In this document: positions 1 through 64,000 of the stretch, in pieces | Numbering within the stretch: position 1 is the first letter of the stretch | How the letters are laid out: each line of letters opens with the position of its first letter | Source: Desulfobulbaceae bacterium | GTDB taxonomy: Bacteria > Desulfobacterota > Desulfobulbia > Desulfobulbales > SURF-16 | Assembly (NCBI GenBank): GCA_027859235.1 | Contig: JAQIBE010000103.1 | Coordinates: 4,321-68,320 of the forward strand | DNA: 64,000 nucleotides | Direction: 5' to 3' | Notes under the pieces: model-generated | Seen by the model: the letters and a program-made list of their open reading frames with translations, nothing else | Databases searched by the model: none | Told to the model about the DNA's origin: nothing | Made by a program: the position numbers and the translations under genes

Positions 1-1283
1 TTGATGATACTTGGATATATGATGATATAGGCACACCAACGTACCAAGATACTGAAAACAGTATTCTTTACCTGCTCAATCAGGATGATGATGAAGATAT
101 GTGTGAAAGTATTGCTAAGTTTATTAGTGATTCATCTGATTTGAACCGAGATAGTTTTAGCCTAATTCACAGGATTCTTCGGCATAAATTTGATACTTTT
201 GAAGAAATACACAATTTACTAGATAAGAAAAATATAAAATCATTACCAGAGAAAATTGAAATATATGAGGATGTTTCTCTTTATGACAATAACAGTGTGA
301 CAGAAAAACTTGGAATCGATGAAGAGAGCCCACTTAATCACAACTCAGAAGATGATCAATCCTCATTACATGAAAATCATTCCTCAAAAGAGGGTGATAC
401 TCAAAGCGACACTAACACTTCGAGTGGAAAGCAAAGGGAGGCTCAAGCAGGTGTAGAAATTCCTCCACCCATAAAGCCTAAAAAATCAAATCCCTCTAAT
501 AAGGAGGATGATGCTAGTTCGCGTGGAGATCATAATCGGCATGGTCACAATGCGAATCAAAGGAGTCAGAAAGGAGGTGGCACTAATAGATCTGGTGAAG
601 CAAAATCATCCGTAAGCAACATCAGTAAGTTGAATTCAAACGCTAATAGTAAAATAGTTAGTTCTAATGACAGAAAGCCCGTTTATGTAGGTAAAGATAA
701 AGAAGTTGACCCTAATGAACAGCGGGAACAAAAAGAGCGTGCTACTGAAATTGGTAATAGAGGTGAGGATTACGTTTTAGAAAGCTCAACAAACTATCTT
801 CTTTATAAATCAAATAAATTTAAAAAGGCTCCAACAAACAACAAAGGGTACGATATTCTAGAAATAGATTCAAACGGAGATATAGTACGTTACATTGAAG
901 TCAAAACTTTGACAGGAGGGTGGGGAGAAGGAGGTGTTGCTGTCACCGAATCTCAATTGGAGTTTGCTCAGGGATATGACAATTGGTGGTTATTTGTTGT
1001 TGAAAATATAAACACACAAAATACCACTGTGCATATATTTGAGAACCCTGTGCAACAAGCTAACCGTTTTATGTTTGATCATAGCTGGAAACAACTTGCT
1101 GAGACTGCCAAAAAGAATCAGTCAGTAGCACCAAAAGAAGGGGATAAATATCGACTATCGGACGGTATATATGAAGTTAGTAGCATTAAACCTAAGGGGA
1201 AGTTCTATAAATTGATACTTAAAGAAACTCAAACAGGTAAAGAAGTTGCAAAAAAGTTTGATCCTTCTTGGGAGAAATGTTGA
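1..1283 (+). CDS. 3' part of a larger protein, open to the left window edge. A long Ser/Asn/Asp-rich low-complexity linker is followed by a DUF3883-like PD-(D/E)xK nuclease-fold domain and a short C-terminal beta-rich tail.
   Basis: Frame 3 is open from nt 3 with no stop, so the ATG at 99 is probably internal. The block EIGNRGEDYVLE...KGYDILEIDSNGDIVRYIEVKT...TESQLEFA...WWLFVV matches the DUF3883 restriction-endonuclease-like pattern (E..D..EVK) as I remember it. Confidence 0.7.
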   Translation, partial: DDTWIYDDIGTPTYQDTENSILYLLNQDDDEDMCESIAKFISDSSDLNRDSFSLIHRILRHKFDTFEEIHNLLDKKNIKSLPEKIEIYEDVSLYDNNSVTEKLGIDEESPLNHNSEDDQSSLHENHSSKEGDTQSDTNTSSGKQREAQAGVEIPPPIKPKKSNPSNKEDDASSRGDHNRHGHNANQRSQKGGGTNRSGEAKSSVSNISKLNSNANSKIVSSNDRKPVYVGKDKEVDPNEQREQKERATEIGNRGEDYVLESSTNYLLYKSNKFKKAPTNNKGYDILEIDSNGDIVRYIEVKTLTGGWGEGGVAVTESQLEFAQGYDNWWLFVVENINTQNTTVHIFENPVQQANRFMFDHSWKQLAETAKKNQSVAPKEGDKYRLSDGIYEVSSIKPKGKFYKLILKETQTGKEVAKKFDPSWEKC

Positions 1284-2977
1284 TGGTTAATATTATTCCA
1301 GTATTGTCTGTGGAGCAGATTGAAGAGATACCTTCAAGAGCTGAGCAGAAGGTATATAAAGCACTGGTTGAACAATTACCTAATGACTGCTTGGTTGTTC
1401 ACTCTCTTGAATTTATAAAACAAACGTCTAGGTTCAAAAGTCATGGAGATAGAGAAGCTGATTTTGTAATTTTTTCACCACGCTTTGGTGTTTTGGTTGT
1501 TGAGGTCAAAGGTGGTGGTATTAGTTATGATAATTCAATTAATCAGTGGTATTCGATTGATCGAAACAAGGATAAACATGAAATAAAAAATCCCGTTCGG
1601 CAAGCTAAAGATGCGAAATACGAAATAAGAAGCCATCTTCAGCAAAGACTAGGCAATAAAAAACTACTGCTTGCTCATGCCGTAATGTTTCCTGATATTG
1701 AAAATGCAGCTCCTTTGGTTAGCCCTAATATGCCAATTAACATAATAGGGGTTAATAGAAACCTTATTGATTTAAAAAAGTGGGTTACAGAGATTTTTGA
1801 TTACTGGGCAGGCGAACAACCCGTTCATGATGCTCTAGGTGAAAATGGGATCAAGGTTGCTGAACAAATCTACGGGAAGCAGGTTTCCATACGCCCTTCT
1901 TTACGCTCTGCAATAGAGAAAGAAGTTCAAAAACAAATTGAGTTAACTAATCAACAAAAAAATATCCTTCGGCAATTAAAAAGAAGAAAAGAGGCTGTGG
2001 TTGAAGGTGGAGCAGGTACGGGTAAAACAGTTCTGGCTCTAGACCAAGCTCAAACACTAGCAGATCAAGGGCTAAATGTTCTATTTCTTTGTTATAACCA
2101 AAGGCTGGGTAATGCACTCAAGATAAAATCACGGCATATTGACAACTTACACTCTATGGGCTTTCATGAGTTTTGTTCTTGGAGAATCAGACAAGTAGAA
2201 AGTAATACAGAACGTAATTTAATAGAAGAATCTAGGAACATCTACCCTGGAGACGATTTATATGATGTATTGATGCCTGATGCTTTGATTAATAGTTACG
2301 AATTAGCTCCTATTCAATACGATGTAATTTTAATTGATGAGGGACAAGATTTTAAACCTGAGTACTGGTTGGCTATTGAAATGTTGCGAGATCAACATGA
2401 AGATACAAAGCTCTATATCTTTCAGGATAGCAATCAGGCGATTTATACCAATAGTAACGATCTTCCAATTGATTGTGAGCCTTTATTTTTGTTTGATAAT
2501 TGTCGTAACACCAAATACATCCATAATTCTGCCTACCAGTATTACAAAGGAACTGAAGTATATGCTCCAGATTTAGAAGGAGAACCTGTTCGGCTTATAG
2601 AAAAATCTTCCCTGGGACTACAAGCAAAAGAAATTGATAATAAGATATCAAGGTTAATCAATACCGAAATTATAGACCCAGAGGATATTGCTATTGTCGT
2701 AATGGGGCAGTTTCATGAGGCGCAACTACTTTTGGAAAATACAAAAAATAGTCATTTGTGGGCTTTTAAAGAGTTCTCTCCAGTTTCTAAGGTATTAGTA
2801 GAAACGGAAAAAAGGTTTAAAGGATTAGAATCAAAAATTATTTTTCTTTGGATAATTGATGAAGAAGCTATAAATGATAAATTACTCTATGTTTCTATAT
2901 CCCGTGCTCGATTTAGATTGTGGGTAATAGGAACCACACCAATTATTCAAAGAACAAATCTAATGAAATTCACATAA
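1277..2977 (+). CDS. NERD-domain nuclease fused to an SF1 (UvrD/AAA_19-like) helicase
   Basis: N-terminal NERD pattern: EQKVYKAL...HGDREADFVIFSPRFGVLVVEVKGG. Walker A is GGAGTGKT and Walker B is VILIDEGQDF. The C-terminal UvrD_C-like motif is LLYVSISRARFRLWVI. The start is ambiguous (TTG 1268, ATG 1277, ATG 1283). ATG 1283 overlaps the upstream TGA as TGATG, with GGAG 8 nt upstream. Confidence 0.8.
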   Translation: MLMVNIIPVLSVEQIEEIPSRAEQKVYKALVEQLPNDCLVVHSLEFIKQTSRFKSHGDREADFVIFSPRFGVLVVEVKGGGISYDNSINQWYSIDRNKDKHEIKNPVRQAKDAKYEIRSHLQQRLGNKKLLLAHAVMFPDIENAAPLVSPNMPINIIGVNRNLIDLKKWVTEIFDYWAGEQPVHDALGENGIKVAEQIYGKQVSIRPSLRSAIEKEVQKQIELTNQQKNILRQLKRRKEAVVEGGAGTGKTVLALDQAQTLADQGLNVLFLCYNQRLGNALKIKSRHIDNLHSMGFHEFCSWRIRQVESNTERNLIEESRNIYPGDDLYDVLMPDALINSYELAPIQYDVILIDEGQDFKPEYWLAIEMLRDQHEDTKLYIFQDSNQAIYTNSNDLPIDCEPLFLFDNCRNTKYIHNSAYQYYKGTEVYAPDLEGEPVRLIEKSSLGLQAKEIDNKISRLINTEIIDPEDIAIVVMGQFHEAQLLLENTKNSHLWAFKEFSPVSKVLVETEKRFKGLESKIIFLWIIDEEAINDKLLYVSISRARFRLWVIGTTPIIQRTNLMKFT

Positions 2978-3016
2978 TCGGGTAGCCGGAGGTTTTTCTC
3001 CCCCCATCCCCTAACA

Positions 3017-3040
3017 CCCTGCATGCGGCTCCGCACAGGG
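3017..3040 (+). terminator. GC-rich hairpin downstream of the helicase gene (possible terminator, weak U-tract)
   Basis: CCCTG-CA-TGCGG-CT-CCGCA-CAGGG, read directly from the sequence. It is followed by cgtttcatc, so there is no strong T-run. Confidence 0.3.
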
Positions 3041-3219
3041 CGTTTCATCAAGATTACCGGGCCGTAGCCGGATTATGTTGACTTGAGATTGCCATATCCA
3101 AGATTTGATTAGATCAAATTCACCTCCGGTTGAGATGTCTACTGTACATGTATTACGTATATAGAGAGCAACTCCCATGTTTAGTATAGCCCTTTTGACT
3201 GAATACAACAGTGTGAACC

Positions 3220-3257
3220 AATATATTTAAGATAATGTATATTATCTTAAATATATT
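3220..3257. repeat. Perfect 17-bp inverted repeat with a 4-nt spacer in an AT-rich intergenic region
   Basis: AATATATTTAAGATAAT gtat ATTATCTTAAATATATT, read directly. Confidence 0.9.
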
Positions 3258-3360
3258 CGTGTAAATGGTCAGCTTTCTGACTATTTTGATGAGTATGTTG
3301 AGATTTGTGAACGAGCTGACAATAGTGGCGATAATTGTTAGGTATCATTTATTAGGTGTA

Positions 3361-3423
3361 CAGTAGTAACCTCAACCTGGGGTGAGTTGAGAAATCCCTG
3401 AGGTTGGATGTGGCAATGTTAAT
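3361..3423. repeat. Copy 1 of a ~63-bp direct repeat (partner at 9843-9905)
   Basis: cagtagTaaCCtCaacCtGgggtgaGttgagaaatccctgaggttggatgtggcaatgttaat aligns without gaps to 9843-9905. The 3' 37 nt are identical, and the differences cluster in the 5' third. Confidence 0.9.
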
Positions 3424-3464
3424 AGCTAAGAGTAATCGTTAAAAACGATATTCATTGAGCTTTT

Positions 3465-3526
3465 TTGAAGTCTTCAACGCCTATATCACTCTTTTGTATT
3501 GGCGTAGTTGGCTGATTTTGTTGAAG
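3465..3526. repeat. Short attC-like imperfect palindrome directly downstream of the 137-aa gene
   Basis: CTTCAAC (3472-3478) and GTTGAAG (3520-3526) are reverse complements. They enclose an inner ACGCC/GGCGT pair and unpaired stretches. GTTGAAG abuts the stop codon of the minus-strand gene ending at 3529. Confidence 0.4.
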
Positions 3527-3528
3527 TA

Positions 3529-3942
3529 TTAGTAATCATCCAAGTCTGGTCTTGCCTCGTAATAGATAACACTTTCAAAAGTTTCAATAATCACATCTAT
3601 GCTGGGGTAGTCACGAGTATCACCAGAGCCAGACATTGGCTGAATCCATCTATCCATCACCCCCCATGCATCGCTATTATGAAATTCAGATATATATCCT
3701 CTGATCGCCGATATAATGCTAGATGGTGAATCTTCATCGTCTAGATAACAGTATGGAGTCCAACTATCTTTGTTGCCCCATAAAGTACTGGTTATAGATA
3801 CTGCCGAGGGTAGAGAATCGTCATTTTTCCTATCATCTTCCCACTCTTCAAGGAGTGTTTCGAAAACAGTACTGAATTCAGGTAACGGCTTGATAGATTT
3901 CTTTGCTTCAGCGATAGGCTTTTGTGGATCTTGTGATTCCAT
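3529..3942 (-). CDS. Hypothetical small acidic Trp-rich protein (137 aa)
   Basis: ORF with GAGG 7 nt upstream of the ATG. The product is strongly acidic (runs of D/E, ends DLDDY). I recognise no family motif. It lies 162 nt downstream of the Hsp70-like gene on the same strand. Confidence 0.6.
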   Translation of the reverse strand: MESQDPQKPIAEAKKSIKPLPEFSTVFETLLEEWEDDRKNDDSLPSAVSITSTLWGNKDSWTPYCYLDDEDSPSSIISAIRGYISEFHNSDAWGVMDRWIQPMSGSGDTRDYPSIDVIIETFESVIYYEARPDLDDY

Positions 3943-4104
3943 GGCTTGCCTCTATCTAGTTGATGTTCATGGTGTGATCTGAGGGAAGCGCGTAAGAAGG
4001 TATCAATATACTGCCATTGATGATTGCACACGCATAAGAGCACTCAAAATTTATAGTCGACACACTCATTTGATTGGCCACCATCTTTGAATCTGAAAGC
4101 AAAT

Positions 4105-5898
4105 TCAAATTCCTGAAATCGGGTTACGAGCTAAAACAAAACCTCCAGCATAACTACTCATATCTTGAACAATACGTTTTTCATCTATAATATTGGGCAT
4201 GCTTCCGCCAATAGCAACAGCTAGTTGTGGATATACTAAAGCAAGCTCAGGGTCATAATTAAACTCCTCAGGAACCAGAGCCATTTTATCTTTTGGAATA
4301 TTAATTCCGTGGGCAAGAATTACCCCATCTGCAAGCTCTGTCACCATGGGAAGAGTTGCGCCACCTCCTGTTAAAGCAATGGAAATACCATCCTTGCCAT
4401 ATTGCCTAACAACACCTTCTTTCATTGGTTTAAGCACAGCGTCAAACTTTTCTGCCAAATTCTTTTTAAATCGTAAAACCGTTTCATGCTGTAAGAACTC
4501 ATCCCTGTCGACAATGACTCGAGTATCATTAATGAGATTCACAGCACAATCACCATCGCGAAAAAGATCCTCTTTCAATGCTCTTACCTGCATCCTTAAA
4601 TGTTTAACTACATATGGTCGGTCAGGGTCATTATCGCGTATACCTGATTTTTCCATGATCATTTGTTGCAAGGCTGTGTCCAAAACATCTCCAGCTTGAC
4701 GAAGTGACTGATTGCACCCTTCAACAGGAAAGCCATTAAATAAATTCCTTTCCAGATCTTTAACCACAACAAATAAAGCAAGATCAGATGTGCCAGCACC
4801 AACATCAACAACCATAGCCAACCCCCTGAACGGCTCATCTTCTTGGAGTTTCGAACTGGCTACAGCTAATGGTTCTGTAACCCCCTGTGAAACTAAATAA
4901 CTTGGAAGTTCTTCTAGTTTGTCAATTTTGTCCAGAACAGACTTCACATCATAGATGTTTAGTCCGTCTTTCCATTGACCATGAAAAGTATCTGCAACAA
5001 TCTGAGCTTTAATGAGCATCTTTTGAAGTAATTTTTCTCCCCACTCCCGTCTTTCCTGATCCCAAGATGGTAAACCAAAATTACGTACTACATACCTTGA
5101 ACAATCATGAGCTTCCTCAAGCTCAGTACAGGCAAGGTCTGTTAAAAAACCTAAATAAATAATAATAGCATCACCCATTGACAAGGGGACATCCGTAGGA
5201 TTCAAAGAAGCTGACATAGGCTGCTGAAATGGAGTCGATTGCTTGAGACCAAGAATTAATACTTTTTTCAAAGAATCAAAACGCTCTCTGTTATCGAAAG
5301 AATCCGACTGAAGCGAAAGATTGATCGCCTCCTCACCTAGAAAAATATCACCATTATTACTGATCCACAGAGATGATGGGACGGGGTAAATATCCTTGCT
5401 TTCCCCATTTGAAGCCCTATGGCCCAACTTAAGCAACAAATTCTCAACTAATTCACCATCCTCAGCCATAGCAGCAAATGCTTTAGACATTGCCGTACCA
5501 AAATCCAAACACATTGTGATTTCCCTATCTTGGGGAGACTTAAATTCTAATGAAGCAAGATTTAACTTGATTTCAGCTCTTGGTTTTACTTGTGAAACAG
5601 ACTCTGTTTCGATTTTTACTTCTAGCTCAGACTCATCTTTTTCCTCATCACCACCCAGTTCAACTTCAATCTTTGGCTCTTCTTTAGGTTTCGTTTTTTT
5701 ATCAATAGGAGGTGCTGGGGTAATGATTTTTTGGAGATCAGTGGCCTCCGGAGTTGTAAACAACTCTAATGCAACTTGTAATGCCTCAATCTCCATGGCA
5801 GATAAAACACCAGAAAGTGTGCCTTGACCAGTCTCTGAATCTATCACCACACGAGAAAGCAAATTTTTTAACAATAGTTCTGCTATATTCTTATCCAT
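4105..5898 (-). CDS. Hsp70/actin-fold (ASKHA) ATPase: an Hsp70-like nucleotide-binding domain with a unique ~120-aa N-terminal region and no canonical Hsp70 substrate-binding domain
   Basis: Phosphate-1 motif is CLDFGTAMSKA. Phosphate-2 motif is VVDVGAGTSDLALF. Adenosine motif is ALTGGGATLPMV. The N-terminus is a short helical segment followed by a Lys/Glu-rich linker. An AGGGGGG RBS lies in the 14-nt gap after the upstream gene. Confidence 0.85.
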   Translation of the reverse strand: MDKNIAELLLKNLLSRVVIDSETGQGTLSGVLSAMEIEALQVALELFTTPEATDLQKIITPAPPIDKKTKPKEEPKIEVELGGDEEKDESELEVKIETESVSQVKPRAEIKLNLASLEFKSPQDREITMCLDFGTAMSKAFAAMAEDGELVENLLLKLGHRASNGESKDIYPVPSSLWISNNGDIFLGEEAINLSLQSDSFDNRERFDSLKKVLILGLKQSTPFQQPMSASLNPTDVPLSMGDAIIIYLGFLTDLACTELEEAHDCSRYVVRNFGLPSWDQERREWGEKLLQKMLIKAQIVADTFHGQWKDGLNIYDVKSVLDKIDKLEELPSYLVSQGVTEPLAVASSKLQEDEPFRGLAMVVDVGAGTSDLALFVVVKDLERNLFNGFPVEGCNQSLRQAGDVLDTALQQMIMEKSGIRDNDPDRPYVVKHLRMQVRALKEDLFRDGDCAVNLINDTRVIVDRDEFLQHETVLRFKKNLAEKFDAVLKPMKEGVVRQYGKDGISIALTGGGATLPMVTELADGVILAHGINIPKDKMALVPEEFNYDPELALVYPQLAVAIGGSMPNIIDEKRIVQDMSSYAGGFVLARNPISGI

Positions 5899-5912
5899 TG
5901 TCCCCCCTTTGT

Positions 5913-7364
5913 TTACTCTACTTTTTTCACTAAACCCTTTATGATTACAAAAGAAACACCACTATCACGAACTTGCTCCACAACAGGTCGAACAATACAA
6001 ACTTGACGAACCCCATTTCTCTCACCAATTATCTCATGCTCCATGGGGGCATATTCTTCAATATCCCCTGAGGTCCCTCGAACACGAAGATTTTTTCGTT
6101 TTGCCATAACCGCAATAGCATCACAAATTGTCACACCATTTTGCATCAAACGCTGAACACTTTCACCAAGGCGAGGATCGAGCATTTCTATTTCCGGTAA
6201 AATTTGTTGCTTGCCAACACTCTCTAAAGCCTGAAAACGCTGGGCATCAATTAATAATTCAGCCAACTGACAATCATCATTAAGTTGCTGTGATTCACCT
6301 ATGGCAACATCAAGCGGTGCTTCATTTTTCCCTTCCGCTAGCCAATTTTTTACATTATTCGCCACACCTGGCATTTGGGCTAATTTCTTCATTCTCTGGC
6401 GAGCAGTCTTTTTATCACCACAAGCTATAACAAGTTGGCCGGCTAAAGAGTCATCGGTTATGCCTTGTTTGGCAAGTATCAACATGGCTTCAGAAATATC
6501 TTGTACCACCTGTAACAGCGCCTTAGATTGTGGAGCATTTTTAGCCCAGACATTTGTAGGCTGCAGTGACTTAACAACTTTCAACGCAGAATAAGTCGTT
6601 GCTTCTGTGGCTAGGGAGAACCGCAAGCGAACCACTTCATGAATAACACCTGCAACCCCTGCTGTTGTATCTATGAGAGTATCTACTTTTTTAGACACAG
6701 GCACATCTTTAAAAGCAGCCCAACAGAGTGAAGCGAGTTGTTTCCCAGGTTCATCTCCAGGTTCACCTCTTATCTCAGCCATAGCAACTTGTAACCCATC
6801 CATAAGGCGCTTGAGACGTTTTGCTATACTTGTACCAGGATCTTCCGTTTCAGGGATAAAAGAACGAATTACACCCGCTAACTCCATAAGAACTGCAGAT
6901 AGATCTGGCTTCATCATTAACAATGCTTTAAGAAAAGCTACTCGAGACTGCTCTCCAGTCTCTTCATAAACAATAGCATTTGCACAATAATCAACTCCCC
7001 ATTTAGGCTGGACCTGTTCGCAAGCATAGCCCACATAACTGCGGTCGTCAGGTTCTTCCAATAAAAATGGCTCTGGTAATTCTTTGGCTAATGCCACCTG
7101 CAAAGAATCATAAATGGTGGCTCGTAACCGCTTTATGCTTGAAGCAAGACGACCAAGGGTTGCCACAGCGAGGAGACGATCTTTATCCTGGGCAGAGGTG
7201 TCACCAACGGTCTCCAATAAGCCATCAATACCAATCTGAAAACCCTTATCTTTTGAAGCAGCGTGATGTTTTCGGGCCGCAATGAGTTTCCGCAGAGCAT
7301 CATATTTTTCCTGTACCGTGCCCAATGAAAACAAGGTTGTTAATGTTTCCTGTTTATTCTTCAT
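5913..7364 (-). CDS. Hypothetical 483-aa protein, mostly helical by composition, with a short beta-type C-terminal domain. It is the first gene of the Hsp70-like module.
   Basis: Long ORF with a plausible ATG, tightly coupled (14-nt gap) to the Hsp70-like gene. No catalytic motif recognised. The C-terminal ~55 aa resemble the GrpE beta-domain by eye (see findings). Confidence 0.8.
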   Translation of the reverse strand: MKNKQETLTTLFSLGTVQEKYDALRKLIAARKHHAASKDKGFQIGIDGLLETVGDTSAQDKDRLLAVATLGRLASSIKRLRATIYDSLQVALAKELPEPFLLEEPDDRSYVGYACEQVQPKWGVDYCANAIVYEETGEQSRVAFLKALLMMKPDLSAVLMELAGVIRSFIPETEDPGTSIAKRLKRLMDGLQVAMAEIRGEPGDEPGKQLASLCWAAFKDVPVSKKVDTLIDTTAGVAGVIHEVVRLRFSLATEATTYSALKVVKSLQPTNVWAKNAPQSKALLQVVQDISEAMLILAKQGITDDSLAGQLVIACGDKKTARQRMKKLAQMPGVANNVKNWLAEGKNEAPLDVAIGESQQLNDDCQLAELLIDAQRFQALESVGKQQILPEIEMLDPRLGESVQRLMQNGVTICDAIAVMAKRKNLRVRGTSGDIEEYAPMEHEIIGERNGVRQVCIVRPVVEQVRDSGVSFVIIKGLVKKVE

Positions 7365-7524
7365 TGATGTTCAACCATTTATTCAAACAAATTGAGTTAT
7401 TTACCACTCTCGCCAGCCTTGGCGAGACTCTTCGACGATGGCGTGCCAGGATATTTAGGATTTCTAAAGCAATTTCATAATGAGATCTAAAGGGGTGTCA
7501 AAGTCATCCATAAATTTATATCCT

Positions 7525-7559
7525 CAAAGTTGTAATTATACAAACATTGTGAAGATGAA
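7525..7559 (-). promoter_or_regulatory. Candidate promoter region for the 483-aa/Hsp70-like operon
   Basis: On the minus strand there is a TATAAT (7530-7525) and a TTGACA (7559-7554), but with a non-canonical 23-nt spacing. The 10-bp palindrome ATGAATTCAT lies between them. An 8-bp stem hairpin, TCTCGCCA gcct TGGCGAGA, sits in the 5' UTR around 7410-7432. Confidence 0.35.
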
Positions 7560-7654
7560 TTCATGTCAAGAGGCAGAAGTTTTATTAAGTAAAATCTATA
7601 ATAATGATACGGGGTTCCAACCTCAGCGTCTACATTACGGCTCCCCAGCCTGAA

Positions 7655-7900
7655 TCAAATCAAACACCACCCTCGCAAACCCCGCAGCTTCTCCTCAGCC
7701 TCTTCCGGCAGCCCCATCTTCTTGACCTTCTCATACTCGGCCAGCACTGCCTCCTTACTCTCTTCAAGAACCCCTTCCAGACGGCGCAATAGGGTAAAGG
7801 GCAGGATCATCCGGCCATACTGGGACTGTTTAAAATCACCGCGCAATAGGTCGGCAAGAGACCAGATATAGGCGGCGAGGTTGTTGCTTGATTGGGTCAT
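7655..7900 (-). pseudogene. hsdM: N-terminal remnant of a type I restriction-modification methyltransferase (HsdM_N domain only)
   Basis: From the ATG at 7900: [67 protein letters not shown]. This is the conserved HsdM N-terminal pattern. The frame ends after 81 codons, with no methyltransferase catalytic domain anywhere downstream. Confidence 0.7.
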
Positions 7901-7946
7901 GAATCTCTTTTCTTGTATAGGATAAAGGGTAAGGGACAGTGGGCCA

Positions 7947-8948
7947 CTACTCTGCTGGCCAATAGAGCCGGACAAGCGGGATCAGGGCGCGGCCTTCCAG
8001 GTCAAAGTTCTCATAATGAGTGACCACCAGGTTGGCCAGCTCGTCAAGGTCAAGCAGGGTGAGAGGGACATTGGCCCGGTCTGCCTCATACTTGGCATCT
8101 TTGGTAAAGCCGCCTGTGCTGATGTAGAGGGCACGGTCACCTTCTCTGAGGCCACCAAGAAAACTTCTAATATTCTGGGAGCCCATGGCAGATCCTTGTC
8201 GATGTTTGACCTCTGCCTTAATACGGGGTTCTTCCAGGCCTAAGCCATCGGGTGAGGCAAAGACATCCACACCCCGGTCCGGACCTTTAGGTGAAATGCG
8301 GGTACGATACCCCATGCCACGCAGGATGGCGGCGGTCAGCTCCTCCATCTCATCGGCAGAGAGGGCAAGGATCTTGTCCTTGATAAACTCATGGGCCTTG
8401 CCCACCATCTCCTGACGGATCTCGTCCAGAGTGGTCTTTTCATCTTCCAGGCTTTCGTTGCCACTTTCAGGGGATTTCCCACCCTGTAAGGCAGACTGAA
8501 TGTCGGCCCAGACATCTTCGTTAACGGCAAAGAGGGTGAGGGTACTGCCTAAGGAGTTACGAGAGCTGGTTGACAGGTCATCACGTTTGACCCGGCTTTG
8601 CCAATCAACCTCCCTGATATGGGGATAATCTTTGGCAACACCAGGTTTGTATTGGTATTCACTTTTAATGACGCCAACAAGGTATTCACGTTGGCCAGGA
8701 TCGTATGAAATGACGTGGTCGCCGACTTGGACGACAGAACGAAACTTATGAAACATGGCAACAGAGTTGCCGATGGCACCCTTGCGCTCATTGGGGTAGG
8801 TCTGCTTGATGGATTGACGGATTTTCTCAAGTTCGCTGACCTGGCTCATATCCCCCAGCTCTATCCAGCCTACAGCCACATAGCCTTTGGCAAAACTACC
8901 GATAAGTCGTCCACCCTCACCGGCCCGAATCATCCAGACATTTTTCAT
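7947..8948 (-). CDS. mrr: Mrr-family restriction endonuclease (N-terminal DNA-binding-type domain plus C-terminal Mrr_cat PD-(D/E)xK domain)
   Basis: The C-terminal block [60 protein letters not shown] is the classic Mrr catalytic core (D...E-x-K). Confidence 0.8.
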
Positions 8949-9842
8949 TATCGCCTCTCTGTGCCCTTATCAGCATGGCAACGTGTACCATATTTTCACA
9001 TGTAAAAAATAGACCTGGGATCAATCAAATACACAGAAACAACACTTCCGCACATCACAGGCCAATTCCTCACAAAAAAATCCCTTCACATATGAACATA
9101 TTTATCATTGATGTCAAAGGGATATACGTAATAAAGATATGACATGGAGAAGAGCAGCTGCTCGCAAAATAATCACTGAGGGGAGTTTGTCAGGGGCCTG
9201 CAATACGTAGCTTACGTATGACGACATCAGCTATTTCCTACGCATGTGATTTCTGGTGTGTTTTTTTCTTTGTCATAGAGTGTATGAGCTCCCCTTGCCG
9301 CTGGTACGAAACCTCACCATAGCTCAGGAAGGTTGTTAACACTTTTTCATGGCCGAGATTCTGACTCCATGCCTTAAACACTTCAGGGGTATGGCAGACC
9401 TTTTCGCCTAATTACACAAGAATGCCAAAAAGAACTACTAAAGATTTCCACCTCATTAAACCTTGTGGTGGCAAGGGTTGTAGGGGAGCTTGAGGGAAGA
9501 TAGGGCCGCCGCTGTATATGCGGGCCTTGGTTAAAAGCGCAATTGACCGCCCCATAAGGGGAAACGAGCAAAAAGCAAAAAAGGTGGAAGTCGCCCATGG
9601 AAGTCGAAAATATGAGACAAAGCACGAAGAGCCTTTATCACACACCCCCCTAACAGTCGTTATAATACTGTATGTGATCCTATAACACGTGCTGCTGCTG
9701 AGAAAAGAAAGGTTATGTTAAACCTCCCTCATATTAAGCAGAAACAAACTCTATGGGCGACGAGGCAAGGTTGCAGGCAAAATCTAATTTTTTTCCTGAT
9801 TGTCTCTAAATCAGAGCAGATATAGACCAAGCCTGACATTCA

Positions 9843-9905
9843 CAGTAGGAAGGTTAACTTAGGGTGAATTGAGAAATCCCTGAGGTTGGATGTGGCAATG
9901 TTAAT
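9843..9905. repeat. Copy 2 of the ~63-bp direct repeat (partner at 3361-3423)
   Basis: Same alignment as for 3361-3423. This copy is immediately followed by the 178-bp composite repeat. Confidence 0.9.
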
Positions 9906-9909
9906 GTGT

Positions 9910-10087
9910 GAGATAACCGGCTTGCCAACCAGTTGGCTACCAAGTTTAAACGGTTATAATTATTAAAACCCACTCAAGAGAACGCGCGTGCTCGCAAGTC
10001 GGGCTGATTAACTTATTATGTGATTTCAATAAGTTATATTGTTTTTTGGTCAAGCTAGTGTGGAACTTTTCGCACTTCAATGTTGAA
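9910..10087 (-). repeat. 178-bp composite repeat, inverted copy (partner at 11771-11948)
   Basis: The reverse complement aligns end to end with 11771-11948. Three blocks are conserved: TTCAAC-N-TTGAAGTGCGA, ACTTGCGAGCACGCGCGTTCT, and TAACCGTTTRARCTTGGTAGCCAACTGGTTGGCAAGCCGGTTATCTC. The stretches between them are variable. Confidence 0.85.
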
Positions 10088-10150
10088 ACAAAATTGCTCT
10101 AGCCACTTAGTCTGGTGGTTCCTAAAAGTTTTAAAGCTGTATTTTTTATT

Positions 10151-10972
10151 CTAGAGCTTCTTTTCATACTTAAAAACTTTCTCACTCCTTATGTCACTGT
10201 AAGTGTTTCTAATATAATTATCATTTTGTGGAACTGGAATATCCGAAAATTTAAGTGTGAAAAGGTTATCATCTTGGCGACAGTTTTTCCTACTACTGCC
10301 GAACAAACCTTTTTGACTGTAATAATAAAATTCACCTCCATAAAATGAAATTGACTGATTGTAGCTATATTGATCGTTAGCATGAAAACTTATTTCCATT
10401 TGTCCGATTATTGAGTCTGTTTTAATACCTGTTAGCCTAACGCTAATTTTTTTACTTATATATTCACTTGGAATATGAAACCCTTCTTTCCCTTCATTAC
10501 TCTTAATCTTAAAAACTCTAAACATAATAGTATATTCAATTATAGTCCTTATATGATTTCTTAAAGTATGATCATGTTGAGATAAAAAATTAAATTTACT
10601 ATTATATTTACTGGCTTGAGGGAACAAATGAGCTTTGCTGCAATTAAATGTTGACAGTTTAAAACTTTCAATGACTCTATCAGTTGTGGCATCTAAAAAC
10701 TCATTCCATGCTTTAATCTCTTGATCAGATATTGCATGTTTTAGATCTAGTATTTTTTGTTGCTGTATTCTATTTTCGTTTTCTTTTCTCAGTTCTAACT
10801 TTTTTATTTCATTTTCTTTTTCATTTTTGTTGATCCAACTATTGGAAATAGTCATTGTTTTGAAATTAGCAATTATTTTGATATTTTCATTTTTGATTAC
10901 ATCAAAGTTTGTTGATATGTCTTTGCCGTTAATGCTAATAACGCATTGGAGGGTCAGGTCTTGAAAAGCCAT
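10151..10972 (-). CDS. Hypothetical AT-rich orphan protein (274 aa from the ATG at 10972) with a central Lys/Glu/Asn-rich probable coiled coil
   Basis: Long ORF. The ORF-track N-terminal extension (to 11089) reads through repeat sequence and looks non-coding. MAFQDLTLQ is the first credible start. No family recognised. Confidence 0.6.
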   Translation of the reverse strand: MAFQDLTLQCVISINGKDISTNFDVIKNENIKIIANFKTMTISNSWINKNEKENEIKKLELRKENENRIQQQKILDLKHAISDQEIKAWNEFLDATTDRVIESFKLSTFNCSKAHLFPQASKYNSKFNFLSQHDHTLRNHIRTIIEYTIMFRVFKIKSNEGKEGFHIPSEYISKKISVRLTGIKTDSIIGQMEISFHANDQYSYNQSISFYGGEFYYYSQKGLFGSSRKNCRQDDNLFTLKFSDIPVPQNDNYIRNTYSDIRSEKVFKYEKKL

Positions 10973-11138
10973 ATTCTCAAATGGGGAAGGACCTGGGGTC
11001 AGGCTTCCAAGTTGACAAAGTAAGGAAAGAGACAGGCAAAAGAAAAAGTGGGGGTCAGGTCTTGCCCTTTGCACAACAAATAAATGCACCGGGTAAACCG
11101 GTGATTATCGCGTTATGCCCTAAAAATAAAACTTACGC

Positions 11139-11168
11139 TTGCACGCACTATCACCAGTACGGTATAAT
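11139..11168 (+). promoter_or_regulatory. Sigma70-type promoter candidate for the phd/parE pair
   Basis: TTGCAC (11139-11144), an 18-nt spacer, then TATAAT (11163-11168), about 27 nt upstream of the ATG at 11195. Confidence 0.45.
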
Positions 11169-11194
11169 GTACAAAACTCTACACAGGTGATACT

Positions 11195-11476
11195 ATGCAA
11201 AGATTAAGAATCGATCAAGACATTCGATCCATGTCAGAATTTAGAACTGGAATTGCCTCATTTCTCAAACAAGTTCACGACACCAAAAGACCTCTCATCA
11301 TTACCCAACATGGTAAAAGCGCTGCAGTCTTAGTCGACGTTGGTGAATATGAAGCCATGCAGGAAAAAATTGAATTATTAAGCGATATCCATACATCCAT
11401 GAGCCAAATTGAAAACGGCGAGGGAATTAACCATGCGACAGCGAAGGAAATGATCTTAAAGAGAATAGCCAAATGA
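11195..11476 (+). CDS. Type II antitoxin, Phd/YefM family
   Basis: MSEFRTGIASFLKQVHDTKRPLIITQHGKSAAVLVDVGEYEAMQEKIELL is the typical YefM/Phd N-terminal fold sequence. It overlaps the toxin gene by 4 nt (ATGA). Confidence 0.85.
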   Translation: MQRLRIDQDIRSMSEFRTGIASFLKQVHDTKRPLIITQHGKSAAVLVDVGEYEAMQEKIELLSDIHTSMSQIENGEGINHATAKEMILKRIAK

Positions 11477-11769
11477 AAATAATTTGGTCGCCACTAGCTA
11501 TCGATAGAGCAGCAGAAATAGCTGAATACATTTCCCTCGACAATTCCACTGCAGCCAACAAATGGATTGAAAAAATATTTGAAAAAGTCAAAGCCCTATC
11601 AACGTCACCAGAAGTTGGCAGAAAAGTACCAGAAATTAACCGAAAGGAAATTAGAGAATTAATTTTCGGAAATTACCGCATAATTTATAGGCTGGAGACT
11701 GCTAATATTTACATTCTCACTATCCGTCATGGCAAGCAGATATTACCTGTAGATGAAATAATGGTCTAG
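11473..11769 (+). CDS. Type II toxin, ParE/RelE superfamily
   Basis: The pattern IIWSPLAIDRAAEIAEYI...NYRIIYRLETANIYILTIRHGKQ is characteristic of ParE-like toxins. It is coupled to the upstream antitoxin. Confidence 0.85.
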   Translation: MKIIWSPLAIDRAAEIAEYISLDNSTAANKWIEKIFEKVKALSTSPEVGRKVPEINRKEIRELIFGNYRIIYRLETANIYILTIRHGKQILPVDEIMV

Positions 11770-11770
11770 C

Positions 11771-11948
11771 TTCAACTTTGAAGTGCGACAAAATTTAATA
11801 AAAAACCAGGCCACACCAACCTAAGTGCATGAAATTGCATAACAAATCAATCAACCCAACTTGCGAGCACGCGCGTTCTTTTAAGTCAGCTTCAACAATT
11901 TTAACCGTTTGAGCTTGGTAGCCAACTGGTTGGCAAGCCGGTTATCTC
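11771..11948 (+). repeat. 178-bp composite repeat, forward copy (partner at 9910-10087). It contains an attC-like bulged hairpin at 11902-11944.
   Basis: It starts 2 nt after the parE-like stop. In the hairpin, a continuous right arm GTTGGCAAGCCGGTTA pairs with TAACCG-[TTTGA]-GCTT-[GGTA]-GCCAAC, leaving two extrahelical bulges on one arm. Confidence 0.85.
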
Positions 11949-11977
11949 GGCGTTAGCACACAAAAAACCATAACGCC

Positions 11978-12005
11978 TTGCATTATTACCGAGAAGTGTT
12001 ATCAT
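11978..12005 (+). promoter_or_regulatory. Sigma70-type promoter candidate for higBA
   Basis: TTGCAT (11978-11983), a 16-nt spacer, then TATCAT (12000-12005), just upstream of the ATG at 12012. Confidence 0.35.
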
Positions 12006-12011
12006 CTAATT

Positions 12012-12293
12012 ATGATCAAGTCATTCCGGTGTAAAGAGACTCAAAAGATATTCGGCAGGAAATTCTCAAAAAAACTGCCGACAGAAATTCAAGAAACCGC
12101 CAGAATTAAATTGATCATCTTGGATGCGGCAACGTCAATAAACGACTTGAGGGTTCCGCCAGGCAATAGACTTGAAGAATTGAAAGAAAACAGAAAGGGT
12201 CAACATAGCATCAGAATTAACAACCAATGGCGTATCTGTTTTGAATGGAAAAACGGCAACACATTCAATGTAGAAATTGTTGACTATCACTAG
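12012..12293 (+). CDS. higB: Type II toxin HigB (RelE/ParE superfamily, plasmid-maintenance killer type)
   Basis: MIKSFRCKETQKIF...INDLRVPPGNRLEELKENRKGQHSIRINNQWRICFEW is the canonical HigB sequence pattern. The toxin-first gene order is typical of higBA. Confidence 0.85.
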   Translation: MIKSFRCKETQKIFGRKFSKKLPTEIQETARIKLIILDAATSINDLRVPPGNRLEELKENRKGQHSIRINNQWRICFEWKNGNTFNVEIVDYH

Positions 12294-12312
12294 AACGAAT
12301 GAGGTAAAAAAA

Positions 12313-12615
12313 ATGGAAACAAAATCACTACCTCCCATACATCCTGGCAAGATACTGCTCGAAGAATTCTTAGAGCCAATGGGTATCACACAATATCGCT
12401 TAGCCAAGGATACATCTGTGCCCCCAAGAAGAATAAATGAAATTGTTCATCAAAAACGTGCTATTACGGCAGATACAGCATTACGTTTAGGAGTTTTCTT
12501 CAACATGTCTCCTCACTTCTGGATGAACCTTCAAAGCAGATATGAACTGGAAAAAGCAGAAGATCAGCTTGAAGACAAGTTAATGAACGAAGTCCACCAA
12601 TACAAAACTGCATAA
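12313..12615 (+). CDS. higA: HigA antitoxin (XRE-type HTH)
   Basis: PIHPGKILLEEFLEPMGITQYRLAKDTSVPPRRINEIVHQKRAITADTALRLGVFF is the HigA/VapI HTH pattern. I prefer the ATG at 12313 (GAGG RBS) over the ORF-track start at 12277. Confidence 0.85.
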   Translation: METKSLPPIHPGKILLEEFLEPMGITQYRLAKDTSVPPRRINEIVHQKRAITADTALRLGVFFNMSPHFWMNLQSRYELEKAEDQLEDKLMNEVHQYKTA

Positions 12616-12632
12616 AACCAAATAAAATCAAA

Positions 12633-12700
12633 AGCTTCGTTCAACAATTCGCTCAAGCACGACGCGTGAGCACGCTAGTTTTAACGGCTTCGGCCAACTT
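12633..12700 (+). repeat. Degenerate, truncated third copy of the composite repeat at the island/backbone junction
   Basis: It shares AGCTTC-GTTCAACAATT, TTTTAACGG and GCCAACT with 11886-11925. It lacks the right arm (TGGTTGGCAAGCCGGTTATC) and carries a GC-rich hairpin insert, GCTCAAGCACGACGCGTGAGC. Confidence 0.5.
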
Positions 12701-12751
12701 ATTACAACCCGAACTTACTCAACCCCTGCTAGGCGCGCGTCTGCATGGCCC

Positions 12752-13522
12752 CTACTCAAGATGAATAAAGAGATCACCACGGGGGACCGCATTTTGCTGA
12801 TGCCCCTTTTGTCTGATGCGAAGGATTTTGCCGGAGGATGAGTGGGGCGGAATTTTGACACGAATTGTCTCTCCCTGCAAGCCTGTCATGACCTGAACCC
12901 ATGTGCCGTCAAAGAGCTCCTGCGGACTTAAGCTAATATGATAATGGAGATCGCCATTCGTCTGTTCGGGTTGCGGAGTAGACGAACCCTTCTGCGAACC
13001 GGAGAGCAGTGAGGCTACCCCCCGGGTGATGTTTTTTACCACGGGGTGGCCAACAAGCTGAGCCAGACCTGCTTTCGACGTTATTTTCCGACCTGCCATG
13101 GAACCGAAAATAGCAAGCCCGCCGAGGAGCAGTCCCTTCCCGCCAAACAGCGTCTGCTTAAAAAACTTCGCGTCAGCCCGCACGCCGCCCCGTTGAAAAT
13201 CCTGAAGGATCGTCTGAAAGAGTTGCTTGAAACGCGGGTCATTGAAGAGATCCCGCAAAATATCATCCTGGGAATACTGGAAGCCCCCGTTGGTCTTTGA
13301 CTGGCGAAACCCGGTGGATTTATAGCGGTCATACTCCCGTTTTTTCACCGGGTCGGTCAACACCCCATACGCCTCGGCAAGGTCCTTAAACTTTGCCTCC
13401 GCCGCAGGATTATCGGGATTGAGATCGGGATGATAGGCCATGGCACGTTTGCGGTACTGTTTCTTGATCTCCGCATCCGTTGCCCCTTTCTCCACCCCCA
13501 GGATCTGATAATAATCCTTCAC
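12752..13522 (-). CDS. J-domain protein (DnaJ/CbpA-like) with a Gly-rich hydrophobic middle segment and a short DnaJ-C-like tail
   Basis: The N-terminal sequence DYYQILGVEKGATDAEIKKQYRKRAMAYHPDLNPDNPAAEAKFKDLAEAYGVLTDPVKKREYD is a J domain with an HPD motif. The start overlaps the cobS stop by 4 nt. Confidence 0.85.
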   Translation of the reverse strand: MKDYYQILGVEKGATDAEIKKQYRKRAMAYHPDLNPDNPAAEAKFKDLAEAYGVLTDPVKKREYDRYKSTGFRQSKTNGGFQYSQDDILRDLFNDPRFKQLFQTILQDFQRGGVRADAKFFKQTLFGGKGLLLGGLAIFGSMAGRKITSKAGLAQLVGHPVVKNITRGVASLLSGSQKGSSTPQPEQTNGDLHYHISLSPQELFDGTWVQVMTGLQGETIRVKIPPHSSSGKILRIRQKGHQQNAVPRGDLFIHLE

Positions 13523-14268
13523 GTCAGCATGCCAAGGCAGAGCAGTCCGCCTAAAAGTCCACAGGCCTCACTCCACTCGGTCACCCCGCCAAGGACATCC
13601 CCTGTGACCCCGCCAAGGAGCTTATTGGCGCGCAGACGTAGAAAGAAGGCGGGAAGACAGGAACAGACTATCACCGCAAGACAGGGGAGAACAGCCAGAC
13701 AGAGGGGTGCCAGAAATAACGAGGATAAGAGCAGTTGCGGGAAGGTCACCTGACCAATGATAAAATGGCCCGTACCGGTATCACGGGGATAGGTGGCACG
13801 GGCGGCGGTGACGATCATCCAGAACCGCGCGGAGATCGGTGCCATAAGCAGAATCGGCAGACAGGAGAGCCCATAGTCAAAGAGATGAAAGAGCGTTGCT
13901 GTTTTCAGGAGGAGCAGAACAACCAGCGCCACCACGCCAAAGGCCCCGGTGGAGGAATCCTTCATGATTTCCAACCGCCGTCCAGGCTCTAGACTGCCGC
14001 CAAACCCATCAGCCAGATCAGCAACACCGTCAAGATGCAGACCACGGGTGAGCCAGGCCAGAAGACCTGTAACCGCAACCGCCAGCACAAGAGGCGGCGC
14101 ATGGAGCGTGAGAGCCGCCCAGGAAAAACCCGTAATAATGAGCCCAAGAACGAGGCCGGCAAAGGGAAAAAAGGTGACGGCACGACGCAGGTCAGCTGAG
14201 TCCACCGCACCAGGGTTAACCGGCAGGCAGGTCAAAAAAGACAACGCTAGTCCAATGGATTTAAACAC
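13519..14268 (-). CDS. cobS: Adenosylcobinamide-GDP ribazoletransferase (cobalamin synthase)
   Basis: Polytopic membrane protein. The N-terminus FLTCLPV and the block GLHLDGVADLADG are typical of CobS. It is adjacent to cobT. Confidence 0.85.
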   Translation of the reverse strand: MFKSIGLALSFLTCLPVNPGAVDSADLRRAVTFFPFAGLVLGLIITGFSWAALTLHAPPLVLAVAVTGLLAWLTRGLHLDGVADLADGFGGSLEPGRRLEIMKDSSTGAFGVVALVVLLLLKTATLFHLFDYGLSCLPILLMAPISARFWMIVTAARATYPRDTGTGHFIIGQVTFPQLLLSSLFLAPLCLAVLPCLAVIVCSCLPAFFLRLRANKLLGGVTGDVLGGVTEWSEACGLLGGLLCLGMLT

Positions 14269-14297
14269 GTCTCACCCCTGACACAGGACTCAAGACC

Positions 14298-15359
14298 TCA
14301 GACATGATTCACCCCGGCCTCACCAAAGGTGGCCATTTGCGTCATAATTTTCACCCCGGCCTCGATAATAGACATGGCCAGGGCTGCCCCCGTACCTTCG
14401 CCAAGACGAAGTCCTAAATGGAGGAGAGGTTCAGCCCCGATCTCTGCAAAAAAGAGCCGGTGGCCCTGTTCAGCGGACATATGACTGAAAAAACAATAGT
14501 CAACCACATGCGGGTTCAGCCGCATGGCACATAACGCCCCGGCGCTGGAGATGAAACCATCCACCACCACCGGAATTCGGGCCCGGGCCGCCTCGAGAAT
14601 CAGGCCGCATATCCCGGCAATCTCAAGACCTCCCAAGGCGGCAAGTGTTGCCACGGGTGAGGTACAGCGAGCCTGATTCACCGCCAGGGCATCGGCAATG
14701 ACCTGCACCTTATGGGCCAGAGCCTCATCACTGATCCCGGTACCCCGTCCCGTTACCTCCAGGGGTTCAAGGTCCAGGAACTGGGCAAATAACGCGGCCG
14801 ACGGTGTGGTGTTGCCGATCCCCATATCACCCGTCCCAAGAAGCCCTGCACCGTCGTCAATGGCCGCGCGGGCTGCTCGGATCCCGGCATGAATAGAGGC
14901 CAGTGCCTCCTCTTCTGACATGGCAGGCCCAATGCGAATATTATCCGTACCCGCCTTGACCTTGGACTGAATGAGCCCCTCGCCAACAATCGGCACCGCG
15001 ACTCCCACATCCACCACCCGGACCTCGGCGCCGACATGGTTGGCCAGGACATTCACCCCGGCCCCGCCTGCGAGAAAATTGGCCACCATCTGCGGGGTGA
15101 CCTCGGCCGGAACAGCGCTCACCCCTTCGGCAACAACACCATGGTCACCGGCAAAGGTGATGATTATTTTTTTGGAGACATCAGGCGTTATCGTCCGGCG
15201 AATACCCGCCACCCGCCATGCACACTCCTCAAGCCTGCCGAGGGCACCAAGGGGTTTTGTCAGATTATCCAGCCGCGTCCGGGCCTTATCCTGAAAGACC
15301 TGGTCAACGGGGCTGATTGCTTTGAGATGGGCAGTAAGATCGTTATAAGTAAATGGCAT
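14298..15359 (-). CDS. cobT: Nicotinate-nucleotide--dimethylbenzimidazole phosphoribosyltransferase
   Basis: The blocks LTKPLGALGRLE, FAGDHGV, GDMGIGNTT and GEGTGAA are conserved CobT motifs. Confidence 0.9.
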   Translation of the reverse strand: MPFTYNDLTAHLKAISPVDQVFQDKARTRLDNLTKPLGALGRLEECAWRVAGIRRTITPDVSKKIIITFAGDHGVVAEGVSAVPAEVTPQMVANFLAGGAGVNVLANHVGAEVRVVDVGVAVPIVGEGLIQSKVKAGTDNIRIGPAMSEEEALASIHAGIRAARAAIDDGAGLLGTGDMGIGNTTPSAALFAQFLDLEPLEVTGRGTGISDEALAHKVQVIADALAVNQARCTSPVATLAALGGLEIAGICGLILEAARARIPVVVDGFISSAGALCAMRLNPHVVDYCFFSHMSAEQGHRLFFAEIGAEPLLHLGLRLGEGTGAALAMSIIEAGVKIMTQMATFGEAGVNHV

Positions 15360-15400
15360 TTTTTTTATGACTTCAAATTATATTTTTTAAAAGACAACAT

Positions 15401-16189
15401 CTAACCTCTGAAGGACTGCCAGGCGCGATGCACTATAGCAAGGGACTTGGCCAAGGCATCAGCCTTATATAATTCAAGGGTGACGACTTTGCCATAGCTA
15501 TGATCCACCATATCCTGCGCCAGTCGCTGTAAAAACGGGATGTCTTCTAGGCAAAGGGGCTGATGATCCCGTTCGTGGGTCACGCCGTGCAGATGCACGT
15601 GATTCACCCCATGGGTGGAAAACCAGTTTTCAGCAGAAAACTGGTGATGGTGAAGATGGCCAAAATCAACACAGACACCCAGGCCGCACTGCTGCACAAC
15701 ATCAGCAATCAGTCCAAAATCATAGTCAACATTCTCAACACAGAGTGTATCCCACGTCGAGCCAAGGCGACCCTGCAACGCCAACAATGATTCAAGGCAG
15801 AGGGTGCACCACTGCTCATCATCCAGATGGGTTTCACGGTTCAGATGCAGGTCATAGGCCTGAGGCTCAAGGGTATGACACTGTTCAACAATGCGGCAGA
15901 TCTCATCCATTCCTCTCTGGCGAATAGTGGCGTCAGGGCTGCCGAGCTGCAAATCTAAAGGCAGATGGACGGTGTAACTATGACCATGCTCCCCAGCCAG
16001 CCGTGCGAGGTGCTCCACATCAACAGCATGAGGTAACTGCGCCTTCCAGGAAGATTCAAAAAACAAGAGCTGAATATCATCCACCATTCCGGCCAGAAAC
16101 TGGACATTCTCCTCCACCGATGCCGGAATGACAAAAGAGGTGGCGCCAAGCTTCCACGGATATTTTTGTCTGCAAGGTAACACCGTCAC
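15401..16189 (-). CDS. Xylose-isomerase-like TIM-barrel (AP endonuclease 2 superfamily) protein, possibly the cobamide-remodelling phosphodiesterase CbiR
   Basis: The KLGATSFVIPASVEENVQFLAGMVDDIQLLFFES pattern plus His-rich metal-site residues. It sits in an operon with cobT and cobS. The CbiR assignment comes from context and memory of the family, not from a search. Confidence 0.55.
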   Translation of the reverse strand: MTVLPCRQKYPWKLGATSFVIPASVEENVQFLAGMVDDIQLLFFESSWKAQLPHAVDVEHLARLAGEHGHSYTVHLPLDLQLGSPDATIRQRGMDEICRIVEQCHTLEPQAYDLHLNRETHLDDEQWCTLCLESLLALQGRLGSTWDTLCVENVDYDFGLIADVVQQCGLGVCVDFGHLHHHQFSAENWFSTHGVNHVHLHGVTHERDHQPLCLEDIPFLQRLAQDMVDHSYGKVVTLELYKADALAKSLAIVHRAWQSFRG

Positions 16190-16965
16190 AAACTCACCAT
16201 TTTCCCGGGCCGGTCCTGGCAGCCGAGTGAAATTTCCGGTAAAGGGAAACCATTTTTCAGCGTGGCAAGATATCCCGTCACCGTTTCCAGGGCCAGCTCA
16301 GGCGTATTATTGGTGTCACTCAAATGGGCCAGCACGATATGGAGCAGATCAACATGGAGCAGATCACCAAGGAACTGGGCCGCATCCGCATTGGCAAGAT
16401 GCCCTTCCCGTGAACGCACCCGTTGCTGGAGGTGCAGAGGATAGGGGCCGTCAGTGAGCATTTGCGGATCATGATTACATTCAAGAATAAGCCCATGGCA
16501 TCCACCAAGACGATGGAGCAGGAGCCGGCTGACCATGCCTGTATCCGTGCAATACCCGAGTCGCCGCTCCCCGGACTCCACCACGAACCCAACCGGATCC
16601 GCCGTATCATGGGAGACGGAAAAGGGGTGGAGACGAAATGGGCCGACAGAAAACAGACCGCCGGTCACGAAATGGTGGAGAGACTCGACAACTCCGAGAC
16701 GTTTCGCTCCAGCCTGCGCCGTACCCTCGTTCAGATAGACCGGAATCCCATATTTCCGGGCCAGAATGCCCGCCCCGTGGATATGGTCGTGGTGTTCATG
16801 GGTGACAACGATGCCGACTAAGCGATCCATGCTTCCGCCAGCCAGGGCCAGACGCCGGCTCAGCTCTTTACCGGAGAAGCCGGCGTCAATGAGAAGCCCT
16901 GCACCGTCATGCTCTATATAGGTGGCATTGCCCTTACTGCCGCTTCCAAGTACACAAAATTTCAT
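16186..16965 (-). CDS. MBL-fold metallo-hydrolase
   Basis: Contains THEHHDHIHG (HxHxDH). I prefer the start MKFCVLGSGSKGNATYI (ATG at 16965). The stop overlaps the next gene as ATGA. Confidence 0.8.
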   Translation of the reverse strand: MKFCVLGSGSKGNATYIEHDGAGLLIDAGFSGKELSRRLALAGGSMDRLVGIVVTHEHHDHIHGAGILARKYGIPVYLNEGTAQAGAKRLGVVESLHHFVTGGLFSVGPFRLHPFSVSHDTADPVGFVVESGERRLGYCTDTGMVSRLLLHRLGGCHGLILECNHDPQMLTDGPYPLHLQQRVRSREGHLANADAAQFLGDLLHVDLLHIVLAHLSDTNNTPELALETVTGYLATLKNGFPLPEISLGCQDRPGKMVSL

Positions 16966-17306
16966 CGTATCAACAAAGCATACATTCCCTGCCCCCACAA
17001 CACAAAAGGACCCCTTGCAGCGCCTTTTTCTTCTATCTGTATCGTCTGACCGTAAACCCCTTGTCCGGGTCAGACCATGAACCCCGTGCTCTTTCTTGCC
17101 TTTTTTTTACGGCCAGCGCTGGTGTTCCAGCAGAGTGACTCAATAGTCGACCCGGGGGTATAAGGCAAACCCGACATACATATAGCTGGCCTGATGACAA
17201 TAAAACAGGTATTATTGATGTCCGAATAGATAAGACCTTCCGGTCCACTTCCGTGGGCAGCTTAAAATAACCCCGTCATTCAGTCCCAACTTCCAGGAGA
17301 GACATT

Positions 17307-17963
17307 GTGAAAATTCTCGGCGTATCAGGATCCCCTATACCAGACAGCAATACAGATCGTGCCCTTAAGCGTGTCCTGCAAGCCACCGGTGCCGCAAAAA
17401 CTGAATTTATCAAACTCAGCGACCATACCATTGCCCCATGCATGGCCTGCCTGAAATGTATTGAGACCAATCGCTGTATCATCAATGATGACGGCAACAA
17501 ACTTGCTGAAAAGGCATATAAGGCCGACGCCTTAATCATAGCGGGGTTCACACCCTATTCATCCATTGATTCCCGGACAAAGACCTTTATTGAACGGTTG
17601 TACCCGTTGCGCCATCGCCATGGCCTCATGCAGGGCAAGGTAGGTGCCGGCATTATCACCTGCGCCATTCCGCCGGAGAATACAGAACTGCCCCCTGCCT
17701 GTGATAACGGCATGCAGGCCATTCAAAACTACATGCTGGAGGAAGGCATGGACTTTGTCGGCGGCATCACCCTGCGCGGCAATGTCCCCTGTGTCCGCTG
17801 CGGAGATAACGGTCAATGCCCGATGTCCGGGTTGAAGATGATCCATGGGCCAGGGGCCACCATTGCCGAGATCGGGATTGCCAATTTTGCAGATGACCCG
17901 GCAAAACTGCAGGAGCTTGATGAGTTAGGCCAAAACATTGCCAAACGGGTGATGGGAGGCTGA
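17307..17963 (+). CDS. Flavodoxin-like fold NAD(P)H-dependent FMN reductase / iron-sulfur flavoprotein family
   Basis: MKILGVSGSPIPDSNTDRAL...CMACLKCIETNRCIINDD...ADALIIAGFTPY matches the Isf/FMN-reductase-like pattern. GTG start with a GGAGAG RBS. Confidence 0.6.
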   Translation: MKILGVSGSPIPDSNTDRALKRVLQATGAAKTEFIKLSDHTIAPCMACLKCIETNRCIINDDGNKLAEKAYKADALIIAGFTPYSSIDSRTKTFIERLYPLRHRHGLMQGKVGAGIITCAIPPENTELPPACDNGMQAIQNYMLEEGMDFVGGITLRGNVPCVRCGDNGQCPMSGLKMIHGPGATIAEIGIANFADDPAKLQELDELGQNIAKRVMGG

Positions 17964-17968
17964 AACGA

Positions 17969-18064
17969 GTGAGGTGTAAGGCGTAAGGTGTGAGGGAAAG
18001 AAACACACCTGCCCCCTCACGTTTAACACCTCACACACCTCACGCCTTACCCCTTACACCTCAC
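17969..18064. terminator. Long imperfect hairpin built from GTGAGG/GTAAGG-type short repeats. It fills the whole convergent intergenic gap and is a probable bidirectional terminator.
   Basis: GTGAGGTGTAAGG (17969-17981) is the perfect complement of CCTTACACCTCAC (18052-18064). The inner arms, CGTAAGGTGTGAGGG and CCCTCACG..CACCTCACGCCTTACC, pair imperfectly. Confidence 0.5.
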
Positions 18065-18066
18065 GC

Positions 18067-18522
18067 CTAAACCCCTGTATGCCCGAAACCGCCGCTGCCC
18101 CGGGCAGTATCATCCAGTTCCGCAACAATCTCCACCCTGGCATGGCATACCGGAGCCACCACCAGCTGGGCAATACGGTCACCCCGGTGAATGGTGAAGG
18201 CGACCTTCCCTACATTAATAAGACCCACCTTCACCTCACCCCGGTAATCCGCATCAATGGTGCCGGGGGCATTCACCACCGTAATCCCATGCTTGATGGC
18301 AAGACCTGAACGGGGGCGAACCTGTACCTCGTGTCCAGCCTCTATCCCCATAGCGATATTGGTCTCCACCATGACAATCTCACCCGGTTCAACCACAAGA
18401 TCCGCCAGCACCGCCGCCTGGATATCCATGCCTGCAGCATGTTCTGATTGATATTCAGGCATGGACAGCCCCTCACATTTCTCACTATCACACCATTTTA
18501 ACTGCACCGTACATTGAGACAT
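18067..18522 (-). CDS. dut: dUTP diphosphatase
   Basis: Contains the [23 protein letters not shown] and GSGGFGHTG motifs. Confidence 0.9.
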
Positions 18523-18680
18523 AGATTCTCCATCTGTAATTTTCCTAATGCTATCCGGGACGTTGCAAAAATCAAAGCATAGGCAAGGATGAGGGGTGGA
18601 ACATATGGGGGTAAGGGGCGTAAGCCTCTTACCCTTTTCCAGTTACATCCCGCCTCCTTATGCCTTTCCCATAAGACGTG

Positions 18681-19931
18681 TCAAACCCAATCCACATCTC
18701 CCGGTTGCACATCACCCATGATAAGACCGCCCATGGGCGGATCAAAGAGTTCCTTCGCCAAGGCAGCCACTTCATCACGAGTCACAAGGGACACCGCCTT
18801 TGCCACCTCATCAAGGGGAATATCCCGGCCAAAACAAAACTCATTCCTGGCATTACGCGCCATTCTGGCCTCAAGATTTTCTCCCGCTAAAAAGATACTC
18901 GCCTGGGCATGATCGAGGGTGTGCTGGAATTCTTCTTCACTGATATTATCAGCGCTGGAAATGGATTGTACCTGTCCGGCAATAATATCAAGGGTCTCAT
19001 TCACCGTTTCCGGTGATACACCTGCAGAAACACCAACGTAGCCACAGTCAAGATAGGACTCAACAAAGGTAGAGATGGAATAGGCCAGACCGCGTTTTTC
19101 ACGCACCTCCTGAAAGAGACGTGAACTCATATTTCCGCCCAACAGGGTATTCATCAAAACAAGAGCGAAACGTTTGTCACTGGTTATATTGATGCCCTTG
19201 GCGCCAAGGAGGAGATGAACCTGCTCAAGCTCCCTATGGACAACACTTTTGCGTAGGAAACTTTCTGCGGGAGGTTGAGTGCGCTGAAACGGGGATGTTG
19301 AGCGCTTAAACCCGGCGAAAAGTGGCTCCATCATCCCGCAGAACTGCTCATGATCCACCTGACCTGCACAACTAATCACCACGTTTTCAGGATGATACAG
19401 GGTCTGCATATGGTTAAACAGCTTTTCACTGGTCATCCCGGCAATAACATCGGCATTACCGAGAACCGTTTGGGCCAAGGCATGATCTCCCCAAAATTCC
19501 TGTTCAAATTTCTCATGCGCCTGCTCTTCAGGGATATCCTCAACCATGGCTATTTCCTGGAGGATGACCTGGGCCTCCCGGGTCACCTCATCCTGATCAA
19601 AAACAGAACCGGTGAACATATCAGCCAGGAGACCGGAAAGATCCGTCAGCTTATCGGCTGGAACCGTGGCATAGAGGCAGGTGGTATCCTTGGCGGTAAA
19701 GGCGTTGGACATACCGCCAAAACGATCCAGATCCATGGAAATTTGTCGGGCATTTTTCTGGGCGGTGCCCTTAAAAAACATATGTTCAAGGAAATGGGAG
19801 GTGCCGTTATCAATCTCTGTCTCATCACGGCTGCCAACATCAACCCATACCCCAAAGGCGGCAGTGCGGGCATGGGGAATAAACTCGGTGACAAGCCTGA
19901 GGCCTGTGTCGAGTGTTGTTTTTTTTAGCAT
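18681..19931 (-). CDS. M16 family (pitrilysin-like) zinc peptidase
   Basis: Inverted zinc motif HFLEHMFFKGT (HxxEH) near the N-terminus. The length and position upstream of pnp are typical. Confidence 0.85.
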   Translation of the reverse strand: MLKKTTLDTGLRLVTEFIPHARTAAFGVWVDVGSRDETEIDNGTSHFLEHMFFKGTAQKNARQISMDLDRFGGMSNAFTAKDTTCLYATVPADKLTDLSGLLADMFTGSVFDQDEVTREAQVILQEIAMVEDIPEEQAHEKFEQEFWGDHALAQTVLGNADVIAGMTSEKLFNHMQTLYHPENVVISCAGQVDHEQFCGMMEPLFAGFKRSTSPFQRTQPPAESFLRKSVVHRELEQVHLLLGAKGINITSDKRFALVLMNTLLGGNMSSRLFQEVREKRGLAYSISTFVESYLDCGYVGVSAGVSPETVNETLDIIAGQVQSISSADNISEEEFQHTLDHAQASIFLAGENLEARMARNARNEFCFGRDIPLDEVAKAVSLVTRDEVAALAKELFDPPMGGLIMGDVQPGDVDWV

Positions 19932-19976
19932 TAATCAACCTGTATACAAATTTAAACCATAGTGTTTAGCGAAATG

Positions 19977-20017
19977 AAAAAAGGGGCAGAAAGCCTCTGG
20001 CTCCCTACCCCTTTTTT
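19977..20017 (-). terminator. Rho-independent terminator downstream of pnp (A-run/T-run flanked, so potentially bidirectional)
   Basis: AAAAAAGGGGCAGAAAGCC tct GGCTCCCTACCCCTTTTTT. About 10 of 13 stem positions pair. Confidence 0.6.
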
Positions 20018-20041
20018 AACTAAATAAAAACCCGTGCTGCA

Positions 20042-22129
20042 TTAATCATCAGCAAGAACAGCCTTACGGCTCAGGCGAATCTTACCACGCTGATCAACGG
20101 CCAAGACCTTCACTTCAATCTCTTCACCAACCTTAAGAATGTCCGTCACCTTCTCAACCCGACCCTCTGCAAGCTCAGAAATATGCACAAGTCCATCGGT
20201 ACCGGGAAGAATCTCAACAAAGGCACCAAAATCAACAATGGTCTTAACCACGCCTTTGTAAATCCGGCCAACTTCAGCCTCAGAAGTGACTTCGTCGATG
20301 CGGGCCTTAGCAGCCGCAGCAACAATACCGTCAGGAGCAAAGAGCTTCACGACACCCTCGTCATCGACATCAATCTTAACGTCAAATTCAGCGGAGATAC
20401 CGCGAATCATCTTACCGCCAGGGCCAATGAGGTCACGGATCTTGTCCGGGTTGATCTGAATAGACATGATCTTTGGCGCGTGATCAGGCAAATCAGCCTT
20501 AGATTGGGAAATGGTTTTCGCCATCTCGCCAAGGATATGATCAATACCAGCTCTGGCCTGGCTCAGGGCATCCTTCATGATCTCACGGCTCACGCCTTCA
20601 ATCTTGATATCCATCTGCAGGGCAGAGATACCTTCAGCAGTACCACAGACCTTAAAGTCCATATCGCCAAGATGATCTTCATCACCAAGGATATCGGTGA
20701 GGATAACAATGTTATCCCCTTCCTTGATCAGACCCATGGCAACGCCGGAGACAGGTGCCTTCAAAGGTACACCGGCATCCATCATGGACATGGAACCACC
20801 ACAGACCGAGGCCATGGAGGAGGAACCATTTGATTCCAGAATATCGGAAACGATACGGATGGTGTAGGGGAACTCCTCTTCATTTGGCAGAACGGCCTGG
20901 AGGGCACGAGAGGCCAGGGCACCATGACCAATATCCCGACGACTCGGTCCACGCATGAAACGAGCTTCACCAACACAAAATGGCGGAAAGTTATAATGGA
21001 GCATGAACTTACGAAAGCCCATGCCTTGCAGGGTTTCAATCCGCTGCTCATCAGATCCGCTGCCAAGGGTAGTGGTGACCATGGATTGAGTTTCACCACG
21101 GGTGAACAGGGCAGAGCCATGCACGCGGGGCAGAACAGAAATCTCGGTATCAATGTTACGGACTTCATCAAACTTACGGCCGCCAATACGGAGACCATCT
21201 TCAACAATGGCAGCACGCATCATGTCTTTCTTCATGCCGTAGAGAAATTCCGAAACATCCTTGCGATTCACATCGGCATCTGCTTCAACCATTTTGGCGA
21301 CAACATCCGCCTTCAATGCAGAAAAGGCATTACCACGCTCCATCTTATCCGCAGTATTGATGACCGTTATCATCTCATCTTTGGCGAGAGCAATGACCTT
21401 GGCCTTCAGGGTTTCATCAACCACAGGAGGCTCAACAAGCATCTTCGGTTTGCCAAGTTCAGCAATCAACTCTTCCTGAACCGCAATAATGTTCTGAATG
21501 GCCTCATGACCAAAATAGATCGCATCAAGAACCACATCTTCAGCAACCAGATCAGCGCCACCTTCAACCATAACCACGGCGGCCTTGGTGCCGGCGACAA
21601 TAATATCGAGGGAGGAATTGGCCTGCTCTGAAGTCTTTGGATTAATAACATAGGCGCCATCAATCATACCAACACGAACACCGGCGATCGGGCCGTTGAA
21701 TGGGATATGAGAAAGGCACGTTGCCGCAGAGGCACCAATGAGGGCCAGCAGATCTGATTCATTTTCTTTATCAGCAGAAAGTACGGTGGCAATGATTTGT
21801 GTCTCACACCCATACCCATCGGCAAAGAGTGGACGCATGGGGCGGTCGATGAGCCGACAGGTCAATGTTTCTTTTTCAGTCGGACGACCAATCTCACGGC
21901 GGAAGAAGCTTCCAGGTATTTTACCAACCGCGTAAAAACGTTCTTGATACTCAACCGTAAGCGGCAGGAAATCAATATCAGCACGAGCTTCCTTGGCACC
22001 AACCACAGTAACCAGCACAACTGTCTCACCATAGGTTACAACGACGGAACCGGAGGCCTGCTTCGCCATCTTACCGGATTCAATAGTCAGCGTGCGACCA
22101 CCAACTTCAACTTCTACTTTTTTATACAT
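20042..22129 (-). CDS. pnp: Polyribonucleotide nucleotidyltransferase (PNPase)
   Basis: Two RNase PH-like domains plus KH and S1 ([33 protein letters not shown]). I prefer the ATG at 22129 (MYKKVEVE), which has a GAGGAA RBS. Confidence 0.95.
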
Positions 22130-22196
22130 AATTTCCTCTATGCCCATATCGGGCAAAAAATTGAGTCAGCGCAAGTTAAGAATATGCACACAGCGC

Positions 22197-22231
22197 CCAC
22201 GGCAGCAGATGATGTTCATCTGCTGCCGTGG
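22197..22231 (-). promoter_or_regulatory. Perfect 16-bp stem hairpin in the rpsO-pnp intergenic leader
   Basis: CCACGGCAGCAGATGA tgt TCATCTGCTGCCGTGG, read directly. Its position corresponds to the RNase III-processed pnp leader known from E. coli. Confidence 0.5.
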
Positions 22232-22312
22232 ATTCTGTGAACAGGAAGCACACTGACAAAAAAAACAAGGTATCTTCAAATAAATCCTTTCAGACTTTGT
22301 TGAAGATACCTC

Positions 22313-22341
22313 ATTAATAAAGAGCCGACACCAGTCGGCTC
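22313..22341 (-). terminator. Rho-independent terminator after rpsO
   Basis: On the minus strand: GAGCCGAC tggt GTCGGCTC, followed by TTTATTAAT. Confidence 0.65.
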
Positions 22342-22374
22342 TCGGAACAAACAATCGGCTTCGCCTGGATACGG

Positions 22375-22653
22375 TTACTTACGAATTCCAAGATCGACGA
22401 TTAAATCACGATAGGTCTTAACATCTTTAGATTTAATATAGTTCAGCAGACGACGACGCTGACCAACAAGCTTAAGCAGGCCGCGACGGGAATGATGATC
22501 TTTCTTATGGGTTTTAAAATGTTCGGTAAGATAGATAATACGAGCAGTGAGCAGCGCAACCTGAACCGAAGGGGATCCTGAATCGGTTGGAGTCTTGCCG
22601 TATTTTGCGATAATTTCCTGTTTTTGAGCTGGTTCCATGGTCATGATAGTCAT
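22375..22653 (-). CDS. rpsO: 30S ribosomal protein S15
   Basis: Contains [47 protein letters not shown]. The true start is probably one of the internal Met codons 3-5 residues in. Confidence 0.9.
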
Positions 22654-22945
22654 CCTTTACATAGTTACTGCAGGTGACGACAAATCACGGGACCGAACCA
22701 CAAGAAAACCGAAACAGCTTCGATTCAAACAGTCGGCCACATGGTGATTATAGGATCATCCTGTAGCTAAAGTTTTTAAATATGAAAGCAGAACACTTCC
22801 TGCAGATGTAACGAACAGAGAAATTTACGTTATTTTTAGTGATGGGTCAACAGTTTTTTTCTTTAGAAGGTGAGATGCTTGGGCTAAATGAGTTCGAACT
22901 TCCTGAAGTCATTCTCTTTTGCCTCGTAACCTGCAGACTAAAAAA

Positions 22946-23689
22946 CTAACCCCCTAAAAGCGACTCAGCCAGGACAGCGTCAATATCCTGCAATCCTGCC
23001 AGAAGCAGTTCTTTCGCCTTTTCACTGTCAGCAAGCAGAGACCCGTCAATGGCGTTATCGACATGGAGGATGCCGGAGCGAGTGCGCCGCAACCCGTATA
23101 AATAAGCACCGCAGCCAAGCTTGCGGCCAATATCCTCCGCCAGGGTGCGAATATAGGTACCCTTAGCGCACACCACTCGCACGGTGACAAGATCATCTTG
23201 TTTTTTTAATAATTCCAATTCCCGGATAAAAATGATGCGCGGCTCTTTCTCTATCACTACGCCCTTGCGCGCATAATGGTACAGGGGTTTACCCTTATGC
23301 TTGACAGCTGAATACTGGGGGGGGATTTGCGATTGCTCACCCAGAAAACCGGGGAGACAGGCAAGAATAACATCCTCATCTATATGTTCCGTGGAACCTA
23401 TTACGGTAAGCTCCCCTTCGCTGTCAAGGGTGGTGGATTCTTTACCCAGACAAAGTGTACCAATGTACTCTTTTTCACCCACCATGATCTTATCAATATG
23501 TTTGGTGGCTCCACGACTCACACAAACCACAAGCAGACCCGAGGCCAAAGGGTCAAGAGTTCCGGCATGACCAACTTTTTTTATGGAAAGTGCCCGGCGA
23601 ACCTGCTGAACAATACGAAAAGAGGTAGGTCCTACAGGCTTGTCAATAAGAAGAACACCGGTAAGGGGTGGTACATCCTGATTCATCAT
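22946..23689 (-). CDS. truB: tRNA pseudouridine(55) synthase
   Basis: Contains GVLLIDKPVGPTSFRIV and KKVGHAGTLDPLASGLLVV (catalytic Asp motif). Confidence 0.9.
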   Translation of the reverse strand: MMNQDVPPLTGVLLIDKPVGPTSFRIVQQVRRALSIKKVGHAGTLDPLASGLLVVCVSRGATKHIDKIMVGEKEYIGTLCLGKESTTLDSEGELTVIGSTEHIDEDVILACLPGFLGEQSQIPPQYSAVKHKGKPLYHYARKGVVIEKEPRIIFIRELELLKKQDDLVTVRVVCAKGTYIRTLAEDIGRKLGCGAYLYGLRRTRSGILHVDNAIDGSLLADSEKAKELLLAGLQDIDAVLAESLLGG

Positions 23690-24655
23690 TTAAACCAGGG
23701 GAGTGAGTTCAGCAAGGAGGCGCTTCTGCAACTCCTCAATGGTAACATCAGGCATCTTGAATCCAGCCGCATTGATATGTCCACCGCCACCAAAACTGCG
23801 CGCTACCTTAGCCACATCAACCTCACCCTTGGCCCGCATGGATACGCCAACCAGATTATCACTGGTCTCCTTTAAGAAGACTACCACTTTTACCGTTTTC
23901 AGCGAACGTGGGAAATTAATGAAGAGTTCGGTATCAGCGCCCGTAGTTCCGGTCGCCTTGAGCAGGGCCTGACTGACCTGAATAATGGCAATTTTATCAT
24001 CGGCATATAACTGCAAAGAGGCCAGAACCTGCTGAAGAAGCTGCAGACGCTTCTTGGTGTAATTATCGTAAATATGGCCACAAATTTCTGTAGTGTTGAT
24101 ACCATACTCCATAAGATCGGCAGCGACCCGCATGGTGTGCGGTGTTGTGGATTCATAGCGAAACGAACCGGTATCAGTCAAAATTGCGGTATAGAGACAA
24201 CAGGCACAATCCTTAGAGATCGGCCCGCCAAGTAAGCGCACCAGATCATAGACCATTTCACCTGTTGACGATCGGCTATGATCAACCCAGCGCAGATCAC
24301 CGAAGTCCTGATGTCCGGCATGGTGGTCAATAACAATGAAAGGCTGATGCTCAACAAGTGTTTTGGCATGAGTTCCCATACGCCGCATATCACCGCAATC
24401 CAGCGCAACAGCACAATCAAAATCATATGCATCGGGCAGAGAGGTAATAAATTTATCACTGCAGGGAAGAAAATCAAGGCCATGGGCAACAGGCTCTTCT
24501 GAGTACAAATAAACCTCCTTACCCATGGCCTCAAGCACATGACCGAGACCGAGCTGAGAACCGAGGGCATCACCATCAGGAAAAACATGGGTCACCAGCA
24601 ATACTTTCTGCGCCTGGACGAGAAGATCAACGATTTCATCTGCAGGATTGGACAT
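23690..24655 (-). CDS. nrnA: DHH-family bifunctional oligoribonuclease / pAp phosphatase NrnA
   Basis: Contains DGDALGS, the DHH motif (VIDHHAGH), and the DHHA1 motif GGGGHINAAG. Confidence 0.8.
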   Translation of the reverse strand: MSNPADEIVDLLVQAQKVLLVTHVFPDGDALGSQLGLGHVLEAMGKEVYLYSEEPVAHGLDFLPCSDKFITSLPDAYDFDCAVALDCGDMRRMGTHAKTLVEHQPFIVIDHHAGHQDFGDLRWVDHSRSSTGEMVYDLVRLLGGPISKDCACCLYTAILTDTGSFRYESTTPHTMRVAADLMEYGINTTEICGHIYDNYTKKRLQLLQQVLASLQLYADDKIAIIQVSQALLKATGTTGADTELFINFPRSLKTVKVVVFLKETSDNLVGVSMRAKGEVDVAKVARSFGGGGHINAAGFKMPDVTIEELQKRLLAELTPLV

Positions 24656-24659
24656 TATT

Positions 24660-25037
24660 TCACTCCTTACCGCTTAAAAGTTCGTTGAGACGATCCACCT
24701 CATCCAGAGTTGAATCATAGGCAAACATAAGCTCCGGGGCGTAGCGTAACTGTAGATGTTTAGCCAGATGACTGCGAATATAACCAGTAGCTGAACGCAA
24801 CCCTTCCCCTGCCGCCTCTTTATTCTCAGGGGAACAGGTATAATACAGCCTGGCCGTACGGAGGTCATCACTGACATGGGCGCGAACCAGGGTTACATTT
24901 TGCACCCGTGGATCTTTCATCTCCATAAGCAGGAGCATTGCCACCTCATTACGGATCATATCCGCAACACGGGCTGGTCGCCGTTTCGGCTCTTTAGCCA
25001 GTCCTTCCGGTAATTGAAAACGTGATTTTTTCCCCAT
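24660..25037 (-). CDS. rbfA: Ribosome-binding factor A
   Basis: The pattern RVADMIRNEVAMLLLMEMKDPRV...VTLVRAHVSDDLRTARLYY. I prefer the ATG at 25037. Its position between infB and truB is conserved. Confidence 0.85.
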   Translation of the reverse strand: MGKKSRFQLPEGLAKEPKRRPARVADMIRNEVAMLLLMEMKDPRVQNVTLVRAHVSDDLRTARLYYTCSPENKEAAGEGLRSATGYIRSHLAKHLQLRYAPELMFAYDSTLDEVDRLNELLSGKE

Positions 25038-25250
25038 AACCCTACACCTGCCTATCTTCAAAGTGTGAACCTGTACATCCATTTTAAATGATATTTCAGA
25101 TCTAAAATAAAATCAAGCGCATGAAGAAGGAATCTTCATGCGCTTGATTTTTAGGCTATTCCACTGAAGGTCTTGAGGATCAATGCAACCGACCCCTTAG
25201 ATAATTAAGCCAACGAAGCAGAACAGATCCGCCCCAACAGCCTAGAACCC

Positions 25251-27908
25251 CTACAGCGTTGCAGCGACCTCATTCATAATATAGGCCTCAATGAGATCTC
25301 CAATCTTGATGTCATTATAATTCTCCAGGCCGATACCACATTCGTAACCATTCTGAACTTCCTTAACGTCATCCTTAAAGCGGCGCAGGGATGAGATTCT
25401 ACCGGTATAAACAACCACACCGTCACGAACGAGGCGCACACCTGCCTTGCGTTCAATGTGCCCGCTGACAACCATGGTTCCAGCAATGGTACCTGCCTTG
25501 GGCACGGTAAATGTTTCACGCACTTCAGCGTTACCAATGACCTCTTCCACAAAGATGGGATCCAGAAGACCAGCCATGGCCTTTTCAATATCTTCCAGGG
25601 CATGGTAGATAACATCGTAGGTGCGCATATCAACATGATCTTTCTCGGCCAGGGCCAGGACCTTGGCCGATGGTCGGACATTGAAACCAATAATGAATGC
25701 ATTTGAGGCGGCGGCAAGCAACACATCAGACTCGGTGATGGTTCCAGTTCCCGAATGCAGGATTTTAACCTTAATCGCCTCAGTGGCCAACTTCTCAACC
25801 GCAGCACCGAAGGCCTCAAGGGTACCCTGAACATCAGAACGGAGAAGAATGCGGATTTCCTTCATCTGACCTTCCTGAAGTGCTTCAAACAGGTTATCCA
25901 GGGAAATCTTGGTTCCGGAGGCAAGTTCAACCTCACGTTTCTTGGCTTGACGTTCCTGGCTTACCGACTTGGCCATCTTCTCATCTTTAACAACGAGAAA
26001 CTCATCGCCGGACATGGGCACACCGGAAAGTCCCTGAACTTCAACAGGAACAGCAGGCCCCGCCTCTGTCAATGACTGACCTTTATCATCCCGCAGGGAG
26101 CGAACACGGCCAGAGAAATCACCGACAACAAAGTTGTCGCCAACCCGTAATGTTCCCTGCTGAATGAGAACCGTTGCCACGGGACCACGGCCCTTATGTA
26201 ACTGTGCTTCAACAACATGACCATAGGCCTTACGGGCAGGATCAGCGGTTAGTTCAAGAATTTCAGTCTGGAGAAGAATATTCTCAACCAGATCATCAAT
26301 GCCTTCCTTTGTTTTCACCGAGGTCTTTACAAAGATCGTATTCCCACCCCACTCTTCAGGGATGAGATCATACTCGGCAAGCTCACTCATCACGCGCATG
26401 GCGTCGGCATTTTCTTTATCAATCTTATTTACCGCCACAATGATCGGCACTTCAGCGGCCTTGGCATGGTTAATGGCCTCACGGGTCTGATCCATGACAC
26501 CGTCATCAGCAGCCACGACGAGGACAACAACATCGGTAATCTGGGCACCACGGGAACGCATCTCGGTAAAGGCGGCATGACCTGGGGTGTCGAGGAAGAC
26601 CATATCGCCCTGGGGCGAACGGACATAATGGGCACCAATATGCTGGGTAATACCACCGGCTTCCCCCTCTGCCACGTCTGTATCACGGATGGCATCGAGG
26701 ATTGAAGTTTTACCATGATCAACATGACCCATAACCGTAATAACAGGAGGACGAGACATTTGCACTCCACCCGTCTCTTCTTCCTGGAGGTTGACAATGG
26801 AGTGTTCCTTTGTCTGCATTACCTCTACTTCATATCCAAAATCACTGGCAATAAATGCCGCTGTATCAAAATCAATGGCCTGATTAACGGTGGCCATCAC
26901 ACCCATTCCCATGAGCTTGCCAATGAGTTCATTAGACTTAACACTCAGGGCGTGAGCTAAATCACCAACGGAGACAAACTCGCCAACCGTAACCTTACGC
27001 TTTGAGGCCTTCATTTCCACCGTTGAAACTTCAACAGGCCCTGATGAATACCGTTGCTTTCTCTTGCGGGAACGCGGGCCACGGCCAACCTTTACCTTTG
27101 AGGACACTCTAGCGCCTAAGAGCGCGGCATCACGGGCATCAACCTCACCGCCCTGTTTAGTCCGTCCCTTGCCACCAGCACGCGGTTGTTGTGTCGTATC
27201 AAAACGAACAATACGCTTGGCCTTCTTGCCTTTCTTTGCCGCATCAGCAGGTGGAGCTCCTGGGGTCGGTGTTCCACTGGGCTTTGCACCAGCAGCTGGG
27301 CGAGGTTTCTTAAAAGGCTTTGGAGGTCTGCGGGGGGCTCTATCCTGGGCTGGAATTGGCACCTTTGTTTGACCAATAATTCGAGCGTAACCGTTTTTAA
27401 GAGGCTGCCCTTGTGTTTTTGTCTCGGCCTTAGTTACAGAAACCTCTTCCGGCTTTCCTTCTGCCTCCGCAGCAGCCTCAACTGGAGGAACGGTATCCTC
27501 GGGTACCGGCGTTTCAGCAGCTTCAACATCTACCTGTGTCGAGGCAACCACTTCAGGAGCCGCTTCTTCTGTTGCAACAGGTTCAGCAGGGATGCTCTCT
27601 TCCGTAACAGACTCAGCAGCGGCGGCAACCTCTTCCACTTCAGGCTCGACTGGAGCAGCTTTCACCACAGGTACCACTTTGGCCCGACGACGAATAATAG
27701 TCGTTCCGCCCTTTTCACTCCTGATACGTGTTTCTTTGATCTCGGTCTTGACAATGCCAAGTTCAACACGAACCTTCTGGGCTGTCTCTTCATCGAGTGT
27801 AGAATTATAGGCCTTTACATTAAAGCCAAGGTCAATGAGTTTGGCAGTCAAATCCTTACTTTCTATTCCGGCTTCTTTTGCCAACTCGTATACTCTGATC
27901 TTTCTCAT
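25251..27908 (-). CDS. infB: Translation initiation factor IF-2
   Basis: The G domain has GHVDHGKTS, DTPGH and NKID. The long Ala/Pro/Glu/Lys-rich N-terminal region is typical. Confidence 0.95.
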   Translation of the reverse strand: MRKIRVYELAKEAGIESKDLTAKLIDLGFNVKAYNSTLDEETAQKVRVELGIVKTEIKETRIRSEKGGTTIIRRRAKVVPVVKAAPVEPEVEEVAAAAESVTEESIPAEPVATEEAAPEVVASTQVDVEAAETPVPEDTVPPVEAAAEAEGKPEEVSVTKAETKTQGQPLKNGYARIIGQTKVPIPAQDRAPRRPPKPFKKPRPAAGAKPSGTPTPGAPPADAAKKGKKAKRIVRFDTTQQPRAGGKGRTKQGGEVDARDAALLGARVSSKVKVGRGPRSRKRKQRYSSGPVEVSTVEMKASKRKVTVGEFVSVGDLAHALSVKSNELIGKLMGMGVMATVNQAIDFDTAAFIASDFGYEVEVMQTKEHSIVNLQEEETGGVQMSRPPVITVMGHVDHGKTSILDAIRDTDVAEGEAGGITQHIGAHYVRSPQGDMVFLDTPGHAAFTEMRSRGAQITDVVVLVVAADDGVMDQTREAINHAKAAEVPIIVAVNKIDKENADAMRVMSELAEYDLIPEEWGGNTIFVKTSVKTKEGIDDLVENILLQTEILELTADPARKAYGHVVEAQLHKGRGPVATVLIQQGTLRVGDNFVVGDFSGRVRSLRDDKGQSLTEAGPAVPVEVQGLSGVPMSGDEFLVVKDEKMAKSVSQERQAKKREVELASGTKISLDNLFEALQEGQMKEIRILLRSDVQGTLEAFGAAVEKLATEAIKVKILHSGTGTITESDVLLAAASNAFIIGFNVRPSAKVLALAEKDHVDMRTYDVIYHALEDIEKAMAGLLDPIFVEEVIGNAEVRETFTVPKAGTIAGTMVVSGHIERKAGVRLVRDGVVVYTGRISSLRRFKDDVKEVQNGYECGIGLENYNDIKIGDLIEAYIMNEVAATL

Positions 27909-27910
27909 TT

Positions 27911-28186
27911 CTAAACTCCGAAAATACTCGACAAGGAAATGTCATATTCACCTTTGCAACGGAGCAAATGGAATATTCTTTTTCGTTTTTTATTTATCTG
28001 TGCACGGGTGTGATGGGGACATACATAAACCCCGCGGCCACTCCCTTTCTGTTGCTGACAAATTTCATGGTCAACAACACCCAACCGAACCAATGTGTTT
28101 TGGGGAAGCTTGTCATTGCAGCAGACACACATCCGCATTGGCCCCTGTGGGAATTTAATCCTGTTTTTCTTCGGCAGCTTCATCAT
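27911..28186 (-). CDS. ylxR: YlxR/RnpM family (DUF448) RNA-binding protein
   Basis: The RMCVCCNDKLPQNTLVRL...GRGVYVC pattern. It lies between nusA and infB. The start is uncertain: the ORF-track start overlaps nusA by 32 nt, and an internal Met is possible. Confidence 0.75.
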   Translation of the reverse strand: MMKLPKKNRIKFPQGPMRMCVCCNDKLPQNTLVRLGVVDHEICQQQKGSGRGVYVCPHHTRAQINKKRKRIFHLLRCKGEYDISLSSIFGV

Positions 28187-29615
28187 GTTCTAATACAGTC
28201 TCTTCACCCTGCACCTCTTCATTGCTGCCTTCAGCTCCGGCTTCTTCAATGTCCTCTTGTTCAGCTTCTGAGGTGTCATCGAGAGCTGCAGCTGGTTCCT
28301 CAGTCTCTGCCGATGGAGCGGCTTCAGCCCCTGCATCTTCACCACCATCGTCTTCCAACAACTCATCTTCATCTTCTGGAGTGTACTGGAGGGGTGAAGC
28401 TAATTCTTTAATGGCAACAACCTGATTTTCTTCCCATTTGAGAAGTTCCATCAACGTCTCATTATCTGCCTCTTTCAACTTATCCAAATGAGTGATACCA
28501 CCGTCAAACAGGGTATCGGCATCCCGATCTTTAAGGCCGGGGACCATTTTTAACGACTGAAAGCCCGGTAAGGAGTGTTTGGCATAACGCTCTTCACTCT
28601 TCACATCAATCCGCCAGTTCAGAAGCATGGAGGCCAAACGGACATTCTGGCCGCCGCGGCCAATGGCAAGGGAAAGCTGATCGTCAGGAACAACAACAAG
28701 GAGGGACTTATTATCCTCATCAACAAGCACCATGGAAATCTGGGCTGGAGACAGGGCATTGGCAACAAACTTTGCAGGATCCGGAGACCAGGGGACAATA
28801 TCAATCTTTTCGCCCTGAAGCTCCTGAACGACGTTCTGCACCCTGGAACCTTTCATCCCGACACAGGCACCAACCGGATCTACATCGGTCTCATTGGAAA
28901 CAACCGCTATTTTGGACCGGGCACCAGGTTCACGTACGGCATGGACAATCTGAACAATACCCTCACTAATCTCCGAAACCTCCAAGGCAAAGAGCTTGAC
29001 CAGAAAGTCACTGGAAATACGCGTTAAAATCAACTGATGATCCCGGGCATTTTCACGCACCTCTTTGAGCATGGCCCTGACACGATCCCCCTGACGGTAT
29101 GACCGGCGCGGCATCATCTCCTTTTTCGGCAACAAGGCATCCGTACGACCTAAATTGACCACCATATTGCCGCGATCAAAGCGCTGGACAATACCGTTGA
29201 CAATTTCACCTTCACGATCCTTATACATATTAAAGATGACATCACGCTCGGCATCTTTCATCTTTTGAATAATGACCTGTTTGGCAGACTGGGCAGCCAC
29301 ACGACCAAGGTCGGCAACATCATCCATCTTGGAGCCGAGCTCATCACCGAGTTCAACTTCAGGATCAAGGGCTTTGGCCTCCGCGAACGAAACTTCAGTC
29401 TGTTCGTCAAGAACCTCTTCCACAACCATGCGAAATTGAAAGAGTTCGATTTCACCTAATTCTTCGTTAAAGCGAACGTCAAGATCTCGACGCATACCGA
29501 ATTTCTTGTGAGCTGCAGTCAAAACAGCTGACTCAAGCGCTTCCACAAGGATCTCCCGATCAAAACCCTTATCACGACTAACCTGGTCTATGATTTTTTT
29601 AAGATCTGTCAGCAT
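28155..29615 (-). CDS. nusA: Transcription termination/antitermination factor NusA with a long acidic C-terminal tail
   Basis: N-terminal domain, S1 and two KH domains (VGACVGMKGSRVQNVVQEL, AIGRGGQNVRLASML). The tail is Asp/Glu/Ala-rich. Confidence 0.95.
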   Translation of the reverse strand: MLTDLKKIIDQVSRDKGFDREILVEALESAVLTAAHKKFGMRRDLDVRFNEELGEIELFQFRMVVEEVLDEQTEVSFAEAKALDPEVELGDELGSKMDDVADLGRVAAQSAKQVIIQKMKDAERDVIFNMYKDREGEIVNGIVQRFDRGNMVVNLGRTDALLPKKEMMPRRSYRQGDRVRAMLKEVRENARDHQLILTRISSDFLVKLFALEVSEISEGIVQIVHAVREPGARSKIAVVSNETDVDPVGACVGMKGSRVQNVVQELQGEKIDIVPWSPDPAKFVANALSPAQISMVLVDEDNKSLLVVVPDDQLSLAIGRGGQNVRLASMLLNWRIDVKSEERYAKHSLPGFQSLKMVPGLKDRDADTLFDGGITHLDKLKEADNETLMELLKWEENQVVAIKELASPLQYTPEDEDELLEDDGGEDAGAEAAPSAETEEPAAALDDTSEAEQEDIEEAGAEGSNEEVQGEETVLEHDEAAEEKQD

Positions 29616-29655
29616 CTATAGTCCCATTACCCCTAACATGTTAGGAGCCTCAAGT

Positions 29656-30147
29656 TTATTTTCTTGATTTACCTGATTTGCCAAAATCAATAATGAGTTT
29701 GGCCTTCTTCACCGCCGTATAATGAAACGTTAATTCTTCATTATCAGTCAATAATGTTATATCTTCGTCATCTACCTTTACTATGGTTCCTGATGTTGAG
29801 AATATGTCATCCCCATCCGCCAGGGTAATTTTAACTTTTTTATTTATATTGCGTGCAAAATCCCGTGGCGAGGTCAGAGGCCGATCCAGACCAGGAGATG
29901 AAACTTCAAGATGATATTTCTGGGTGATAAAATCTTCAACATCTAAAAGATAACTCACCTCTTTACTGACACTCTTGCAATGCTCAATGGTGATCCCGTC
30001 TTCAGCATAAATAATAATGCGAATCACCCAGCCATGCTGCTCCTGCCGATACTGCACCTCAACCAATTCCAGGTCTAGTTCCGCAACAATCGGTTCGACA
30101 AGTGCTGTCAATTTTTCAACAAGGGTCTCAGCCATAAAATCCGTCAA
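29656..30147 (-). CDS. rimP: Ribosome maturation factor RimP
   Basis: Contains the LEVSSPGLDRPL motif and is located upstream of nusA. Confidence 0.85.
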   Translation of the reverse strand: MTDFMAETLVEKLTALVEPIVAELDLELVEVQYRQEQHGWVIRIIIYAEDGITIEHCKSVSKEVSYLLDVEDFITQKYHLEVSSPGLDRPLTSPRDFARNINKKVKITLADGDDIFSTSGTIVKVDDEDITLLTDNEELTFHYTAVKKAKLIIDFGKSGKSRK

Positions 30148-30460
30148 AAATGGGGCTTACTGTCTCCAATCGCCAAGACCAGACACAACAAGCAAAGCTA
30201 CAACGCGATAAGCCAAAACAGCCTGTTTTAACCCTTCGTGTTTTGGCAATAAAAAAAGCGGGCAAAGCCCACTTGAAGAAACACAACTCAGAATAAAATC
30301 TCATCTTCAGTAAAGCTCAAAAAAACAAGACTCAAAAGAAGAAAAAACCTTCTTTCAATGATTCAAAACATGAATCACTGCCCTTCTTTAATATATTTTG
30401 CCCAATCTTGTCAACATCCCTTTTTAACAGAAAGCAAATACCATCAGGCAAACAGTTATT

Positions 30461-30492
30461 AAAAAAGCCCTCAATCTCGCGATTAAGGGCTT
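30461..30492 (-). terminator. Rho-independent terminator after nuoN
   Basis: On the minus strand: AAGCCCT taatcgcgagattg AGGGCTT, followed by TTTTAA. Confidence 0.6.
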
Positions 30493-30520
30493 TAGACAAT
30501 CTTATAAAAACAGAGGGGGG

Positions 30521-31936
30521 CTACATAACCACCTGAACTGCTTTTTGGGTAATAGCCATGAGCGTATCCGGAGCGACACCCAGATAAAGGATGAGAGCCA
30601 TCAGCACCAGACCCATGGCCCACATTGAACCTCGCACCTCAACATCTGGTCGATCACCAGGATCGGAGGTAAAGGCAACCCGAACCACGGAGAGATAATA
30701 ATAAATGGCAATCGCCGTGTTTATTGCCGCAAGAATCACAAGAACAAGATGACCCGCCTTTAATGCCCCGATAAGAAGCATGAACTTACCGGCAAAACCG
30801 ACAAAGGGTGGAATACCAGCCATGGCAAACATGGAGACCAGCAAGACCAAGGCCAAAAACGGCGCTCTCTTATACAACCCTTTCAAGTCATCACGACTGA
30901 CATTTTCACCCTTCTGGGAAACCGCGCAGATAACCAGAAAGCAGGCCAGATTCATCAGCACATAACCGATAATATAATACATGGCCCGAGCAAAACCGAG
31001 TTCGTCCAGGGTCACCATACCGACAAGAATAAAACCGGCGTGGGCAATACCGGAGAAACCAAGCATCCGTTTAATATCCGTCTGCACCAGCGCGGAAAGG
31101 TTTCCATAAAACATGGAGGAAACGGCAGCAATCGAGAGCATCAGAATGAGCCAGTCAGCCCCGTTGGGATTGGCCATGAGCACGATTTTGACCATAATGG
31201 CAACAGCACCAACTTTTGGGACGGTGGCGATAAAAGCGGTGGTGGCGTTTGCCGCACCCTCATACACATCCGGTACCCAGAAATGAAAGGGAAAGATGGC
31301 AAGTTTATAAAAGAAACCAATGAGGATGAGGAATACAGCTAAGTATGAAATTGGATTGTCTGACATGGAACTTAATGCCATAACGACTTCAGGCAAACTG
31401 GTCGAGCCTGTCAACCCGTACACATAGGACGTACCAAAGAGCATGGCGCCTGTGGAAAGTACACCGAACATGATGTACTTAATCGCGGCTTCCATCTGCT
31501 TAATCTCGCCGGTTGCATCATCCCGCATGGGGACCATGAGATACAGGGCGTAGGATGACAACTCGAGCGAAATGAATATGGTAATGAGTTCGTTGGCTGA
31601 AACCAGGAAAACCAGGCCAAGACAGGACAGCGTCATAAACAGGTAATACTCCGGCTTGACCTTGGCATTAATCCCTTTCATATCACTGGTCAAAATGACC
31701 ACGGCAACAAGTCCGAGACTAATGATAATTTTGAAAAACTGGGAGAAATAATCAACCTTGTAGGCTGTATAAAATAATGTCCCCTGCTTATCTATCGACA
31801 TATAGCAGAGCAAAGCCATACCAAGACCGATGGCAATAGTAACATTTTTGGCGAGGGCGCCTTTTTCATCACCTAAGGTAATGAAAAACAAAATCAACGA
31901 TCCGCCAAGGAGGAACAATTCTGGTAAGAACAACAT
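30521..31936 (-). CDS. nuoN: NADH-quinone oxidoreductase subunit N
   Basis: Polytopic antiporter-like subunit with the NuoN-type motif FHFWVPDVYEGAANATTAFIA. It is the last gene of the nuo cluster. Confidence 0.85.
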   Translation of the reverse strand: MLFLPELFLLGGSLILFFITLGDEKGALAKNVTIAIGLGMALLCYMSIDKQGTLFYTAYKVDYFSQFFKIIISLGLVAVVILTSDMKGINAKVKPEYYLFMTLSCLGLVFLVSANELITIFISLELSSYALYLMVPMRDDATGEIKQMEAAIKYIMFGVLSTGAMLFGTSYVYGLTGSTSLPEVVMALSSMSDNPISYLAVFLILIGFFYKLAIFPFHFWVPDVYEGAANATTAFIATVPKVGAVAIMVKIVLMANPNGADWLILMLSIAAVSSMFYGNLSALVQTDIKRMLGFSGIAHAGFILVGMVTLDELGFARAMYYIIGYVLMNLACFLVICAVSQKGENVSRDDLKGLYKRAPFLALVLLVSMFAMAGIPPFVGFAGKFMLLIGALKAGHLVLVILAAINTAIAIYYYLSVVRVAFTSDPGDRPDVEVRGSMWAMGLVLMALILYLGVAPDTLMAITQKAVQVVM

Positions 31937-32005
31937 ATTATTAATTCCCTAGTTCTAGTTAAAACCCTAAAGAGATAATCTCGTATCGACTGAAGATTGT
32001 TTCAA

Positions 32006-33502
32006 TTAATGTAAAGCCAATGATGCTACAGTTTGAATACTATGATATTGATCGAGTAAATTCTTCACCGATACATGCATAACATTCATGAATGGTTCTG
32101 GCGCAAGACCGATCCAAAAAACAAATATTAAGAGGGGCAGCAAAGTAACCGCCTCTCTGAAATTCAGGTCGCTGATGTCATCGCGGCCTTTCCCTTTAAA
32201 CAGCACATACTGGAGCAAACGCAGCATATACGCCGCCGCAAGGACAGCCCCGATGATGGACACACCGGCTGCGATCTTATTGAATTGAAAACCGCCGACC
32301 AGAATCAAGAACTCACCAATAAAGGAGTTTGTCCCTGGAAAGCCGAGAGAAGATAAGGAGAATATGGTCAGAAAGGTTACAAAAATCGGTAAACTATAGG
32401 CGAGGCCACAGTGATCTTTAATCTCACGACTATGGGTCCGTTCGTAGATCATACCGATCATGAGAAAGAGTGCCCCTGTCGTAATACCATGATTGACCAT
32501 CTGAATGATTGCGCCCTCAACACCTGACTTGTTGAAGCAGAATATACCAAGTGTCACAAAACCCATATGACCAACAGATGAATAGGCAATCAGCTTCTTC
32601 ATATCAGATTGGGCCAGGGCCGTAAAACCACCATAGAGGATACCGGCCACAGACAACCAGAGCACATAGGTTCCGAGTGCATGGGTGGCAAGGGGTGTTA
32701 TGGGCAGACAGAAGCGCAGGAACCCGTAAGTACCCATCTTCAAGAGTACTGACGCCAGGATTACAGAACCCGCGCCAGGTGCTTCAACGTGGGCAGCGGG
32801 TAGCCATGTATGAAACGGAAACATGGGAACCTTGATGGCAAAGGCCAGAAAGAACGCCAGGAACACCCAGATCTGAAAACTCATAGAGTAGGGTTGGTTC
32901 ATCATATCCGGGATATAAAAACTATGGCCATTTTGGAAATAGAGGGCAATGATGGCCACAAGGAGCATCACAGAGCCTGCTAAGGTGTAGAGAAAAAACT
33001 TAATGGAGGCATACTTCTTCCGAGGTCCGCCCCAGATACCGATGAGAAGATACATCGGCATGAGCATCATTTCCCACAGCACATAAAAGAGGACAAAGTC
33101 AAGGGCACAGAACACCCCAACCATGGCAGTTTCCATGACCAACAGACAAATCATGAATTCCTTGATGCGCTTAGAGATATAGGTCCAGGAACCGAGGACA
33201 CAAAGCGGCATGATAAAGGTCGTCAACAGAATCAAAAGAAGACTGATCCCATCAATCCCCACGGCATAGTCAATGTTAAGCGATTTGACCCAGGGGGTAC
33301 GCTCGTAAAACTGTAATGCAGCAGTGGATGAATCAAAACCGGCCCACAGCTTTAATGATAATAATGCATTGCCAAGGGTAACCACTAAGGCCCAGCGTCT
33401 TTGATTTTCTTCGCCCGGCACAATGAACATAATTCCTGCGCCAATTAAAGGTATGAAGATCAGCCAGGTCAGTAAATGCCCGCTATATTCTATGAATTCC
33501 AT
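32006..33502 (-). CDS. nuoM: NADH-quinone oxidoreductase subunit M
   Basis: NuoM-type motif FHTWLPAAHVEAPGAGSVILA. I prefer the ATG at 33502 (MEFIEYSG). Confidence 0.85.
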   Translation of the reverse strand: MEFIEYSGHLLTWLIFIPLIGAGIMFIVPGEENQRRWALVVTLGNALLSLKLWAGFDSSTAALQFYERTPWVKSLNIDYAVGIDGISLLLILLTTFIMPLCVLGSWTYISKRIKEFMICLLVMETAMVGVFCALDFVLFYVLWEMMLMPMYLLIGIWGGPRKKYASIKFFLYTLAGSVMLLVAIIALYFQNGHSFYIPDMMNQPYSMSFQIWVFLAFFLAFAIKVPMFPFHTWLPAAHVEAPGAGSVILASVLLKMGTYGFLRFCLPITPLATHALGTYVLWLSVAGILYGGFTALAQSDMKKLIAYSSVGHMGFVTLGIFCFNKSGVEGAIIQMVNHGITTGALFLMIGMIYERTHSREIKDHCGLAYSLPIFVTFLTIFSLSSLGFPGTNSFIGEFLILVGGFQFNKIAAGVSIIGAVLAAAYMLRLLQYVLFKGKGRDDISDLNFREAVTLLPLLIFVFWIGLAPEPFMNVMHVSVKNLLDQYHSIQTVASLALH

Positions 33503-33587
33503 TCCCTGCAACCCCTTATCTATGAAGGTCTCTTGTGACTGAAGCAATACAGTCCGAAACTTTCATTCTCAATTTCACTTATAAAAA

Positions 33588-35378
33588 TTAGGCAAAGACA
33601 TAGGCGATAATAGCGATAGCCATCGCTGTTGCCGCAAAATAAATATTGTTCTGAATCTGGCCGGATTGAATTTTACGGACCTGCCCGCCAAGACCGCGAA
33701 CGGAACGGGCAACCCCATCAACAACCCCATCAATGCCATTCCAATCAAACCAGGACCAGAAGTTGGAAATAGTCATGAGTGGATAAATACCGCAATAGGT
33801 CCAGATCATACCGACACCATTATCGATGGTCTGCAGCACCTTCCGATCAAACCAAAGGAACAGTCTGCCACCCATGCGATAGATCCAGTCCAGGTCAATG
33901 GATATCTTGGCTTCAGGTGTCAGTTTCGACAGGAGAAGGAAGAAGCCCAGTGCGGTGAAACAGAGGATCTGCAAGGTCTCAGCAAGATGGTATGCGTTGT
34001 ATGGGTGAAATTCAGCCGACTGGTATGGCAGCATGTCATACAGGAAGGGCAGATACGAGCCAATAGTGAAACAGAGAAACGCAGCCACACCCATGGCCAG
34101 GAGCATATTGAGTGGTGGATCAGCAGCCTTCTCCCATGTTTCATCGGAACAGTTGTTCTTGCCGAACCAGATAAAGTAAGGAACCTTAAGACCTGTATGC
34201 AGGAAGGTACCGGCTGAGGCAAGGATAAGCAGAAAGCTTGCCCACATGACATGTGAGTTGGCAGCTGCTGCAATAATCATCGATTTTGACACAAAACCGG
34301 AAAAGAGCGGCCAGCCCGAGATGGAAAGACCACCTATCATAGTAAAGATAAAGGTCAGCGGCATCTTCTTATACAACCCGCCAAGTTCAGTAAACTTGGA
34401 TTTACCCGTCATGTACAAGACTGAACCGGTTCCCATAAAGAGCAGTCCTTTATAGAGAATATGGGCAAAGGCATGGGCGCAGGTCCCGTTAATGGCGAGA
34501 GCTGTACCGATACCGACACCGGTCACCATATAACCGACCTGGGAAATAATATGCCAGGCCAGCAGACGGCGGCAGTCGTTTTCAAGCACCGCATACACAA
34601 CACCATAAAGGGCCATACAGACACCCATGGGGATGAGAATATCGAATCCAGCCAGGGAGCGAGCCATGGCATAAATGGCTGTTTTAGTGGTGAAGGCGCA
34701 CATAAAGACCGAGCCCGTAACCGTGGCCTCAGCATAGGCATCAGGCAGCCATGAGTGAAACGGCGGAACCGCTGCATTCAGGATGAGACCGATACCTATG
34801 AGGTAGATGTACAAGGTCGGATGATCGACATCCAGCTGGCCAAAAGAGTAATCGCCGCCTGTTGCCTGATAGCGCAGAACAAAACCGGCAAGGAGGAATA
34901 GACCGCCCGCGGTATGCACGAGGAGGTAACGATAGCCAACGGCCTTCGACTTCTCCCGTTTTCTGAACCAGATCAGAAAAACTGAGGAGAAGGCCATGAG
35001 TTCCCAGAACAGAAAGAGGACAATGTAGTCACCGCAATAGATCGCGCCCAGTGAACCGGCAACGTATATCCAGGCGGCCATATGCTCGTAGGGATTCTTG
35101 TTATGCAGGCCATAGAGGGTTCCAACACAGCACATGAGTGACATGATGAAACTGAAGATAATAGACAGTTGATCAACACGGCCAAACGTCAGGTACCAGT
35201 CCATCCAGTTAACAACACCGAAGGTCCCTGGAGAACTATTCACCACCATAACCTGTAAGAAGGTCAGGATTGGCACAGCCATGAGAAACGGTCTACGGAC
35301 AACCGGGTTCTGCATAAACGGTACAAGTAAGGCCCCGATAATCAGAAAAACTGAGGGGTGCATCCATAAATCACTCAC
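33588..35378 (-). CDS. nuoL: Antiporter-like complex I subunit carrying a NuoL-type C-terminal lateral-helix extension
   Basis: PF00361-type core (FHSWLPDAYAEATVTGSVF). The C-terminus WFDWNGIDGVVDGVARSVRGLGGQVRKIQSGQIQNNIYFAATAMAIAIIAYV resembles the NuoL amphipathic helix HL plus the terminal TM segment. Confidence 0.7.
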   Translation of the reverse strand: MSDLWMHPSVFLIIGALLVPFMQNPVVRRPFLMAVPILTFLQVMVVNSSPGTFGVVNWMDWYLTFGRVDQLSIIFSFIMSLMCCVGTLYGLHNKNPYEHMAAWIYVAGSLGAIYCGDYIVLFLFWELMAFSSVFLIWFRKREKSKAVGYRYLLVHTAGGLFLLAGFVLRYQATGGDYSFGQLDVDHPTLYIYLIGIGLILNAAVPPFHSWLPDAYAEATVTGSVFMCAFTTKTAIYAMARSLAGFDILIPMGVCMALYGVVYAVLENDCRRLLAWHIISQVGYMVTGVGIGTALAINGTCAHAFAHILYKGLLFMGTGSVLYMTGKSKFTELGGLYKKMPLTFIFTMIGGLSISGWPLFSGFVSKSMIIAAAANSHVMWASFLLILASAGTFLHTGLKVPYFIWFGKNNCSDETWEKAADPPLNMLLAMGVAAFLCFTIGSYLPFLYDMLPYQSAEFHPYNAYHLAETLQILCFTALGFFLLLSKLTPEAKISIDLDWIYRMGGRLFLWFDRKVLQTIDNGVGMIWTYCGIYPLMTISNFWSWFDWNGIDGVVDGVARSVRGLGGQVRKIQSGQIQNNIYFAATAMAIAIIAYVFA

Positions 35379-35625
35379 CGTAGTAGTCCTCCTTTACCAT
35401 GACACCGGAGTGGCCGAACCACTTGGAAAAAATGATAATGATCGTACAGGCCAAAAATCCAAAGATTGACCAGAAAAATGGGAGTTGCTCGATCTGGGTA
35501 TGGGCGTGATGATTGCCATAGGCAACCAGCGAGCCCCATACAGCAACCCCTGCCATCACAACATAGCAGATACGGTTGACATATTTCAGACGATCCCTGA
35601 GATAATCGATAATTGAGACTATCAT
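35371..35625 (-). CDS. Small two-TM membrane protein embedded in the nuo cluster (84 aa from the ATG at 35625)
   Basis: The start forms an ATGA overlap with the stop of the upstream antiporter-like gene. Its own stop overlaps the NuoL-like start by 8 nt. Two hydrophobic segments. No family recognised. Confidence 0.55.
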   Translation of the reverse strand: MIVSIIDYLRDRLKYVNRICYVVMAGVAVWGSLVAYGNHHAHTQIEQLPFFWSIFGFLACTIIIIFSKWFGHSGVMVKEDYYGE

Positions 35626-37133
35626 CCTGTCACCACCTTCACAACGAGATCCATGAAGAATTGAGGTTGAATACCTATATAAACTGAAATTGAACACGCG
35701 ATACATAGAGGAATGACCATGGCGAGCGGCGCCTCTTTGATGCCTTCATAAGGCTCACCCTCCGGGTCTTTTCCGAAAAAGGCCTTAATGGTAATAGGGG
35801 CAAAGTAAGCCACATTCAAGAGCGTTGACGCCAGAAGAATGAGGATGATGCCTGTGGCCATGGGGTCAATTTTGCTGGCCTCCATGGTGCCCACAAGAAG
35901 CCACCATTTAGTAACAAATCCCGCCACTGGAGGCGCGCCGATCATACTGAGTGAGGCGATGGCAAAGGCACCAAAGGTCCAGGGCATCTTGCGGCCGAGG
36001 CCGCTCAGTTCCGAGACATTCTTCTTATGGGTGGCAATGTAGATGGCACCGGCACAGAAGAATAAGGTGATTTTAGAGAAGGCGTGGTTGGCAATGTGCA
36101 CCAGACCACCCTCCATGCCATGGGGGGTCAGGAGACAGACGCCCAGAATAATGTAGGACAGCTGACTTACGGTTGAGTAGGCCAGTCGTGCCTTCAGGTT
36201 ATCCTTTGTGAGGGCAATCACCGATGCCATAATAATGGTAAAGCCGACAAAATAGGCGGTTGGAATTCCAAGGTTCAGCCTGTCCATGGTGTCGACACCG
36301 AAGATGTAGAGAAAGGCGCGACAGGTGGAGAACACACCGACCTTTACTACAGCTACCGCATGCAGAAGGGCGGAAACAGGGGTCGGTGCAACCATGGCTC
36401 CGGGGAGCCAATGATGAAACGGCATCACACCGTTCTTGGCAAATCCGAAGAGACAGAAAACAAAGAGCATGGTCACCATCCATGACTCGGTATCTGCGGG
36501 GAACATTCCCTGATAGATATTGGTAGGAAAATCCAGCGTACCGGTGATGACATAGATCAGGATCATGGCAGGGAGCAACAACCCCTTTGCCGTGGTGGTC
36601 AGGTAGACAATATATTTCTTCGCGCCTTCAAAGGCCTCCTCATCCTGATGATGGGCAACCAGAGGATAGGTGGTAATCGATACAAATTCATAGAAGAGAT
36701 ACATGGTGAACAGGTTGTCAGAGAAAGCAACACCGATTGCGCCGAAGATAGCCAGGGCAAAACAGGTATTGAAACGTGTCTGGGCATGTTCATTGGAGCC
36801 GCGCATATACCCCATGGAATAGAAGGCTGCACATATCCATAGGAATGAAGCAATGAGCGCAAAGATCATTGAAAAGGCGTCAGCGCGCAAGGTCAATGAG
36901 ACTCCCGGCAAGATATCAAACAACTGATACTGATACATAACGCCGTTAAGGATGGCGCTGCGCATTGACACCACTGTACAACACAGCATCACTGCGGCGA
37001 GAATCGAACTTCCTTCGCGAAAGTTTGGACTTTCTTTACCAAAGAGAAATACACCTAATGCTCCGGCTAAGGGTATTAATAATGCCCACAGCAGGATAGA
37101 TGAATTAACAATGGTTGGTGCGATAATTTCCAT
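35622..37133 (-). CDS. Additional (fourth) antiporter-like subunit, NuoL/MrpA-core-like, without a lateral-helix extension
   Basis: The motif HHWLPGAMVAPTPVSALLHAVAVVKVGVF is the NuoL/MrpA-type PTPVSALLHA signature. 503 aa. Located between nuoK and the small TM gene. Confidence 0.75.
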   Translation of the reverse strand: MEIIAPTIVNSSILLWALLIPLAGALGVFLFGKESPNFREGSSILAAVMLCCTVVSMRSAILNGVMYQYQLFDILPGVSLTLRADAFSMIFALIASFLWICAAFYSMGYMRGSNEHAQTRFNTCFALAIFGAIGVAFSDNLFTMYLFYEFVSITTYPLVAHHQDEEAFEGAKKYIVYLTTTAKGLLLPAMILIYVITGTLDFPTNIYQGMFPADTESWMVTMLFVFCLFGFAKNGVMPFHHWLPGAMVAPTPVSALLHAVAVVKVGVFSTCRAFLYIFGVDTMDRLNLGIPTAYFVGFTIIMASVIALTKDNLKARLAYSTVSQLSYIILGVCLLTPHGMEGGLVHIANHAFSKITLFFCAGAIYIATHKKNVSELSGLGRKMPWTFGAFAIASLSMIGAPPVAGFVTKWWLLVGTMEASKIDPMATGIILILLASTLLNVAYFAPITIKAFFGKDPEGEPYEGIKEAPLAMVIPLCIACSISVYIGIQPQFFMDLVVKVVTG

Positions 37134-37150
37134 GTCCCTTTAACCTCTAC

Positions 37151-37471
37151 TCAACCTTGAAGATCAGCCAAGTCCTGTGTTTCCACAGACTTATAATTTC
37201 TGTAAACGGCGACAATAATACTCATGGCAATGGCGGCTTCAGCTGCGGCAATGGCCATGATGAATAATGTCATGATCTGGCCCACAGTCTTGTCAGGTGC
37301 CAGAAAATGATTGAAGGCCATGAAGTTCACCGATGCGCCGCAGAGAACGAGCTCTGCCGCGATGAGCATGCCAATAAGAGATGGTCGTTTGACCAACCCG
37401 AATACCCCAAAACCAAAGAGCATTGCCCCAAGAAGGAGATAGGTGTTGAGCTGGGTGCTTAAGGCTAACAT
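37151..37471 (-). CDS. nuoK: NADH-quinone oxidoreductase subunit K
   Basis: A ~100-aa three-TM protein with the conserved AAAEAAI block, downstream of nuoJ. Confidence 0.85.
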   Translation of the reverse strand: MLALSTQLNTYLLLGAMLFGFGVFGLVKRPSLIGMLIAAELVLCGASVNFMAFNHFLAPDKTVGQIMTLFIMAIAAAEAAIAMSIIVAVYRNYKSVETQDLADLQG

Positions 37472-38025
37472 TCTTTATCTCTCCCGGATCTGGCCACAAC
37501 AAGTGAACCAAGTATTGCTAAGAGCAGAACAATTGAGACCAACTCAAAAGCCATGCTGTATTTCGTAAGAAGTGCTTCACCAACCTGGGTTACCGTTCCT
37601 TCATTCACGACAATGGCTGGTGCCATCCATTTGGCCCCCAGAGAAGCCGCAGCGAGGGCCCATGTCACACTGGCACCGAGCAGTACCGCAAAGGGTCCGG
37701 CAAGGGGAGGCGTCTTTGCTGCCCTCTTATTTTCATCAGGCTCAGCAAGCATGATGGCAAAAGCGATGGTGATCGCCACAGCACCCACATAAATCATGAG
37801 CTGCATCAGGGAGACAAAGGGACTGTTTAAGAAATAGTAGATGCCGGCAATACCAACAAAACAAACCACCAGGCCGAAAATGGCTCGGATAGTTCGCGTT
37901 GAGCATGTTGCCATGAGAGCACCGCCCAGAGTCACCAGGATAAAGCCGAGGAATACGCCTTCCTTGACAACATCAGCAACCCCCAGTGAAATTTGGAAAT
38001 AATTATAGAACTCTTGGATGTTCAT
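37465..38025 (-). CDS. nuoJ: NADH-quinone oxidoreductase subunit J
   Basis: Membrane protein of the right size and position between nuoI and nuoK. The YVGAVAI-type motif (MIYVGAVAITIAF) is present. Confidence 0.8.
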   Translation of the reverse strand: MNIQEFYNYFQISLGVADVVKEGVFLGFILVTLGGALMATCSTRTIRAIFGLVVCFVGIAGIYYFLNSPFVSLMQLMIYVGAVAITIAFAIMLAEPDENKRAAKTPPLAGPFAVLLGASVTWALAAASLGAKWMAPAIVVNEGTVTQVGEALLTKYSMAFELVSIVLLLAILGSLVVARSGRDKEC

Positions 38026-38465
38026 TATTTTTGCTCCTCCAGACGTGCAAGCAAGTCATAGTGAAAATCTTCCTTTCTGGTGGAAGCCAAATTGTACTCA
38101 AGGGAAAATTCAATCGCCCCGGGCTTACAATTCTCAATACACTGACCACACAAGCTGCACGTAGTGAAATCAAGATCATATTGAACCAGAACCTTACCCT
38201 TCACGCCTTCCCGCTTCTCGCCCCGAACCGTAATACAGCCGGAAGGACAACCTTTCTGGCATAGTCCACAGGAAATACATTGGTGGGTTCCCGTTTCAGG
38301 GTTCTTCACCAGCTGGATATGACCGCGATAGCGTGGTGTCATTACCAGGACTTCATGGGGGTACTGCAGGGTGATAGGTTTTCTAAAGAATTCAGCCTGG
38401 GTAATTTTCAACCCGGTCACCAAACTCTTAGTTCCTGTCAATATACTTTTAAAATATCCAGCCAT
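38025..38465 (-). CDS. nuoI: NADH-quinone oxidoreductase subunit I (2x[4Fe-4S] ferredoxin-type)
   Basis: Two cluster motifs: CISCGLCQKGCP and CSLCGQCIENCP. Confidence 0.9.
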   Translation of the reverse strand: MAGYFKSILTGTKSLVTGLKITQAEFFRKPITLQYPHEVLVMTPRYRGHIQLVKNPETGTHQCISCGLCQKGCPSGCITVRGEKREGVKGKVLVQYDLDFTTCSLCGQCIENCKPGAIEFSLEYNLASTRKEDFHYDLLARLEEQK

Positions 38466-38508
38466 ATCGAAGGCCTCTTCTCCTGGTCAATGAGTCTAAA
38501 GTGAACTG

Positions 38509-39555
38509 TTATAGTCCGAGCATTGGTAAAATTTTGATAAGCGCTGCACTGCCGAGTAAATTGACCAGCGCAAAAGGAATCATTATTTTCCAGGCCAAGT
38601 TTAATAATGACCACAGTGTAACCCGTGGATATGTCCAGCGAATCAGAACAACGGTCCAGATCAGCAGATACATTTTTAAGAGGAACCAAACTACACTCGG
38701 GGCGCCGATGAAAGGAATTGATGCCGGCAGTGGGCTGAGCCAGCCGCCCAAGAAGAGGATGGTTGTTAATGCGGCACCAATTACGATATTGGCATACTCA
38801 CCCATAAAGAACAGACCAAAGCCCATACTTGAATACTCGGTATGGAAACCGGCGATGAGTTCTGATTCCGCCTCACCAAGGTCGAACGGGGCACGGTTTG
38901 TTTCAGCAAGAGAACAGATGAAGAAGATAATAAAGGTTACAGGACCGAAGAGATTGCCCTGCAGCGGCAGCCAATTCCAATTCCAGAATCCGCCCGCCTG
39001 ACTTTCGACAATGGTACTGAGATGCATGGAGCCTGTGGTCATGACAATGGTAATGGCGATGAGAATCATGGGAATCTCATAGGCAATGTCTTGACTTACG
39101 GCACGCGCTGCCGAGATAACGGCATATTTATTTTTAGAAGACCAGCCGCCAAGCAGGAGCGCCATCACATTGACCGAGGCAAAGGCGAAGATCATCAGCA
39201 GACCGATGTTCATTTCCCGGGCCACGAGCATGAAGTCCGCAAAAGGACCAAAGCCGACGGGGCCAAAGGGAATGGTCACCAGGATCATGACAGCAGGAAT
39301 CATGGCAAACATAGGTGCAAGCATAAAGAGCGGCTTATCTATTCCGTCAGGGAAAAGAATCTGCTTACTCATGAGCTTGGCACCGTCAGCCAGGGGCTGC
39401 AGCAGACCGGCAAAACCAACTTCACTCGGGCCAGTTCGCCTTTGAATACGGGCAGCGCCCTTCCGTTCAACCCAAACAAGATAGGCTGCATTTAATGCGG
39501 CAAAACCAATAATGCCCGCAAGGAAAAGAACCATATATACTAAATTAATATCCAT
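38509..39555 (-). CDS. nuoH: NADH-quinone oxidoreductase subunit H
   Basis: Contains WVERKGAARIQRRTGP, AETNRAPFDL and EAESELIAGFHTEYS, which are conserved NuoH/ND1 blocks. Confidence 0.9.
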   Translation of the reverse strand: MDINLVYMVLFLAGIIGFAALNAAYLVWVERKGAARIQRRTGPSEVGFAGLLQPLADGAKLMSKQILFPDGIDKPLFMLAPMFAMIPAVMILVTIPFGPVGFGPFADFMLVAREMNIGLLMIFAFASVNVMALLLGGWSSKNKYAVISAARAVSQDIAYEIPMILIAITIVMTTGSMHLSTIVESQAGGFWNWNWLPLQGNLFGPVTFIIFFICSLAETNRAPFDLGEAESELIAGFHTEYSSMGFGLFFMGEYANIVIGAALTTILFLGGWLSPLPASIPFIGAPSVVWFLLKMYLLIWTVVLIRWTYPRVTLWSLLNLAWKIMIPFALVNLLGSAALIKILPMLGL

Positions 39556-39567
39556 CTCTTTCTCTCC

Positions 39568-40686
39568 TTAGCGGTCGATCTCTGGAATAACCAGATCAAG
39601 GCTTCCCATGAACGCCAGTGCATCGGCAAGGAGCATGCCCTTGCTTGCCTCCTGGAACAGACTCAAGTTGCAGAATGTCGGGGCCCGTAGCTTCATGCGA
39701 TAGGCCTGATTCTTCCCATCACTCACCGTTCTAATACCAAAGGTGCCCCGAGCTGCTTCAACAGCGTGATAATAATCACCAACCTCCGGTTTAATCATCT
39801 TCGGAACCTTAGGAGCCATAATGTCTCCCTGAGGCATCTGCGCAATACATTGCTCAATGATCCGCATGGACTGCTCGATCTCATCCATCCGCACCATATA
39901 GCGGGCCATGGAATCGCACTCATTATACACCGGAACATCAAAATCAAGTTCAGGGTAGATTGAATACGGCTCATTCTTGCGCACATCATAATTGACGCCG
40001 GAACCACGCAGGACCGGTCCGGTAGCACCATAGCGGCGACACATCTCAGCCGAGATAGGACCCACATCAACAAGACGCTGACGAAGAATCACATTACCCG
40101 TTACCAGATCATGGTACATGGGCATTCTGGAACGCAGACGCTTGAGAAACTGGGTACAGCCGGTGAGAAAATCATCATCCACATCGTTGTACAAACCGCC
40201 GAAGCGGTAATAACAATAGGTCAGCCGTGAACCGGTGACCGATTCGAGGAGATCAAGGATCTGCTCACGATCATCAAAGGCATAGAGTAACGGCGTAAAC
40301 CCGCCGAGATCGAGAACGAACGCCCCGAACCAGAGGAGATGACTGGAGATACGATTCAGTTCCGTAGTGAGGACACGTATATATTCAGCTCGCTCAGGAA
40401 CTTCAATCCCCATCATTTTCTCAACAAGCTCGACATAACCGAGGTTATATGACAGGGCTGAGAGATAATCCAATCTTCCCATATTGGGCAGATACTGAGC
40501 CCAGGTCCGATTCTCTCCCATCAATTCATGCATACGATGGATATATCCAAGTACAGGCTCAGCATCGACGACATACTCTCCGTCCATCACCAGCTTAACC
40601 CGCAAAACACCATGGGTTGCAGGGTGCTGAGGACCAAGATTTAACTCGAATACTTCCTGATTTTGACTGAGTGCTTGACTACTCAT
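39568..40686 (-). CDS. nuoD: NADH-quinone oxidoreductase subunit D
   Basis: LGPQHPATHGVLR at the N-terminus and DLVIPEIDR at the C-terminus. Confidence 0.9.
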   Translation of the reverse strand: MSSQALSQNQEVFELNLGPQHPATHGVLRVKLVMDGEYVVDAEPVLGYIHRMHELMGENRTWAQYLPNMGRLDYLSALSYNLGYVELVEKMMGIEVPERAEYIRVLTTELNRISSHLLWFGAFVLDLGGFTPLLYAFDDREQILDLLESVTGSRLTYCYYRFGGLYNDVDDDFLTGCTQFLKRLRSRMPMYHDLVTGNVILRQRLVDVGPISAEMCRRYGATGPVLRGSGVNYDVRKNEPYSIYPELDFDVPVYNECDSMARYMVRMDEIEQSMRIIEQCIAQMPQGDIMAPKVPKMIKPEVGDYYHAVEAARGTFGIRTVSDGKNQAYRMKLRAPTFCNLSLFQEASKGMLLADALAFMGSLDLVIPEIDR

Positions 40687-40689
40687 AGC

Positions 40690-41235
40690 TTAGCAACCTT
40701 TGAAGTCTTTCAACAGTGGATGGAAATCTGAGTCTTCGGGTAGAAGCAGGTTTTCCAGTTGAGGATGTCCCTCAAAATTAATTCCGAAGAAATCATATGT
40801 TTCACGTTCATGCCAGTTGGCAGAAGGGAAAACATCACATAAGGTACTGATATTGGGTTCATCACGTGGAATACGGGCCCGAACCACAACCCGAAAGAAT
40901 TCGCCGCCGGTGTAGGAATAGTCATACACGAGCTCAAGCTCATTATCATTGATCCAGTCAACACCGGTAATAGCCTCAAGCTGCATGCCTTCCGCATCAA
41001 GAGCCTGGGCGGCAGCGACGACCTGATCACCGTTCAGCTGCACATCCAGATGCACACCCTTCCGGGCCGGATCAACTTCCAAAAGACCATTCTTACGTGG
41101 AGCAGGAGGAGCAGCCTTCTTTTTAGCACCCTCTTCTACCTCTTCGACAACTGGGGCAGGTGCGGTTTCCGGCTCATCAACCATTCCTGTCGCGGCCAGC
41201 GCTCTTAATTGTGTCGTAATCGTTGCTTTATTCAT
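40690..41235 (-). CDS. nuoC: NADH-quinone oxidoreductase subunit C with an Ala/Pro/Lys/Glu-rich N-terminal extension
   Basis: The core is [21 protein letters not shown] prefer the ATG at 41235, which forms an ATGA overlap with the nuoB stop. Confidence 0.85.
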
Positions 41236-41747
41236 GGCTGACTCAACCCAGATTCTACTCGTGGCCAACGTGGACGACGGTAACCAACGATCTTTTCTTC
41301 CAGTTGCAGAATACCCTCAATCAAGGCCTCAGGCCGTGGTGGACAACCAGGGATATAAACATCCACCGGCAAAAAGGTATCTGCTCCCTCAACAATGCCA
41401 TACTGACCGTCAAACTTAAACGGTCCGCCGGAAATGGCACAATTGCCCATGGCAATGACCCATTTCGGTTCAGGCATTTGATCATATAAGGTCTTTACGG
41501 CAGGCAGCATCTTCTTCGAGATGGTGCCCGCAACGATCATGACATCACATTGGCGGGGTGAAGGCCTGAACACCTCTGCCCCAAACCGGGACAGGTCAAA
41601 CCGTGATGCACCTGCTGCCATCATTTCAATGGCGCAACATGCCAAGCCAAAGGTCATAGGCCAGAGGGAATTTGAACGCCCCATGGCCAAAACTTTATCA
41701 ACTGTAGACAGTTGAACTATTGATTCTGGTATACTTTCCGATCCCAC
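41232..41747 (-). CDS. nuoB: NADH-quinone oxidoreductase subunit B
   Basis: Contains [16 protein letters not shown] and the GCPPRPEAL cluster-N2 ligand motifs. Confidence 0.9.
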
Positions 41748-42127
41748 TTGAAGACTCCCTTTTTCCAGGCATATACAAGTGCCAATGACAAGATTCCAAC
41801 GAAAATAAACACTTCAATAAAGTCTCGCATCCCACCGGCAAACTGACCCTGATTATAGGCCATGGCCACGGGGAACAGAAACAGGACATCAACATCAAAG
41901 GCCAAAAACATCAGGGCGTATAAATAGTACACAACGCCATACCGAATCCAGGCAGAGCCAATAGGCTCCATACCGCATTCGATAAACTGACCGGTTTTAT
42001 TGTCAATGTTTCTTGTTTTTTTCGGACTTAACAGGAAAACGGCAAGAAATGGCCCGAGACAAAAGCCCAAACCACCAAAAAAGAATAGCGTGACATATAA
42101 AAGGTCACCAATAGAAGTTACTGACAT
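41717..42127 (-). CDS. nuoA: NADH-quinone oxidoreductase subunit A
   Basis: Three-TM protein with the conserved ECGMEP block and [10 protein letters not shown]. The start is uncertain: ATG 42127, GTG 42133 with an AGGGAG RBS, or the ORF-track start 42181. Confidence 0.8.
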
Positions 42128-42311
42128 ATCCACGACATTCACTCCCTTTAAAAACATCCGCCACTGGAACTCCCCTTCCATTTTTATGGCAATGTTCTTT
42201 TATTATCATGCAGAGACGGCTGCATTACTGCTGTCCAGTTAACCAGACCCGCGACCGTTTCCAGCAGACAACTAAAAGTTAAGCATATAGACTTCTGCTT
42301 AAGTAGGGTGT

Positions 42312-42340
42312 TTTCTAGCCCACGTTTCACAATGTGTCAA
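42312..42340 (-). promoter_or_regulatory. Candidate sigma70 promoter for the nuo operon
   Basis: On the minus strand: TTGACA (42340-42335), a 17-nt spacer, then TAGAAA (42317-42312). Confidence 0.35.
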
Positions 42341-42661
42341 CTAAAAAATGGGTCTCCATTCACAACTTTATGAATAGCTATTCATTTTTTACACGCCAGC
42401 CAGGGACAGACTTTAACTTGCCGGAATTACGAGAGATACAAGGAGACTGAGCGTGATTAAGGTGACCCGGCCCACGTACATCTACGGAAGTATAAGTGGT
42501 GATAAAAATGCGCTTTTTGAACTGTTGACCCTCTTTTATAATTATTAAATATGCATAGAGTTACAGTCCTTTTCCGCACCCCTGTTCCACCGCAAATGGG
42601 TATTATTTTTCATGGAAATTACGAGGTGCCAGCAGAGATGGTGATGCAACCGTTGCATCTT

Positions 42662-44128
42662 TCACGAACGCAGTGCTCGCTGGCGCAAGCCGTCAAGCAA
42701 CCGTGCATGAATATTACCAAAGCCGCCATTTGATAACACCGCCACCACATCATCCGCATGCAGCGCTCTTAGAAGATACGCCAATATGGATTCCACATCT
42801 GCAAAACATCGGGCCGGAATCCCTTGGGCCTTCAGTGCTTCAGCCAGAACAGCGGCCGAGAAATGATCCTCGGCCCGAACCCCATCCAGTGGATCCGGCT
42901 CCTTAATCACCACCTCAGCGGCCCCGCCAAACACCCTGGCATAATCCTCTTGAAATATATTCCGCCGACTGGAATTTGTCCGCGGCTCAAATACGGCAAC
43001 CAGACGTTTACCCGCATAGGCTCCGGCTAACGCCTGCAAGGTTTCATTTACGGCAGTGGGATGATGGGCAAAGTCATCAATAACCACAACACCATCCTCA
43101 ACACCACGCACCTCCTGACGCCTTCGTACCCCTTGAAACAGCTGTAATTCACGGGCTATAATACCAGGCTCAACGCCGATCGTATCAAGGACTGCGATAA
43201 CCGCCATACTGTTCAAGACATTATGCTTACCCGGCAAGACACTCCTATACATACCCGCAGGCTGACCCGACCGCAGCAGCGCGAAGCTCGTGACATCAGC
43301 ACCGATATCAAGATCACCATAGCAATAGTCAAAGGCAGGATCACTGCCATAGGAAATGACCCTGCATCTTGCCAGGGAGCAGAGTTCACGTACCACCTCA
43401 TAGTCAAAACAGGCGATTAATGTGCCGTCATCCGGCATAATCTCAATGAGTTTTCTGAAAGAATCCTTCACCGCATCAAAGTCGGCATAAATATCCGCAT
43501 GATCAAACTCGACAGAGGTGAGTATGGCGATATGCGGCTGGTAATGGAGGAATTTCGGCCCCTTATCGAAAAAGGCGGTGTCATACTCATCCCCCTCCAC
43601 CACAAAATACTCCCCCTTGCCAATGGTAAAATTAGCATTAAAGGCCTGGACAATGCCGCCAATCATGAAACTGGGATCAAGCTCTGCCCCGGCAAGCACC
43701 GTGGCAAGCAGGGCTGATGTTGTGGTTTTTCCATGGGTTCCTGCCACAACAAGGGACGTCTTGGGGGAGAGATAAAAATGACTGAGGAGCTGGGGAAAAG
43801 AGACATAGTCCACACCTAGACGGGCCAGCTCAAGGGCTTCTGGATTTTCACGGCGAATGACATTACCCACCACAACCAGATCAGGACGGGGGTGCAAATT
43901 ACCGGGTCCATATCCTTCGGTAACGACTATGTTGTTCTCTGCCAGATAATCACTCATGGGCGGGTACACCCCGCTATCCGACCCGGTTATGGTATAGCCA
44001 GACTGCTGCAGGAGGCCGGCAACGGCGCCCATACCTGTGCCGCATATTCCCATGAGATGAATATGGCGCGGGGAATCAGGGAATTTATTTAACGCAGGAT
44101 CAAGAACAGGCAAAGGAGTATCGGACAT
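42662..44128 (-). CDS. mpl: UDP-N-acetylmuramate:L-alanyl-gamma-D-glutamyl-meso-diaminopimelate ligase (murein peptide ligase)
   Basis: HIHLMGICGTGMGAVAGLLQQSGYTITGSDSGVYPPMSDYL plus the Mur-ligase GTHGKTTT P-loop. I prefer the ATG at 44128. Confidence 0.85.
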   Translation of the reverse strand: MSDTPLPVLDPALNKFPDSPRHIHLMGICGTGMGAVAGLLQQSGYTITGSDSGVYPPMSDYLAENNIVVTEGYGPGNLHPRPDLVVVGNVIRRENPEALELARLGVDYVSFPQLLSHFYLSPKTSLVVAGTHGKTTTSALLATVLAGAELDPSFMIGGIVQAFNANFTIGKGEYFVVEGDEYDTAFFDKGPKFLHYQPHIAILTSVEFDHADIYADFDAVKDSFRKLIEIMPDDGTLIACFDYEVVRELCSLARCRVISYGSDPAFDYCYGDLDIGADVTSFALLRSGQPAGMYRSVLPGKHNVLNSMAVIAVLDTIGVEPGIIARELQLFQGVRRRQEVRGVEDGVVVIDDFAHHPTAVNETLQALAGAYAGKRLVAVFEPRTNSSRRNIFQEDYARVFGGAAEVVIKEPDPLDGVRAEDHFSAAVLAEALKAQGIPARCFADVESILAYLLRALHADDVVAVLSNGGFGNIHARLLDGLRQRALRS

Positions 44129-44204
44129 GGGAGAACACCAGTGGACAATAATAACAGTCAACACATCATAGCTAAAAAGTGCAACGCAACAGGCGGGAAA
44201 GAAA

Positions 44205-44396
44205 TTACTCCGCTCGGGCTGTAGCCTTCACCACCCGATGAATTTCTCCAAAGGTCTCCTCAAACTTCACAGGAGACAAGCGCCCTGCTTCAATAAATTT
44301 CACCACAACCTCCTTGGTGATTTTCATTATAAGTTCATCCGTAACAGGTTTATTCAAGCGAGCAAGCAGGGACTGGGGGGAAGATTCTTCAGACAT
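44205..44396 (-). CDS. Small hypothetical protein (63 aa)
   Basis: The ORF has backbone-like composition. No family recognised. Confidence 0.4.
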   Translation of the reverse strand: MSEESSPQSLLARLNKPVTDELIMKITKEVVVKFIEAGRLSPVKFEETFGEIHRVVKATARAE

Positions 44397-44695
44397 AGCA
44401 AAACCTCAGCAAAATATGAATATTTTAGACAGGTTATACCGTACACAAAAGTAAGGGGGGAGACAACTCTGGAGAGGATATATGCTAAAAAAACAGGATG
44501 ATTAGCGTGAAAAGGTACGCATATTGAGCAGGAACCAACATGGCGGACATTGAGCATAAAAAAAGCCTCTGTGGTGTGGAAGAAGGCCAATTCAACGGAA
44601 CCAACAGAGGCTTATCTCTAATATTGGCAAGAACTTAAAAGGCCCTCCCCGACTAGAGACAAACAATCATATACCAAAATGACAAAAAAGAAAAG

Positions 44696-44771
44696 TGGTG
44701 GAGCTAAGCGGGATCGAACCGCTGACCTCCTGTCTGCCAGACAGGCGCTCTCCCAGCTGAGCTATAGCCCC
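44696..44771 (-). tRNA. tRNA-Ala (anticodon GGC) with encoded CCA
   Basis: The reverse complement is GGGGCTATAGCTCAGCTGGGAGAGCGCCTGTCTGGCAGACAGGAGGTCAGCGGTTCGATCCCGCTTAGCTCCACCA. It folds as a cloverleaf with a G3:U70 pair, anticodon loop CTGGCAG and T-loop GGTTCGATCC. Confidence 0.95.
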
Positions 44772-44801
44772 ACACCAGAAATCAATCAATTTAGAATTGG
44801 C

Positions 44802-44830
44802 TATTTAGCCGAGACAACCCCTTCTGTCAA
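44802..44830 (-). promoter_or_regulatory. Candidate promoter for tRNA-Ala
   Basis: On the minus strand: TTGACA (44830-44825), a 17-nt spacer, then TAAATA (44807-44802), about 30 nt upstream of the tRNA 5' end. Confidence 0.5.
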
Positions 44831-45070
44831 TTCTTTTTAAGCCATTCTAGCCGCAACAGTGAGGATGGGTATCCACCCAAACCCATTAAAACAATGCAAC
44901 CTCCTGTTATAACGATATCTTGATGCCAAAGACGACCGATTATCTGCTCAAAAAAAATCTCCTGCCCCCAACGACAGATAATGGCTGAAAAACCTCTCTC
45001 CCACCCCCTCCTCACTCACTCCAGTCATATGGCGGCCCCTTTATTTTTTTAAGGTTTTCACCCGTATTCA

Positions 45071-45099
45071 TTGACTTTTAGGCGCAGGTATTCAATAAT
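45071..45099 (+). promoter_or_regulatory. Candidate promoter upstream of mreB
   Basis: TTGACT, a 17-nt spacer, then AATAAT. It lies about 230 nt upstream of the mreB ATG, which implies a long leader. Confidence 0.3.
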
Positions 45100-45269
45100 C
45101 GGAACAATTATGTGTCTATGGATATAATTCTTATATACCAATGCAGATCCACAACAAGCGAAGATCTATTTTACGTCGCACATACAGCAGGTTAAGTGGA
45201 AACTGAAAAACACACCAAGCATACGACTCTTAAATAACGAACTATTTTTCACTTCTCATTATCCATTGA

Positions 45270-46370
<1,101 letters not shown>

Positions 46371-46479
46371 CCCCTCCTTGCTCAAAACCAGGAAAGAGTG
46401 GGGCCACAGGGAATCCGTTCCTCGTGCCTTTCAGTAGACCAGCAGCACATAGCCCTTAATCTTCGTCCTTAAAAAACCT

Positions 46480-47313
46480 ATGGCCAAAAGATCCAGACGC
46501 AGCTCCATCAATAAATATTTCATTTTCGGTCTCCTCATCACCGTGCTCTTGATCATTATTGTTGCGTCAATCGGCCGCAGCCATTTCAATGGACCGCAGA
46601 AATTTGGTCTCGACGTGGTGGGCAAAGGGCAATATATTGTCACCCGCATTAGCGGCGGAGTGAATCATATATGGGAAAGCTATATCGCCCTGTGGGATGT
46701 CCGGGGTGAAAACAAATTTCTGCGGGCAGAACTTGACAAAAGTCTCCTGGCAAACCAGGAGTACCGTGAAGCCATGGCCGCCAATGTGCGGCTGCACAAG
46801 CTCCTTGACTTCAAAGAGTCGATCCAGTCACCCACCATCACAACCCAGATCATAGGCCGAGATCCATCCCTCTGGTTTCACACCCTCACCATTGACCGGG
46901 GTGCAGGGGACGGCATTGAAAAAGGCATGCCTGTCGTCACCGTGGAAGGTGTTGTGGGTCAGATCCTGGAAACCTCCAGAACCAGCTCGAAAGTCCTTCT
47001 GGCCCATGATCAGAATTCAGCAGTCAACGCCCTCATCCAGAAAAACAGGGTCCAGGGCATTATAAAGGGCCGGGGCGCCCAGGAGTATCACCTGCAGTAT
47101 GTTCTCAAGAATGCCGATGTCAGCCAGGGGGATATCATTATCACTTCAGGGCTTGGCGGTTCATTCCCCAAGGGAATACCCATTGCAACCGTCACCAAGG
47201 TGACCAAGACCAGAAGGGGCATGTTTCAAAAAGTCGAAGCTGAACCAACCGTCAACTTCAGTCAATTGGAATACCTCATCGTTATCCTTCAACAAAATTC
47301 GCTGGTTAACTAG
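46480..47313 (+). CDS. mreC: Rod shape-determining protein MreC
   Basis: N-terminal TM segment, a coiled-coil region (LRAELDKSLLANQEYRE) and beta domains (GMPVVTVEGVVGQI, IITSGLGGSFPKGIPIA). Confidence 0.9.
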   Translation: MAKRSRRSSINKYFIFGLLITVLLIIIVASIGRSHFNGPQKFGLDVVGKGQYIVTRISGGVNHIWESYIALWDVRGENKFLRAELDKSLLANQEYREAMAANVRLHKLLDFKESIQSPTITTQIIGRDPSLWFHTLTIDRGAGDGIEKGMPVVTVEGVVGQILETSRTSSKVLLAHDQNSAVNALIQKNRVQGIIKGRGAQEYHLQYVLKNADVSQGDIIITSGLGGSFPKGIPIATVTKVTKTRRGMFQKVEAEPTVNFSQLEYLIVILQQNSLVN

Positions 47314-47315
47314 CC

Positions 47316-47852
47316 ATGCCCTGCGCTCCTTTTATTTTCCTCAGCACCGGGCTTCTCATCCTGCAGACCTCCCTATTCCCCGCTCTACCTGGGTGGTTCA
47401 GCCAGCTTGACCCTCTATTCATCCTCATTGTCTTCATTGCAGTGCACATTGATATCATCCGGGGAACCGTCCTGACTATTTATATCGGCATGATCACCGA
47501 CATTTTCAGCGGGGTCTACTCAGGACTGCACCCCATTACCTATCTCGCGCTGTTCCTGGTCATCAAGGGATTATCACGCCCCCTTGTCCTCTCGGAAGCA
47601 CCTCACCAGATCCCCCTGGTTCTTTCCAGCTACCTCTTTGTATCCTGTTTTATTTTTGTCATAGTGTCATCCCTTGCACCAGCAACGGATCTGCTCTGGA
47701 GCTGGCCAGACCTCTTCATTCGTTTCTTCATGCTGGGTCTGATCACGATTCCCTGTTTTAAATTCTACAGATTTTCCATGGATACCTTTAACCCCAAAAA
47801 CGCCCTGCAGATTCTCATCAAACCAAAACGTGGAAACAAATTCCGCAACTAA
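47316..47852 (+). CDS. mreD: Rod shape-determining protein MreD
   Basis: Small polytopic membrane protein immediately after mreC. Confidence 0.75.
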   Translation: MPCAPFIFLSTGLLILQTSLFPALPGWFSQLDPLFILIVFIAVHIDIIRGTVLTIYIGMITDIFSGVYSGLHPITYLALFLVIKGLSRPLVLSEAPHQIPLVLSSYLFVSCFIFVIVSSLAPATDLLWSWPDLFIRFFMLGLITIPCFKFYRFSMDTFNPKNALQILIKPKRGNKFRN

Positions 47853-47875
47853 CCAAACCAGTGAAATAACCCCCC

Positions 47876-49750
47876 ATGAGTCGTCGCCTGTTAGACCGGA
47901 TCAATACTGTGAATGACGAGGAACTTGCCGTCCTCAAAAAGAGAGTTGACCTCACCATTATTGTCATGGTGTTCTTCATTGCTATTCTGGTGGTGCGCTT
48001 ATGGTTTCTGCAAATTAACCAGGGTGATCTGTATAAGGAAAAGGCCTTAAATAATCGCGTCCGAAAATTACAGATCAGCGCCCCCCGCGGCAATATTCTT
48101 GATCGATATAATCGTATTCTCATCTCCAACCGGCCCCTATTCAACATTCTCTGGACCAGAGACGATGCCGAAGAACCGGATCTGGTTCTCCAGAAGATGT
48201 CCCATATCCTCACAGAAGACATGTCCGACATCCTGAGCCATATTCGGGAAGAAGGAAGTCACCCCAATTATATACCCATCCGCCTCAAAGAGGATGTAAC
48301 CTGGGAAACCGTAGCCTTCATTGAAAACCACTCCCTCGAACTCCCTGGCATCCGCATTGAGGCCGTGCCGTCACGCACCTATAATTACAACAATATGGGC
48401 TCACATCTTGTGGGTTATCTGGCAGAGATATCAAAGACAGAGCTGCGGAAACAAAACAGCGCTGAGTATGCAGGTGGCGATCAAATCGGCAAGATGGGGC
48501 TTGAAAAGATATATGAAGAGGAGCTTCGCGGTAAAAAGGGGGAACGCATCTTTGAGGTTAATGTACATGGCCTGGAACAGCAGCAGCTGAAACTGAACGA
48601 GCCGCTACCAGGCAATGACATCCAGCTCACCCTTGACATTGATCTCCAGCAGAAAGCCGAAGAGTCCATGGCAGGAAGGTCTGGAGCCGTTATTGCCATG
48701 GATATCAGCAGCGGTGAACTGCTGGCCCTGTCCAGTTCGCCCCAAGTCAACCTTGAACATTTCATCGGCGGCATTTCCCAGAAGAACTGGGACAGTCTGC
48801 TCAATGACCCCATGAACCCGCTCCTGGACAAAACCATTCAGGGTCAATATCCGCCAGGCTCAACCTATAAAATAGTTACGGCATTAGCAGGGCTGATGGA
48901 GGGCGTTATTACGCCGGAAACCAATATCCCCTGTTACGGCTCCTTCAAACTCCATGGCCACACCTATGGCTGCTGGAAAAAATGGGGCCATGGCAAGGAT
49001 GTTGATCTCAAAAAGGCCCTGGCGGAATCCTGTGATGTCTATTTTTATCACATCGGCCAGGAGCTGGGTGTTGACACCTTGGCCCGCTACGCCAGAAGCC
49101 TGGGGTTGGGAGAGAAAACCGGGATTATCCTTGAAAACGAAAAAAGCGGCCTTGTCCCCACCAAGGAGTGGAAACATCGCGTTAAAAATCAAGGGTGGCA
49201 ACAGGGTGAAACCGTATCCGTTTCCATTGGTCAGGGGTTCAACCTTACCACGCCCCTCCAGGTTGCCCTGATGACCGCGGCCCTGGCCAATAACGGTCTG
49301 TTCTACAAACCGCAACTCCTCAAGTCCATTAAAGACCCGGACGGCACCACCATCAAGACATTTACCCCCGAACAGAAGGGCACGGCCCTCGGCACTCCCC
49401 AGGCCTTTAAGCTCATCCGTACGGGACTGCATGCAGCAGTACAATCACCCCATGGCACCGGCAAGGCCGCCAAACTCGACACAATAGAAATTGCCGGCAA
49501 GACAGGGACATCCCAGGTCGTTCGTCTCTCACAATTTGAAGGCGTAGATGAAGAAGATATCCCATGGGAGTATCTTGACCATGCGTGGTTCACCTGCTAT
49601 GCCCCTGCGGATAAACCAGAAATAGTCGTGACCGTCATGGTTGAACATGGCGGCCATGGCGGCTCGGCAGCCGGGCCTGTAGCAAAGGCCGTACTTGAAG
49701 AATATTTTAGAAAACAGAATAGAGGAGTCAAGAATCAGGTGGACGAATAA
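47876..49750 (+). CDS. mrdA: Penicillin-binding protein 2 (elongasome transpeptidase)
   Basis: PRGNILDRYNRIL, and the catalytic motifs GSTYK (SxxK), SCD (SxN-type) and KTGT. Confidence 0.9.
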   Translation: MSRRLLDRINTVNDEELAVLKKRVDLTIIVMVFFIAILVVRLWFLQINQGDLYKEKALNNRVRKLQISAPRGNILDRYNRILISNRPLFNILWTRDDAEEPDLVLQKMSHILTEDMSDILSHIREEGSHPNYIPIRLKEDVTWETVAFIENHSLELPGIRIEAVPSRTYNYNNMGSHLVGYLAEISKTELRKQNSAEYAGGDQIGKMGLEKIYEEELRGKKGERIFEVNVHGLEQQQLKLNEPLPGNDIQLTLDIDLQQKAEESMAGRSGAVIAMDISSGELLALSSSPQVNLEHFIGGISQKNWDSLLNDPMNPLLDKTIQGQYPPGSTYKIVTALAGLMEGVITPETNIPCYGSFKLHGHTYGCWKKWGHGKDVDLKKALAESCDVYFYHIGQELGVDTLARYARSLGLGEKTGIILENEKSGLVPTKEWKHRVKNQGWQQGETVSVSIGQGFNLTTPLQVALMTAALANNGLFYKPQLLKSIKDPDGTTIKTFTPEQKGTALGTPQAFKLIRTGLHAAVQSPHGTGKAAKLDTIEIAGKTGTSQVVRLSQFEGVDEEDIPWEYLDHAWFTCYAPADKPEIVVTVMVEHGGHGGSAAGPVAKAVLEEYFRKQNRGVKNQVDE

Positions 49751-49813
49751 AAATAGCACCTCTGCCCAAGCCCCCCATGGGGGGTCACCTCAACACCTAT
49801 TCCTGGAATAACA

Positions 49814-50926
49814 ATGTTTAAATTCGACAGACGTCTCCTCCACAACTTCGACTGGGTCCTCCTGGGTATTGTCGCCCTCATTGGCGCCATGTGCATCGCC
49901 AACCTGTACAGCGCTGTATACTCAGCGCCCCAATACGGCACCCCGGTGTACATCAAACAACTTTATTTTTTCATCATGGGCTTTGGGCTCATGCTCGCCA
50001 TGGTTTCCTTTGACTACAGGATCCTGGTGGAGTTGAATTACATCTTCTATGCAGGCGTCATTGGCCTCCTGCTCTTTTCACTCTTCATGGGTGAATCCCA
50101 TGCAGACACGCAGCGCTGGATTGATCTCGGTTTTTTCAGGCTGCAGCCCTCTGAACCGGCCAAGCTCATGCTGGTCATCACCCTTGCCAGTTATTATTTC
50201 AGAAAAGATACGGGGAAGGGATTCACCTTTACCGAGCTCATCGTACCCATCATCCTCATGGGTGTTCCGTTTTTACTCATCCTCAAGCAGCCGGATCTTG
50301 GCACCGCACTCATGCTCAGTTTTGTATTCGTATCCATGACCCTCTTTGTCAAACTGCGCTTCGTAACCTTTGCGACCCTTGTTACCATTGCCCTAACCCT
50401 TATCGGGCTTGGCTGGAGATTCGTTCTCAAGCCTTACCAGAAAATGCGGATTGAAACCTTTCTCAACCCGGATATCGACAAGCTGAACACAGGCTACCAT
50501 ATCACCCAGTCAAAAATTGCCGTGGGCAGCGGGGGGATTTGGGGTAAAGGCTATCTTCAGGGAACCCAGGGCCAACTGGACTTTCTGCCAGAGCGGCATA
50601 CCGACTTTGCCTTTTCGATCTGGGCCGAGGAATGGGGATTCCTCGGCTCCCTCTTCTTTTTCGCCGTCTACTTCTCCCTTATCTTCTGGGGGCTGAATAT
50701 TGCGGTTTCATCCCGTGATAAATTCGGCACCCTGCTCTGTGTCGGGGTGGTTTCACTCATCTTCTGGCAGGCCTTTATTAATCTGGCCATGATTATGGGA
50801 TTGCTGCCCGTGGTGGGTATGCCCCTACCCCTCTTCTCCTATGGAGGATCATCGCTCCTGACAACCATGGCTGGAATTGGAATTTTACTGAATGTGCGGA
50901 TGCGCAGGTATCAGGCGCCGATTTAA
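49814..50926 (+). CDS. rodA: Peptidoglycan glycosyltransferase RodA (SEDS family)
   Basis: RLQPSEPAKL, PDLGTAL, HTDFAFS and PLPLFSYGGSS are conserved SEDS blocks. It follows mrdA. Confidence 0.9.
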   Translation: MFKFDRRLLHNFDWVLLGIVALIGAMCIANLYSAVYSAPQYGTPVYIKQLYFFIMGFGLMLAMVSFDYRILVELNYIFYAGVIGLLLFSLFMGESHADTQRWIDLGFFRLQPSEPAKLMLVITLASYYFRKDTGKGFTFTELIVPIILMGVPFLLILKQPDLGTALMLSFVFVSMTLFVKLRFVTFATLVTIALTLIGLGWRFVLKPYQKMRIETFLNPDIDKLNTGYHITQSKIAVGSGGIWGKGYLQGTQGQLDFLPERHTDFAFSIWAEEWGFLGSLFFFAVYFSLIFWGLNIAVSSRDKFGTLLCVGVVSLIFWQAFINLAMIMGLLPVVGMPLPLFSYGGSSLLTTMAGIGILLNVRMRRYQAPI

Positions 50927-51116
50927 AAGAAGGTAGGGAGAATTCAGGGTTGAGAACGTTGAGGCTTCAGGTTAAGCATGACTGGCAAGCGGCTTGATTT
51001 TTTCCCGGCCTTTCACATAAGGGGCCAGAATGTTAACCAAGGTAAGCGTAGACTCCGTTGCAGCAATTTCTTTACACCTCTTTATGCAGCTATGGACATC
51101 TCAGTGACCATGTTTT

Positions 51117-52118
51117 TTACAACTGCTTAGATGCATCCAGCCAGCCCTGAGCAGAGCAAGCCTCTCTGACAAGCTTTGCCAGTCCTTCAATAAATTCAGG
51201 TTCCGTATTGAGGGACCGTGTCCGGTGCAAGCGGATACCTAACCCCTCAGCCAGTTCACCATATTGAATATCAATTTCATACAGGGTCTCAACATGGTCA
51301 GAGACAAAACTGATGGGCACCATCACCACATCCTTCACCCCCTGGGCTGACAGCTCAGTCAGGGTATGGGGCGTTGACGGCGCAAGCCACTCCACAGGGC
51401 CTGAACGGGACTGAAAACACAGGGTGCCGCCCAGCCCTGTCTGCTTCTCAATGGCGCTAATCGTCTTGGCCAAATCATCGAGATATGGATCACCCTCTTC
51501 AATAAACTTCACCGGCAGACTATGGGCCGAATAGACAATAGTTGGTGAAACAGCGGCCGGAAGTTTCTTAATCTCCTGGCGGATCCCCCGAACCAGACAA
51601 TGCACATATTCGGCCTGGTCAGGCCAAGATGCAACCGGGGTGATGTGAAAGTCATAGTCCAGTTTTGCAGCAGCCTGCTCCAAATCAAGCAGGGAGGAAC
51701 CGGTGGTGGCCAAGGAATAATGGGGATAGAGGGTCAGGGCAACAATGTCCGTAATGCCAGCCTGGCCAAATTCTTCAAGCACCTCCTCGGCACCTGGATG
51801 CCAGTAGCGCATAACCATTTCCACCTTGAAATCAGCAATAGATGCAAGCCGCTCTTCAAGGGCCTGCCCCTGCTCACCGGTAATCCTCTTTAAGGGCGAA
51901 CCACCGCCGATCTGCGCATAGGCCTTACAGGATTTTGGTGCTCTACGGTGGGCAATAAGCCAGGCAATGGGCTTTTGCAGAAAAGGCAGGGGGGATAAAC
52001 GGATGATCTGGCGATCAGAAAAGAGATTATACAGGAAGGGCTCAACATCCGGCAACCGCTCAGGCCCGCCAAGGTTGAGGAGAAGTACGCCGATTTGTTT
52101 TTTTATGTCTTTTGCCAT
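51117..52118 (-). CDS. hemH: Ferrochelatase
   Basis: GVLLLNLGGPERLPDVEPFLYNLFSD, and the catalytic His region ISFVSDHVETLYEID. I prefer the ATG at 52118. Confidence 0.85.
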   Translation of the reverse strand: MAKDIKKQIGVLLLNLGGPERLPDVEPFLYNLFSDRQIIRLSPLPFLQKPIAWLIAHRRAPKSCKAYAQIGGGSPLKRITGEQGQALEERLASIADFKVEMVMRYWHPGAEEVLEEFGQAGITDIVALTLYPHYSLATTGSSLLDLEQAAAKLDYDFHITPVASWPDQAEYVHCLVRGIRQEIKKLPAAVSPTIVYSAHSLPVKFIEEGDPYLDDLAKTISAIEKQTGLGGTLCFQSRSGPVEWLAPSTPHTLTELSAQGVKDVVMVPISFVSDHVETLYEIDIQYGELAEGLGIRLHRTRSLNTEPEFIEGLAKLVREACSAQGWLDASKQL

Positions 52119-52170
52119 AACATTTTTATTCCTTTTCAGCCCTGAAATGGCCACTCCCCCATAAACTCGC

Positions 52171-52752
52171 TCAAAAAGGAAAGCTGCTGGACTCAACCAG
52201 CTGGGCAACGGCCTCCGGAGCTATGGGTAAATCCGAAAAAATACGTCGTTCCACATCATAACATTGGCCGAAATTCAAACGGATGGCATCAATAATCTCC
52301 TGCTTGCCCAGCCCATATCTATCTTCTATATAGGTTTGACGCTCGGCAAGGGAGACAATCTCAGCATGGCGAACCCGCTTATCGGCATAATAGACAACTT
52401 CAGTCGCCGATATGGGCCGATTATAATCAGCTAGGATAACATGCTCCAGGACAATAACAGCAACTTCTCCACAGTCATGCCTTAAGCAGATTTCACCACC
52501 CAGTTCAGCATGACTACACGTGCCGTTCAAACATGGGGTCTTGGCAATATCATGAAGCAAGGCGCCGGCTACAACAAGATCCTCATCCAGCGCAGGAGCG
52601 CCAGCGCCGGGCGCGATGGGAGATGACGCCTTCACCAGTTCACGCGTCAGCATGACTGCCACCCGCGCCACCTGCAGGGAATGATCTCTGATATTATCCA
52701 GCATCCCATATTCTTCCATGAGGCTGGTACACTCTGCTACGGTTGGAATCAT
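52171..52752 (-). CDS. HD-domain phosphohydrolase
   Basis: H...HD motif (LLHDIAK) and a downstream His/Asp pattern. Located between hemE and hemH. Confidence 0.7.
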   Translation of the reverse strand: MIPTVAECTSLMEEYGMLDNIRDHSLQVARVAVMLTRELVKASSPIAPGAGAPALDEDLVVAGALLHDIAKTPCLNGTCSHAELGGEICLRHDCGEVAVIVLEHVILADYNRPISATEVVYYADKRVRHAEIVSLAERQTYIEDRYGLGKQEIIDAIRLNFGQCYDVERRIFSDLPIAPEAVAQLVESSSFPF

Positions 52753-52921
52753 TTCTTGAGGTCGGGGTTAACACTCCTATTTAGTCTGAAGGTTGCTTAG
52801 TCCGTAGTTTTTTTTCCGAGAAGAATGGTTCGCCTGTAGGCATCCCCCTAATTGAATAGGGAGGGGAACCACAATCGAACACACTACAGACTAAACACCT
52901 AACTCACCTAACCCACCTAAT

Positions 52922-53944
52922 CTAGCGCTTTGACAAACGATGTACCGCATCAACCACAAATTTTGCCTTTGCAGGCGGCGTCTCAGGGAGGATGCCATGC
53001 CCCAGGTTAAAGATATGACCCTTGGCCTTTTTACCCCGCTCAACAATGGCAGCAACACGTTTCTCAAGCTTATCCTCAGGGAGAAGCAGGGCAATGGGAT
53101 CAAGATTTCCCTGAATGACAATATCAGGGCCAAAGGCCTCAATGGCCTTGGGAATATCCACCCGCCAGTCAATACCGAGGATATCCGCCCCGGACTCAGG
53201 GGTCAGATCCAGCAATCCGGCACAATTATTGGCAAAGTAAATGAGTGGAACGCCAGAGGGCTTCAAGGCCGTGATAATATCCTGCACATAGGGCAGGGCA
53301 AACTCTGAAAAGTCACCCGGAGACAAAGCACCGGCCCAGGAGTCAAAGATCTGCAGGGCCTGGGCGCCAGCTTCAACCTGGGCCTGCAGATAGGTAATGA
53401 GGGATGCGGTAATACGCCTCATCAGATTGTGGTATAGTTCCGGGGCCTGATACATCATCTTCTTGGTGGACCAGAAGGCCTTGGAAGAGCCTCCTTCAAT
53501 GGCATAGGTGGACAGGGTAAAGGGTGCGCCACAAAAACCGATGAGCGGCACCTGCAGCTCTTTGCGCAGCAGGCTGATGGTATCCATCACATAGCCCAGC
53601 TTATCAATGGGATCCGGATCAATGAGCTTGTCCAGATCAGCCTGACTGCGGATGGGATTGGGCAAGACAGGCCCCTGCTTTTCCTTAAAGGTAAGCTCCA
53701 TACCCATGGCATCAAGAGTCACCAGAATATCGGAGAAGAGGATCGCCGCATCAACCCCGATAATATCCACAGGCTGCATGGTCACCTCAGCGGCCCGCTC
53801 CGGAGTCTTACAGAGCTCCAGAAAGGTCATTTTTGAGCGAACCTTATGGTACTCAGGAAGATACCGTCCAGCCTGGCGCATAATCCAGATAGGGGTATAA
53901 TCAACTGCTTCGCCTCTACATGCCTTCAAAAAAGTATCATTCAT
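52922..53944 (-). CDS. hemE: Uroporphyrinogen decarboxylase
   Basis: The PIWIMRQAGRYLPEY signature at the N-terminus and IFNLGHGI near the C-terminus. Confidence 0.9.
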   Translation of the reverse strand: MNDTFLKACRGEAVDYTPIWIMRQAGRYLPEYHKVRSKMTFLELCKTPERAAEVTMQPVDIIGVDAAILFSDILVTLDAMGMELTFKEKQGPVLPNPIRSQADLDKLIDPDPIDKLGYVMDTISLLRKELQVPLIGFCGAPFTLSTYAIEGGSSKAFWSTKKMMYQAPELYHNLMRRITASLITYLQAQVEAGAQALQIFDSWAGALSPGDFSEFALPYVQDIITALKPSGVPLIYFANNCAGLLDLTPESGADILGIDWRVDIPKAIEAFGPDIVIQGNLDPIALLLPEDKLEKRVAAIVERGKKAKGHIFNLGHGILPETPPAKAKFVVDAVHRLSKR

Positions 53945-54120
53945 ATGTTTTTACTATGGTTATGCCGATGAGATTTACTTTGCAGGTTTGCGGGGACAAA
54001 ATCGCAGAGGACGACTAGTTCAGCATGTCCAGGTGATTCTGTAGCAAAAAAATCTCAGGCTTTTATCTTAAAGAGTAACGGCAGAATACATGAGTCTGCC
54101 CATCTCAGCAGCAACAACAC

Positions 54121-55182
54121 TCAACCCTTATAATTCCGGGGGATATGCTTACAAAATGGCTCTTCCGCCATATAGTCGCCGGTCATAGCGTAGGCCCGGG
54201 CCCGGCAGCCACCACAGACATTCACATATTCACAGGCACCGCATCTCCCCTTATAGGCCTTGAAATCACGCATATCATGGAAGAGTTTGGAATTTTCCCA
54301 GATATCCTTGAAGGACTGCTCGCGGATATTCCCGGCTGCCAGGGGGAAATAACTGCAGGGGAGCACATTGCCATCCACATCAATGAGGCAAATCATCTGG
54401 CCGGCGAGACAGCCTTTCGAGCCGCCGGTGGAAAACTTCAGACTACGTTGTTTGAAATCATCACCCAGCTCCTTCTTCTTCTCCAGCACCAAACGGTAAT
54501 AACTGGGGGCACAGGTGGGACGCACGAGGATCTCATCCTCATGTTTTTCCATCTCGTAATGCCATTCCAGCAGTTCATCATACATGGCCTGGGGCACAAG
54601 CTCTGCCATAATATCCTCACCACGACCGGTGGGAACAATCATGAACATATACCACGCAACAGCGCCAAGGGACTTGGCCAGCCTATACACCCCAGGGATG
54701 GATTCTTTATTGCGAATCGTGAATGAGGAGTTGATGAGAAAGGGAATATCATTGGCCCGAAAGAGCTTGGCGGCGTTCATCATGCCAGCAAAGGCGCCGG
54801 ACTGATTTCTAAAATCATCATGCACTTCAGCTGTATCACCATCGAGGGAGAGGGAAACCATCTTAATACCGCTCTCCTTAATACCTGCACAAATCTTGTC
54901 GGTCACCAGGGCGCCATTGGTGGCAAGGCACATCCGTAACCCCTTGTCGGTTCCATATTTGGCGATATCAAACACATCATCGCGCATGAGGGGCTCGCCG
55001 CCGGACAGCACCATAACTGGACTGGCATAGGAGACGATATCATCAATCACCCGCTTGGCCTCAGCCAAAGAAAAATCAGGATGACCATCCACCTCAAGGG
55101 TTGAGGACGAACGGCAATGCACACATTTTAAATTACAACGTCTGGTAATTTCCCAGGCTATCCATTTTGGTATAAATTCCAC
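54121..55182 (-). CDS. Radical SAM / SPASM-domain protein, AhbD/NirJ-like
   Basis: CNLKCVHC (CxxxCxxC) at the N-terminus, GGEPL, and a C-terminal Cys cluster ([17 protein letters not shown]). The heme-related role is inferred from its neighbours hemE and hemH. Confidence 0.65.
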
Positions 55183-55382
55183 AGGGTTCCTTGCCTACTG
55201 CTTATTTTATCAATACGGTGTCATCACAAGGATCACAACGACGTTGTGATCCTGCCATAAACGGCCAAACATTTTACCGGCAACCCAGCGCGATCACTGC
55301 ATATGGTTTTACGACAACACACTCGAACAACTGGTCACATCTTTACTGTGAAGCCCCCTTTTTCACAAGGACTTTAAGCATC

Positions 55383-56702
55383 CTACAGGTAGTCTGCTGC
55401 CACCCCTGCAAGCTCTGAACGCTCACTCTTACGCAGGGTAATATGGCCGTGGATCGCAATATTCTTCAACCGTTCCACCGTATACATCAAGCCATTACTG
55501 TCATAATCAAGATAGGGATTATCAATCTGATCCGGGTCACCGGTGAGCACCATCTTGGTCCCGGAACCAGCCCGGCTGATAATGGTTTTGACCTCATGGG
55601 GGGTTAAATTCTGCGCTTCATCAATAATAACAAACTGATTGGAGATTGAGCGTCCGCGAATATAGGTCAAGGCCTCCATTTCAACAATTTCAGCCTTTAA
55701 TAAGTTCTCCACCTGTTTACGGGTGGAGTCCTGCTCACCCTCAGCAATCTTCCCGCCACCACCCAGAATAAAGGTCAGATTGTCAAAGATCGGCTGCATC
55801 CAGTGTCTGAGTTTTTCATCCTTATCCCCGGGCATATAACCCAGATCCTTACCCATGGGAATAATGGGCCTGGAAACCAGAATCTTCTCAAAAAGATGTT
55901 TATTCAATGTTAATTCCAGCGCCGCGGCAAGGGCCAACAGGGTCTTGCCTGTCCCAGCCTGGCCCACGAGGGTCACAATTGACACGGCAGGATCCAGAAG
56001 AAGTTCAAGGGCCATGCGTTGCTCCTTGCTCCGGGAGTGAATATGAAAGGCCGATTCATATTCCTGAACCAAACGGACCAGGGTATTGTCCGAGGTGGCT
56101 TTAGCCAGAGCCGTATGCTGCAGATTAACCTCATCCTGGAGTAATACAAATTCATTGGGACAGAATTCAAATCCCTCAACCGACTGAGGGCCGCTGCTGA
56201 ACACATTATCGATGAGTGCGGACGGCACAATAATTTCCCGATACCCGGAGTACAATTCATCAACATTGACCTTTTGCTTCTCAAAGTCCTGAACCGGAAT
56301 ACCCAGGGCATCGGCCTTCAACCGGGCATTGATGTCCTTGGAGACAAAATTGACCGTTTCCCCCTTCTGCTTCAAGGTATAGGCCACGGCAACGATACGG
56401 TTATCAGCAACGGAAAGATCGAGGTTAGGGTGTTTTACCGACTCAAAGCCAAAGCCAATGCGCAGCGTACCGCCGTTCGCCAGCGGAACCCCTTCTGACA
56501 GTGAACCGCCAAGCCGCAACTGGTCAAGATCACGAATAACCCGCCTGGCATTACGCCCCAGTTCATCACTGCGGGTTTTAAAATTATCCAGCTCCTCAAT
56601 AACGCTCATGGGCAAGACCACGATATTATCCGCAAAGGAGTGGATAGAATCGGCATTATGCAGCAAGACATTGGTATCCAGTACAAAATATTTTACGGCC
56701 AT
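55383..56702 (-). CDS. PIN-domain / PhoH-like ATPase fusion (PhoH2/YlaK type)
   Basis: N-terminal PIN (YFVLDTNVLLH). The PhoH domain has Walker A GQAGTGKT and Walker B VIIDEAQN. Confidence 0.85.
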   Translation of the reverse strand: MAVKYFVLDTNVLLHNADSIHSFADNIVVLPMSVIEELDNFKTRSDELGRNARRVIRDLDQLRLGGSLSEGVPLANGGTLRIGFGFESVKHPNLDLSVADNRIVAVAYTLKQKGETVNFVSKDINARLKADALGIPVQDFEKQKVNVDELYSGYREIIVPSALIDNVFSSGPQSVEGFEFCPNEFVLLQDEVNLQHTALAKATSDNTLVRLVQEYESAFHIHSRSKEQRMALELLLDPAVSIVTLVGQAGTGKTLLALAAALELTLNKHLFEKILVSRPIIPMGKDLGYMPGDKDEKLRHWMQPIFDNLTFILGGGGKIAEGEQDSTRKQVENLLKAEIVEMEALTYIRGRSISNQFVIIDEAQNLTPHEVKTIISRAGSGTKMVLTGDPDQIDNPYLDYDSNGLMYTVERLKNIAIHGHITLRKSERSELAGVAADYL

Positions 56703-56872
56703 AATAACATCCTGAAAAGATTAGCGTAAAACTCCCACCACAAGCGATTGATTCTACCTTCTCATCCTGCTTTCTGGCAAGGGAAAAGCCGCATTGTGCT
56801 GAATTTTGGAGTATGCTATACATGACCCTTGGCGAACCACTCAAAAAGGCTTAACCCCAGCGAGTAATACAT

Positions 56873-58510
56873 ATGAAAATTGGACTCATCCAGCTGAACC
56901 CGGTTATTGGTGATTTCGCCAGTAACGGTCGTGTCATTAAAGAATGGGCAGCCAAGGCTGTTGCCCAGGGTGCTGAACTTCTTGTCTTCCCGGAGCTTGC
57001 CCTCTGCGGCTACCCCCCCCAGGACTATCTTGAACACCCTGAGTTTATTCGCCAGCAGAACCTGCTCCTGCAGGAGCTGATCGATGCCATTCAGGATGTG
57101 CCGGTTCTCCTTGGTGCCTTCACCGAGAACCCCTCCCGGCAGGGCAAAAGGCTCTTTAATGCCGGCATCCTCTTCCACCGGGGGGAAGTCCTGTTCACCA
57201 GCCATAAAAAGCTCCTGCCCACCTATGATGTCTTTGATGAACAGCGTTATTTTGAACCGGGCAGAACAAGCCAGTTCCTTCAGCTGGGCGGCAAGAATAT
57301 CGGCATCACCATCTGTGAAGATCTTTTCAATGATCCGGACATCTATCCTGAACAGCTGTATAAAACCGACCCCATTGGCCTCCTGCATGACGAGGATGAG
57401 CTCGACTTCATGATTAATATTGCCGCGTCCCCCTATACCTTGGGCAAGGATAAAACACGCATTAGGGATTTTGGCAGCATTTGCCGGAAATACCAGACCC
57501 CGTTGCTCTATTGCAATCAGGTGGGGGCACAGGACTCTCTCCTCTTTGACGGCGGGAGCTTTGTCCTGGATCAAACCGGAGCCCTCTGCGGTCAGGCCGC
57601 CTCATTTCAAGAAGGGCTGCTGCTGGTGGACACCGACAGACTGGTGAAGATGGATGTTGCTCCGACATCAGACCTGCAGCAGGTTTACGATGCCCTGGTC
57701 ATGGGAACCCGTGACTATGTCAGGAAATGTGGCTTTTCCAAGGCCATTGTCGGCTTAAGCGGCGGCATTGACTCCGCACTCACCTGTGCGATCGGCTGTG
57801 ATGCCTTGGGGGCTGAGAACATCCTGGGGGTCACCCTGCCCTCACCCTACTCCTCCCAGGGTTCAGTTGCTGACAGCCTGGCTCTTGCCCAGAACCTGGG
57901 AATCACCTGTCACACCCTGCCCATTGCGGATATCTTCGCCGCCTTCAAAACAGGTCTGGCCCCATTTTTTGGCGACAGGGAGGACGACGTCACAGAGCAG
58001 AACCTGCAGGCCCGAAGTCGCGGGGTCCTCCTCATGGCTCTGGCCAATAAATTCGGTTCATTACTCCTCACAACGGGAAACAAGTCCGAACTTGCAGTGG
58101 GATACTGCACACTCTATGGCGATATGAGCGGCGCCCTTGCGGTAATTTCCGACGTCCCCAAGATGCTGGTGTATGAGCTTGCAAGATACATCAACCGCGC
58201 AGAGGAAACCATCCCCCTAAACACCATTGATAAACCACCCTCAGCCGAGCTTGCCCCGGCCCAGACCGACCAGGACGATCTGCCCCCCTACCATATCCTT
58301 GATCCCATTCTGGCCGCCTATCTGGAAGAACATCTGCCCATAAGCGCAATTGTAGAGCAAGGTTTTGCTGAAGCAGTGGTGGAAGATATCGTCCGGAGAA
58401 TAAAGATCAACGAGTACAAGCGCAAGCAGGGGGCCATGGGGCTCAAGGTGACCTCCAAGGCCTTCGGCTTCGGCAGGAGATACCCCAATGCTCAGGGGTT
58501 TAGGGAATGA
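56873..58510 (+). CDS. nadE: Glutamine-dependent NAD+ synthetase (CN-hydrolase domain plus NAD synthetase domain)
   Basis: The nitrilase-type N-terminal half has the FPELALCGY motif. The synthetase half has the SGGIDS PP-loop. Confidence 0.9.
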   Translation: MKIGLIQLNPVIGDFASNGRVIKEWAAKAVAQGAELLVFPELALCGYPPQDYLEHPEFIRQQNLLLQELIDAIQDVPVLLGAFTENPSRQGKRLFNAGILFHRGEVLFTSHKKLLPTYDVFDEQRYFEPGRTSQFLQLGGKNIGITICEDLFNDPDIYPEQLYKTDPIGLLHDEDELDFMINIAASPYTLGKDKTRIRDFGSICRKYQTPLLYCNQVGAQDSLLFDGGSFVLDQTGALCGQAASFQEGLLLVDTDRLVKMDVAPTSDLQQVYDALVMGTRDYVRKCGFSKAIVGLSGGIDSALTCAIGCDALGAENILGVTLPSPYSSQGSVADSLALAQNLGITCHTLPIADIFAAFKTGLAPFFGDREDDVTEQNLQARSRGVLLMALANKFGSLLLTTGNKSELAVGYCTLYGDMSGALAVISDVPKMLVYELARYINRAEETIPLNTIDKPPSAELAPAQTDQDDLPPYHILDPILAAYLEEHLPISAIVEQGFAEAVVEDIVRRIKINEYKRKQGAMGLKVTSKAFGFGRRYPNAQGFRE

Positions 58511-58577
58511 GGTGTGAGGCGTGAGGAGTGAGGCGTTAGACGTTAATTGAGGTGTAACATTTCACCCCTCACACCTC
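58509..58577. terminator. GTGAGG-repeat hairpin in a convergent intergenic gap (same motif family as 17969-18064)
   Basis: GAGGTGTGAGG (58509-58519) is the perfect complement of CCTCACACCTC (58567-58577). GTGAGG units are repeated in between. Confidence 0.45.
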
Positions 58578-58589
58578 ATCCCTAACAAC

Positions 58590-59195
58590 TCACTTACAAT
58601 AAGAAAAATCAGGTGCGCCCTTCAGGATCATTTCAGCAATGGTCAGCTTGACCTTGGGTAAGATCTGGCGCTTCACCCCGAGCCATTCCATTTCAAGCTG
58701 GATAAATTCCTGAAAGAAACGAGTGCGGTCCATGCGCACCACATCCTCAGTATCACCGGTAATTTCCTGACAGCGAAAACAGCCGGGGAATTTAAAGAGC
58801 TGACCATCGGGCCGGGTCATGGACGCGGGAACACCATGCAGACGGCAGATGAGCAAACGATGCTTATACGCCGTGCACAGACCATCTGCACACAGGGGGC
58901 ACATCTCCTGGGGGCGTTCATCCCGGGCTATGGCCTCTTTGGCCTTAAGGTCATAATCCGCCGCGCGTTTGACAATTTCTCCGCGCTCTTCCTCGGAGAG
59001 GAGCATCAAACCTTCCCAGAGATACGCCCATTCCGTGTAGGTATGATGCTGGAAATAGGAGTCACAGCAATTATCAGGGCAATCTGCACAGGAAAAAGAA
59101 AGTTCCTGCGCCACAACATCATACGCCACCTCCATGGCCTCATATAATGCACCAACCTTATTGGCAATATCTACTGGTAAAAGAGAATTACTCAT
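58590..59195 (-). CDS. YkgJ-family (UPF0153) cysteine-cluster protein
   Basis: CADCPDNCCDSYF (CxxCxxCC) and further Cys motifs (CPLCADGLCTAY). Confidence 0.7.
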   Translation of the reverse strand: MSNSLLPVDIANKVGALYEAMEVAYDVVAQELSFSCADCPDNCCDSYFQHHTYTEWAYLWEGLMLLSEEERGEIVKRAADYDLKAKEAIARDERPQEMCPLCADGLCTAYKHRLLICRLHGVPASMTRPDGQLFKFPGCFRCQEITGDTEDVVRMDRTRFFQEFIQLEMEWLGVKRQILPKVKLTIAEMILKGAPDFSYCK

Positions 59196-59335
59196 GGTAA
59201 CGACTGCTCCATAGAATGGTTTTTTAAAGAGAAATGGTCGCCAACCATACTGGATCGCGGTGATTTTGGCTAAATTTTATTTTAAATGAAGGGTTCAGCC
59301 TCAACACCCCACCCCACCAACAAAAAGGAACCCCC

Positions 59336-60691
59336 ATGTCCAGACTTCCCTGTTTCAAGGCCTATGATATCCGCGGCAAAGTACCCGATGAGCTCAATGA
59401 GGAACTGGCCTTTCATATCGGTCAGGCGTACGCGGCCCGCTTCAAGCCGCAGAAAATGGCCGTGGCCCATGACATCCGTCTATCAGGCCCCGCCTTGACC
59501 AAATCACTCACAGAGGGGTTCATCCAGGCCGGGGTGGATGTGGTCAATATCGGCGAATGCGGCACCGAAGAAATCTACCATGCCGCCTTTTCCATGGACG
59601 ACGTGGATGGGGGCATTATCGTCACGGCAAGCCATAATCCGGCGGAGTACAACGGCATGAAGATGGTACGCAAGGGCGCTGTACCTGTCAGTGGCGACAC
59701 CGGTCTTTTTGACATTGAAGAGATGGTCCGACATAAAGAAACGGTCAGAGCAGCCCGGCCGGGAACCCTGTCTACCTTCAACAACCGGCCCGCCTATATT
59801 GAGCATCTTCTCAGCTATGTGGATCTCAACAAGCTTACCCCTTTGAAACTTGTGGTGAATCCCGGCAACGGCAACGCTGGCCCCATCATTGATCTTTTGG
59901 AACAACATCTGCCCTTTGAATTTATCCGACTGCAGGAAACACCTGACGGTAACTTTCCAAACGGCGTACCCAACCCGCTTCTTCCAGAGAATCGTGCCAT
60001 TACAGGTGAAGCGGTCAAAACACATGGGGCCCACATGGGCATTGCCTGGGATGGTGATTTTGACCGCTGCTTCCTCTTTGACGAAAATGGCACGTTCATC
60101 GAAGGCTATTATATTGTCGGGCTGCTCGCCACAGCCATGCTGAAAAGAGATCCCGGCGCCAAAATAATCCATGACCCTCGCCTCACCTGGAATACCCAAG
60201 AGCTTGTGTCAGGACTTGGCGGCACCCCTGTTCTGACCAAGACAGGCCATGCCTTTATTAAAGAACGGATGCGCAAGGAGGATGCGATCTATGGCGGGGA
60301 GATGAGTGCCCATCATTATTTCCGCGATTTCGCCTACTGCGATTCAGGCATGATCCCCTGGCTTCTCGTCAGCGAGATGCTGTCCGTGAACCCGACCCCC
60401 CTGTCACAACTCGTGGCAGACCGCATGGCCGCCTACCCTGTGAGCGGTGAGATTAACAACAGGGTCAAGGACCCGGATGGGATTATCCGCAAGGTGGAGG
60501 AGACCTATGGAGCCTCTGCCCTTGAAATTGACTACACCGATGGCCTGTCCATGACCTTTGACAGGTTCAGGTTCAACATCAGAAAATCAAACACCGAACC
60601 GGTCCTGCGGCTCAATGTGGAGTCCCGGGCTGATGTCGCGCTCATGCGCCAAAAAACAGATGAGTTGCTCAAGATTATTACAGCGGGATAA
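59336..60691 (+). CDS. manB: Phosphomannomutase / phosphoglucomutase (alpha-D-phosphohexomutase family)
   Basis: The N-terminus [18 protein letters not shown] is ManB/CpsG-like. The active-site loop is [13 protein letters not shown] and the metal loop is DGDFDR. Confidence 0.85.
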
Positions 60692-60715
60692 GAAACAGGG
60701 CTGCCAATAAAAAGA

Positions 60716-60750
60716 AAGCCCGACGCTGGGAGAAGCGCCGGGCTTTTTCA
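60716..60750 (+). terminator. Rho-independent terminator after the PMM gene
   Basis: AAAGCCCGACGC tgggagaa GCGCCGGGCTTTTT, with one mismatch in the stem. Confidence 0.7.
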
Positions 60751-61044
60751 TTTCCCCGTGGGATACAGGGGAAATAGGAGAAAAAATGAAGAAAGGAGTG
60801 ACTGCATTTTGTCGCTACGCAACTCATACAGTCATAGTTATAAGAGACCCCTCCATATAAAAGGTTCCTTTTTTTATGCAAAAAAACATTTTATCTTTTC
60901 TACACCCCTGCACATCATGTCACAGACAGGGGGAAATCCCTTGCCACCACCGGTGTCAAGGGACTCTTTCACCATGCCACTTCAGCCAAGGATATGAACA
61001 TTATTAGTTTTGACAGAGTTTCAGCGTGAAGTTTACGGTTTACG

Positions 61045-61121
61045 GTTGCCAGTTTACGGTTCAAGGTAAAATTAATCAGATAACGTCAACATCCACGAAC
61101 TGTAAACGGTAAACTGGCAAC
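61045..61121. repeat. Long hairpin built from GTTTACG-type tandem units in a convergent intergenic gap
   Basis: GTTGCCAGTTTAC (61045-61057) is the perfect complement of GTAAACTGGCAAC (61109-61121). GTTTACGGTTTACGG tandem units flank the left arm, and TGTAAACGGTAAAC lies on the right. Confidence 0.6.
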
Positions 61122-61213
61122 TGGTTAGCAGAACAGAATATTGTTTGACACTCTCTAAGTTCGGCTGAAGTTGGGTGGTAATCATAAACCAAAACATATT
61201 TCAGGCTAGATCC

Positions 61214-63439
61214 CTACAACCCGTCAATAATTTTATTAAACGTTGCACTTGGCCGCATGGCACCAGAGAGCTTGACCGGCTCCGGCATAAAATAACCGCC
61301 AATATCAACAGGTTTTCCCTGACAGGTCAGCAGCTCTTCGACAATAACCGCTTCATTATCGGTAAGGTCCCGGGCCACAGCTGTAAACTTCGTGGCTAAC
61401 TCACCATCCTTTGTCTGGGAGGCGAGAGCCCTTGCCCAGCAGAGTGATAGATAGAAATGACTGCCGCGGGTATCCAGTTCATTTACCTTCCGGGATGGCG
61501 ACTTCTCCATTGCCAGAAAATCACCGATGGCCTGATCCAGGGTCTCGGCAAAGAGGGTTGCCTTCTCATTATGATAGGTGGCGTAAATATGTTCAAAGGA
61601 GGGCACCATGGCGCAGAACTCACCCAGTGAATCCCAACGCAGATGACCTTGCTCAATAAACTGCCGCACATGCTTCGGGGCAGAACCGCCTGCCCCTGTC
61701 TCAAACAGGCCACCGCCGTTCATGAGGGGGACGATGGAAAGCATCTTGGCGCTGGTGCCAAGTTCCAGGATTGGAAAGAGATCGGTCAGATAGTCGCGCA
61801 GGACATTGCCGGTGACCGAAATCGTATCCTCACCCCTTCTAATGCGGGAAAGGGACTCCTGCATACCTGCCACAGGGGTCACAACACGGAGATCAAGACC
61901 CTCTGTATCATGATTTGGCAGATACTCGTACACCTTGGCAATAATCTCGGCATCATGACCGCGCTGCGGATCAAGCCAGAATAAGGCAGGGGTGCCAGTG
62001 GCACGGGCCCGGTTCACGGCAAGCTTAACCCAGTCCTGAATGGGCGCATCCTTGGTTTGACACATGCGAAAGATATCGCCCTCCTCTACCGGCTGCTCAA
62101 GGAGTATTGTCTTCCCCGAATCAACCACACGAATCACACCATTTCCAGGGGCCGCAAAGGTCTTATCATGGGAACCATACTCCTCAGCCTTCTGGGCCAT
62201 GAGGCCGACATTAGAGACGCTGCCCATGGTGGCGGGGTCAAAGGCACCGTTCTTCTGGCAGTCCAGCACCACCTCCTGGTAAATCGTGGCATAACAGCGA
62301 TCAGGGATCATGGCATTGGTGTCGTGCAGCTTATCGTCCGGTCCCCACATCCTGCCGCCATCACGAATGACAACGGGTACCGAGGCATCAACAATAATGT
62401 TATTGGGCAGATGGAGGTTGGTGATACCCTTGGCTGAATCCACCATGGCCAGTTCACCATTGGTTCCATACACCGCCATGATATCGGCCTTAATCTCTTC
62501 CTGCTGTGCGTCCGGTAACGACTCGATGCGCTCATACACATCGGCAAGACCATTATTGACATTGACGCCAAGCTCCGCCAGAACCTTGCCATGTTTAACA
62601 AAGACATCCTTATAGAACACGGAGACACAATGACCGAACATAATGGGATCAGACACCTTCATCATGGTGGCCTTCAGATGCAGGGACAGGAGTACACCAT
62701 CCTTTTTAGCCGCCTCAATCTGCTCCGCATAAAAATCACGTAACCGACGGACATTCATCACCGCAGCATCAATCACTTCACCGGCAAGAAGAGGAATCTG
62801 GCCATTTAAGACGGTGACCGCGCCATCAGGCGCAACATATTCAATCCGGGCATCACCTGGCCCATCCACGGTGGTGGATTGCTCTGTGGCGTAGAAATCG
62901 CCGTCGTTCATGTGGCTCACCCTGCATTTCGATACCTCAGGCCACGGTTTCATCATGCGGTGGGGATTCTTCTGGCCGAACTTTTTAACGGAAGCGGCAG
63001 CCCTGCGATCTGAATTCCCTTCGCGCAGGACAGGATTCACCGCACTGCCGAGCACCTTGGCATAACGGCTATGCAGTTCTTTTTCTTCAGGAGTCTTAGG
63101 CTCAGCAGGATAACTGGGCACATTATAGCCTTTACCCTGCAGCTCTTGAATCGCCGCAATGAGTTGCGAAATGGTGGCGCTGATATTGGGCAGTTTAATG
63201 ATATTGGTTGACGGCTCCTTAACACGGTTGCCCAGTTCACTTAAGTCATCGGGGATCTGCTGCTCAGGGGTGAGATTCTCGGGGAAATTGGCAAGGATGC
63301 GGCCAGCAAGGGAAATATCCTTTTCCACCAGTGAAAAGCCGGATCCCCTGGTGAAGCCCTGCAGTATGGGGAGTAATGAACAGGACGCCAGGGCAGGCGC
63401 CTCATCAATCTTCGTATAGATAATCTCTTGGGTGCTCAT
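61214..63439 (-). CDS. icd: Monomeric NADP-dependent isocitrate dehydrogenase
   Basis: 741 aa. The N-terminus [20 protein letters not shown] matches the monomeric IDH family (Azotobacter type). Confidence 0.9.
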
Positions 63440-63571
63440 GTCATGTCCTCACATTTTTTATGATCCATCATTATATAGTGTACGAAAGGCGCTATCATAT
63501 ACGATTTGCTCCTGCAAAGCCATATTGAAACTAAATCCTTGCAGATGAGATGTATCCATCGATGGTTTAAA

Positions 63572-63612
63572 CAAAAAAAGAGGGGAAATCTGGATAACCA
63601 GATTTCCCCCTT
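63572..63612 (-). terminator. Rho-independent terminator after dnaA
   Basis: GGGGAAATCTGG ttat CCAGATTTCCCC, followed on the minus strand by TCTTTTTTTGT. Confidence 0.75.
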
Positions 63613-63636
63613 TACCATTTTTATCGGCTGGATATC

Positions 63637-64000
63637 TTACAGGAATTTCTTCTCCAACTTATCCGACAGGAGTTCAATCTGGCCGCGGGTTGAACCATCA
63701 CGGGCAATTTGTTCTGTAATCTTCCGCACCGCATGCACCACGGTGGAGTGATCCCGGTTCACCGCCTTGCCTATTTCAGACAGGGGCAGTTCCGTATGTT
63801 TCCGGGCCAGATACATGCAGACCTGCCGGGGAAAGGCGACAATACGTTTCCGGGATTTTGACTGCAGTTCGTTAAGCGTCAGCTGAAATTGTCCCGCAAT
63901 AAAATCACGGATCATTTCAGCCGACATCTGCCGATGCTGACCAATCACGGCCTGCAGCGTCTCCTTCACCATGGACAAATCAGGATTGACCTTAAATAGA
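63637..64000 (-). CDS. dnaA: Chromosomal replication initiator DnaA, C-terminal DNA-binding domain only (the gene continues beyond the right window edge)
   Basis: FPRQVCMYLARKHTELPLSEIGKAVNRDHSTVVHAVRKI is the DnaA domain IV signature. The frame stays open to nt 64000. Confidence 0.85.
   Translation of the reverse strand, partial: LFKVNPDLSMVKETLQAVIGQHRQMSAEMIRDFIAGQFQLTLNELQSKSRKRIVAFPRQVCMYLARKHTELPLSEIGKAVNRDHSTVVHAVRKITEQIARDGSTRGQIELLSDKLEKKFL

Follow-up and report, generated by a model that had tools for sequence, protein, structure and literature searches.

The locus lies at the left edge of the window, the 64,000-nt stretch of Desulfobulbaceae DNA that was analyzed, and consists of two genes on the forward strand (Table 1). 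ORF1 is cut by the window edge, as the preliminary description had said: frame 3 runs uninterrupted from base 3 to its stop codon, TGA 1281-1283 (426 codons), and has no upstream stop. A public contig (L001) is identical to window positions 1-3042 (0 mismatches) and supplied the full gene. Upstream of it, 44 bp are readable in this genome, to which a look-up with the exact protein added none. ORF2 follows directly and encodes a NERD nuclease-helicase fusion. The unit is AT-rich, with a GC content of 0.35-0.365 over bases 1-3000 and 0.346 across the two genes, versus ~0.50 for the window's core genes.

Table 1. Features of the tmtA-helicase locus (window coordinates) and the basis for each
Feature	Position	Strand	Details
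tmtA (ORF1), 3' end	1..1283	+	Codons 1389-1814 of a 1814-codon gene; first 4206 nt left of the window
TmtA low-complexity linker	276..711	+	aa ~1480-1625; 79% polar/Gly/Pro, 13% hydrophobic
TmtA DUF3883/NOV_C PD-(D/E)xK nuclease domain (predicted)	765..1028	+	PF13020, E 8.7e-12, fragment aa 255-342
TmtA tail, small beta domain (SH3/Tudor/KOW-like)	1071..1280	+	~70 aa (aa 1745-1814); AlphaFold model, weak fold matches
Coupling junction	1270..1285	+	GGGAG at 1270-1274 (in tmtA Trp-Glu codons), 8 nt, TGATG
ORF2, NERD nuclease + SF1 (UvrD-like) helicase	1283..2977	+	564 aa; Pfam NERD, UvrD-helicase, AAA_19
NERD PD-(D/E)xK domain	1337..1684	+	aa 19-134; Pfam PF08378, E 1.3e-12
SF1 helicase core	1925..2932	+	aa ~215-550; alignment

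The full ORF1 product (1814 aa) matches the PADLOC TmtA profile PDLC03966 with an E value of 0 and 1264 bits. The match is essentially full-length, aa 6-1760 of the protein aligning to profile positions 27-1650 of 1655, and the fragment in the window gives E 3.8e-87 by itself. By this profile match ORF1 is assigned as TmtA of the described Tiamat system, so that the gene whose N-terminal part the preliminary description took to be unknown can be named. The search for a GHKL/HATPase sensor proposed there was also successful: the N-terminus carries a Pfam SACS match (aa 9-231, E 1.1e-44) and a weak HATPase_c_3 match, and the head matches the sacsin PDB entries 5v44-47 (E 2e-17), the best PDB match being the sacsin repeat region. 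The Bergerat-fold N-box and G-box residues (E30, N34, D36, D37, G100, G103, and G105) are invariant in 30/30 orthologues. From the N- to the C-terminus, the predicted architecture of TmtA is a sacsin/MORC-type GHKL ATPase, a middle region of ~1200 aa, a disordered linker, a DUF3883 nuclease, and a small tail. The linker is the least conserved stretch of the protein (column identity 0.19-0.20 among 16 homologues). The expected PD-(D/E)xK domain was found behind it. PF13020 (NOV_C, formerly named DUF3883 in Pfam) covers aa 1643-1730 of the full protein and has been placed in the PD-(D/E)xK superfamily (PMC3424549). Its motifs appear in the order GYDIL, RYIEVKT, and WWLFVVE, and D1672, E1687, and K1689 are kept in 29, 28, and 29 of 30 orthologues, respectively. 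The AlphaFold model of the domain shows an alpha-beta core (pLDDT 85.6) with weak fold matches to the SPARDA DREN nuclease and Hjc. In a tblastn search of PLSDB plasmids with TmtA, only three short matches to the DUF3883 domain were found, with no useful context.

The C-terminal tail of TmtA extends past the end of the PADLOC profile by ~54-70 residues. It is modeled as four beta strands (pLDDT ~90), and Foldseek gave weak matches (E 0.016-0.04) to domain I of EF-P/eIF5A and to the C-terminal Tudor domain of PcrA/UvrD (5dma, TMt 0.75). All helicase-linked TmtAs examined (30/30) have the tail. The stand-alone Vibrio-type TmtA and the TmtA of contig L124 lack it, and it is cut off in contigs L089 and L095; all four are without the helicase. 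The link is not absolute, since the TmtAs of contigs L121 and L122 keep the tail and have no downstream helicase. The tail may be regarded as a candidate docking module for the helicase.

ORF2 was correctly recognized as a NERD/UvrD-like helicase fusion. An identical public protein is labeled 'NERD domain-containing protein [Desulfobulbaceae bacterium]'. The NERD catalytic residues D60, E74, and K76 (EADFV...EVKGGG) are invariant in 30/30 TmtA-linked orthologues, and the triad is kept in more distant NERD-helicases too. In the helicase core (UvrD-helicase and AAA_19, E 2.5e-9 and 3.9e-9), Walker A is GGAGTGKT (2006-2029), Walker B/motif II is DEGQD (2336-2350), and motif VI is YVSISRAR. Every orthologue (30/30) has G247, K248, T249, D352, E353, Q355, and R408, and 29/30 have R541. 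Judging by these residues and those of TmtA, the GHKL, NERD, helicase, and DUF3883 nuclease activities all look intact, and the unit holds two PD-(D/E)xK nuclease-fold domains and one SF1 motor, as first described. The AlphaFold model of ORF2 is mediocre (pLDDT 72.9, pTM 0.39). In the Foldseek search it came closest to the SLFN11/SLFN14 helicase, UPF1, UvrD, and GajB, all of them generic SF1 matches (TM 0.2-0.28), a consequence of the poor prediction of the domain arrangement. Sequence comparison found no extra domain in the TmtA-linked helicases; what is clade-specific is confined to residues 1-13 and some isolated positions.

The overlap of the ORF1 stop codon with the ORF2 start codon was read directly: TGA 1281-1283 overlaps ATG 1283-1285 to give TGATG. 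Three other in-frame starts are present (TTG 1268, ATG 1277, and TTG 1280). ATG 1283 is favored because GGGAG lies 8 nt upstream and because the orthologous helicases begin with M-(A/V)-N-I-I-P. All 11 orthologous pairs compared have a stop/start overlap or a gap of 0-2 nt (11/11), with a GGAG-like motif upstream. The tmtA and helicase genes thus form a translationally coupled two-gene unit.

Whether the two families co-occur in other genomes had been raised as a check, and they do. When sampling started from the helicase, TmtA was found directly upstream in 7/7 genome loci with a helicase of at least 36% identity (TmtAs of 1620-1980 aa, ending 0-140 nt ahead of the helicase) and in 0/73 more distant loci. 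When it started from TmtA, using metagenome loci in which the 3' end of TmtA is complete (n = 27), the helicase was directly downstream in 23/27 and missing in 4/27. Targeted look-ups in V. natriegens and in contigs L090, L092, and L087 agree with the pairing. The pair spans six bacterial phyla and its flanking genes vary between loci. In a neighbor-joining tree of 101 NERD-helicases, the TmtA-linked ones (32/32) form one clade, separate from the 20 DrmB-linked helicases. Pairwise identities of TmtA and helicase are strongly correlated (r = 0.95, Mantel 0/2000), which shows co-inheritance and not physical contact; the mean pairwise identity is 0.55 for the helicase vs 0.37 for TmtA. We conclude from these comparisons that the helicase is a conserved partner of TmtA and not a chance neighbor.

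The module sits in a defense island. PADLOC predicted the candidate systems PDC-M61A/B and the Mrr-like PDC-S02 next to it. Relatives adjoin type I R-M and Tn7-like genes; one is found beside TniQ/TnsD/TniB and others beside integrases. At 34.6% GC the module stands out from a genome of ~50% GC, which suggests horizontal acquisition. No relative turned up when IMG/VR viral contigs were scanned with a TmtA alignment, and there is thus no sign of a phage-borne module.

Window positions 1-2977 are probably the downstream portion of an anti-phage module of two genes, in which Tiamat is partnered by a helicase. For complex formation, substrate, and trigger of the pair we infer the following scheme. 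TmtA and the NERD-helicase would assemble into a complex in which docking likely takes place through the TmtA tail. ATP-driven dimerization may let the GHKL head engage DNA or detect infection. The SF1 motor would move along phage DNA or unwind it, and the two nuclease sites would then degrade it. In its fullest form, the proposal is that the pair is an unrecognized, ancient two-component Tiamat subtype in which TmtA, made up of a GHKL clamp and a DUF3883 nuclease, uses its clade-specific SH3/Tudor-like tail to recruit the NERD-SF1 helicase and build a DNA-degrading machine with four activities, the helicase being a portable motor-nuclease cassette. This extended proposal is put forward tentatively, with somewhat less than even confidence. 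Under it, the NERD-SF1 cassette would have joined Tiamat, DISARM-like, BREX, Druantia-like, and UG34-RT systems on separate occasions.

The labor between the two proteins could also be divided as sensor and effector, similar to Hachiman or Druantia III. The NERD-helicase would patrol DNA, recognize intermediates of phage replication or damage, and license TmtA, whose nuclease would then attack any DNA (abortive infection); in a variant of this scheme, TmtA would be held autoinhibited by the helicase until triggered. The helicase would thus act as a regulator and not as a co-degrader. Substrate-dependent assembly and autoinhibition are known for the two-gene nuclease-helicase system DruE-DruH. 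Nuclease-NTPase defense operons generally form complexes, and complex formation generally controls the nuclease activity in them (10.1101/2025.07.10.664194). The higher conservation of the helicase relative to TmtA also fits a conserved sensor/motor with a faster-evolving partner. The invariant NERD triad in 30/30 helicases, however, indicates that the helicase protein is probably a nuclease itself and not only a regulator, and we regard the sensor/effector division and its variants as rather unlikely.

It is much less probable that two independent single-gene systems, Tiamat and a stand-alone effector of the Nhi-like/NERD-helicase kind, happen to lie side by side. Tiamat is described as a single gene, stand-alone TmtAs exist, there are many other settings for NERD-SF1 helicases, and defense genes cluster. 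Such independence is difficult to reconcile with a junction that overlaps, or nearly so, in every one of the 11 pairs, with a monophyletic group of helicases co-diverging with TmtA, with co-occurrence in both samplings over six phyla despite differing flanks, and with the clade-specific TmtA tail. A function outside immunity, in DNA repair/recombination or in mobile-element competition (e.g., as cargo of Tn7-like elements), seems very improbable. The relatives beside TniQ/TnsD/TniB and integrases would suit it, and repair proteins, too, include GHKL ATPases and SF1 helicases. Against it, the best full-length match is to a defense system that has reportedly been validated, defense genes flank the module here and in relatives, the module is patchily distributed and horizontally transferred and has a foreign GC content, and the scan of viral contigs in IMG/VR found no relative.

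For the helicase, structure comparison and PDB sequence comparison both ranked human SLFN11 and SLFN14 first, Schlafen immune proteins that combine a nuclease with an SF1 helicase. These similarities, like that of the TmtA head to sacsin, are distant (11-14% identity, TM 0.2), and the nuclease folds and biological contexts differ. The Nhi/AbiO family shares an N-terminal nuclease and an SF1 helicase in one polypeptide and a defense context. It differs in that the nuclease here is NERD and the protein has a large partner, TmtA. The PADLOC Nhi model PDLC02372 matches ORF2 (E 5.2e-11) at aa 216-321 only (profile positions 178-276 of 470), and the AbiO model matches only aa 215-282, the Walker A region. 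Because of this partial Nhi match ORF2 is not considered a member of the Nhi family. The idea that the functions of an Nhi-like protein had been split across two genes was dropped for the same reason; ORF2 alone has both nuclease and helicase.

The best PADLOC match of ORF2 is the UG34 RT-associated NERD-helicase (RTasNERD-Hel, PDLC03813, E 2e-68), with aa 18-546 aligning to profile positions 15-507 of 519, a full-length match. The two share the architecture of NERD plus C-terminal helicase. The UG34 RT partner NERD-helicase is cluster 485 and is present in 7/17 UG34 members (Mestre et al., 2022). Here TmtA lies upstream instead, and no scanned ORF up to 22 kb yielded an RT domain, so an RT-associated reading of ORF2 was rejected. 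The one trace of a retroelement is a group II intron-like 3' end that lacks an ORF and lies on the opposite strand. NERD-SF1 helicases are also found after DrmB, by BrxC, and by DruE-like genes. Those linked to DISARM-like DrmA-DrmB-PLD, BREX (BrxC), and DruE-like genes are homologous to ORF2 along its entire length (26-35% identity) and have every helicase motif as well as the NERD triad. In the tree they lie apart from the TmtA-linked clade, and they are preceded by DrmB or PLD genes instead of TmtA. Tiamat therewith joins the systems that share a NERD-SF1 helicase cassette, which bears on how defense systems are assembled from reusable modules. Hachiman (HamAB), Gabija (GajAB), and Druantia III (DruH-DruE) are likewise operons of a nuclease and an SF1/SF2 motor. 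There is no family membership, and here both proteins carry a nuclease, in addition to the GHKL ATPase. GajB models match only stretches of 40-150 aa in ORF2 (best E 4e-9), and no GajA-like (OLD/Toprim ATPase-nuclease) neighbor was found among the scanned ORFs.

The closest relative is Tiamat itself. Tiamat (TmtA) is said to have been validated experimentally as a single-gene anti-phage system by Millman and colleagues in 2022. It is listed in the literature among single-gene systems, and its mechanism is listed as unknown. PADLOC models it as one gene (PDLC03964-03972) with no helicase partner, as DefenseFinder presumably does too. The literature searches, which covered sources other than the journal text of Millman et al., found no description of a TmtA and NERD-helicase pair; the name Tiamat does not occur in the preprint of that study. 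Thus, the possibility that the pair was already classified holds for TmtA, which is known, and does not hold for the helicase, which lies outside the PADLOC Tiamat models and outside Tiamat as described in the sources searched. The sacsin-type GHKL head and the DUF3883 nuclease are common to both forms, with the catalytic motifs intact here, and the stand-alone Vibrio TmtA matches the same PADLOC model (1358 bits). TmtA presumably works without the helicase, since Tiamat is reported as a single-gene system and stand-alone TmtAs exist. The differences are the coupled, co-inherited NERD-SF1 helicase gene and the additional C-terminal small beta domain of the helicase-linked TmtAs. Because the second gene is coupled and co-inherited, the locus is filed as a Tiamat variant and not as the described system. 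A large TmtA lineage over six phyla carries this co-evolving nuclease-helicase partner together with the matching extra domain (23/27 by TmtA-first sampling), which suggests dividing Tiamat into subtypes in the definitions that annotation tools use. The pairing points to a DNA-directed nuclease complex assisted by a motor and thereby offers a handle on the Tiamat mechanism. The advance is incremental, a variant of Tiamat and not a new kind of immunity: TmtA/Tiamat is already known as a single gene, and what is new here is its two-gene form with the helicase.

The preliminary description of the left end of the window read the first gene (ORF1) as cut by the window edge, with a DUF3883-type domain behind a low-complexity linker. 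This reading holds: frame 3 has no stop between base 3 and the TGA at 1281-1283 (426 codons) and no plausible true start inside the window, and the domain, whose family is placed among PD-(D/E)xK nucleases (PMC3424549), follows a linker that is the part of the protein least conserved among homologues (see table). An exact look-up of the downstream helicase protein (ORF2) led to three short public contigs, among them L001 (7248 bp), which matches window 1-3042 without a difference and runs on for 4206 bp to its left, giving a complete ORF1 product of 1814 aa. The GHKL/HATPase domain suggested as a possible N-terminal sensor is present in the recovered part. In PADLOC, the complete protein matched the TmtA model PDLC03966 end to end (1264 bits), and because of this match ORF1 is assigned by sequence as tmtA of the Tiamat anti-phage system. 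The pair is AT-rich as described (GC 0.35-0.365 over window bases 1-3000 vs about 0.50 in core genes further right). Every sequence feature observed in that description is confirmed.

Features of the TmtA-helicase pair and its surroundings (window nucleotides unless aa is stated)
Feature	Position	Strand	Evidence
Sacsin-type GHKL ATPase domain	TmtA aa 9-231		Pfam SACS E 1e-44; PDB sacsin 5v44-47 E 2e-17
Linker upstream of nuclease domain	~276-711	+	79% polar/Gly/Pro
NOV_C (PF13020, former DUF3883), window fragment	fragment aa 255-342	+	Pfam E 8.7e-12
NOV_C, complete TmtA	aa 1643-1730		Pfam
NERD domain	ORF2 aa 19-134 of 564	+	E 1.3e-12
SF1 helicase core of ORF2		+	Walker A GGAGTGKT, DEGQD, motif VI
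Possible group II intron domain V/VI	2977-3045	-	Sub-threshold Rfam: 34.3 bits (gathering score 40), E 0.001
64-nt direct repeat	3360-3423 and 9842-9905		89% identical
PDC-M61B	4105-5898	-	PADLOC E 5e-142
PDC-M61A	5913-7364	-	PADLOC E 9e-65
HsdM N-terminal fragment	7655-7975	-	
PDC-S02 Mrr-like nuclease	7947-8948	-	E 2.5e-91
132-nt inverted repeat	9910-10041 and 11817-11948		83% complementary

ORF2 stops at TAA 2975-2977 and has candidate starts at TTG 1268, ATG 1277, TTG 1280 and ATG 1283. The last of these overlaps the tmtA stop codon in the TGATG noticed earlier, has GGGAG 8 nt upstream, and gives the N-terminus M-V-N-I-I-P common to orthologues. The NERD domain and SF1 motifs agree with the NERD-nuclease/UvrD-like helicase fusion first proposed. 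In all 11 pairs examined the two genes overlap or lie no more than 2 nt apart (TGATG, TAATG, ATGA or TAG-ATG), with a GGAG-like motif in the penultimate TmtA codons.

Co-occurrence of the two families, proposed as a check on the unit, was found from both directions. Among 80 loci listed in a helicase-first scan of one genome per species, a TmtA gene (1620-1980 aa) ends 0-140 nt upstream of the helicase in 7/7 loci with at least 36% helicase identity (two Colwellia, Sulfurovum, a Planctomycetota MAG, a Phycisphaerae MAG, Corallococcus and Bellilinea) and in 0/73 with more distant helicases, which follow DrmB or adjoin BrxC, DruE-like or GajB-like genes. A TmtA-first metagenome scan listed 68 loci, of which 27 contain the whole 3' end of TmtA plus 200 nt or more beyond it; in 23 of these 27 the helicase begins within a few bases after TmtA. 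The exceptions are L095 (an insertion with an integrase truncates TmtA at aa 1757; L089 is of the same type), L128 (a Vibrio-type stand-alone TmtA), L121 (followed by a minus-strand gene) and L122 (a DrmA-DrmB-PLD-NERD-helicase operon directly upstream of TmtA instead). Targeted look-ups found the pair in V. natriegens and on contigs L090, L092 and L087, and stand-alone TmtA in V. splendidus and V. alfacsensis. Between the two protein searches, the longest contig of a TmtA cluster has the same length as that of a helicase cluster in at least 37 cases.

All 32 TmtA-linked helicases form one clade in a neighbour-joining tree (no support values) of 101 NERD-helicases. For the 30 complete pairs, pairwise identity among the TmtAs tracks that among the helicases (r = 0.95; 0/2000 Mantel permutations as high), which reflects co-inheritance, and the helicase evolves more slowly (identity 0.55 vs 0.37). 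The conserved unit is two genes, since the flanking genes vary between loci (type I R-M, RelB/YafQ, NYN, Tn7-like genes, transposase). One pair (L090:8757-11916), which adjoins Tn7-like TniQ/TnsD/TniB genes, may travel as transposon cargo. The tmtA of two Vibrio species (L084:1-5920; L091:1-5908) is preceded, at a distance of ~80-90 nt, by a type I R-M operon (hsdM-hsdS-hsdR) in the same orientation, an order seen with and without the helicase. In Colwellia maritima MSW7 (L004:4597-9998) TmtA is spread over three frames (last ORF 564 aa) upstream of an intact helicase (73% identity); either tmtA has become a pseudogene or the assembly is wrong there.

A C-terminal tail of 67-78 residues after the nuclease domain was found in 30/30 helicase-linked TmtAs. 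The PADLOC TmtA profile stops short of it, and the stand-alone Vibrio TmtA, which has no tail, matches that profile right to its own C-terminus. The tail is also absent from the TmtA of L124 (HipA next downstream) and lost from the integrase-disrupted tmtA genes of L089 and L095. Modelled with AlphaFold, the product of window 705-1280 (pLDDT 85.6) has an alpha-beta core of the PD-(D/E)xK type and, after it, a beta domain of four strands. Foldseek matches to the tail were weak (E 0.016-0.04) and consistently SH3/Tudor/KOW-like, among them EF-P/eIF5A domain I and the PcrA/UvrD C-terminal Tudor domain (TMt 0.75). The tail may thus be a candidate helicase dock. The correlation is imperfect, because L121 and L122 carry the tail without a downstream helicase.

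The helicase NERD triad (D60, E74, K76), its Walker A GKT, Walker B DE, Q355 and R408, and the TmtA GHKL residues E30, N34, D36, D37, G100, G103 and G105 are invariant in 30 orthologous pairs. The TmtA DUF3883 residues are nearly so (D1672 29/30, E1687 28/30, K1689 29/30), and selection appears to act on all four enzymatic sites.

The sub-threshold intron match starts exactly at the helicase stop codon and no RT/maturase ORF follows it. The three short-read public contigs with the pair all break off around window ~3027-3053, a sign that the element there may be present in several copies. A minus-strand ORF at 3529-3942 had no Pfam hit. The rest of the defence island (4105-8948) comprises PDC-M61B and PDC-M61A, PADLOC candidate systems of unknown mechanism, the HsdM fragment and PDC-S02; PDC-M61B has faint Hsp70/FtsA-like (actin-fold ATPase) similarity. 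The 64-nt direct repeat brackets this block and may represent the boundaries of a cassette that was inserted. The inverted repeat encloses a 30%-GC segment with a 312-aa minus-strand ORF (10151-11089, no Pfam match) and looks like a small mobile element. Core genes (DnaJ, CobS, CobT, ... PNPase) begin ~12.7 kb into the window.

Dimerisation of GHKL ATPases is driven by ATP. Products of nuclease-NTPase defence operons act, as a rule, as complexes (10.1101/2025.07.10.664194). Domain identities, coupling, co-inheritance and conserved active sites are established here; from this rule and the properties of GHKL, SF1 helicase and PD-(D/E)xK proteins we infer that TmtA and the helicase would assemble, TmtA would sense or clamp DNA, the SF1 motor would unwind or feed phage DNA, and both nucleases would cut it. 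A serious alternative, by analogy with Druantia III or Hachiman, is that the helicase acts as a sensor or licence for TmtA. Two independent systems lying side by side is a poorly supported reading. A role outside defence is unlikely, since the match to a described defence system runs over the full length and defence genes (PDC-M61A/B, PDC-S02) lie around the locus.

As to known systems, the helicase homologous to ORF2 end to end is the UG34-RT-associated NERD-helicase (PADLOC E 2e-68); no reverse transcriptase was found here in the ORFs scanned, which reach up to 22 kb. Membership of ORF2 in Nhi, AbiO or GajB was ruled out, as the PADLOC matches are only partial, around Walker A. The solved structures nearest to the helicase (SLFN11/SLFN14, UPF1, UvrD) are remote, and the helicase model is mediocre. 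NERD-SF1 helicases 26-35% identical to ORF2 occur as the gene after DrmB or fourth in DrmA-DrmB-PLD operons (L122:1-6940, L012, L024, L082 and about 17 more loci), a DrmABC plus NERD-helicase architecture for which we found no description; others adjoin BrxC (L014, L019, L023) or DruE-like genes (L016, L058). The NERD-SF1 helicase appears to serve several defence systems as an accessory that can be reused. Very distant TmtA homologues (L087, L134, L137; 24-25% identity) keep the tail and a coupled helicase inside the TmtA-linked clade. Of these three, the L087 protein (P0240) was scanned, and its best PADLOC model is PDLC03965, not PDLC03966. The partnership thus spans more than one PADLOC TmtA subfamily. 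No description of a TmtA-helicase pair was found in the searchable literature, which treats Tiamat as a PD-(D/E)xK system of one gene and gives its mechanism as unknown. Whether the pair is a known subtype, left undecided at first, is answered in part: ORF1 belongs to the TmtA family by profile match, GHKL head and DUF3883 domain, but the two-gene locus does not fit the single-gene definition and is therefore filed as a Tiamat variant. On sequence grounds, the pair is a genuine and well-conserved variant of Tiamat, a known defence system, with a helicase as partner.

Follow-up and report, generated by a model that had tools for sequence, protein, structure and literature searches.

The window analysed here, a 64,000-nt stretch of a Desulfobulbaceae contig, carries on its minus strand a genuine two-gene operon, gene A followed by gene B (the latter identical to 'hypothetical protein PF442_04125 [Desulfobulbaceae bacterium]'), with a very acidic 137-aa ORF (pI 4.07) lying 162 nt downstream of B on the same strand (Table 1). 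The gap between A and B is 14 nt here, whereas an overlap of 4-11 nt is seen in other loci (L025 and L028; the related contigs and loci compared are named L004-L047). A and B are thus translationally coupled or overlapping; a preliminary description of this DNA had called the two genes tightly coupled.

Upstream of A, the domain search recovers an intact Mrr and an HsdM N-terminal stub of 81-106 aa, which matches Pfam HsdM_N (E 1e-13) over profile positions 1-56 of 135 and PADLOC MTase_I over positions 3-73 of 661. The stub marks a decayed type I RM system adjoining the A-B cassette. The pair's neighbours also include a NERD-UvrD helicase, a Tiamat-like protein and two TA pairs, and the GC content of the module is 0.38-0.44, against 0.50-0.54 for mrr. 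Probably A has its own promoter within the AT-rich region upstream of it, although a promoter scan of those 290 nt gave no signal above chance. The preliminary description had the three ORFs, the junction with its G-rich ribosome-binding site, the spacing to the 137-aa ORF, the lower GC, the truncated hsdM, the intact mrr and the defence-island setting right, but its label "inside a restriction-modification locus" is overstated, because nothing but the HsdM stub is left, and neither hsdS nor hsdR was seen in the vicinity of A and B.

Table 1. Coordinates of the features at the locus (positions in the window)
Feature	Position	Strand	Basis
Gene A, 483 aa	5913-7364	-	ORF; PDC-M61A partner protein
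A residues 1-345, alpha-solenoid (ARM/HEAT-like repeats)	6330-7364	-	AF2 all-helical; weak Foldseek
A residues 357-483, long helical hairpin and small C-terminal beta domain	5916-6296	-	AF2; GrpE-like character inferred
A-B junction, 14 nt, G-rich ribosome-binding site	5899-5912	-	TAA-acaaaggggggaca-ATG
Gene B, 597 aa	4105-5898	-	ORF; PDC-M61B Hsp70-type ATPase
B residues 1-48, small conserved N-terminal domain (helix, beta-hairpin, helix)	5755-5898	-	AF2 pLDDT 79-88
B residues 50-103, disordered Lys/Glu-rich linker	5590-5751	-	pLDDT below 50; K+E 37%
B residues about 105-582, Hsp70-type nucleotide-binding domain	4153-5586	-	Foldseek, hhalign, alignment
137-aa acidic ORF	3529-3942	-	ORF
AT-rich intergenic region upstream of A, 290 nt	7365-7654	-	Sequence reading
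hsdM remnant, N-terminal domain only	7655-7975	-	Pfam HsdM_N and PADLOC MTase_I
Intact Mrr, upstream neighbour	7947-8948		

Domain make-up of the two proteins

B is an Hsp70 nucleotide-binding domain (NBD) with conserved Hsp70-type ATPase motifs and without a substrate-binding domain, the protein ending about 30 residues past the NBD. Its motifs, CLDFGTAMSK (130-139), VVDVGAGTSD (363-372) and LTGGGATLPM (509-518), hold positions that are invariant across 42 homologues (D132 in LDFGT, D365, G367-T370, D372 and G511-G512), and K139, D208, K211 and E342 are further invariant residues of the homologue alignment. By Foldseek, the AF2 model (pLDDT 84.8) matches the NBDs of Ssz1, DnaK and BiP (E about 5e-16, TM about 0.7 on the target), and Hsp70 NBDs account for all 50 of the best 50 listed PDB matches by E-value. 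With hhalign, B aligns with E. coli DnaK at a probability of 96.2%, which sets TEPLA on NEPTA (the segment that we take to hold the catalytic E171), VDVGAGTSD on YDLGGGTFD and TGGGATLPMV on VGGQTRMPMV. The three ASKHA/Hsp70 motifs, the fold, the missing substrate-binding domain and the Lys/Glu-rich linker had all been anticipated in the preliminary description. Instead of a substrate-binding domain, B has a small N-terminal domain, attached through a disordered linker. Within this domain G30 and E36 are invariant and L13, R16 and A39 nearly so, and the length of the linker varies strongly across the homologue alignment. The minimal relatives in L014 and L016 are without the N-terminal domain, and in relatives of 909-962 aa it is swapped for long helical or Pro-rich extensions.

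A has no match among the Pfam or NCBIfam families. In its AF2 model (pLDDT 89.7), the tail beyond the solenoid consists of helices 357-395 and 397-423 and then seven short strands (426-481); thus the earlier wording "helical" fits the solenoid and the hairpin, but not the whole protein, because a small beta domain closes its C-terminal end. Foldseek matches of A to ARM/HEAT repeats are weak (best E 2.6e-3; TM 0.48 to a designed armadillo protein), and its conserved residues include R63, R72, R108, W122, R141, R186, R248, Y258, W273 and W341. Most likely, judging by alignment and model, the hairpin and beta domain function like GrpE, the bacterial Hsp70 nucleotide-exchange factor. In hhalign, the tail scores a probability of 43% (E 2.5e-4) against a 14-sequence GrpE alignment and runs colinear with it over 115 columns, with EYAPMEHE on the GrpE FDPxxHQA; the observed score was reached by 0/150 column permutations and 1/150 block permutations, and the reversed-alignment control gave 11.3. 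GrpE is also among just 13 PDB matches of the profile, aligned over its C-terminal part. The Pfam GrpE model did not match A, the HMMER similarity to GrpE had an E of 1.3, and hhalign against E. coli GrpE alone gave 0.85%, so that the likeness, lying below accepted thresholds, is suggestive and not proven. An effector domain (nuclease, NADase, membrane or other) was detected in neither A nor B, including the variants with a long N terminus.

Membership of the PDC-M61 family

A search with PADLOC, a check that the preliminary description had itself proposed, identifies the pair at full length: A matches PDC-M61A (E 9.1e-65, residues 18-479) and B matches PDC-M61B (E 4.7e-142, residues 1-575). 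PDC-M61, listed in PADLOC-DB v2 and defined by PADLOC as two genes, is one of 145 phage defence candidates published in 2024, nominated by guilt-by-embedding as cassette CAS_00187 (Payne, Hughes, Fineran, Jackson, bioRxiv 10.1101/2024.01.29.577857). The present pair is a new Desulfobulbaceae member of this family, with both genes in the same order and orientation as in the founding cases, the same kind of embedding (BREX, RM or Hma) and no structural difference. Hence, by these profile matches, the pair is real and interesting but already catalogued. Of the preliminary description as a whole, an ASKHA ATPase with a coupled partner in a defence island stands, and an undescribed system with a third component in an RM locus does not. 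The reading as an Hsp70 NBD with a GrpE-like partner is added here, because the main text of the preprint makes no mention of Hsp70, DnaK, actin or chaperones. PDC-M61 lies outside the nine candidates tested by Payne et al., no experimental test of the family was found in the searchable literature, and the one further paper in which it is named gives no more than a negative correlation with the number of prophages.

Linkage within the pair is strict. An A-type gene, as judged by its C-terminal module, lies directly upstream of B in 22/22 distinct close loci, and of four distant B-like genes three (L013, L016 and L018, but not L014) have an A-type module next to them; in L016 the partner is cut down to a coiled coil and beta domain and B to a bare NBD. 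The family is rare and patchy, with 433 representatives at E <= 1e-30 among 1.84 billion. Its members are patchy accessory genes in variable, often defence-rich surroundings, and not the single-copy housekeeping genes in conserved neighbourhoods that the preliminary description had set against its own proposal.

Genomic contexts and probable role

The cassette is autonomous and mobile, and often lodged within other defence operons. It sits inside Hma in 5 loci; the pair lies between HmaB and HmaC in L004, L005 and L007, gene sizes and order in L006 match the Hma-embedded layout, and L029/L030 reads DUF1156 / A B / DUF499. The pair also lies between PglX and PglZ of BREX in one locus (L046), directly after DruE on the same strand in two (L008 and L012), and after HKD-SNF2 in L017. 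In L025, L044 and L045 it is found in islands or on mobile elements, with an integrase and a D5 primase adjoining it in L045, and in L026, L028 and L047 it stands alone between housekeeping genes, so that purely metabolic or housekeeping flanks are seen in 3 of about 22 loci. From these contexts and the predicted folds, we lean by a small degree towards A and B being a self-contained machine of Hsp70 NBD and exchange factor, which acts as an autonomous, mobile defence cassette of the PDC-M61 family. A and B would bind into a stable complex, in which the GrpE-like tail of A would clamp the NBD of B and set its nucleotide state. Target recognition in trans, replacing the missing substrate-binding domain, would fall to the solenoid of A, perhaps together with the N-terminal domain of B, and ATP-driven cycling would lead to a phage or mobile-element component being bound, held or remodelled. 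Such an action would need no enzymatic effector.

The same placements could be taken to mean that the pair is an accessory chaperone or regulator of large helicase/methylase defence complexes (Hma, BREX, Druantia, type I RM), with a part in assembly, state switching or infection sensing, a notion that we judge unlikely. The pair is indeed often inside or beside such systems, an hsdM stub adjoins it here, an Hsp70-like ATPase with an exchange factor is plausible as a remodelling device, and neither protein has a detected effector domain of its own. However, the host systems are mutually unrelated, which is a signature of embedding and not of a dedicated partner (Payne et al., bioRxiv 10.1101/2024.01.29.577857); moreover, the pair stands alone in three loci, and at the present locus A and B are intact even though no more than a stub of the RM system survives.

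A role outside defence, with the pair as mobile-element cargo that works for the element or in a stress response, such as a specialised protein-quality-control pair or a maintenance function, seems to us quite improbable. The three loci without defence neighbours and the integrase and D5 primase of L045 would suit it, and guilt-by-embedding is a prediction only: PDC-M63 and PDC-S04 failed when tested, as did 4/8 in another test set of PDC candidates. Against this stand the recurrent occurrence of the pair within operons of defence systems of five different types, the want of a substrate-binding domain in B for classical chaperoning and the absence of a J-domain partner from the 25 Pfam families seen most often in the scanned neighbours.

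That B forms actin-like filaments (ParM/MreB/FtsA-type) with A as adaptor, in a DNA-segregation or cytoskeletal module, is very hard to credit: weak NCBIfam matches around the phosphate-2 motif (FtsA, E 4e-4; MreB, E 0.05) and faint MreB_Mbl Pfam marks on some homologues are outweighed by the DnaK alignment, by the 50 best listed PDB matches, which include no actin, ParM or MreB, by the FDSLK motif with its invariant D208 and K211, which by eye resembles the Hsp70 FDAKR segment, and by loci that are chromosomal defence operons and not plasmid partition sites. The third component of the preliminary description, the 137-aa protein (an inhibitor or antitoxin, for instance), has strand, proximity and acidity in its favour but is largely refuted and scarcely probable, since tblastn finds it only in the three contigs that carry the identical genes (L022-L024) and at no other related locus, the genes downstream of B elsewhere are unrelated, and the PADLOC candidate has two genes; the system consists of A and B.

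Resemblance to known systems

With the canonical bacterial Hsp70 system DnaK-GrpE (with DnaJ), the A-B pair shares the Hsp70 NBD fold and ATPase motifs of B and, in the tail of A, the GrpE layout, in which a helical hairpin is followed by a beta domain (about 55 residues), aligned colinearly at a probability that does not establish homology. Unlike that universal housekeeping set, the pair is a rare accessory cassette, B has neither substrate-binding domain nor lid, the surveyed loci showed no J-domain partner, and A joins the exchange-factor-like module to a solenoid of 345 residues. Ssz1, which gives the top structural matches of B, is an atypical Hsp70 in a stable heterodimer with a largely helical partner (Ssz1-Zuotin, of the eukaryotic ribosome-associated complex); as the kingdoms and the partners differ and sequence identity is about 15%, this is an analogy only.

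Among conflict systems, the type III CoCoNuT proteins CnuD and CnuCD (Bell et al., eLife 2024, PMC11090510) combine an Hsp70-like NBD/SBD with HEAT-like repeats, and their defence loci are often joined into superoperons with those of type I RM, BREX or Druantia. By description they are set apart: CnuD keeps its SBD and has partly degenerate ATPase motifs, whereas B lacks the SBD and has intact motifs; the repeats of our pair sit in a separate protein, A; and CnuD is tied to McrB-like GTPase, McrC-like and HEPN RNase genes, whereas A-B has no conserved McrB, McrC or HEPN partner. The GAP1-N2 GTPase-centric systems likewise pair HSP70 with GrpE, and some include a second HSP70 without the peptide-binding domain (Kaur, Burroughs, Iyer, Aravind, eLife 2020, PMC7159879). 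They are centred, however, on a GTPase (none is present at A-B) with FNIII, DnaJ or TPR proteins, and are found for the most part in actinobacteria and firmicutes, whereas the hosts of the A-B pair are mostly Pseudomonadota and Desulfobulbaceae.

A two-gene defense candidate beside a decayed restriction locus

The pair formed by protein A (483 aa) and the Hsp70-type ATPase B (597 aa) is a new member of PDC-M61, a catalogued phage defense candidate, and it consists of two genes rather than three. The preliminary description had called the system undescribed, but a PADLOC run matches both proteins at full length: B meets the PDC-M61B model at E 4.7e-142 (residues 1-575 on profile positions 1-565 of 588; PADLOC-DB v2), and A is matched by four PDC-M61A models, the best at E 9.1e-65 (residues 18-479 on positions 25-486 of 487). 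With A placed before B, adjacent and on the same strand, the order also fits the PDC-M61 cassette, and we regard the assignment as close to certain. PDC systems originate from a study by Payne, Hughes, Fineran, and Jackson (bioRxiv 2024.01.29.577857), in which PDC-M61 is cassette CAS_00187, FAM_02378>>FAM_01640, listed with the number 46 (supplement file 8); the main text of that study mentions no Hsp70, DnaK, actin, or chaperones, and PDC-M61 is not among the nine candidates (HECs) tested there. Our literature search found no report of anti-phage activity for PDC-M61. The sole further paper naming it finds that, in P. aeruginosa isolates, PDC-M61 correlates negatively with prophage number; PDC-M61 is absent from two studies in which other PDCs were tested. 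The databases already contain an identical B, entered as a hypothetical protein from a Desulfobulbaceae MAG. What is new here is the domain reading, an Hsp70 nucleotide-binding domain (NBD) with conserved ATPase motifs and a possibly GrpE-like partner, together with a minimal form of the pair and its recurrent positions inside Hma, inside BREX, and after DruE. Since a PADLOC run already flags the module, its value lies in this hypothesis about its domains and in the mutants that follow from it.

In every checkable detail the preliminary description was right about the open reading frames, the junction with its ribosome-binding site, the motifs, the neighbors, and the lower GC of the pair. The A/B junction reads TAA-acaaaggggggaca-ATG, a 14-nt same-strand gap with a G-rich ribosome-binding site; GC is 0.38-0.44 over A and B, 0.50-0.54 over mrr, and 0.53-0.62 in the core genes past 12.7 kb. 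The third component proposed at first, the 137-aa acidic open reading frame C, fared differently: when searched against all related loci, its homologues were found only in three contigs with identical genes. C has a pI of 4.07 (29 D+E versus 11 K+R) and matches no family; it could be an orphan or perhaps no gene at all.

Features of the window and of loci carrying relatives of the pair
Feature	Locus	Position	Strand	Basis or remark
SACS/NOV_C protein, C-terminal 394 aa	window	99-1283	+	gene cut by window edge
NERD+UvrD helicase	window	1268-2977	+	PADLOC RTasNERD-Hel, E 2e-68
C, 137 aa	window	3529-3942	-	ORF list
B, 597 aa	window	4105-5898	-	ORF list
A, 483 aa	window	5913-7364	-	ORF list
HsdM N-terminal fragment, 106 aa	window	7655-7975	-	Pfam, profile positions 1-56 of 135
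Mrr nuclease, 333 aa	window	7947-8948	-	Pfam
312-aa ORF	window	10151-11089	-	island's most AT-rich stretch, GC 0.29-0.32
Two type II toxin-antitoxin pairs, Phd/YefM-ParE and HigB-HTH	window	11195-12615	+	at island end
Core genes: DnaJ-domain protein, then CobS and DBI_PRT phosphoribosyltransferase	window	12752 onward
Minimal pair	L016	9414-11320	+	alphaproteobacterial MAG; two genes overlap
Pair inside Hma	L004, L005, L007			HmaB-A B-HmaC
Hma-like layout	L006			by gene size and order
Pair inside Hma, between DUF1156 and DUF499	L029/L030			DUF1156-A B-DUF499
Pair inside BREX	L046			BrxC ... PglX-A B-... PglZ BrxL
Pair directly after DruE, same strand	L012	157-11485	+	with DruK-like nuclease
Pair directly after DruE, same strand	L008	2094-11779	+
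Beside other defense genes: HKD-SNF2, HEC-07-like	L017	11759-14608 (HEC-07-like)	+
Beside other defense genes: HEC-05	L004	6710-8446 (HEC-05)	+
Beside other defense genes: ZorD/DpdE-like, UvrD-like	L002
Beside other defense genes: methyltransferase	L001
Island or mobile element: TIR, DUF488, HNH, UvrD, SNF2	L025
Distinct 809-aa HSP70-domain protein	L025	20399-21743	-	adjoins 412-aa UvrD-like helicase
Island or mobile element: HEPN-SNF2, SACS, UvrD	L044
Island or mobile element: integrase, D5 primase, STAND	L045
Alone between housekeeping or metabolic genes	L026, L047
Alone between housekeeping or metabolic genes	L028			H+-PPase-A B-BamE

The truncated hsdM stub and the mrr gene upstream of the pair are both present as first described, but the complete restriction-modification setting is not: among the scanned proteins and called genes around the pair, type I restriction-modification is represented only by positions 1-56 of the 135-position HsdM_N profile, and no HsdS or HsdR family was found. 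The mrr gene overlaps the hsdM stub by 29 nt, and its product, which carries an N-terminal DUF8426 domain, matches another PADLOC candidate, PDC-S02, at full length (E 2.5e-91). In a cold-seep study, the PDC-S02 representative fell outside the 4 candidates that were protective against T4, T5, or T7 (10.1101/2024.09.26.614923). At the other flank, the SACS/NOV_C reading frame overlaps that of the NERD+UvrD helicase by 16 nt; its full-length version, in a contig with identical genes (L022), is an 1814-aa SACS+NOV_C protein matching PADLOC TmtA at E 3e-78, which we take to be Tiamat. A SACS protein and a UvrD-like helicase lie beside the pair in L044 as well, and are thus recurrent neighbors of A and B. 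The 312-aa reading frame has no match in Pfam, NCBIfam, or PADLOC; no tRNA was found at the island edge, and promoter and terminator scans of the island gave results at chance level. GC rises to at least 0.53 at about 12.7 kb, where the core genes start. The J-domain gene found there is about 5 kb from B but in DNA of core GC, and the DnaJ family is absent among the most frequent Pfam families of neighbors in the other loci; its nearness to B is probably a coincidence.

An Hsp70 nucleotide-binding domain and a possibly GrpE-like partner

Neither Pfam nor NCBIfam says anything useful about A, B, or C, the only matches being sub-threshold ones of B to HscA (19 bits against a cut-off of 708), FtsA, and MreB; Pfam HSP70 does not match B. 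The structural comparison is clearer. The AlphaFold2 model of B (pLDDT 84.8) matches the NBDs of Ssz1, DnaK, BiP, and Hsp70-x in Foldseek at E of about 5e-16 with a TM of about 0.7 on the target, and hhalign pairs the B family with E. coli DnaK at 96% probability, over a stretch that covers E342, D365-D372, and T510-G513 of B. In that alignment TEPLA falls on NEPTA, VDVGAGTSD on YDLGGGTFD, and TGGGATLPMV on VGGQTRMPMV. Across 42 homologues, at 36-69% identity to the window protein, the invariant residues are C130, D132-A136, S138, and K139 in the phosphate-1 segment CLDFGTAMSK; D208, S209, and K211 in FDSLK; E342 in TEPLA; D365, G367-T370, and D372 in phosphate-2; and G511 and G512 in the adenosine motif. 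The NEPTA motif of DnaK holds the catalytic Glu, so that E342 would be its counterpart in B; FDSLK resembles FDAKR of Hsp70, where the catalytic Lys lies, K211 being equated with it by motif inspection rather than by a tool alignment. From its sequence, then, B looks like a hydrolysis-competent Hsp70 NBD.

Because the chain stops about 30 residues past the NBD, in a tail that is disordered in the AlphaFold2 model, B lacks the C-terminal substrate-binding domain (SBD) of beta sandwich and helical lid. The Hsp70/ASKHA ATPase without an SBD that had been proposed from the motifs is therefore borne out by Foldseek, by hhalign to Hsp70 NBDs, and by where the chain ends. At the other end, B begins with a small conserved domain (residues 1-48), followed by a disordered linker, rich in K and E, whose length varies (residues 50-103). 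In three longer relatives (P0343, P0403, and P0408; 909-962 aa) and in the L012 protein (8741-11485), a helical, proline-rich extension of 400-450 residues replaces both; these extensions match no domain family and so give no clue to an effector. An actin-like filament protein of the ParM/MreB/FtsA kind was also considered for B and rejected: the 50 best listed PDB matches are all Hsp70 NBDs, none being actin, ParM, or MreB, and the FtsA and MreB matches in NCBIfam are far under their cut-offs.

Protein A has no Pfam or NCBIfam family. Its AlphaFold2 model (pLDDT 89.7) consists of an alpha-solenoid over residues 1-345, with conserved Arg, Trp, and Tyr residues, followed by a tail of long helices (357-395 and 397-423) and seven short strands (426-481). 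A Foldseek search with the whole protein returns weak ARM/HEAT-repeat matches and is uninformative on the small C-terminal module. By secondary-structure order in the model only, this tail has the GrpE layout of paired long helices followed by a compact beta domain, and by eye its motif RG-PGD--EY-P-EHE, with the short strands after it, resembles the C-terminal part of GrpE. Profile evidence is graded. Pfam GrpE (PF01025) matches none of 22 A-tail sequences, even at E <= 10; a HMMER profile of the tail reaches GrpE in the PDB (8gb3) at E 1.3, aligned on the GrpE C-terminal part; and hhalign against E. coli GrpE alone gives a probability of 0.85%. The matches listed in a homologue search from E. 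coli GrpE were near-identical enterobacterial proteins; instead, a diverse alignment of 14 GrpE sequences was assembled by combining PDB alignments with annotated grpE genes of plasmids and chromids. Against this alignment, the probability is 43% (E 2.5e-4, score 29.7); the match runs colinearly from the helices across the beta domain and places EYAPMEHE over FDPxxHQA. As controls, reversing the alignment gives a score of 11.3; column permutations (150) average 11.0 with a maximum of 17.3, none reaching 29.7; and 150 six-column block permutations average 16.1 with a maximum of 30.9, one reaching it. At the level of sequence, the similarity is thus clearly above composition and still below what would be acceptable as homology without a fold-level test. 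We put the chances about even that the tail would act as a GrpE-like exchange factor.

Linkage of the two genes and the settings of their relatives

An A-type gene, detected with an HMM of the A tail, lies directly upstream of B in all 22 distinct close loci, and the two often overlap by 4-11 nt. The partner is kept by 3 of 4 distant B-like genes at about 25% identity: in L018 the A tail is encoded just before the B-like gene, in L013 an A-like gene of 485 aa lies on the other strand, and in L016 a 189-aa partner, reduced to the coiled coil and beta domain, sits beside a 446-aa bare NBD. At L014 the same HMM detected no A-type partner. From the make-up of the L016 and other distant pairs, the conserved core therefore appears to be a GrpE-like module plus the NBD, to which A seems to have added its solenoid and B its N-terminal domain.

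The settings of the relatives range from the interior of known defense systems to solitary positions between metabolic genes, and in the remaining loci the neighbors include BrxC, PglX, and IetS. At L012, a full-length DruE (DruE1 model, E 0) lies upstream of the pair with a DruK-like PD-(D/E)XK nuclease in between; at L008, the full-length upstream helicase is DruE-like, and its C-terminal part weakly matches the ZorD model. The arrangement could reflect simple adjacency or a form of Druantia in which A and B serve as variable subunits; the Druantia preprint mentions no such subunits. Two neighbors are themselves embedded candidates: the HEC-05 gene of L004 (BrxU/GmrSD-like) sits in the same Hma gap as the pair, and the protein that follows the pair at L017 (949 aa) matches HEC-07 over its C-terminal half. 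The family has few members, patchily spread (433 representatives among 1.84 billion at E <= 1e-30). As this spread is combined with contexts in defense loci, we consider the pair very probably a mobile, defense-associated cassette; against the housekeeping role that the preliminary description had raised as an alternative, the patchy family and varied contexts make an accessory pattern.

Proposed function and likeness to known systems

For the cassette to act against phages or mobile genetic elements is, in our estimate, somewhat better than an even bet. The main rival is that the pair serves as an accessory chaperone for helicase/methylase systems, for which its positions in Hma, in BREX, and after DruE speak; the solo loci, the diversity of the host systems, and the decayed restriction-modification locus in the window count against such a role. 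In the defense reading that we prefer, A would bind B through its GrpE-like tail and govern nucleotide exchange; a target might be recognized, in place of the missing SBD, by the solenoid, which carries conserved Arg, Trp, and Tyr residues; and ATP cycling would then hold or remodel a phage or mobile-element component. Searches of A and B against Pfam, NCBIfam, and PADLOC detected no effector domain, and none was detected in the long-N-terminus variants. As a tentative proposal, which taken whole we hold to be rather unlikely, PDC-M61 would be an anti-phage machine of a new type, an SBD-less Hsp70 NBD with a GrpE-like exchange factor and no enzymatic effector, in which the solenoid recognizes a phage protein or nucleic acid and the ATP cycle itself blocks infection by holding or remodeling the target; the L016 pair would be its ancestral core. 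If PDC-M61 were validated, an Hsp70 ATPase cycle with its own exchange factor and no recognizable killing domain would be the core of a two-protein bacterial immunity, unlike the known systems, most of which rely on nuclease, NADase, or membrane effectors, and it would offer a tractable bacterial model of atypical SBD-less Hsp70s such as eukaryotic Ssz1.

Only two groups of Hsp70-like defense systems emerged from the literature search, and neither fits the A-B architecture. CnuD of the type III CoCoNuT systems likewise joins an Hsp70-like ATPase to HEAT-like repeats, but it retains the SBD, its motifs are degenerate, and it is linked with McrBC-like genes and HEPN (PMC11090510), whereas A-B lacks the SBD, has intact ATPase motifs, and has no conserved HEPN partner. 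No CnuB-like (McrB-like NxD GTPase) or CnuC-like (McrC-like) gene was found around the pair in the window, nor were these families present in 9 Pfam-annotated loci or among the 25 commonest Pfam families of 70 neighbor proteins. The GTPase-centric systems of Kaur et al. (PMC7159879) contain HSP70 and GrpE, along with an HSP70 that lacks the SBD, but have a GTPase at their core. Canonical DnaK-GrpE shares the fold of B and possibly the exchange factor; it differs in having its own SBD and J-protein and in being universal. A separate observation comes from the island at L025, which carries a close PDC-M61 homologue and also the distinct 809-aa protein; this has an HSP70 domain with faint traces of TPR and may represent a second kind of Hsp70-based defense gene.

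Follow-up and report, generated by a model that had tools for sequence, protein, structure and literature searches.

Does a 483-aa protein from a member of the Desulfobulbaceae, encoded next to an Hsp70-type ATPase, carry a GrpE-like element with which it could act on its neighbour? The question was raised by an earlier note on the 64 000-nucleotide stretch of DNA analysed here (the window), which proposed by eye that the last ∼ 55 residues of the protein resemble the GrpE β-domain and that the pair would, if so, form a self-contained chaperone-derived machine. The 483-aa protein is encoded at 5913..7364 (-) and was assigned from the ORF list, its homologues and the PADLOC PDC-M61A HMMs (E 9e-65 to 7.5e-36, the best also given as 9.1e-65). 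Its neighbour, a 597-aa Hsp70-like ATPase, is encoded at 4105..5898 (-) and matches the PDC-M61B HMM (E 4.7e-142). The 483-aa protein ends in RGTSGDIEEYAPMEHEIIGERNGVRQVCIVRPVVEQVRDSGVSFVIIKGLVKKVE (translation of ORF 5913..7364 (-)), and the 50 residues quoted in the earlier note agree with aa 433–482 in every letter. The codons of aa 424–483 occupy 5916–6095 and the stop codon 5913–5915.

The 483-aa protein has 30 close homologues, and a profile of its C-terminal part retrieved 276 representatives at E <= 1e-3 from 1.84 billion representative proteins, a family size of ∼ 280 representative proteins. Residues 1–345 (6330..7364 (-)) are predicted to form an ARM/HEAT-like solenoid in which every secondary-structure element is helical (AF2 model, pLDDT ∼ 90–97). 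The best Foldseek matches of the full-length AF2 model are β-catenin, importins and Ric-8A, with prob <= 0.99 but E >= 0.008, and 4 of 102 diverse family members give a weak match to Pfam HEAT_2. The solenoid is followed by a flexible linker (aa 346–356, 6297..6329 (-); pLDDT < 50 at 347–356), which has the lowest conservation in the family (0.95 bits per column), by two long helices (aa 357–423, 6096..6296 (-)) that AF2, hhalign and Foldseek match to the long helix and the bundle helices of GrpE, and by a seven-strand β-domain (aa 424–483, 5916..6095 (-)), which is the stretch flagged in the earlier note and is delineated by AF2, conservation and Foldseek. Because the solenoid dominates the Foldseek search with the whole protein, from which nothing was learned about the tail, aa 357–483 were modelled on their own.

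The template-free AF2 model of aa 357–483, calculated as a single chain, has a pLDDT of 92.9 and a pTM of 0.80; GrpE itself acts as a dimer. Helices are predicted at 357–395 and 397–423 and strands at 426–429, 435–437, 443–446, 454–459, 461–465, 471–475 and 477–481, and the secondary structure is identical in the full-length AF2 model. When this model was compared with 350 542 PDB chains, GrpE structures from six organisms (9a81, 3a6m, 8gb3, 1dkg, 9bls, 9blt and 4ani) took ranks 1–10 and 12, with E 0.011–0.8, prob <= 0.98 and 117–156 aligned columns, the highest match other than GrpE having a prob of 0.05. The TM-scores of the GrpE matches are moderate (0.34–0.54) and none reaches E <= 0.001. 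A search of a viral fold library with the same model gave nothing significant and no match above prob 0.47. In GrpE, a long helix and a four-helix bundle are combined with a β-sheet domain that is wedged between subdomains IB and IIB of DnaK (PMC10803776). The module model has this layout of long helix, bundle helices and β-domain, in the same order, according to AF2 and Foldseek, with the TM-scores only moderate. The GrpE-like part of the protein would, on these models, be a 127-residue module (aa 357–483) fused to an ARM/HEAT-like solenoid and not merely a 55-residue tail, a view that is partly supported.

Sequence profiles gave a fainter signal. The note had suggested a search with Pfam GrpE (PF01025); it retrieved neither the whole protein (E <= 1) nor, with the limit at E <= 10, the isolated tail or any of the 102 family members, whilst E. 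coli GrpE matched as positive control with 6e-49. With a home-built GrpE HMM and filters off, the window tail scored 3.1 bits; the highest score within the family was 9.7 bits, and shuffled tails gave <= 6.8 bits. The NCBIfam route from the 483-aa protein to GrpE was negative or marginal, and GrpE was not found when the PDB was searched with a profile of the full family. The best 150 matches of the tail profile in the 1.84 billion representative proteins came from the family itself and included no canonical GrpE, and Pfam GrpE matched none of ten short or atypical hits from that search (174–243 aa, one of 908 aa). The GrpE set used for profile–profile comparison comprised 74 diverse sequences; a metagenome scan had given 80 loci, a viral scan 2 loci, and a word-indexed homologue search only sequences from Geobacillus and Enterobacteriaceae. 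Aligned against this set by hhalign, 125 family tails gave a score of 25.6 (P 0.0012, probability 13–19%, 66 columns). Scores of ∼ 25.6 were reached by none of 200 column shuffles and by 3 of 200 block shuffles, and the reversed profile scored 11.2. An alignment made from three GrpE sequences alone gave E 0.17. The hhalign alignment places module positions 25–92 on E. coli GrpE 88–159, including iLPEiEmL on LLPVIDSL, and its register is the structurally expected one. The register is ambiguous in the second half of the β-domain, for which the earlier note, hhalign and HMMER give three different alignments. As judged from these profiles, the module appears weakly similar to GrpE, above shuffles, and would not be classed as a member of the GrpE profile.

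No region of the family is more conserved than the β-domain (aa 424–483), which has a mean of 2.11 bits per column in the 102 diverse members versus 1.66 for the N-terminal solenoid. In a ranking of windows over the whole protein in the same set, 453–463 comes first and 433–443 third. Residues R429, G430, G433, P440, H443, R453, V455, R459, P460, V462, G469 and K476 are invariant in 28 close homologues, and P440 and H443 are conserved to 83% and 88% across the diverse set. We compared the family with the 74 GrpE sequences in a profile dot-plot of 9-residue windows. The top window pairs 456–464 with GrpE 183–191 (RxxRPAMV, z 6.6) and the second pairs 438–446 with GrpE 149–157 (DPxxHQA, z 5.9). 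Out of 1000 column shuffles, two reached the score of the first window, none that of the second and none both. These two top windows fall on the signature motifs of GrpE and keep their order along the sequence: FDPxxH(E/Q)A has its counterpart in Y(S/A)PxEHE at 438–444 (YAPMEHE in the window protein, 6033..6053 (-); family consensus YSPxEHE), and R-x-(L/I)-R-P-A-x-V in (R)IVRP(A/V)VE at 456–463 (IVRPVVE, aa 457–463, 5976..5996 (-); family consensus IVRPAVE). The latter is closest to the (L/I)RPAMV strand of GrpE in the dot-plot and is also paired by hhalign with GrpE RllRPAmV. GrpE has 16 residues more between the two motifs.

The resemblance proposed in the earlier note is partly supported, by the predicted fold, the motifs and a weak profile score above shuffles, and it does not extend to membership of the Pfam or HMM sequence profiles. 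The pattern on which it was based is loose in some details: its G-x-(F/Y) is really G-x4-Y (G433 to Y438), and the gap given as ∼ 20 residues after the HE motif is 14 residues after HEII. The second sub-motif, VVEQV...G, is present but weak (dot-plot score 4.1), and the third is rivalled by the better pairing of IVRPVVE with the RPAMV strand of GrpE. In the β-sheet domain of M. tuberculosis GrpE, one His and one Pro contact DnaK subdomain IB (PMC10803776); we take this His to be that of the signature motif.

The note was right to call the adjacent protein Hsp70-type. A profile of 45 of its homologues (375 were found in total) matches the nucleotide-binding domains of Hsp70, Hsc70 and BiP with E 3e-10, and the alignment covers Hsp70 residues 171–358, which correspond to lobe II including subdomain IIB. 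Pfam gave no match with the single 597-aa sequence, and NCBIfam gave weak HscA and FtsA matches and nothing else. Family profile and motifs place the nucleotide-binding domain at aa ∼ 125–575 (4174..5526 (-)), with the invariant motifs D132-F-G-T135, E342-P, D365-x-G-A-G-T-x-D372 and G511-G-G513. No sequence match to an Hsp70 substrate-binding domain or lid was found in the ATPase, which continues for ∼ 88 residues beyond the last aligned position of the nucleotide-binding domain. By sequence, the protein is probably a diverged Hsp70-type nucleotide-binding domain whose catalytic motifs are intact and to which no substrate-binding domain is attached. It begins with a conserved N-terminal ∼ 50 aa (G30 and E36 invariant), followed by a charged low-complexity linker; this segment (aa 1–124, 5527..5898 (-)) has no family matches in Pfam or NCBIfam. 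In GrpE, the N-terminal helix and tails are the parts that touch the substrate-binding domain of DnaK (PMC10803776, PMC12915176). Since these are the parts that are shortened in the module, its architecture fits an ATPase partner that lacks this domain.

The two genes are separated by 14 nt (5899..5912 (-)), and the spacer contains a Shine-Dalgarno-like AAGGGGGG 4 bases ahead of the ATG of the ATPase gene. In the window and in every other locus examined (L083–L092), the ATPase gene is immediately preceded by a gene of the 483-aa type, and the spacing across L083–L092 varies between an overlap of 11 nt and a gap of 37 nt. In pairs whose ATPase is merely 38–41% identical the order is kept and the module is still present. 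This strict adjacency is consistent with a dedicated exchange or docking partner. Searches for further copies gave no match in plasmids (tblastn) and one locus only in a scan of genome representatives with narrow patterns. The A and B HMMs of PADLOC PDC-M61 match the adjacent (-) genes in the order A then B. In L084–L088 and L092 the same pair is found inside Hma systems, flanked by hmaB and hmaC; the window pair lies outside Hma. We rejected an obligate reliance on Hma, because distant pairs stand alone among housekeeping genes. Two candidates for a third component were also discarded: a J-domain protein at 12752..13522, which lies at the edge of the island, at a distance of 5.4 kb, and has no counterpart with the pair in L083–L092, and a 137-aa ORF at 3529..3942, which has no family matches and is not conserved beside the pair.

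PDC-M61 is a phage defence candidate predicted by guilt-by-embedding (cassette CAS_00187, listed with number 46; Payne et al. 2024, bioRxiv 10.1101/2024.01.29.577857). The accessible text and supplements of that study yielded no domain annotation of PDC-M61, and literature searches turned up no account of which domains the pair contains. In P. aeruginosa isolates PDC-M61 correlates negatively with prophage number. The pair may have an anti-phage role, and a search of Pfam, PADLOC and NCBIfam revealed no recognisable toxic effector in it.

We give about an even chance to a model where the GrpE-like module docks on the nucleotide-binding domain of the adjacent ATPase and sets its nucleotide state. 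The 483-aa gene would be translationally coupled to the ATPase gene, and the β-domain of the module would, by analogy with GrpE–DnaK, wedge between subdomains IB and IIB of the ATPase. The module would then either promote nucleotide exchange or, like a latch, hold the ATPase open, and the solenoid may supply the client- or trigger-binding surface that is missing from the ATPase. Binding and nucleotide exchange between the two proteins are what the GrpE precedent leads us to infer. Alternatively, the module may be GrpE-shaped and act on no Hsp70-type ATPase, serving self-association or another ligand while the two genes cooperate in a different way. The marginal sequence similarity, TM-scores that are borderline for a shared fold (0.34–0.54) and the fact that a helical hairpin is a generic dimerization device would all agree with this. 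We nevertheless consider it unlikely, since all top Foldseek matches are GrpE with nothing else near, the best local matches are the two GrpE signature motifs, and it is a His and a Pro of the β-domain with which M. tuberculosis GrpE contacts DnaK IB (PMC10803776). The partner gene, moreover, is Hsp70-type with a subdomain IIB and is never apart from the 483-aa gene in the examined loci.

Another view is that the likeness to GrpE is a coincidence and the tail a conserved small β-domain of separate origin and function, whose Foldseek matches reflect a common helix-then-sheet layout. It could draw on the lack of any Foldseek match at E <= 0.001, an hhalign probability < 20%, HMMER scores near zero and three alignment methods that differ on register. 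Yet GrpE from six organisms fills 11 of the 12 top ranks among 350 542 chains, both motif matches were reproduced in 0 of 1000 shuffles and the hhalign score in 0 of 200 column shuffles, and the genomic partner belongs to the sole protein class on which GrpE acts; coincidence seems highly improbable to us. The module could also target host DnaK instead of the adjacent ATPase, as a decoy or guard through which the housekeeping chaperone cycle would be sensed or perturbed while the cell is infected. The predicted GrpE-like fold and the missing toxic effector are compatible with such a role, and a precedent for immune sensing via the DnaK system is bNACHT25, which senses phage through DnaJ (PMC12169576). 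However, this would leave the constant co-encoding and putative translational coupling of a private Hsp70-like ATPase unexplained, and the module lacks the parts with which GrpE engages the substrate-binding domain of DnaK, namely its long N-terminal helix and its tails (PMC10803776), which makes the proposal very unlikely.

Docking on the adjacent ATPase, the reading we prefer, can be extended to a chaperone-derived immune module that works autonomously. A GrpE-like exchange or latch domain, fused to an ARM/HEAT sensor, would gate an Hsp70-type ATPase devoid of a substrate-binding domain, and after binding a phage protein the complex would spend ATP cycles on sequestering or remodelling the target or a host factor. 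We regard this extension as speculative and rather doubtful. If true, it would represent defence without a nuclease, NADase or membrane effector and so a new mechanistic class of bacterial immunity, as well as a minimal, ancestral-style Hsp70/exchange-factor machine.

How does the pair relate to known systems? With GrpE the module shares its predicted architecture and motifs equivalent to DPxxH(E/Q)A and RPAxV, and its gene lies beside that of an Hsp70-type ATPase. It differs in being the C-terminal part of a 483-aa solenoid protein, whereas GrpE is a free-standing protein of ∼ 200 aa, in having no N-terminal tail and a long helix reduced by about half, and in a β-domain of seven predicted strands in which ∼ 16 residues are missing or the end is rearranged. 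HspBP1, Fes1 and Sil1 are Armadillo-repeat Hsp70 exchange factors that act on lobe II of nucleotide-binding domains. Like the 483-aa protein they are helical-repeat proteins, but they are not known to have a GrpE-like domain, and they were absent from the top 50 Foldseek matches of the full-length model and from the PDB profile search. CnuD/CnuCD of the CoCoNuT systems, compared by description, likewise combine an Hsp70-like ATPase with HEAT-like repeats in a defence-associated context (PMC11090510). CnuD, however, carries both parts in one protein, keeps a substrate-binding domain and has ATPase motifs described as degenerate, whereas in the window pair the repeats belong to a second protein, the one that bears the GrpE-like module, and the ATPase has intact motifs and no substrate-binding domain; CnuD also has no reported GrpE-like element and relies on McrBC-type partners (PMC11090510). 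With PDC-M61 the pair shares strong matches of both window proteins to the A and B models, and the same pair is found inside Hma elsewhere; the window pair is not in Hma and distant members lie among housekeeping genes.

The pair has the look of a chaperone-derived machine that is complete in itself, and we know of no earlier description of this kind. What has been known of GrpE is a housekeeping co-chaperone that stands alone. If our preferred reading is true, an Hsp70/exchange-factor pair would have been repackaged as a portable two-gene unit, in which a GrpE-like module joined to helical repeats works with a private ATPase that lacks a substrate-binding domain. P440, H443 and R459–P460 are specific residues open to mutation. 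The pair would then offer a minimal system for exchange-factor gating of Hsp70 nucleotide-binding domains, free of substrate-binding-domain allostery, and the first mechanistic handle on the candidate defence system PDC-M61.

The partner (PDC-M61A, 483 aa; 5913..7364, minus strand) and the Hsp70-like ATPase (PDC-M61B, 597 aa; 4105..5898, minus strand) are encoded by adjoining ORFs. The two genes are probably translationally coupled, since a 14-nt intergenic spacer with ACAAAGGGGGGACA precedes the ATPase ATG. Both are annotated as hypothetical in the source, a Desulfobulbaceae metagenome-assembled genome, and a Pfam search gave no significant match for either; NCBIfam returned only weak HscA, FtsA and MreB matches for the ATPase. 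In PADLOC-DB, the two strongly match PDC-M61A (9e-65) and PDC-M61B (5e-142). The accessible text and supplements give this candidate system as cassette CAS_00187, with the number 46 listed beside it, and in these no domain annotation was found; the only other mention found reports that it correlates negatively with the number of prophages in P. aeruginosa isolates. The interval 5913-6095 comprises the stop codon and partner residues 424-483 (the tail). The residues that an earlier note had likened to the GrpE β-domain are exactly residues 433-482 of the ORF translation.

AlphaFold2, run without templates on an alignment of 28 sequences, yielded a confident model of the full-length partner (pLDDT 89), with aa 1-345 entirely helical, followed by a disordered linker (aa 347-356), two long helices (aa 357-395 and 397-423) and seven short strands (aa 426-481). 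Foldseek matched this model to ARM/HEAT proteins only (such as β-catenin, importins and Ric-8A), none at E ≤ 0.001. The C-terminal module alone (aa 357-483, 22 sequences) was predicted with pLDDT 92.9 and pTM 0.80, and among 350,542 PDB chains GrpE occupied ranks 1-10 and 12: 9a81 (a DnaK-GrpE integrative model), 3a6m (Thermus thermophilus), 8gb3 (Mycobacterium tuberculosis), 1dkg (E. coli), 9bls and 9blt (human GrpEL1) and 4ani (Geobacillus kaustophilus), with E 0.011-0.8, prob up to 0.98, TM 0.34-0.54 and 117-156 aligned columns. The single E-values are modest, yet the matches are almost exclusively GrpE; the best-placed non-GrpE match has prob 0.05, and the viral structure library gave nothing above prob 0.47. 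In GrpE, a long helix and a four-helix bundle are accompanied by a β-sheet domain that inserts as a wedge between subdomains IB and IIB of DnaK (PMC10803776), and the predicted layout of the module is that of this architecture. The likeness spans the whole helix-helix-sheet module and is not confined to the last 55 residues, where the earlier note had placed it.

Pfam GrpE, the check named in that note, matches neither the partner (E ≤ 1), nor the isolated tail (E ≤ 10), nor any of 102 family members (E ≤ 10). The control works, because an E. coli GrpE sequence, a near-exact match to PDB entry 1DKG, is recognized at 6e-49. We also aligned 74 GrpE sequences from metagenome loci, most with 31-50% identity to E. 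coli GrpE and a few closely related to it. An HMM of this alignment (filters off) scored the tail at 3.1 bits and the best family member at 9.7, with shuffled tails reaching 6.8. Profile-profile comparison outperformed this route: hhalign, comparing 125 family modules with the 74 GrpE sequences, scored 24.2-25.6 (P 0.0012-0.0021, probability 13-19%), aligning module positions 25-92 with E. coli GrpE 88-159 and pairing iLPEiEmLdPrl with LLPVIDSLDRAL and GDxVEYSPxEHE with GExFDPNxHQA. This score was reached by none of 200 column shuffles (mean 12.2, sd 2.4) and approximately by 3 of 200 block shuffles; the reversed profile scored 11.2. In an ungapped profile dot-plot of ∼ 22,000 windows the best pairs were 456-464 with GrpE 183-191 (RTIRPAMVT, z 6.6) and 438-446 with GrpE 149-157 (LDPNVHQAI, z 5.9), scores that no shuffle of 1000 gave together. 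The last 30 residues align in more than one register: hhalign places IVRPVVE on GrpE's last strand at the cost of a 16-residue gap, competing with the gap-free register of the earlier note, which places IIKGLV there (z 4.8); the middle motif of the pattern proposed in that note is weak. Because fold and motifs agree with GrpE but the GrpE sequence profile does not match, we refer to aa 357-483 as a GrpE-like module rather than a GrpE family member.

Close homologues of the partner (n = 30, 42-100% identity) are alignable end to end and share the invariant tail residues R429, G430, G433, P440, H443, R453, V455, R459, P460, V462, G469 and K476. Across a diverse set (n = 102, mean column identity 30%) the β region is the best-conserved part, with 2.11 bits per column versus 1.66 in the N-terminal 345 residues; of all windows in the whole partner, RRVRIVRPAVE (453-463) has the highest conservation and GDVVEYSPLEH (433-443) the third highest. 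A profile of aa 357-483 retrieved 276 of 1.84 billion representative proteins at E ≤ 1e-3. The best 150 of these are mostly 450-550 aa long with the module C-terminal, and the shorter ones among them are most likely fragments; 0 of 10 short or atypical matches checked hit Pfam GrpE. For aa 283-390 (6195-6518, minus strand) the family profile weakly matches eukaryotic ribosomal uS15/S13 (19 distinct PDB sequences, E 0.01-0.95), and the stretch that joins the solenoid to the GrpE-like module may include a small helical domain of nucleic-acid- or ribosome-related type. Separately, Pfam IF2_N matches 3 of the 102 family members (best E 1e-6).

A profile of 45 ATPase homologues matches the nucleotide-binding domains of Hsp70, Hsc70 and BiP (E 3e-10) over Hsp70 residues 171-358, subdomain IIB included. 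The protein is probably an active ATPase, because its catalytic motifs are invariant (phosphate-1 D132-F-G-T, E342-P, phosphate-2 D365-V-G-A-G-T-S-D and adenosine G511-G-G). N-terminal to the domain are ∼ 50 conserved residues and then a charged linker, and no substrate-binding-domain-like sequence was found after it. Among published systems, CoCoNuT CnuD is closest in architecture, combining an Hsp70-like NBD/SBD with HEAT-like repeats; unlike the PDC-M61 pair, CnuD is a single polypeptide whose ATPase motifs are degenerate and for which no GrpE-like element is reported. No account of a GrpE-like domain in PDC-M61 turned up in our literature searches.

By analogy with GrpE on DnaK, the module most likely docks on the nucleotide-binding domain of the adjoining ATPase and would thereby control its nucleotide occupancy, with the solenoid binding the client or trigger in place of the substrate-binding domain that the ATPase lacks. 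The module's shorter first helix and missing N-terminal tail fit such a mechanism, since these parts of GrpE contact the DnaK substrate-binding domain (PMC10803776, PMC12915176). Binding to the ATPase and nucleotide exchange are inferred, as are dimerisation and defence against phage. A coincidental resemblance to GrpE is unlikely, given how Foldseek ranks the module's matches, how rarely shuffles score as high and what kind of protein the neighbour is. It is possible that the GrpE-shaped domain serves another purpose, or that it is aimed at host DnaK; we favour docking on the adjoining ATPase.

The pair is part of a low-GC island (1-12600; 30-46% GC versus 52-58% beyond 13 kb) that is densely filled with genes of defence type. 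On the plus strand, a NOV_C/TmtA-C-terminal-like ORF (99..1283) overlaps by 16 nt a NERD+UvrD helicase gene (1268..2977; PADLOC RTasNERD-Hel, 2e-68), and two type II toxin-antitoxin pairs are encoded (Phd/YefM-ParE, 11195-11769; HigB-HTH antitoxin, 12012-12615). The minus strand carries an Mrr-like PDC-S02 gene (7947..8948), whose end is overlapped by a 106-aa ORF with the HsdM N-terminal domain only (7655-7975; Pfam 1e-13). This ORF lies a short way upstream of the partner gene and may be what is left of a type I RM gene that once housed the pair. An acidic 137-aa ORF (3529-3942, minus strand) 162 nt downstream of the ATPase gene has no family match and is not kept beside the pair elsewhere. 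A gene for a 256-aa J-domain protein (12752-13522, minus strand; DnaJ 1.7e-26, partial DnaJ_C) sits at the island edge beside cobS, 5.4 kb from the pair; its proximity is probably a coincidence, as the pair has no J protein beside it in the related loci (L083-L092).

In six of these loci (L084-L088 and L092) the pair sits inside Hma systems, between hmaB (DUF1156 methylase) and hmaC (DUF499). This variable slot also holds, directly before the pair, a two-gene cassette matching HEC-02 models (ABC-type ATPase, 169-aa protein) in L087 and L088, and a HEPN_AbiU2 gene between hmaB and PDC-M61 in L092; in L092 hmaB is itself preceded by an ABC ATPase/RloB pair. A HEPN_Swt1-SNF2 helicase gene directly follows the pair in L083; it comes after hmaC in L087, L088 and L092. 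In L089 and L091, reached via ATPase homologues 38-41% identical, the pair stands alone among housekeeping genes (in L091 between an H+-pyrophosphatase gene and bamE), and the partners keep the module (E 5e-29 to 7e-31). The partner gene is immediately 5' of the ATPase gene in every locus, with an 11-nt overlap to a 37-nt gap. The pair is thus a mobile, self-contained two-gene cassette. Its embedding makes a role in defence plausible; for part of the family a non-defence role is possible.

Follow-up and report, generated by a model that had tools for sequence, protein, structure and literature searches.

A small integrase-less cassette cluster in a Desulfobulbaceae genome, most probably built on integron attC sites of a homogeneous family

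The locus and its features

The window (the whole 64-kb stretch of DNA analyzed here) contains, on the margin of a defence island of low GC content, a small cluster of genes separated by short structured sites. The features are listed with the scores of two covariance models: R1, built from the attC family described in this work alone, and R2, built from 8 class 1 integron attC sites. The alignment for R2 was fitted to the structure of R1, and the two models are therefore not fully independent.

9897-10023, minus strand: attC_L, the attC of the orphan cassette; R1 139 bits; R2 24.1 bits, E 3.7e-4. Boxes on the minus strand: R'' ACATAAT 10015-10021; spacer 10009-10014; L'' ATCAGCCCGACTTGC 9994-10008; L' GCAAGCCGGTTAT 9913-9925; spacer 9906-9912; R' ATTAACA 9899-9905
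10024-10087, minus strand: 5' extension of the left copy, TTCAACATTGAAGTGCGA...CTTGACC...TTGAAAT, outside the attC fold and 58% identical to the right extension
10151-10972, minus strand: orphan gene from the ORF list (273 aa, ATG at 10972), or to 11089 (312 aa, GTG) in public records
10937-10942, minus strand: GTTATT core (CAATGCG|TTATT), where the inverted orphan cassette is proposed to have its 5' limit; the contig of another strain departs from the window here
11069-11120, plus strand: mini attC; R1 21.3 bits, E 0.005; R2 17.3 bits, E 0.032. Boxes: R'' GCACAAC 11071-11077; AT[G]CACCGG/CCGGTGAT hairpin 11084-11105; R' GTTATGC 11112-11118
11195-11476, plus strand: phd (PF02604; TIGR01552)
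11473-11769, plus strand: parE/relE-type toxin gene (PF05016; TIGR02385)
11771-11834, plus strand: 5' extension of the right copy, TTCAACTTTGAAGTGCGAC...CAGGCC...CTAAGTGCATGAAAT
11835-11959, plus strand: attC_R, the attC of the phd-parE cassette; R1 134 bits; R2 31.9 bits, E 2.2e-6. Boxes: R'' GCATAAC 11837-11843; spacer 11844-11849; L'' ATCAACCCAACTTGC 11850-11864; 68-nt variable terminal structure; L' GCAAGCCGGTTAT 11933-11945; spacer 11946-11951; R' GTTAGCA 11952-11958
12012-12293, plus strand: higB-like toxin gene (PF05015)
12277-12615, plus strand: higA antitoxin gene (PF01381); TIGR02607 scores 110 bits in the higB-higA pair
12637-12742, plus strand: truncated attC of a divergent subfamily; R1 18 bits, E 0.037; R'' GTTCAAC 12639-12645
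12752-13522, minus strand: DnaJ-like core gene, adjoining the truncated attC

The plus strand thus carries, in this order, the mini attC, phd-parE, attC_R, higB-higA, the truncated attC and the core genome, with the three sites (11069-11120, 11835-11959 and 12637-12742) 766 and 802 nt apart and no intI in the window. This is the arrangement by which an integrase-less attC cluster (CALIN) is recognized, i.e. two or more same-strand attC sites at distances below 4 kb and no intI close by, two of the three sites here being weak or partial. The phd-parE cassette starts at T11113, marked by the mini attC, and a TATAAT -10 hexamer of its own can be read at 11163-11168. The orphan gene and attC_L form one more cassette in reverse orientation, the 5' end of which is placed at the minus-strand G|TTATT core. 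At this point a strain-level break is found: one related locus (L014) matches the window only rightwards from 10937 and another (L013) begins at 10937, while a third (L009) ends at 10991. The orphan gene has a low GC content (0.30), and its product has no match in Pfam or NCBIfam; among 5.8 billion proteins the sole match is the protein itself, a hypothetical protein of a Desulfobulbaceae MAG. Leftwards, the public JGI contigs reach no further than 44 nt upstream of a gene of 1814 aa.

The two full-length sites belong to inverted composite repeats, which the first-pass annotation had delimited as 178 bp long. Such a pair is present without gaps (9910-10087 on the minus strand, 11771-11948 on the plus strand; 134 of 178 positions, or 75%, identical), including stretches of 21 and 35 nt without a mismatch, and a repeat search of the window returned inverted arms at 9910-10041/11817-11948 (132 nt, 83%) and at 10067-10087/11771-11791. 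A 32-mer and a 20-mer block are confined in the window to the two copies, the shuffle expectation being 0. As had been claimed, each copy lies directly 3' of a gene unit, in matching relative orientation, the left one behind the orphan ORF on the minus strand and the right one behind phd and parE on the plus strand. The pair is real, but it does not coincide with the functional unit: identity is 58% in the 5' third and 86% in the 3' two thirds, and conservation extends about 10 nt 3' past the pair, up to CGTT. The unit is an attC of ~127 nt (9897-10023 and 11835-11959), to which some copies add a 5' extension of ~65 nt. The objection that it is longer than typical attC sites applies to the optional extension only, the attC itself being in the usual range.

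About a quarter of the family carry this extension, which is absent from most members; its first block occurs in ~10 family copies and also without a family attC. Two roles considered for it were rejected: a promoter (TTGACC-17-TAGAAw) fits few copies only, and provision of the stop codon of the upstream ORF holds for parE but not generally.

Anatomy of the sites

In a working integron, the bottom strand of attC folds into an imperfect hairpin, in which an unpaired spacer separates the R box (xxxxAAC/GTTxxxx) from an L stem carrying two extrahelical bases, and the sequence of the terminal structure is variable. IntI cuts R' between G and TT and exchanges one strand, whereby a unit of gene plus attC is excised or inserted. 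The sites of the window follow this plan, with boxes other than those drawn initially: the true R' (GTTAGCA at 11952-11958, ATTAACA at 9899-9905 in the left copy) lies just beyond the 178-nt repeat, and GTTATCT, previously taken for an R-type box, is part of L', which is why it fits GTTRRRY poorly.

The terminal bulged hairpin of the first-pass annotation survives in part. A short hairpin of this kind (TAACCG..GCTT..GCCAAC / GTTGGC AAGC CGGTTA) is favoured in the minimum-free-energy DNA folds of both window copies, the energies of which are unremarkable (z 0.0 and -0.15), and its proximal pairing is retained in the main subfamily (86% paired). However, this pairing is absent from L005, L015, L027 and most copies of the divergent subfamilies, and the conserved partner of the continuous L' arm is not the adjacent TAACCG..GCTT arm but the distal ATCAACCCGACTTGC, with two single-base bulges. 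The short hairpin is a subfamily-specific structure that is predicted to form.

In attC_L the core is mutated (AAC>AAT, GTT>ATT) in such a way that the mutated bases still pair; T at R'' position 7 together with A at R' position 1 is found in this site alone among 35 copies. To judge from its sequence, attC_L is probably inactive, because AAT/ATT replaces AAC/GTT at the cleavage triplet. The mini attC (52 nt) has one spacer between R'' and the hairpin and another between the hairpin and R', and its bottom strand folds into R box, internal loop and bulged L stem (z -2.2). The truncated attC is near-identical to a site in a related locus (L001:2089-2212) up to GCGCGCGTCT, beyond which only the latter runs on to GCGTTAG; the window copy is without the remainder of L', the spacer and R', and the similarity ends 10 nt short of the stop codon of the DnaJ-like core gene.

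A homogeneous family with a covarying fold

Related loci were retrieved by a genome scan (7) and a metagenome scan (18), while viral contigs scanned with two family patterns gave no match. The 35 related copies come from Desulfobulbales-type MAGs and sediment metagenomes; the family is also present on contigs of one MAG labelled Sulfurovum. On family contigs R1 finds 3 to 5 sites each, always on a single strand (5 in 3.9 kb in L001, 5 in L007, 4 each in L023 and L026, and 3 in L024), neighbouring sites being 453-3645 nt apart, and for 27 of 37 sites a same-strand ORF of at least 50 aa ends no more than 250 nt upstream. No related locus has sites on opposite strands, and the opposite orientation of the two window copies stands as an argument against a simple array. 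Pairwise identity between copies is 0.89-0.94 at C-G-T-T and mostly 0.25-0.45 right after it.

The consensus of the 35 copies is RYMYAAC for R'' and GTTRKRY for R', with AAC in 34 and GTT in 34 of them. The boxes are one position off the textbook RYYYAAC/GTTRRRY (M/K, not Y/R), and the off-consensus position covaries. In the proposed fold 86% of cells are paired, and sliding the 3' partner by 1-3 columns lowers this to 20-39%. Compensatory changes occur at 12 of 20 pairs, and double-sided changes amount to 56 cells vs 20.8 in shuffles, none of 500 shuffles reaching 56. The L helix is 92.5% paired, with 7 of its 13 pairs covarying, and the bulges occupy fixed columns six positions apart, one always A and the other C or G. 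The spacers (6 and 6-7 nt), the site length (125-128 nt) and the length of the terminal structure (67-69 nt across subfamilies) hardly vary, while the central sequence differs among subfamilies with the boxes retained. For divergent copies, the attC shape is itself the minimum-free-energy structure of the bottom strand (z -5.1 for L007:865). The family thus displays what is expected of attC sites: complementary R boxes, a bulged L stem with unpaired spacer, a variable terminal structure with a length in the range of ~57-141 bp, and a position at the 3' end of a cassette with similarity ending at the G|TT crossover.

Reciprocal searches agree. Three clinical class 1 integrons, with 8 attC positions expected after cassette genes, were searched with R1, and the best 8 matches are the 8 attC sites, all on the cassette strand, with no other match below E=8. 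Conversely, R2, built from these 8 sites, was run on the window (128 kb searched) and ranks the two repeats first and second (11835-11960, plus strand, 2.2e-6; 9897-10023, minus strand, 3.7e-4), followed by the mini attC (11069-11120, plus strand, 0.032), the fourth match having E 0.75. The earlier suggestion that the repeats are attC-like is thus upheld by family context, covariation and both models. A generic scan for AAC...GTT with arm pairing missed true sites and matched random positions of the core genome, and it was discarded.

Integrase search and alternative origins of the sites

The absence of intI from the window, reported initially, was confirmed by tblastn: an approximate IntI1 query found no IntI in the 64 kb or in loci L001-L032. 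Nor did these contain a complete integron, i.e. intI with the IntI-specific insertion and an adjacent attI. The single match was a Xer-like recombinase in L020; both it and the IS91-family transposase beside it lie ~130 nt from a site of the family. The recombinase was rejected as IntI, as it reaches 87 bits vs the TIGR02249 cut-off of 265 and is without the IntI-specific insertion.

These observations invite the idea that the hairpins serve a recombinase or transposase other than IntI, such as the Xer-like and IS91-family pair, their likeness to attC being convergent or ancestral; the failure to find IntI anywhere in the window and L001-L032, and the junction sequence CCGCGTAGCGGCTTCGTyCAAC common to L020 and L025, would agree with it. 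We regard this as quite improbable. Such a neighbour is seen in only two of ~20 independent loci (L020 and L025), the recombinase gene is frameshifted, and the junction resembles an IS insertion beside R''. attC sites are known targets of both insertion sequences and group II introns. Moreover, the sites agree with class 1 attC sites in their R and L boxes, in the positions of the bulges and in spacing, and these are the very features that IntI reads.

Still less can be said for a dispersed REP/MITE-type element, or terminal inverted repeats of a 2-kb transposon-like unit (orphan gene and phd-parE), unrelated to integrons. The window alone might suggest it, with two inverted copies flanking a 2.0-kb segment, their best-conserved ends outward, and insertion sequences do occur beside family copies (IS91-family in L020, IS30-like in L007). 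However, all other loci have direct, same-strand copies at regular, cassette-like spacing after ORFs, rather than copies scattered in either orientation irrespective of gene ends; there is no target-site duplication at 9897/11959; similarity stops at G|TT instead of a transposon terminus that has a fixed flank; and the family model specifically retrieves bona fide attC sites, the class 1 model in turn retrieving the repeats. This origin is highly unlikely.

We give next to no credence to the view that the units are mainly RNA or transcription elements (3'-UTR stabilizers or terminators) with a functional short hairpin, since, for all their position just 3' of ORFs in transcribed orientation and the hairpin's presence in both window folds and in the main subfamily, no T-tract follows the hairpin, the terminator scan is empty at both repeats (promoter and terminator sites being no more numerous than in shuffles), Rfam gives nothing at the repeats at gathering or permissive thresholds, and it is the distal pairing that covaries, the proximal arm being lost in the copies named above.

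Comparison with known integrons

Integrase-less attC clusters are common (PMC4889954, Cury et al. 2016), and the sites described here share with them the imperfect R''/L''/L'/R' palindrome with unpaired spacers, two extrahelical bases and a variable terminal structure, the location 3' of ORFs on the same strand and <4 kb apart with no integrase nearby, cassette genes mostly of unknown kind, and detection by covariance models. The window differs from a typical CALIN in that one of four sites is on the opposite strand, with an AAT/ATT core, and one is truncated by a core-gene junction; the family differs by the additional ~65-nt 5' module in about a quarter of members.

The Vibrio cholerae repeats (VCRs) of sedentary chromosomal integrons are about 123-126 bp long. 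Like them, our family has a length of ~127 nt, strong likeness among the cassettes of one lineage and a constant terminal structure of 67-69 nt, while its sequence is related to that of VCRs at the ends only. Arrays of chromosomal integrons typically include toxin-antitoxin cassettes that have promoters of their own (PMC13108822), and the two pairs found here, phd-parE and higB-higA, accord with this parallel, which the first-pass annotation had drawn. What differs is the Desulfobulbaceae host, the short arrays on fragmentary contigs, and that no intI/attI/Pc platform was recovered.

With the class 1 attC sites used for comparison (aadA2, aadA16, gcuF, dfrA12, aac(6')-Ib-cr, arr-3, dfrA27 and aac(6')-29), the sites correspond one for one in the order of their boxes, the location of the bulges and the R-to-L spacing, e.g. 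AAC-AATTCG-TT[C]AAGCCG[A]C with AAC-AAATCA-AT[C]AACCCG[A]C; bulge positions and spacings also match those of the aadA attC (sequence in 10.1101/620195). In contrast, the terminal structure is 68 nt long, vs a few nt in aadA-type sites of 60 nt, GTTRKRY takes the place of GTTRRRY as the core, and the cassettes are not resistance genes. Taxon-specific types of attC, conserved within taxa, have been described (PMC8352920, Ghaly et al. 2021). Our full-text literature search found no paper on integrons in Desulfobulbaceae and relatives; the element is of a known kind, belonging to a lineage and an attC family of which we found no description.

Discussion

We conclude with high confidence that the two repeats represent a homogeneous family of integron attC sites, ~127 nt in length, and lie in a small integrase-less cassette cluster. 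Recombination by IntI is an inference, since no integrase was found: the sites of the window would be recombined as the folded bottom strand, leading to gain and loss of cassettes. The cluster appears to be a decayed remnant of the CALIN type, because one attC is truncated at the core-gene junction and attC_L has an AAT/ATT core; that no integrase was found in the window or in L001-L032 fits such a remnant. The two toxin-antitoxin cassettes, phd-parE and higB-higA, with promoters of their own, may help to prevent loss of the cluster.

One could also read the 170-nt segment bounded by two outward-facing cores, G|TTATT at 10942 on the minus strand and G|TTATGC at 11112 on the plus strand, as a bidirectional integration platform or a pivot of integrase-driven inversion between the two inverted attC sites, which we consider quite improbable. 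If it were true, cassettes would be stacked or flipped both ways from one point, such activity would have left its trace in the strain break, which falls exactly at 10937, and the ~65-nt extension could be an accessory module of a variant system. The segment contains three direct repeats GGGTCAGGYYT. The IntI-binding repeats of attI1 have a GTTA-type core; the three repeats are without it and occur nowhere else, and they were rejected as attI repeats.

Our understanding of integrons is unchanged by the reading of these repeats as attC sites. The window would illustrate how an array decays: the integrase is lost or distant, the junction with a core gene cuts one attC short, another cassette lies inverted and carries a mutated cleavage triplet, and the toxin-antitoxin cassettes are kept. 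A homogeneous, VCR-like attC family and its cassette arrays exist in Desulfobulbaceae and relatives, which are sulfur-cycling bacteria of sediments, and R1 can serve to mine their cassette pool, which consists mostly of genes without known relatives.

A family of attC sites in the Desulfobulbaceae

The inverted repeat proposed in the first-pass annotation (9910-10087 and 11771-11948) is real: the ungapped 178-nt pair has 134 identical positions (75%; 58% over the 5' 66 nt and 86% over the other 112 nt, with identical stretches of 21 and 35 nt), and a repeat search of the window recovers the arms as 9910-10041/11817-11948 (132 nt, 83%) and 10067-10087/11771-11791. The two best blocks are unique to these two copies within the window, the chance expectation being none. 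Each copy lies, as described, 3' of a gene unit and in the same relative orientation, the left one following a minus-strand orphan ORF and the right one the plus-strand phd-parE pair.

The 178 nt did not hold as the recurrent unit. Exact-pattern scans found the repeat in 7 genome loci (MAGs labelled Desulfobulbaceae, like that of the window, Desulfurivibrionaceae, Desulfobulbus and Deltaproteobacteria, and also contigs of one Sulfurovum-labelled MAG) and 18 metagenome loci. When the copies are lined up, conservation reaches C-G-T-T about 10 nt beyond the proposed 3' end and stops abruptly (pairwise identity 0.89-0.94 at CGTT, mostly 0.25-0.45 beyond), and the first ~65 nt are missing from most copies. 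What recurs is thus an element of ~127 nt, from xxxxAAC to GTTxxxx. A covariance model of this family (R1), built from 21 close copies with an attC-type structure, returned many more divergent copies from the loci, all on one strand within any contig: five each in L001 (in 3.9 kb) and L007, four each in L023 and L026, and three in L024. Successive sites are 453-3645 nt apart, and at 27 of 37 an ORF of 50 aa or more on the same strand ends at most 250 nt upstream, often at most 20 nt.

Anatomy and fold of the sites

The layout of the element is that of an integron attC site, with the family cores RYMYAAC and GTTRKRY.

Elements of the family site, in top-strand order
R'' (e.g. GCATAAC)
6-nt spacer
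L'', AT[C]AACCCG[A]CTTGC; the bracketed bases lack a partner (bulges)
67-69-nt centre
L', GCAAGCCGGTTAT
6-7-nt spacer
R' (e.g. GTTAGCA)

The aadA attC, GTCTAAC AATTC GTT[C]AAGCCG[A]CGCC...GGCTTAAC TCAAGC GTTAGAT (10.1101/620195), has the same bulge identities and the same six-position bulge spacing as L'' of the window family.

In an alignment of 35 copies, 86% of cells are paired, versus 20-39% with the 3' partners slid by 1-3 columns; compensatory changes occur in 12 of 20 pairs, and cells changed on both sides number 56, versus 20.8 after shuffling (0 of 500 shuffles reach 56). Seven of the 13 L-helix pairs covary, e.g. AAC/GTT to CAC/GTG or AAG/CTT, and CTTGC/GCAAG to CTGGC/GCCAG. These pairing and covariation counts are biased towards the structure because the model guided the alignment. 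The slid controls, together with independent minimum free energy (MFE) folds of divergent copies, nonetheless argue that the signal is real: the fold of L007:865 has a z of -5.1, and those of L026:4337 and of a mini site in the window (11069-11120) have the same shape. The terminal structure measures 65-69 nt (67-69 in all copies but one) despite unrelated central sequences between subfamilies; in the main subfamily its centre carries an invariant near-palindrome, GAGCACGCGCGTTCTC.

The first-pass annotation correctly detected integron cassette recombination sites and mis-assigned their anatomy. In its short bulged hairpin the partner of the 3' arm is instead a proximal one, TAACCG..GCTT. This hairpin appears in the MFE folds of both window copies and is equally well paired within the main subfamily (86%). 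L005, L015, L027 and most divergent copies have lost the proximal arm, whereas the distal pairing is retained. We read the hairpin as a subfamily-specific alternative fold within the variable terminal structure.

Reciprocal recognition of class 1 integron sites

As a stand-in for IntegronFinder's attC check, recognition was judged by reciprocal covariance models. The test set comprised three clinical class 1 integrons from a plasmid collection, carrying intI1 with aac(6')-Ib-cr/arr-3/dfrA27/aadA16, with aac(6')-29, and with dfrA12/gcuF/aadA2. The training set of R1 contained no mobile-integron sequence; its top 8 matches are the 8 expected attC positions downstream of cassette genes, all on the cassette strand (E 1.7e-7 to 0.63), with nothing else below E=8 in the 60 kb searched. 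Conversely, a model built from these 8 sites (R2), run on the window with filters off, matched 11835-11960 (+, E 2.2e-6), 9897-10023 (-, E 3.7e-4) and 11069-11120 (+, E 0.032), the fourth-best match having E 0.75.

An IntI1 query gave no tblastn match in the 64-kb window, in agreement with the earlier reading that it lacks intI; in loci L001-L032 its sole match was a gene of L020. This frameshifted, Xer-like recombinase was rejected as IntI (87 bits versus the TIGR02249 cut-off of 265; ~62 residues between the KDR and HxLRH motifs versus ~105 in IntI1). Since no integrase was found, the element is by definition a CALIN rather than a complete integron (PMC4889954). The L020 gene adjoins an IS91-family transposase, and the pair (L020:1-1829, also L025 and L029) lies directly upstream of a family attC, an arrangement that recalls ISCR1 beside class 1 integrons; L020 and L025 share a junction, CCGCGTAGCGGCTTCGTyCAAC, abutting R''.

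The cassette cluster of the window

R1 locates two further plus-strand sites, and with the genes these give the plus-strand order mini-attC, phd-parE, attC_R, higB-higA, truncated attC, core genome.

Features of the cluster
9897-10023 (-): attC_L, site of the orphan cassette
9905-10941: orphan cassette, inverted relative to the plus-strand cassettes
11069-11120 (+): mini site; R'' GCACAAC, AT[G]CACCGG/CCGGTGAT, R' GTTATGC
11113-11952 (+): phd-parE
11835-11959 (+): attC_R, site of the phd-parE cassette
12637-12742 (+): diverged, truncated attC, near-identical to L001:2089-2212 up to GCGCGCGTCT

The mini site resembles a divergent subfamily with its centre deleted and lies directly upstream of the phd promoter (TATAAT at 11163-11168). 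Beyond GCGCGCGTCT the remainder of L', the spacer and R' are absent from the truncated site, whose end lies 10 nt short of the stop codon of a DnaJ-like core gene.

Alone among the 35 copies, attC_L has AAC changed to AAT and GTT to ATT; this double change keeps the pairing but alters the cleavage triplet, so the site is probably inactive. The 5' boundary of the orphan cassette is a minus-strand core, CAATGCG|TTATT. Here L014, a contig of another strain (sample 3300051638), differs from the window left of 10937 and carries a tandem duplication of 13 nt (AATAACGCATTGA AATAACGCATTGG) where the two sequences part (L014:1-82), and two contigs of a third sample, 3300051639, are interrupted at 10937 and 10991. 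The strains thus differ structurally at the 5' end of the orphan cassette, which suggests that the population varies at the level of cassettes. GGGTCAGGYYT occurs three times as a direct repeat (10951-10961, 10996-11006, 11052-11062) in the interval that separates the two divergent cassettes; the set overlaps the 5' end of the orphan ORF, and the motif occurs nowhere else in the window or any locus. These repeats may be operator sites.

The optional 5' extension, present in ~10 family copies, consists of YCTAGCTTCAACTTTGAAGTGCGAC, an A-rich stretch and CTAAGTRCnTGAAAT, and includes a 14-nt palindrome; it has no Rfam match, and a promoter/terminator scan found no convincing promoter or terminator in it. 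Its first block occurs without a following family attC at L002:455-473, L004:2400-2418 and L007:3653-3671, in the last case followed by an IS30-like insertion. There (L007:3653-4700) the transposase, split by a frameshift into 269 aa and 71 aa, separates the block from the attC of one cassette, and on its downstream side GTCGCACTT is the inverted complement of AAGTGCGAC in the block.

Surroundings of the cluster

Region 1-13000 has a low GC content (0.30-0.46 versus ~0.5 elsewhere) and defence-type genes (SACS/NOV_C, NERD-helicase, Mrr, HsdM fragment). At 7655-8948 the Mrr-type restriction gene adjoins an 81-aa HsdM N-terminal fragment, which looks like a type I restriction-modification remnant within the island. 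A 64-nt direct repeat (3360-3423 and 9842-9905, 89% identical) flanks a 6.5-kb segment with 137-aa, Hsp70-like 597-aa and 483-aa genes, the HsdM_N fragment and Mrr; the start of its right copy coincides exactly with the attC_L crossover (A|TTAACATTGCC...), and two Logan contigs run exactly from 9898 to ~3420. The pair could mark a site-specific insertion or duplication. Just after the 137-aa ORF, a weak attC-like site at 3470-3528(-) has perfectly complementary CTTCAAC/GTTGAAG ends (R1 9.7 bits, E 5.6; no R2 support). Upstream of the 1814-aa SACS/NOV_C gene, two JGI contigs terminate at a distance of no more than ~90 nt (44 nt for L033); L033:1-44, just left of the window, starts with CAGGTTGTAC, which resembles an R' core (GTTGTAC). 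The break in the assembly may lie within a further attC copy. The sole Rfam gathering-level match in the window is a tRNA gene at 44699-44771(-).

The inverted cassette, whose core is mutated, and the optional extension count as minor oddities. What the window holds is an attC family and a CALIN in the Desulfobulbaceae, a kind of element already known, of which this member is new.
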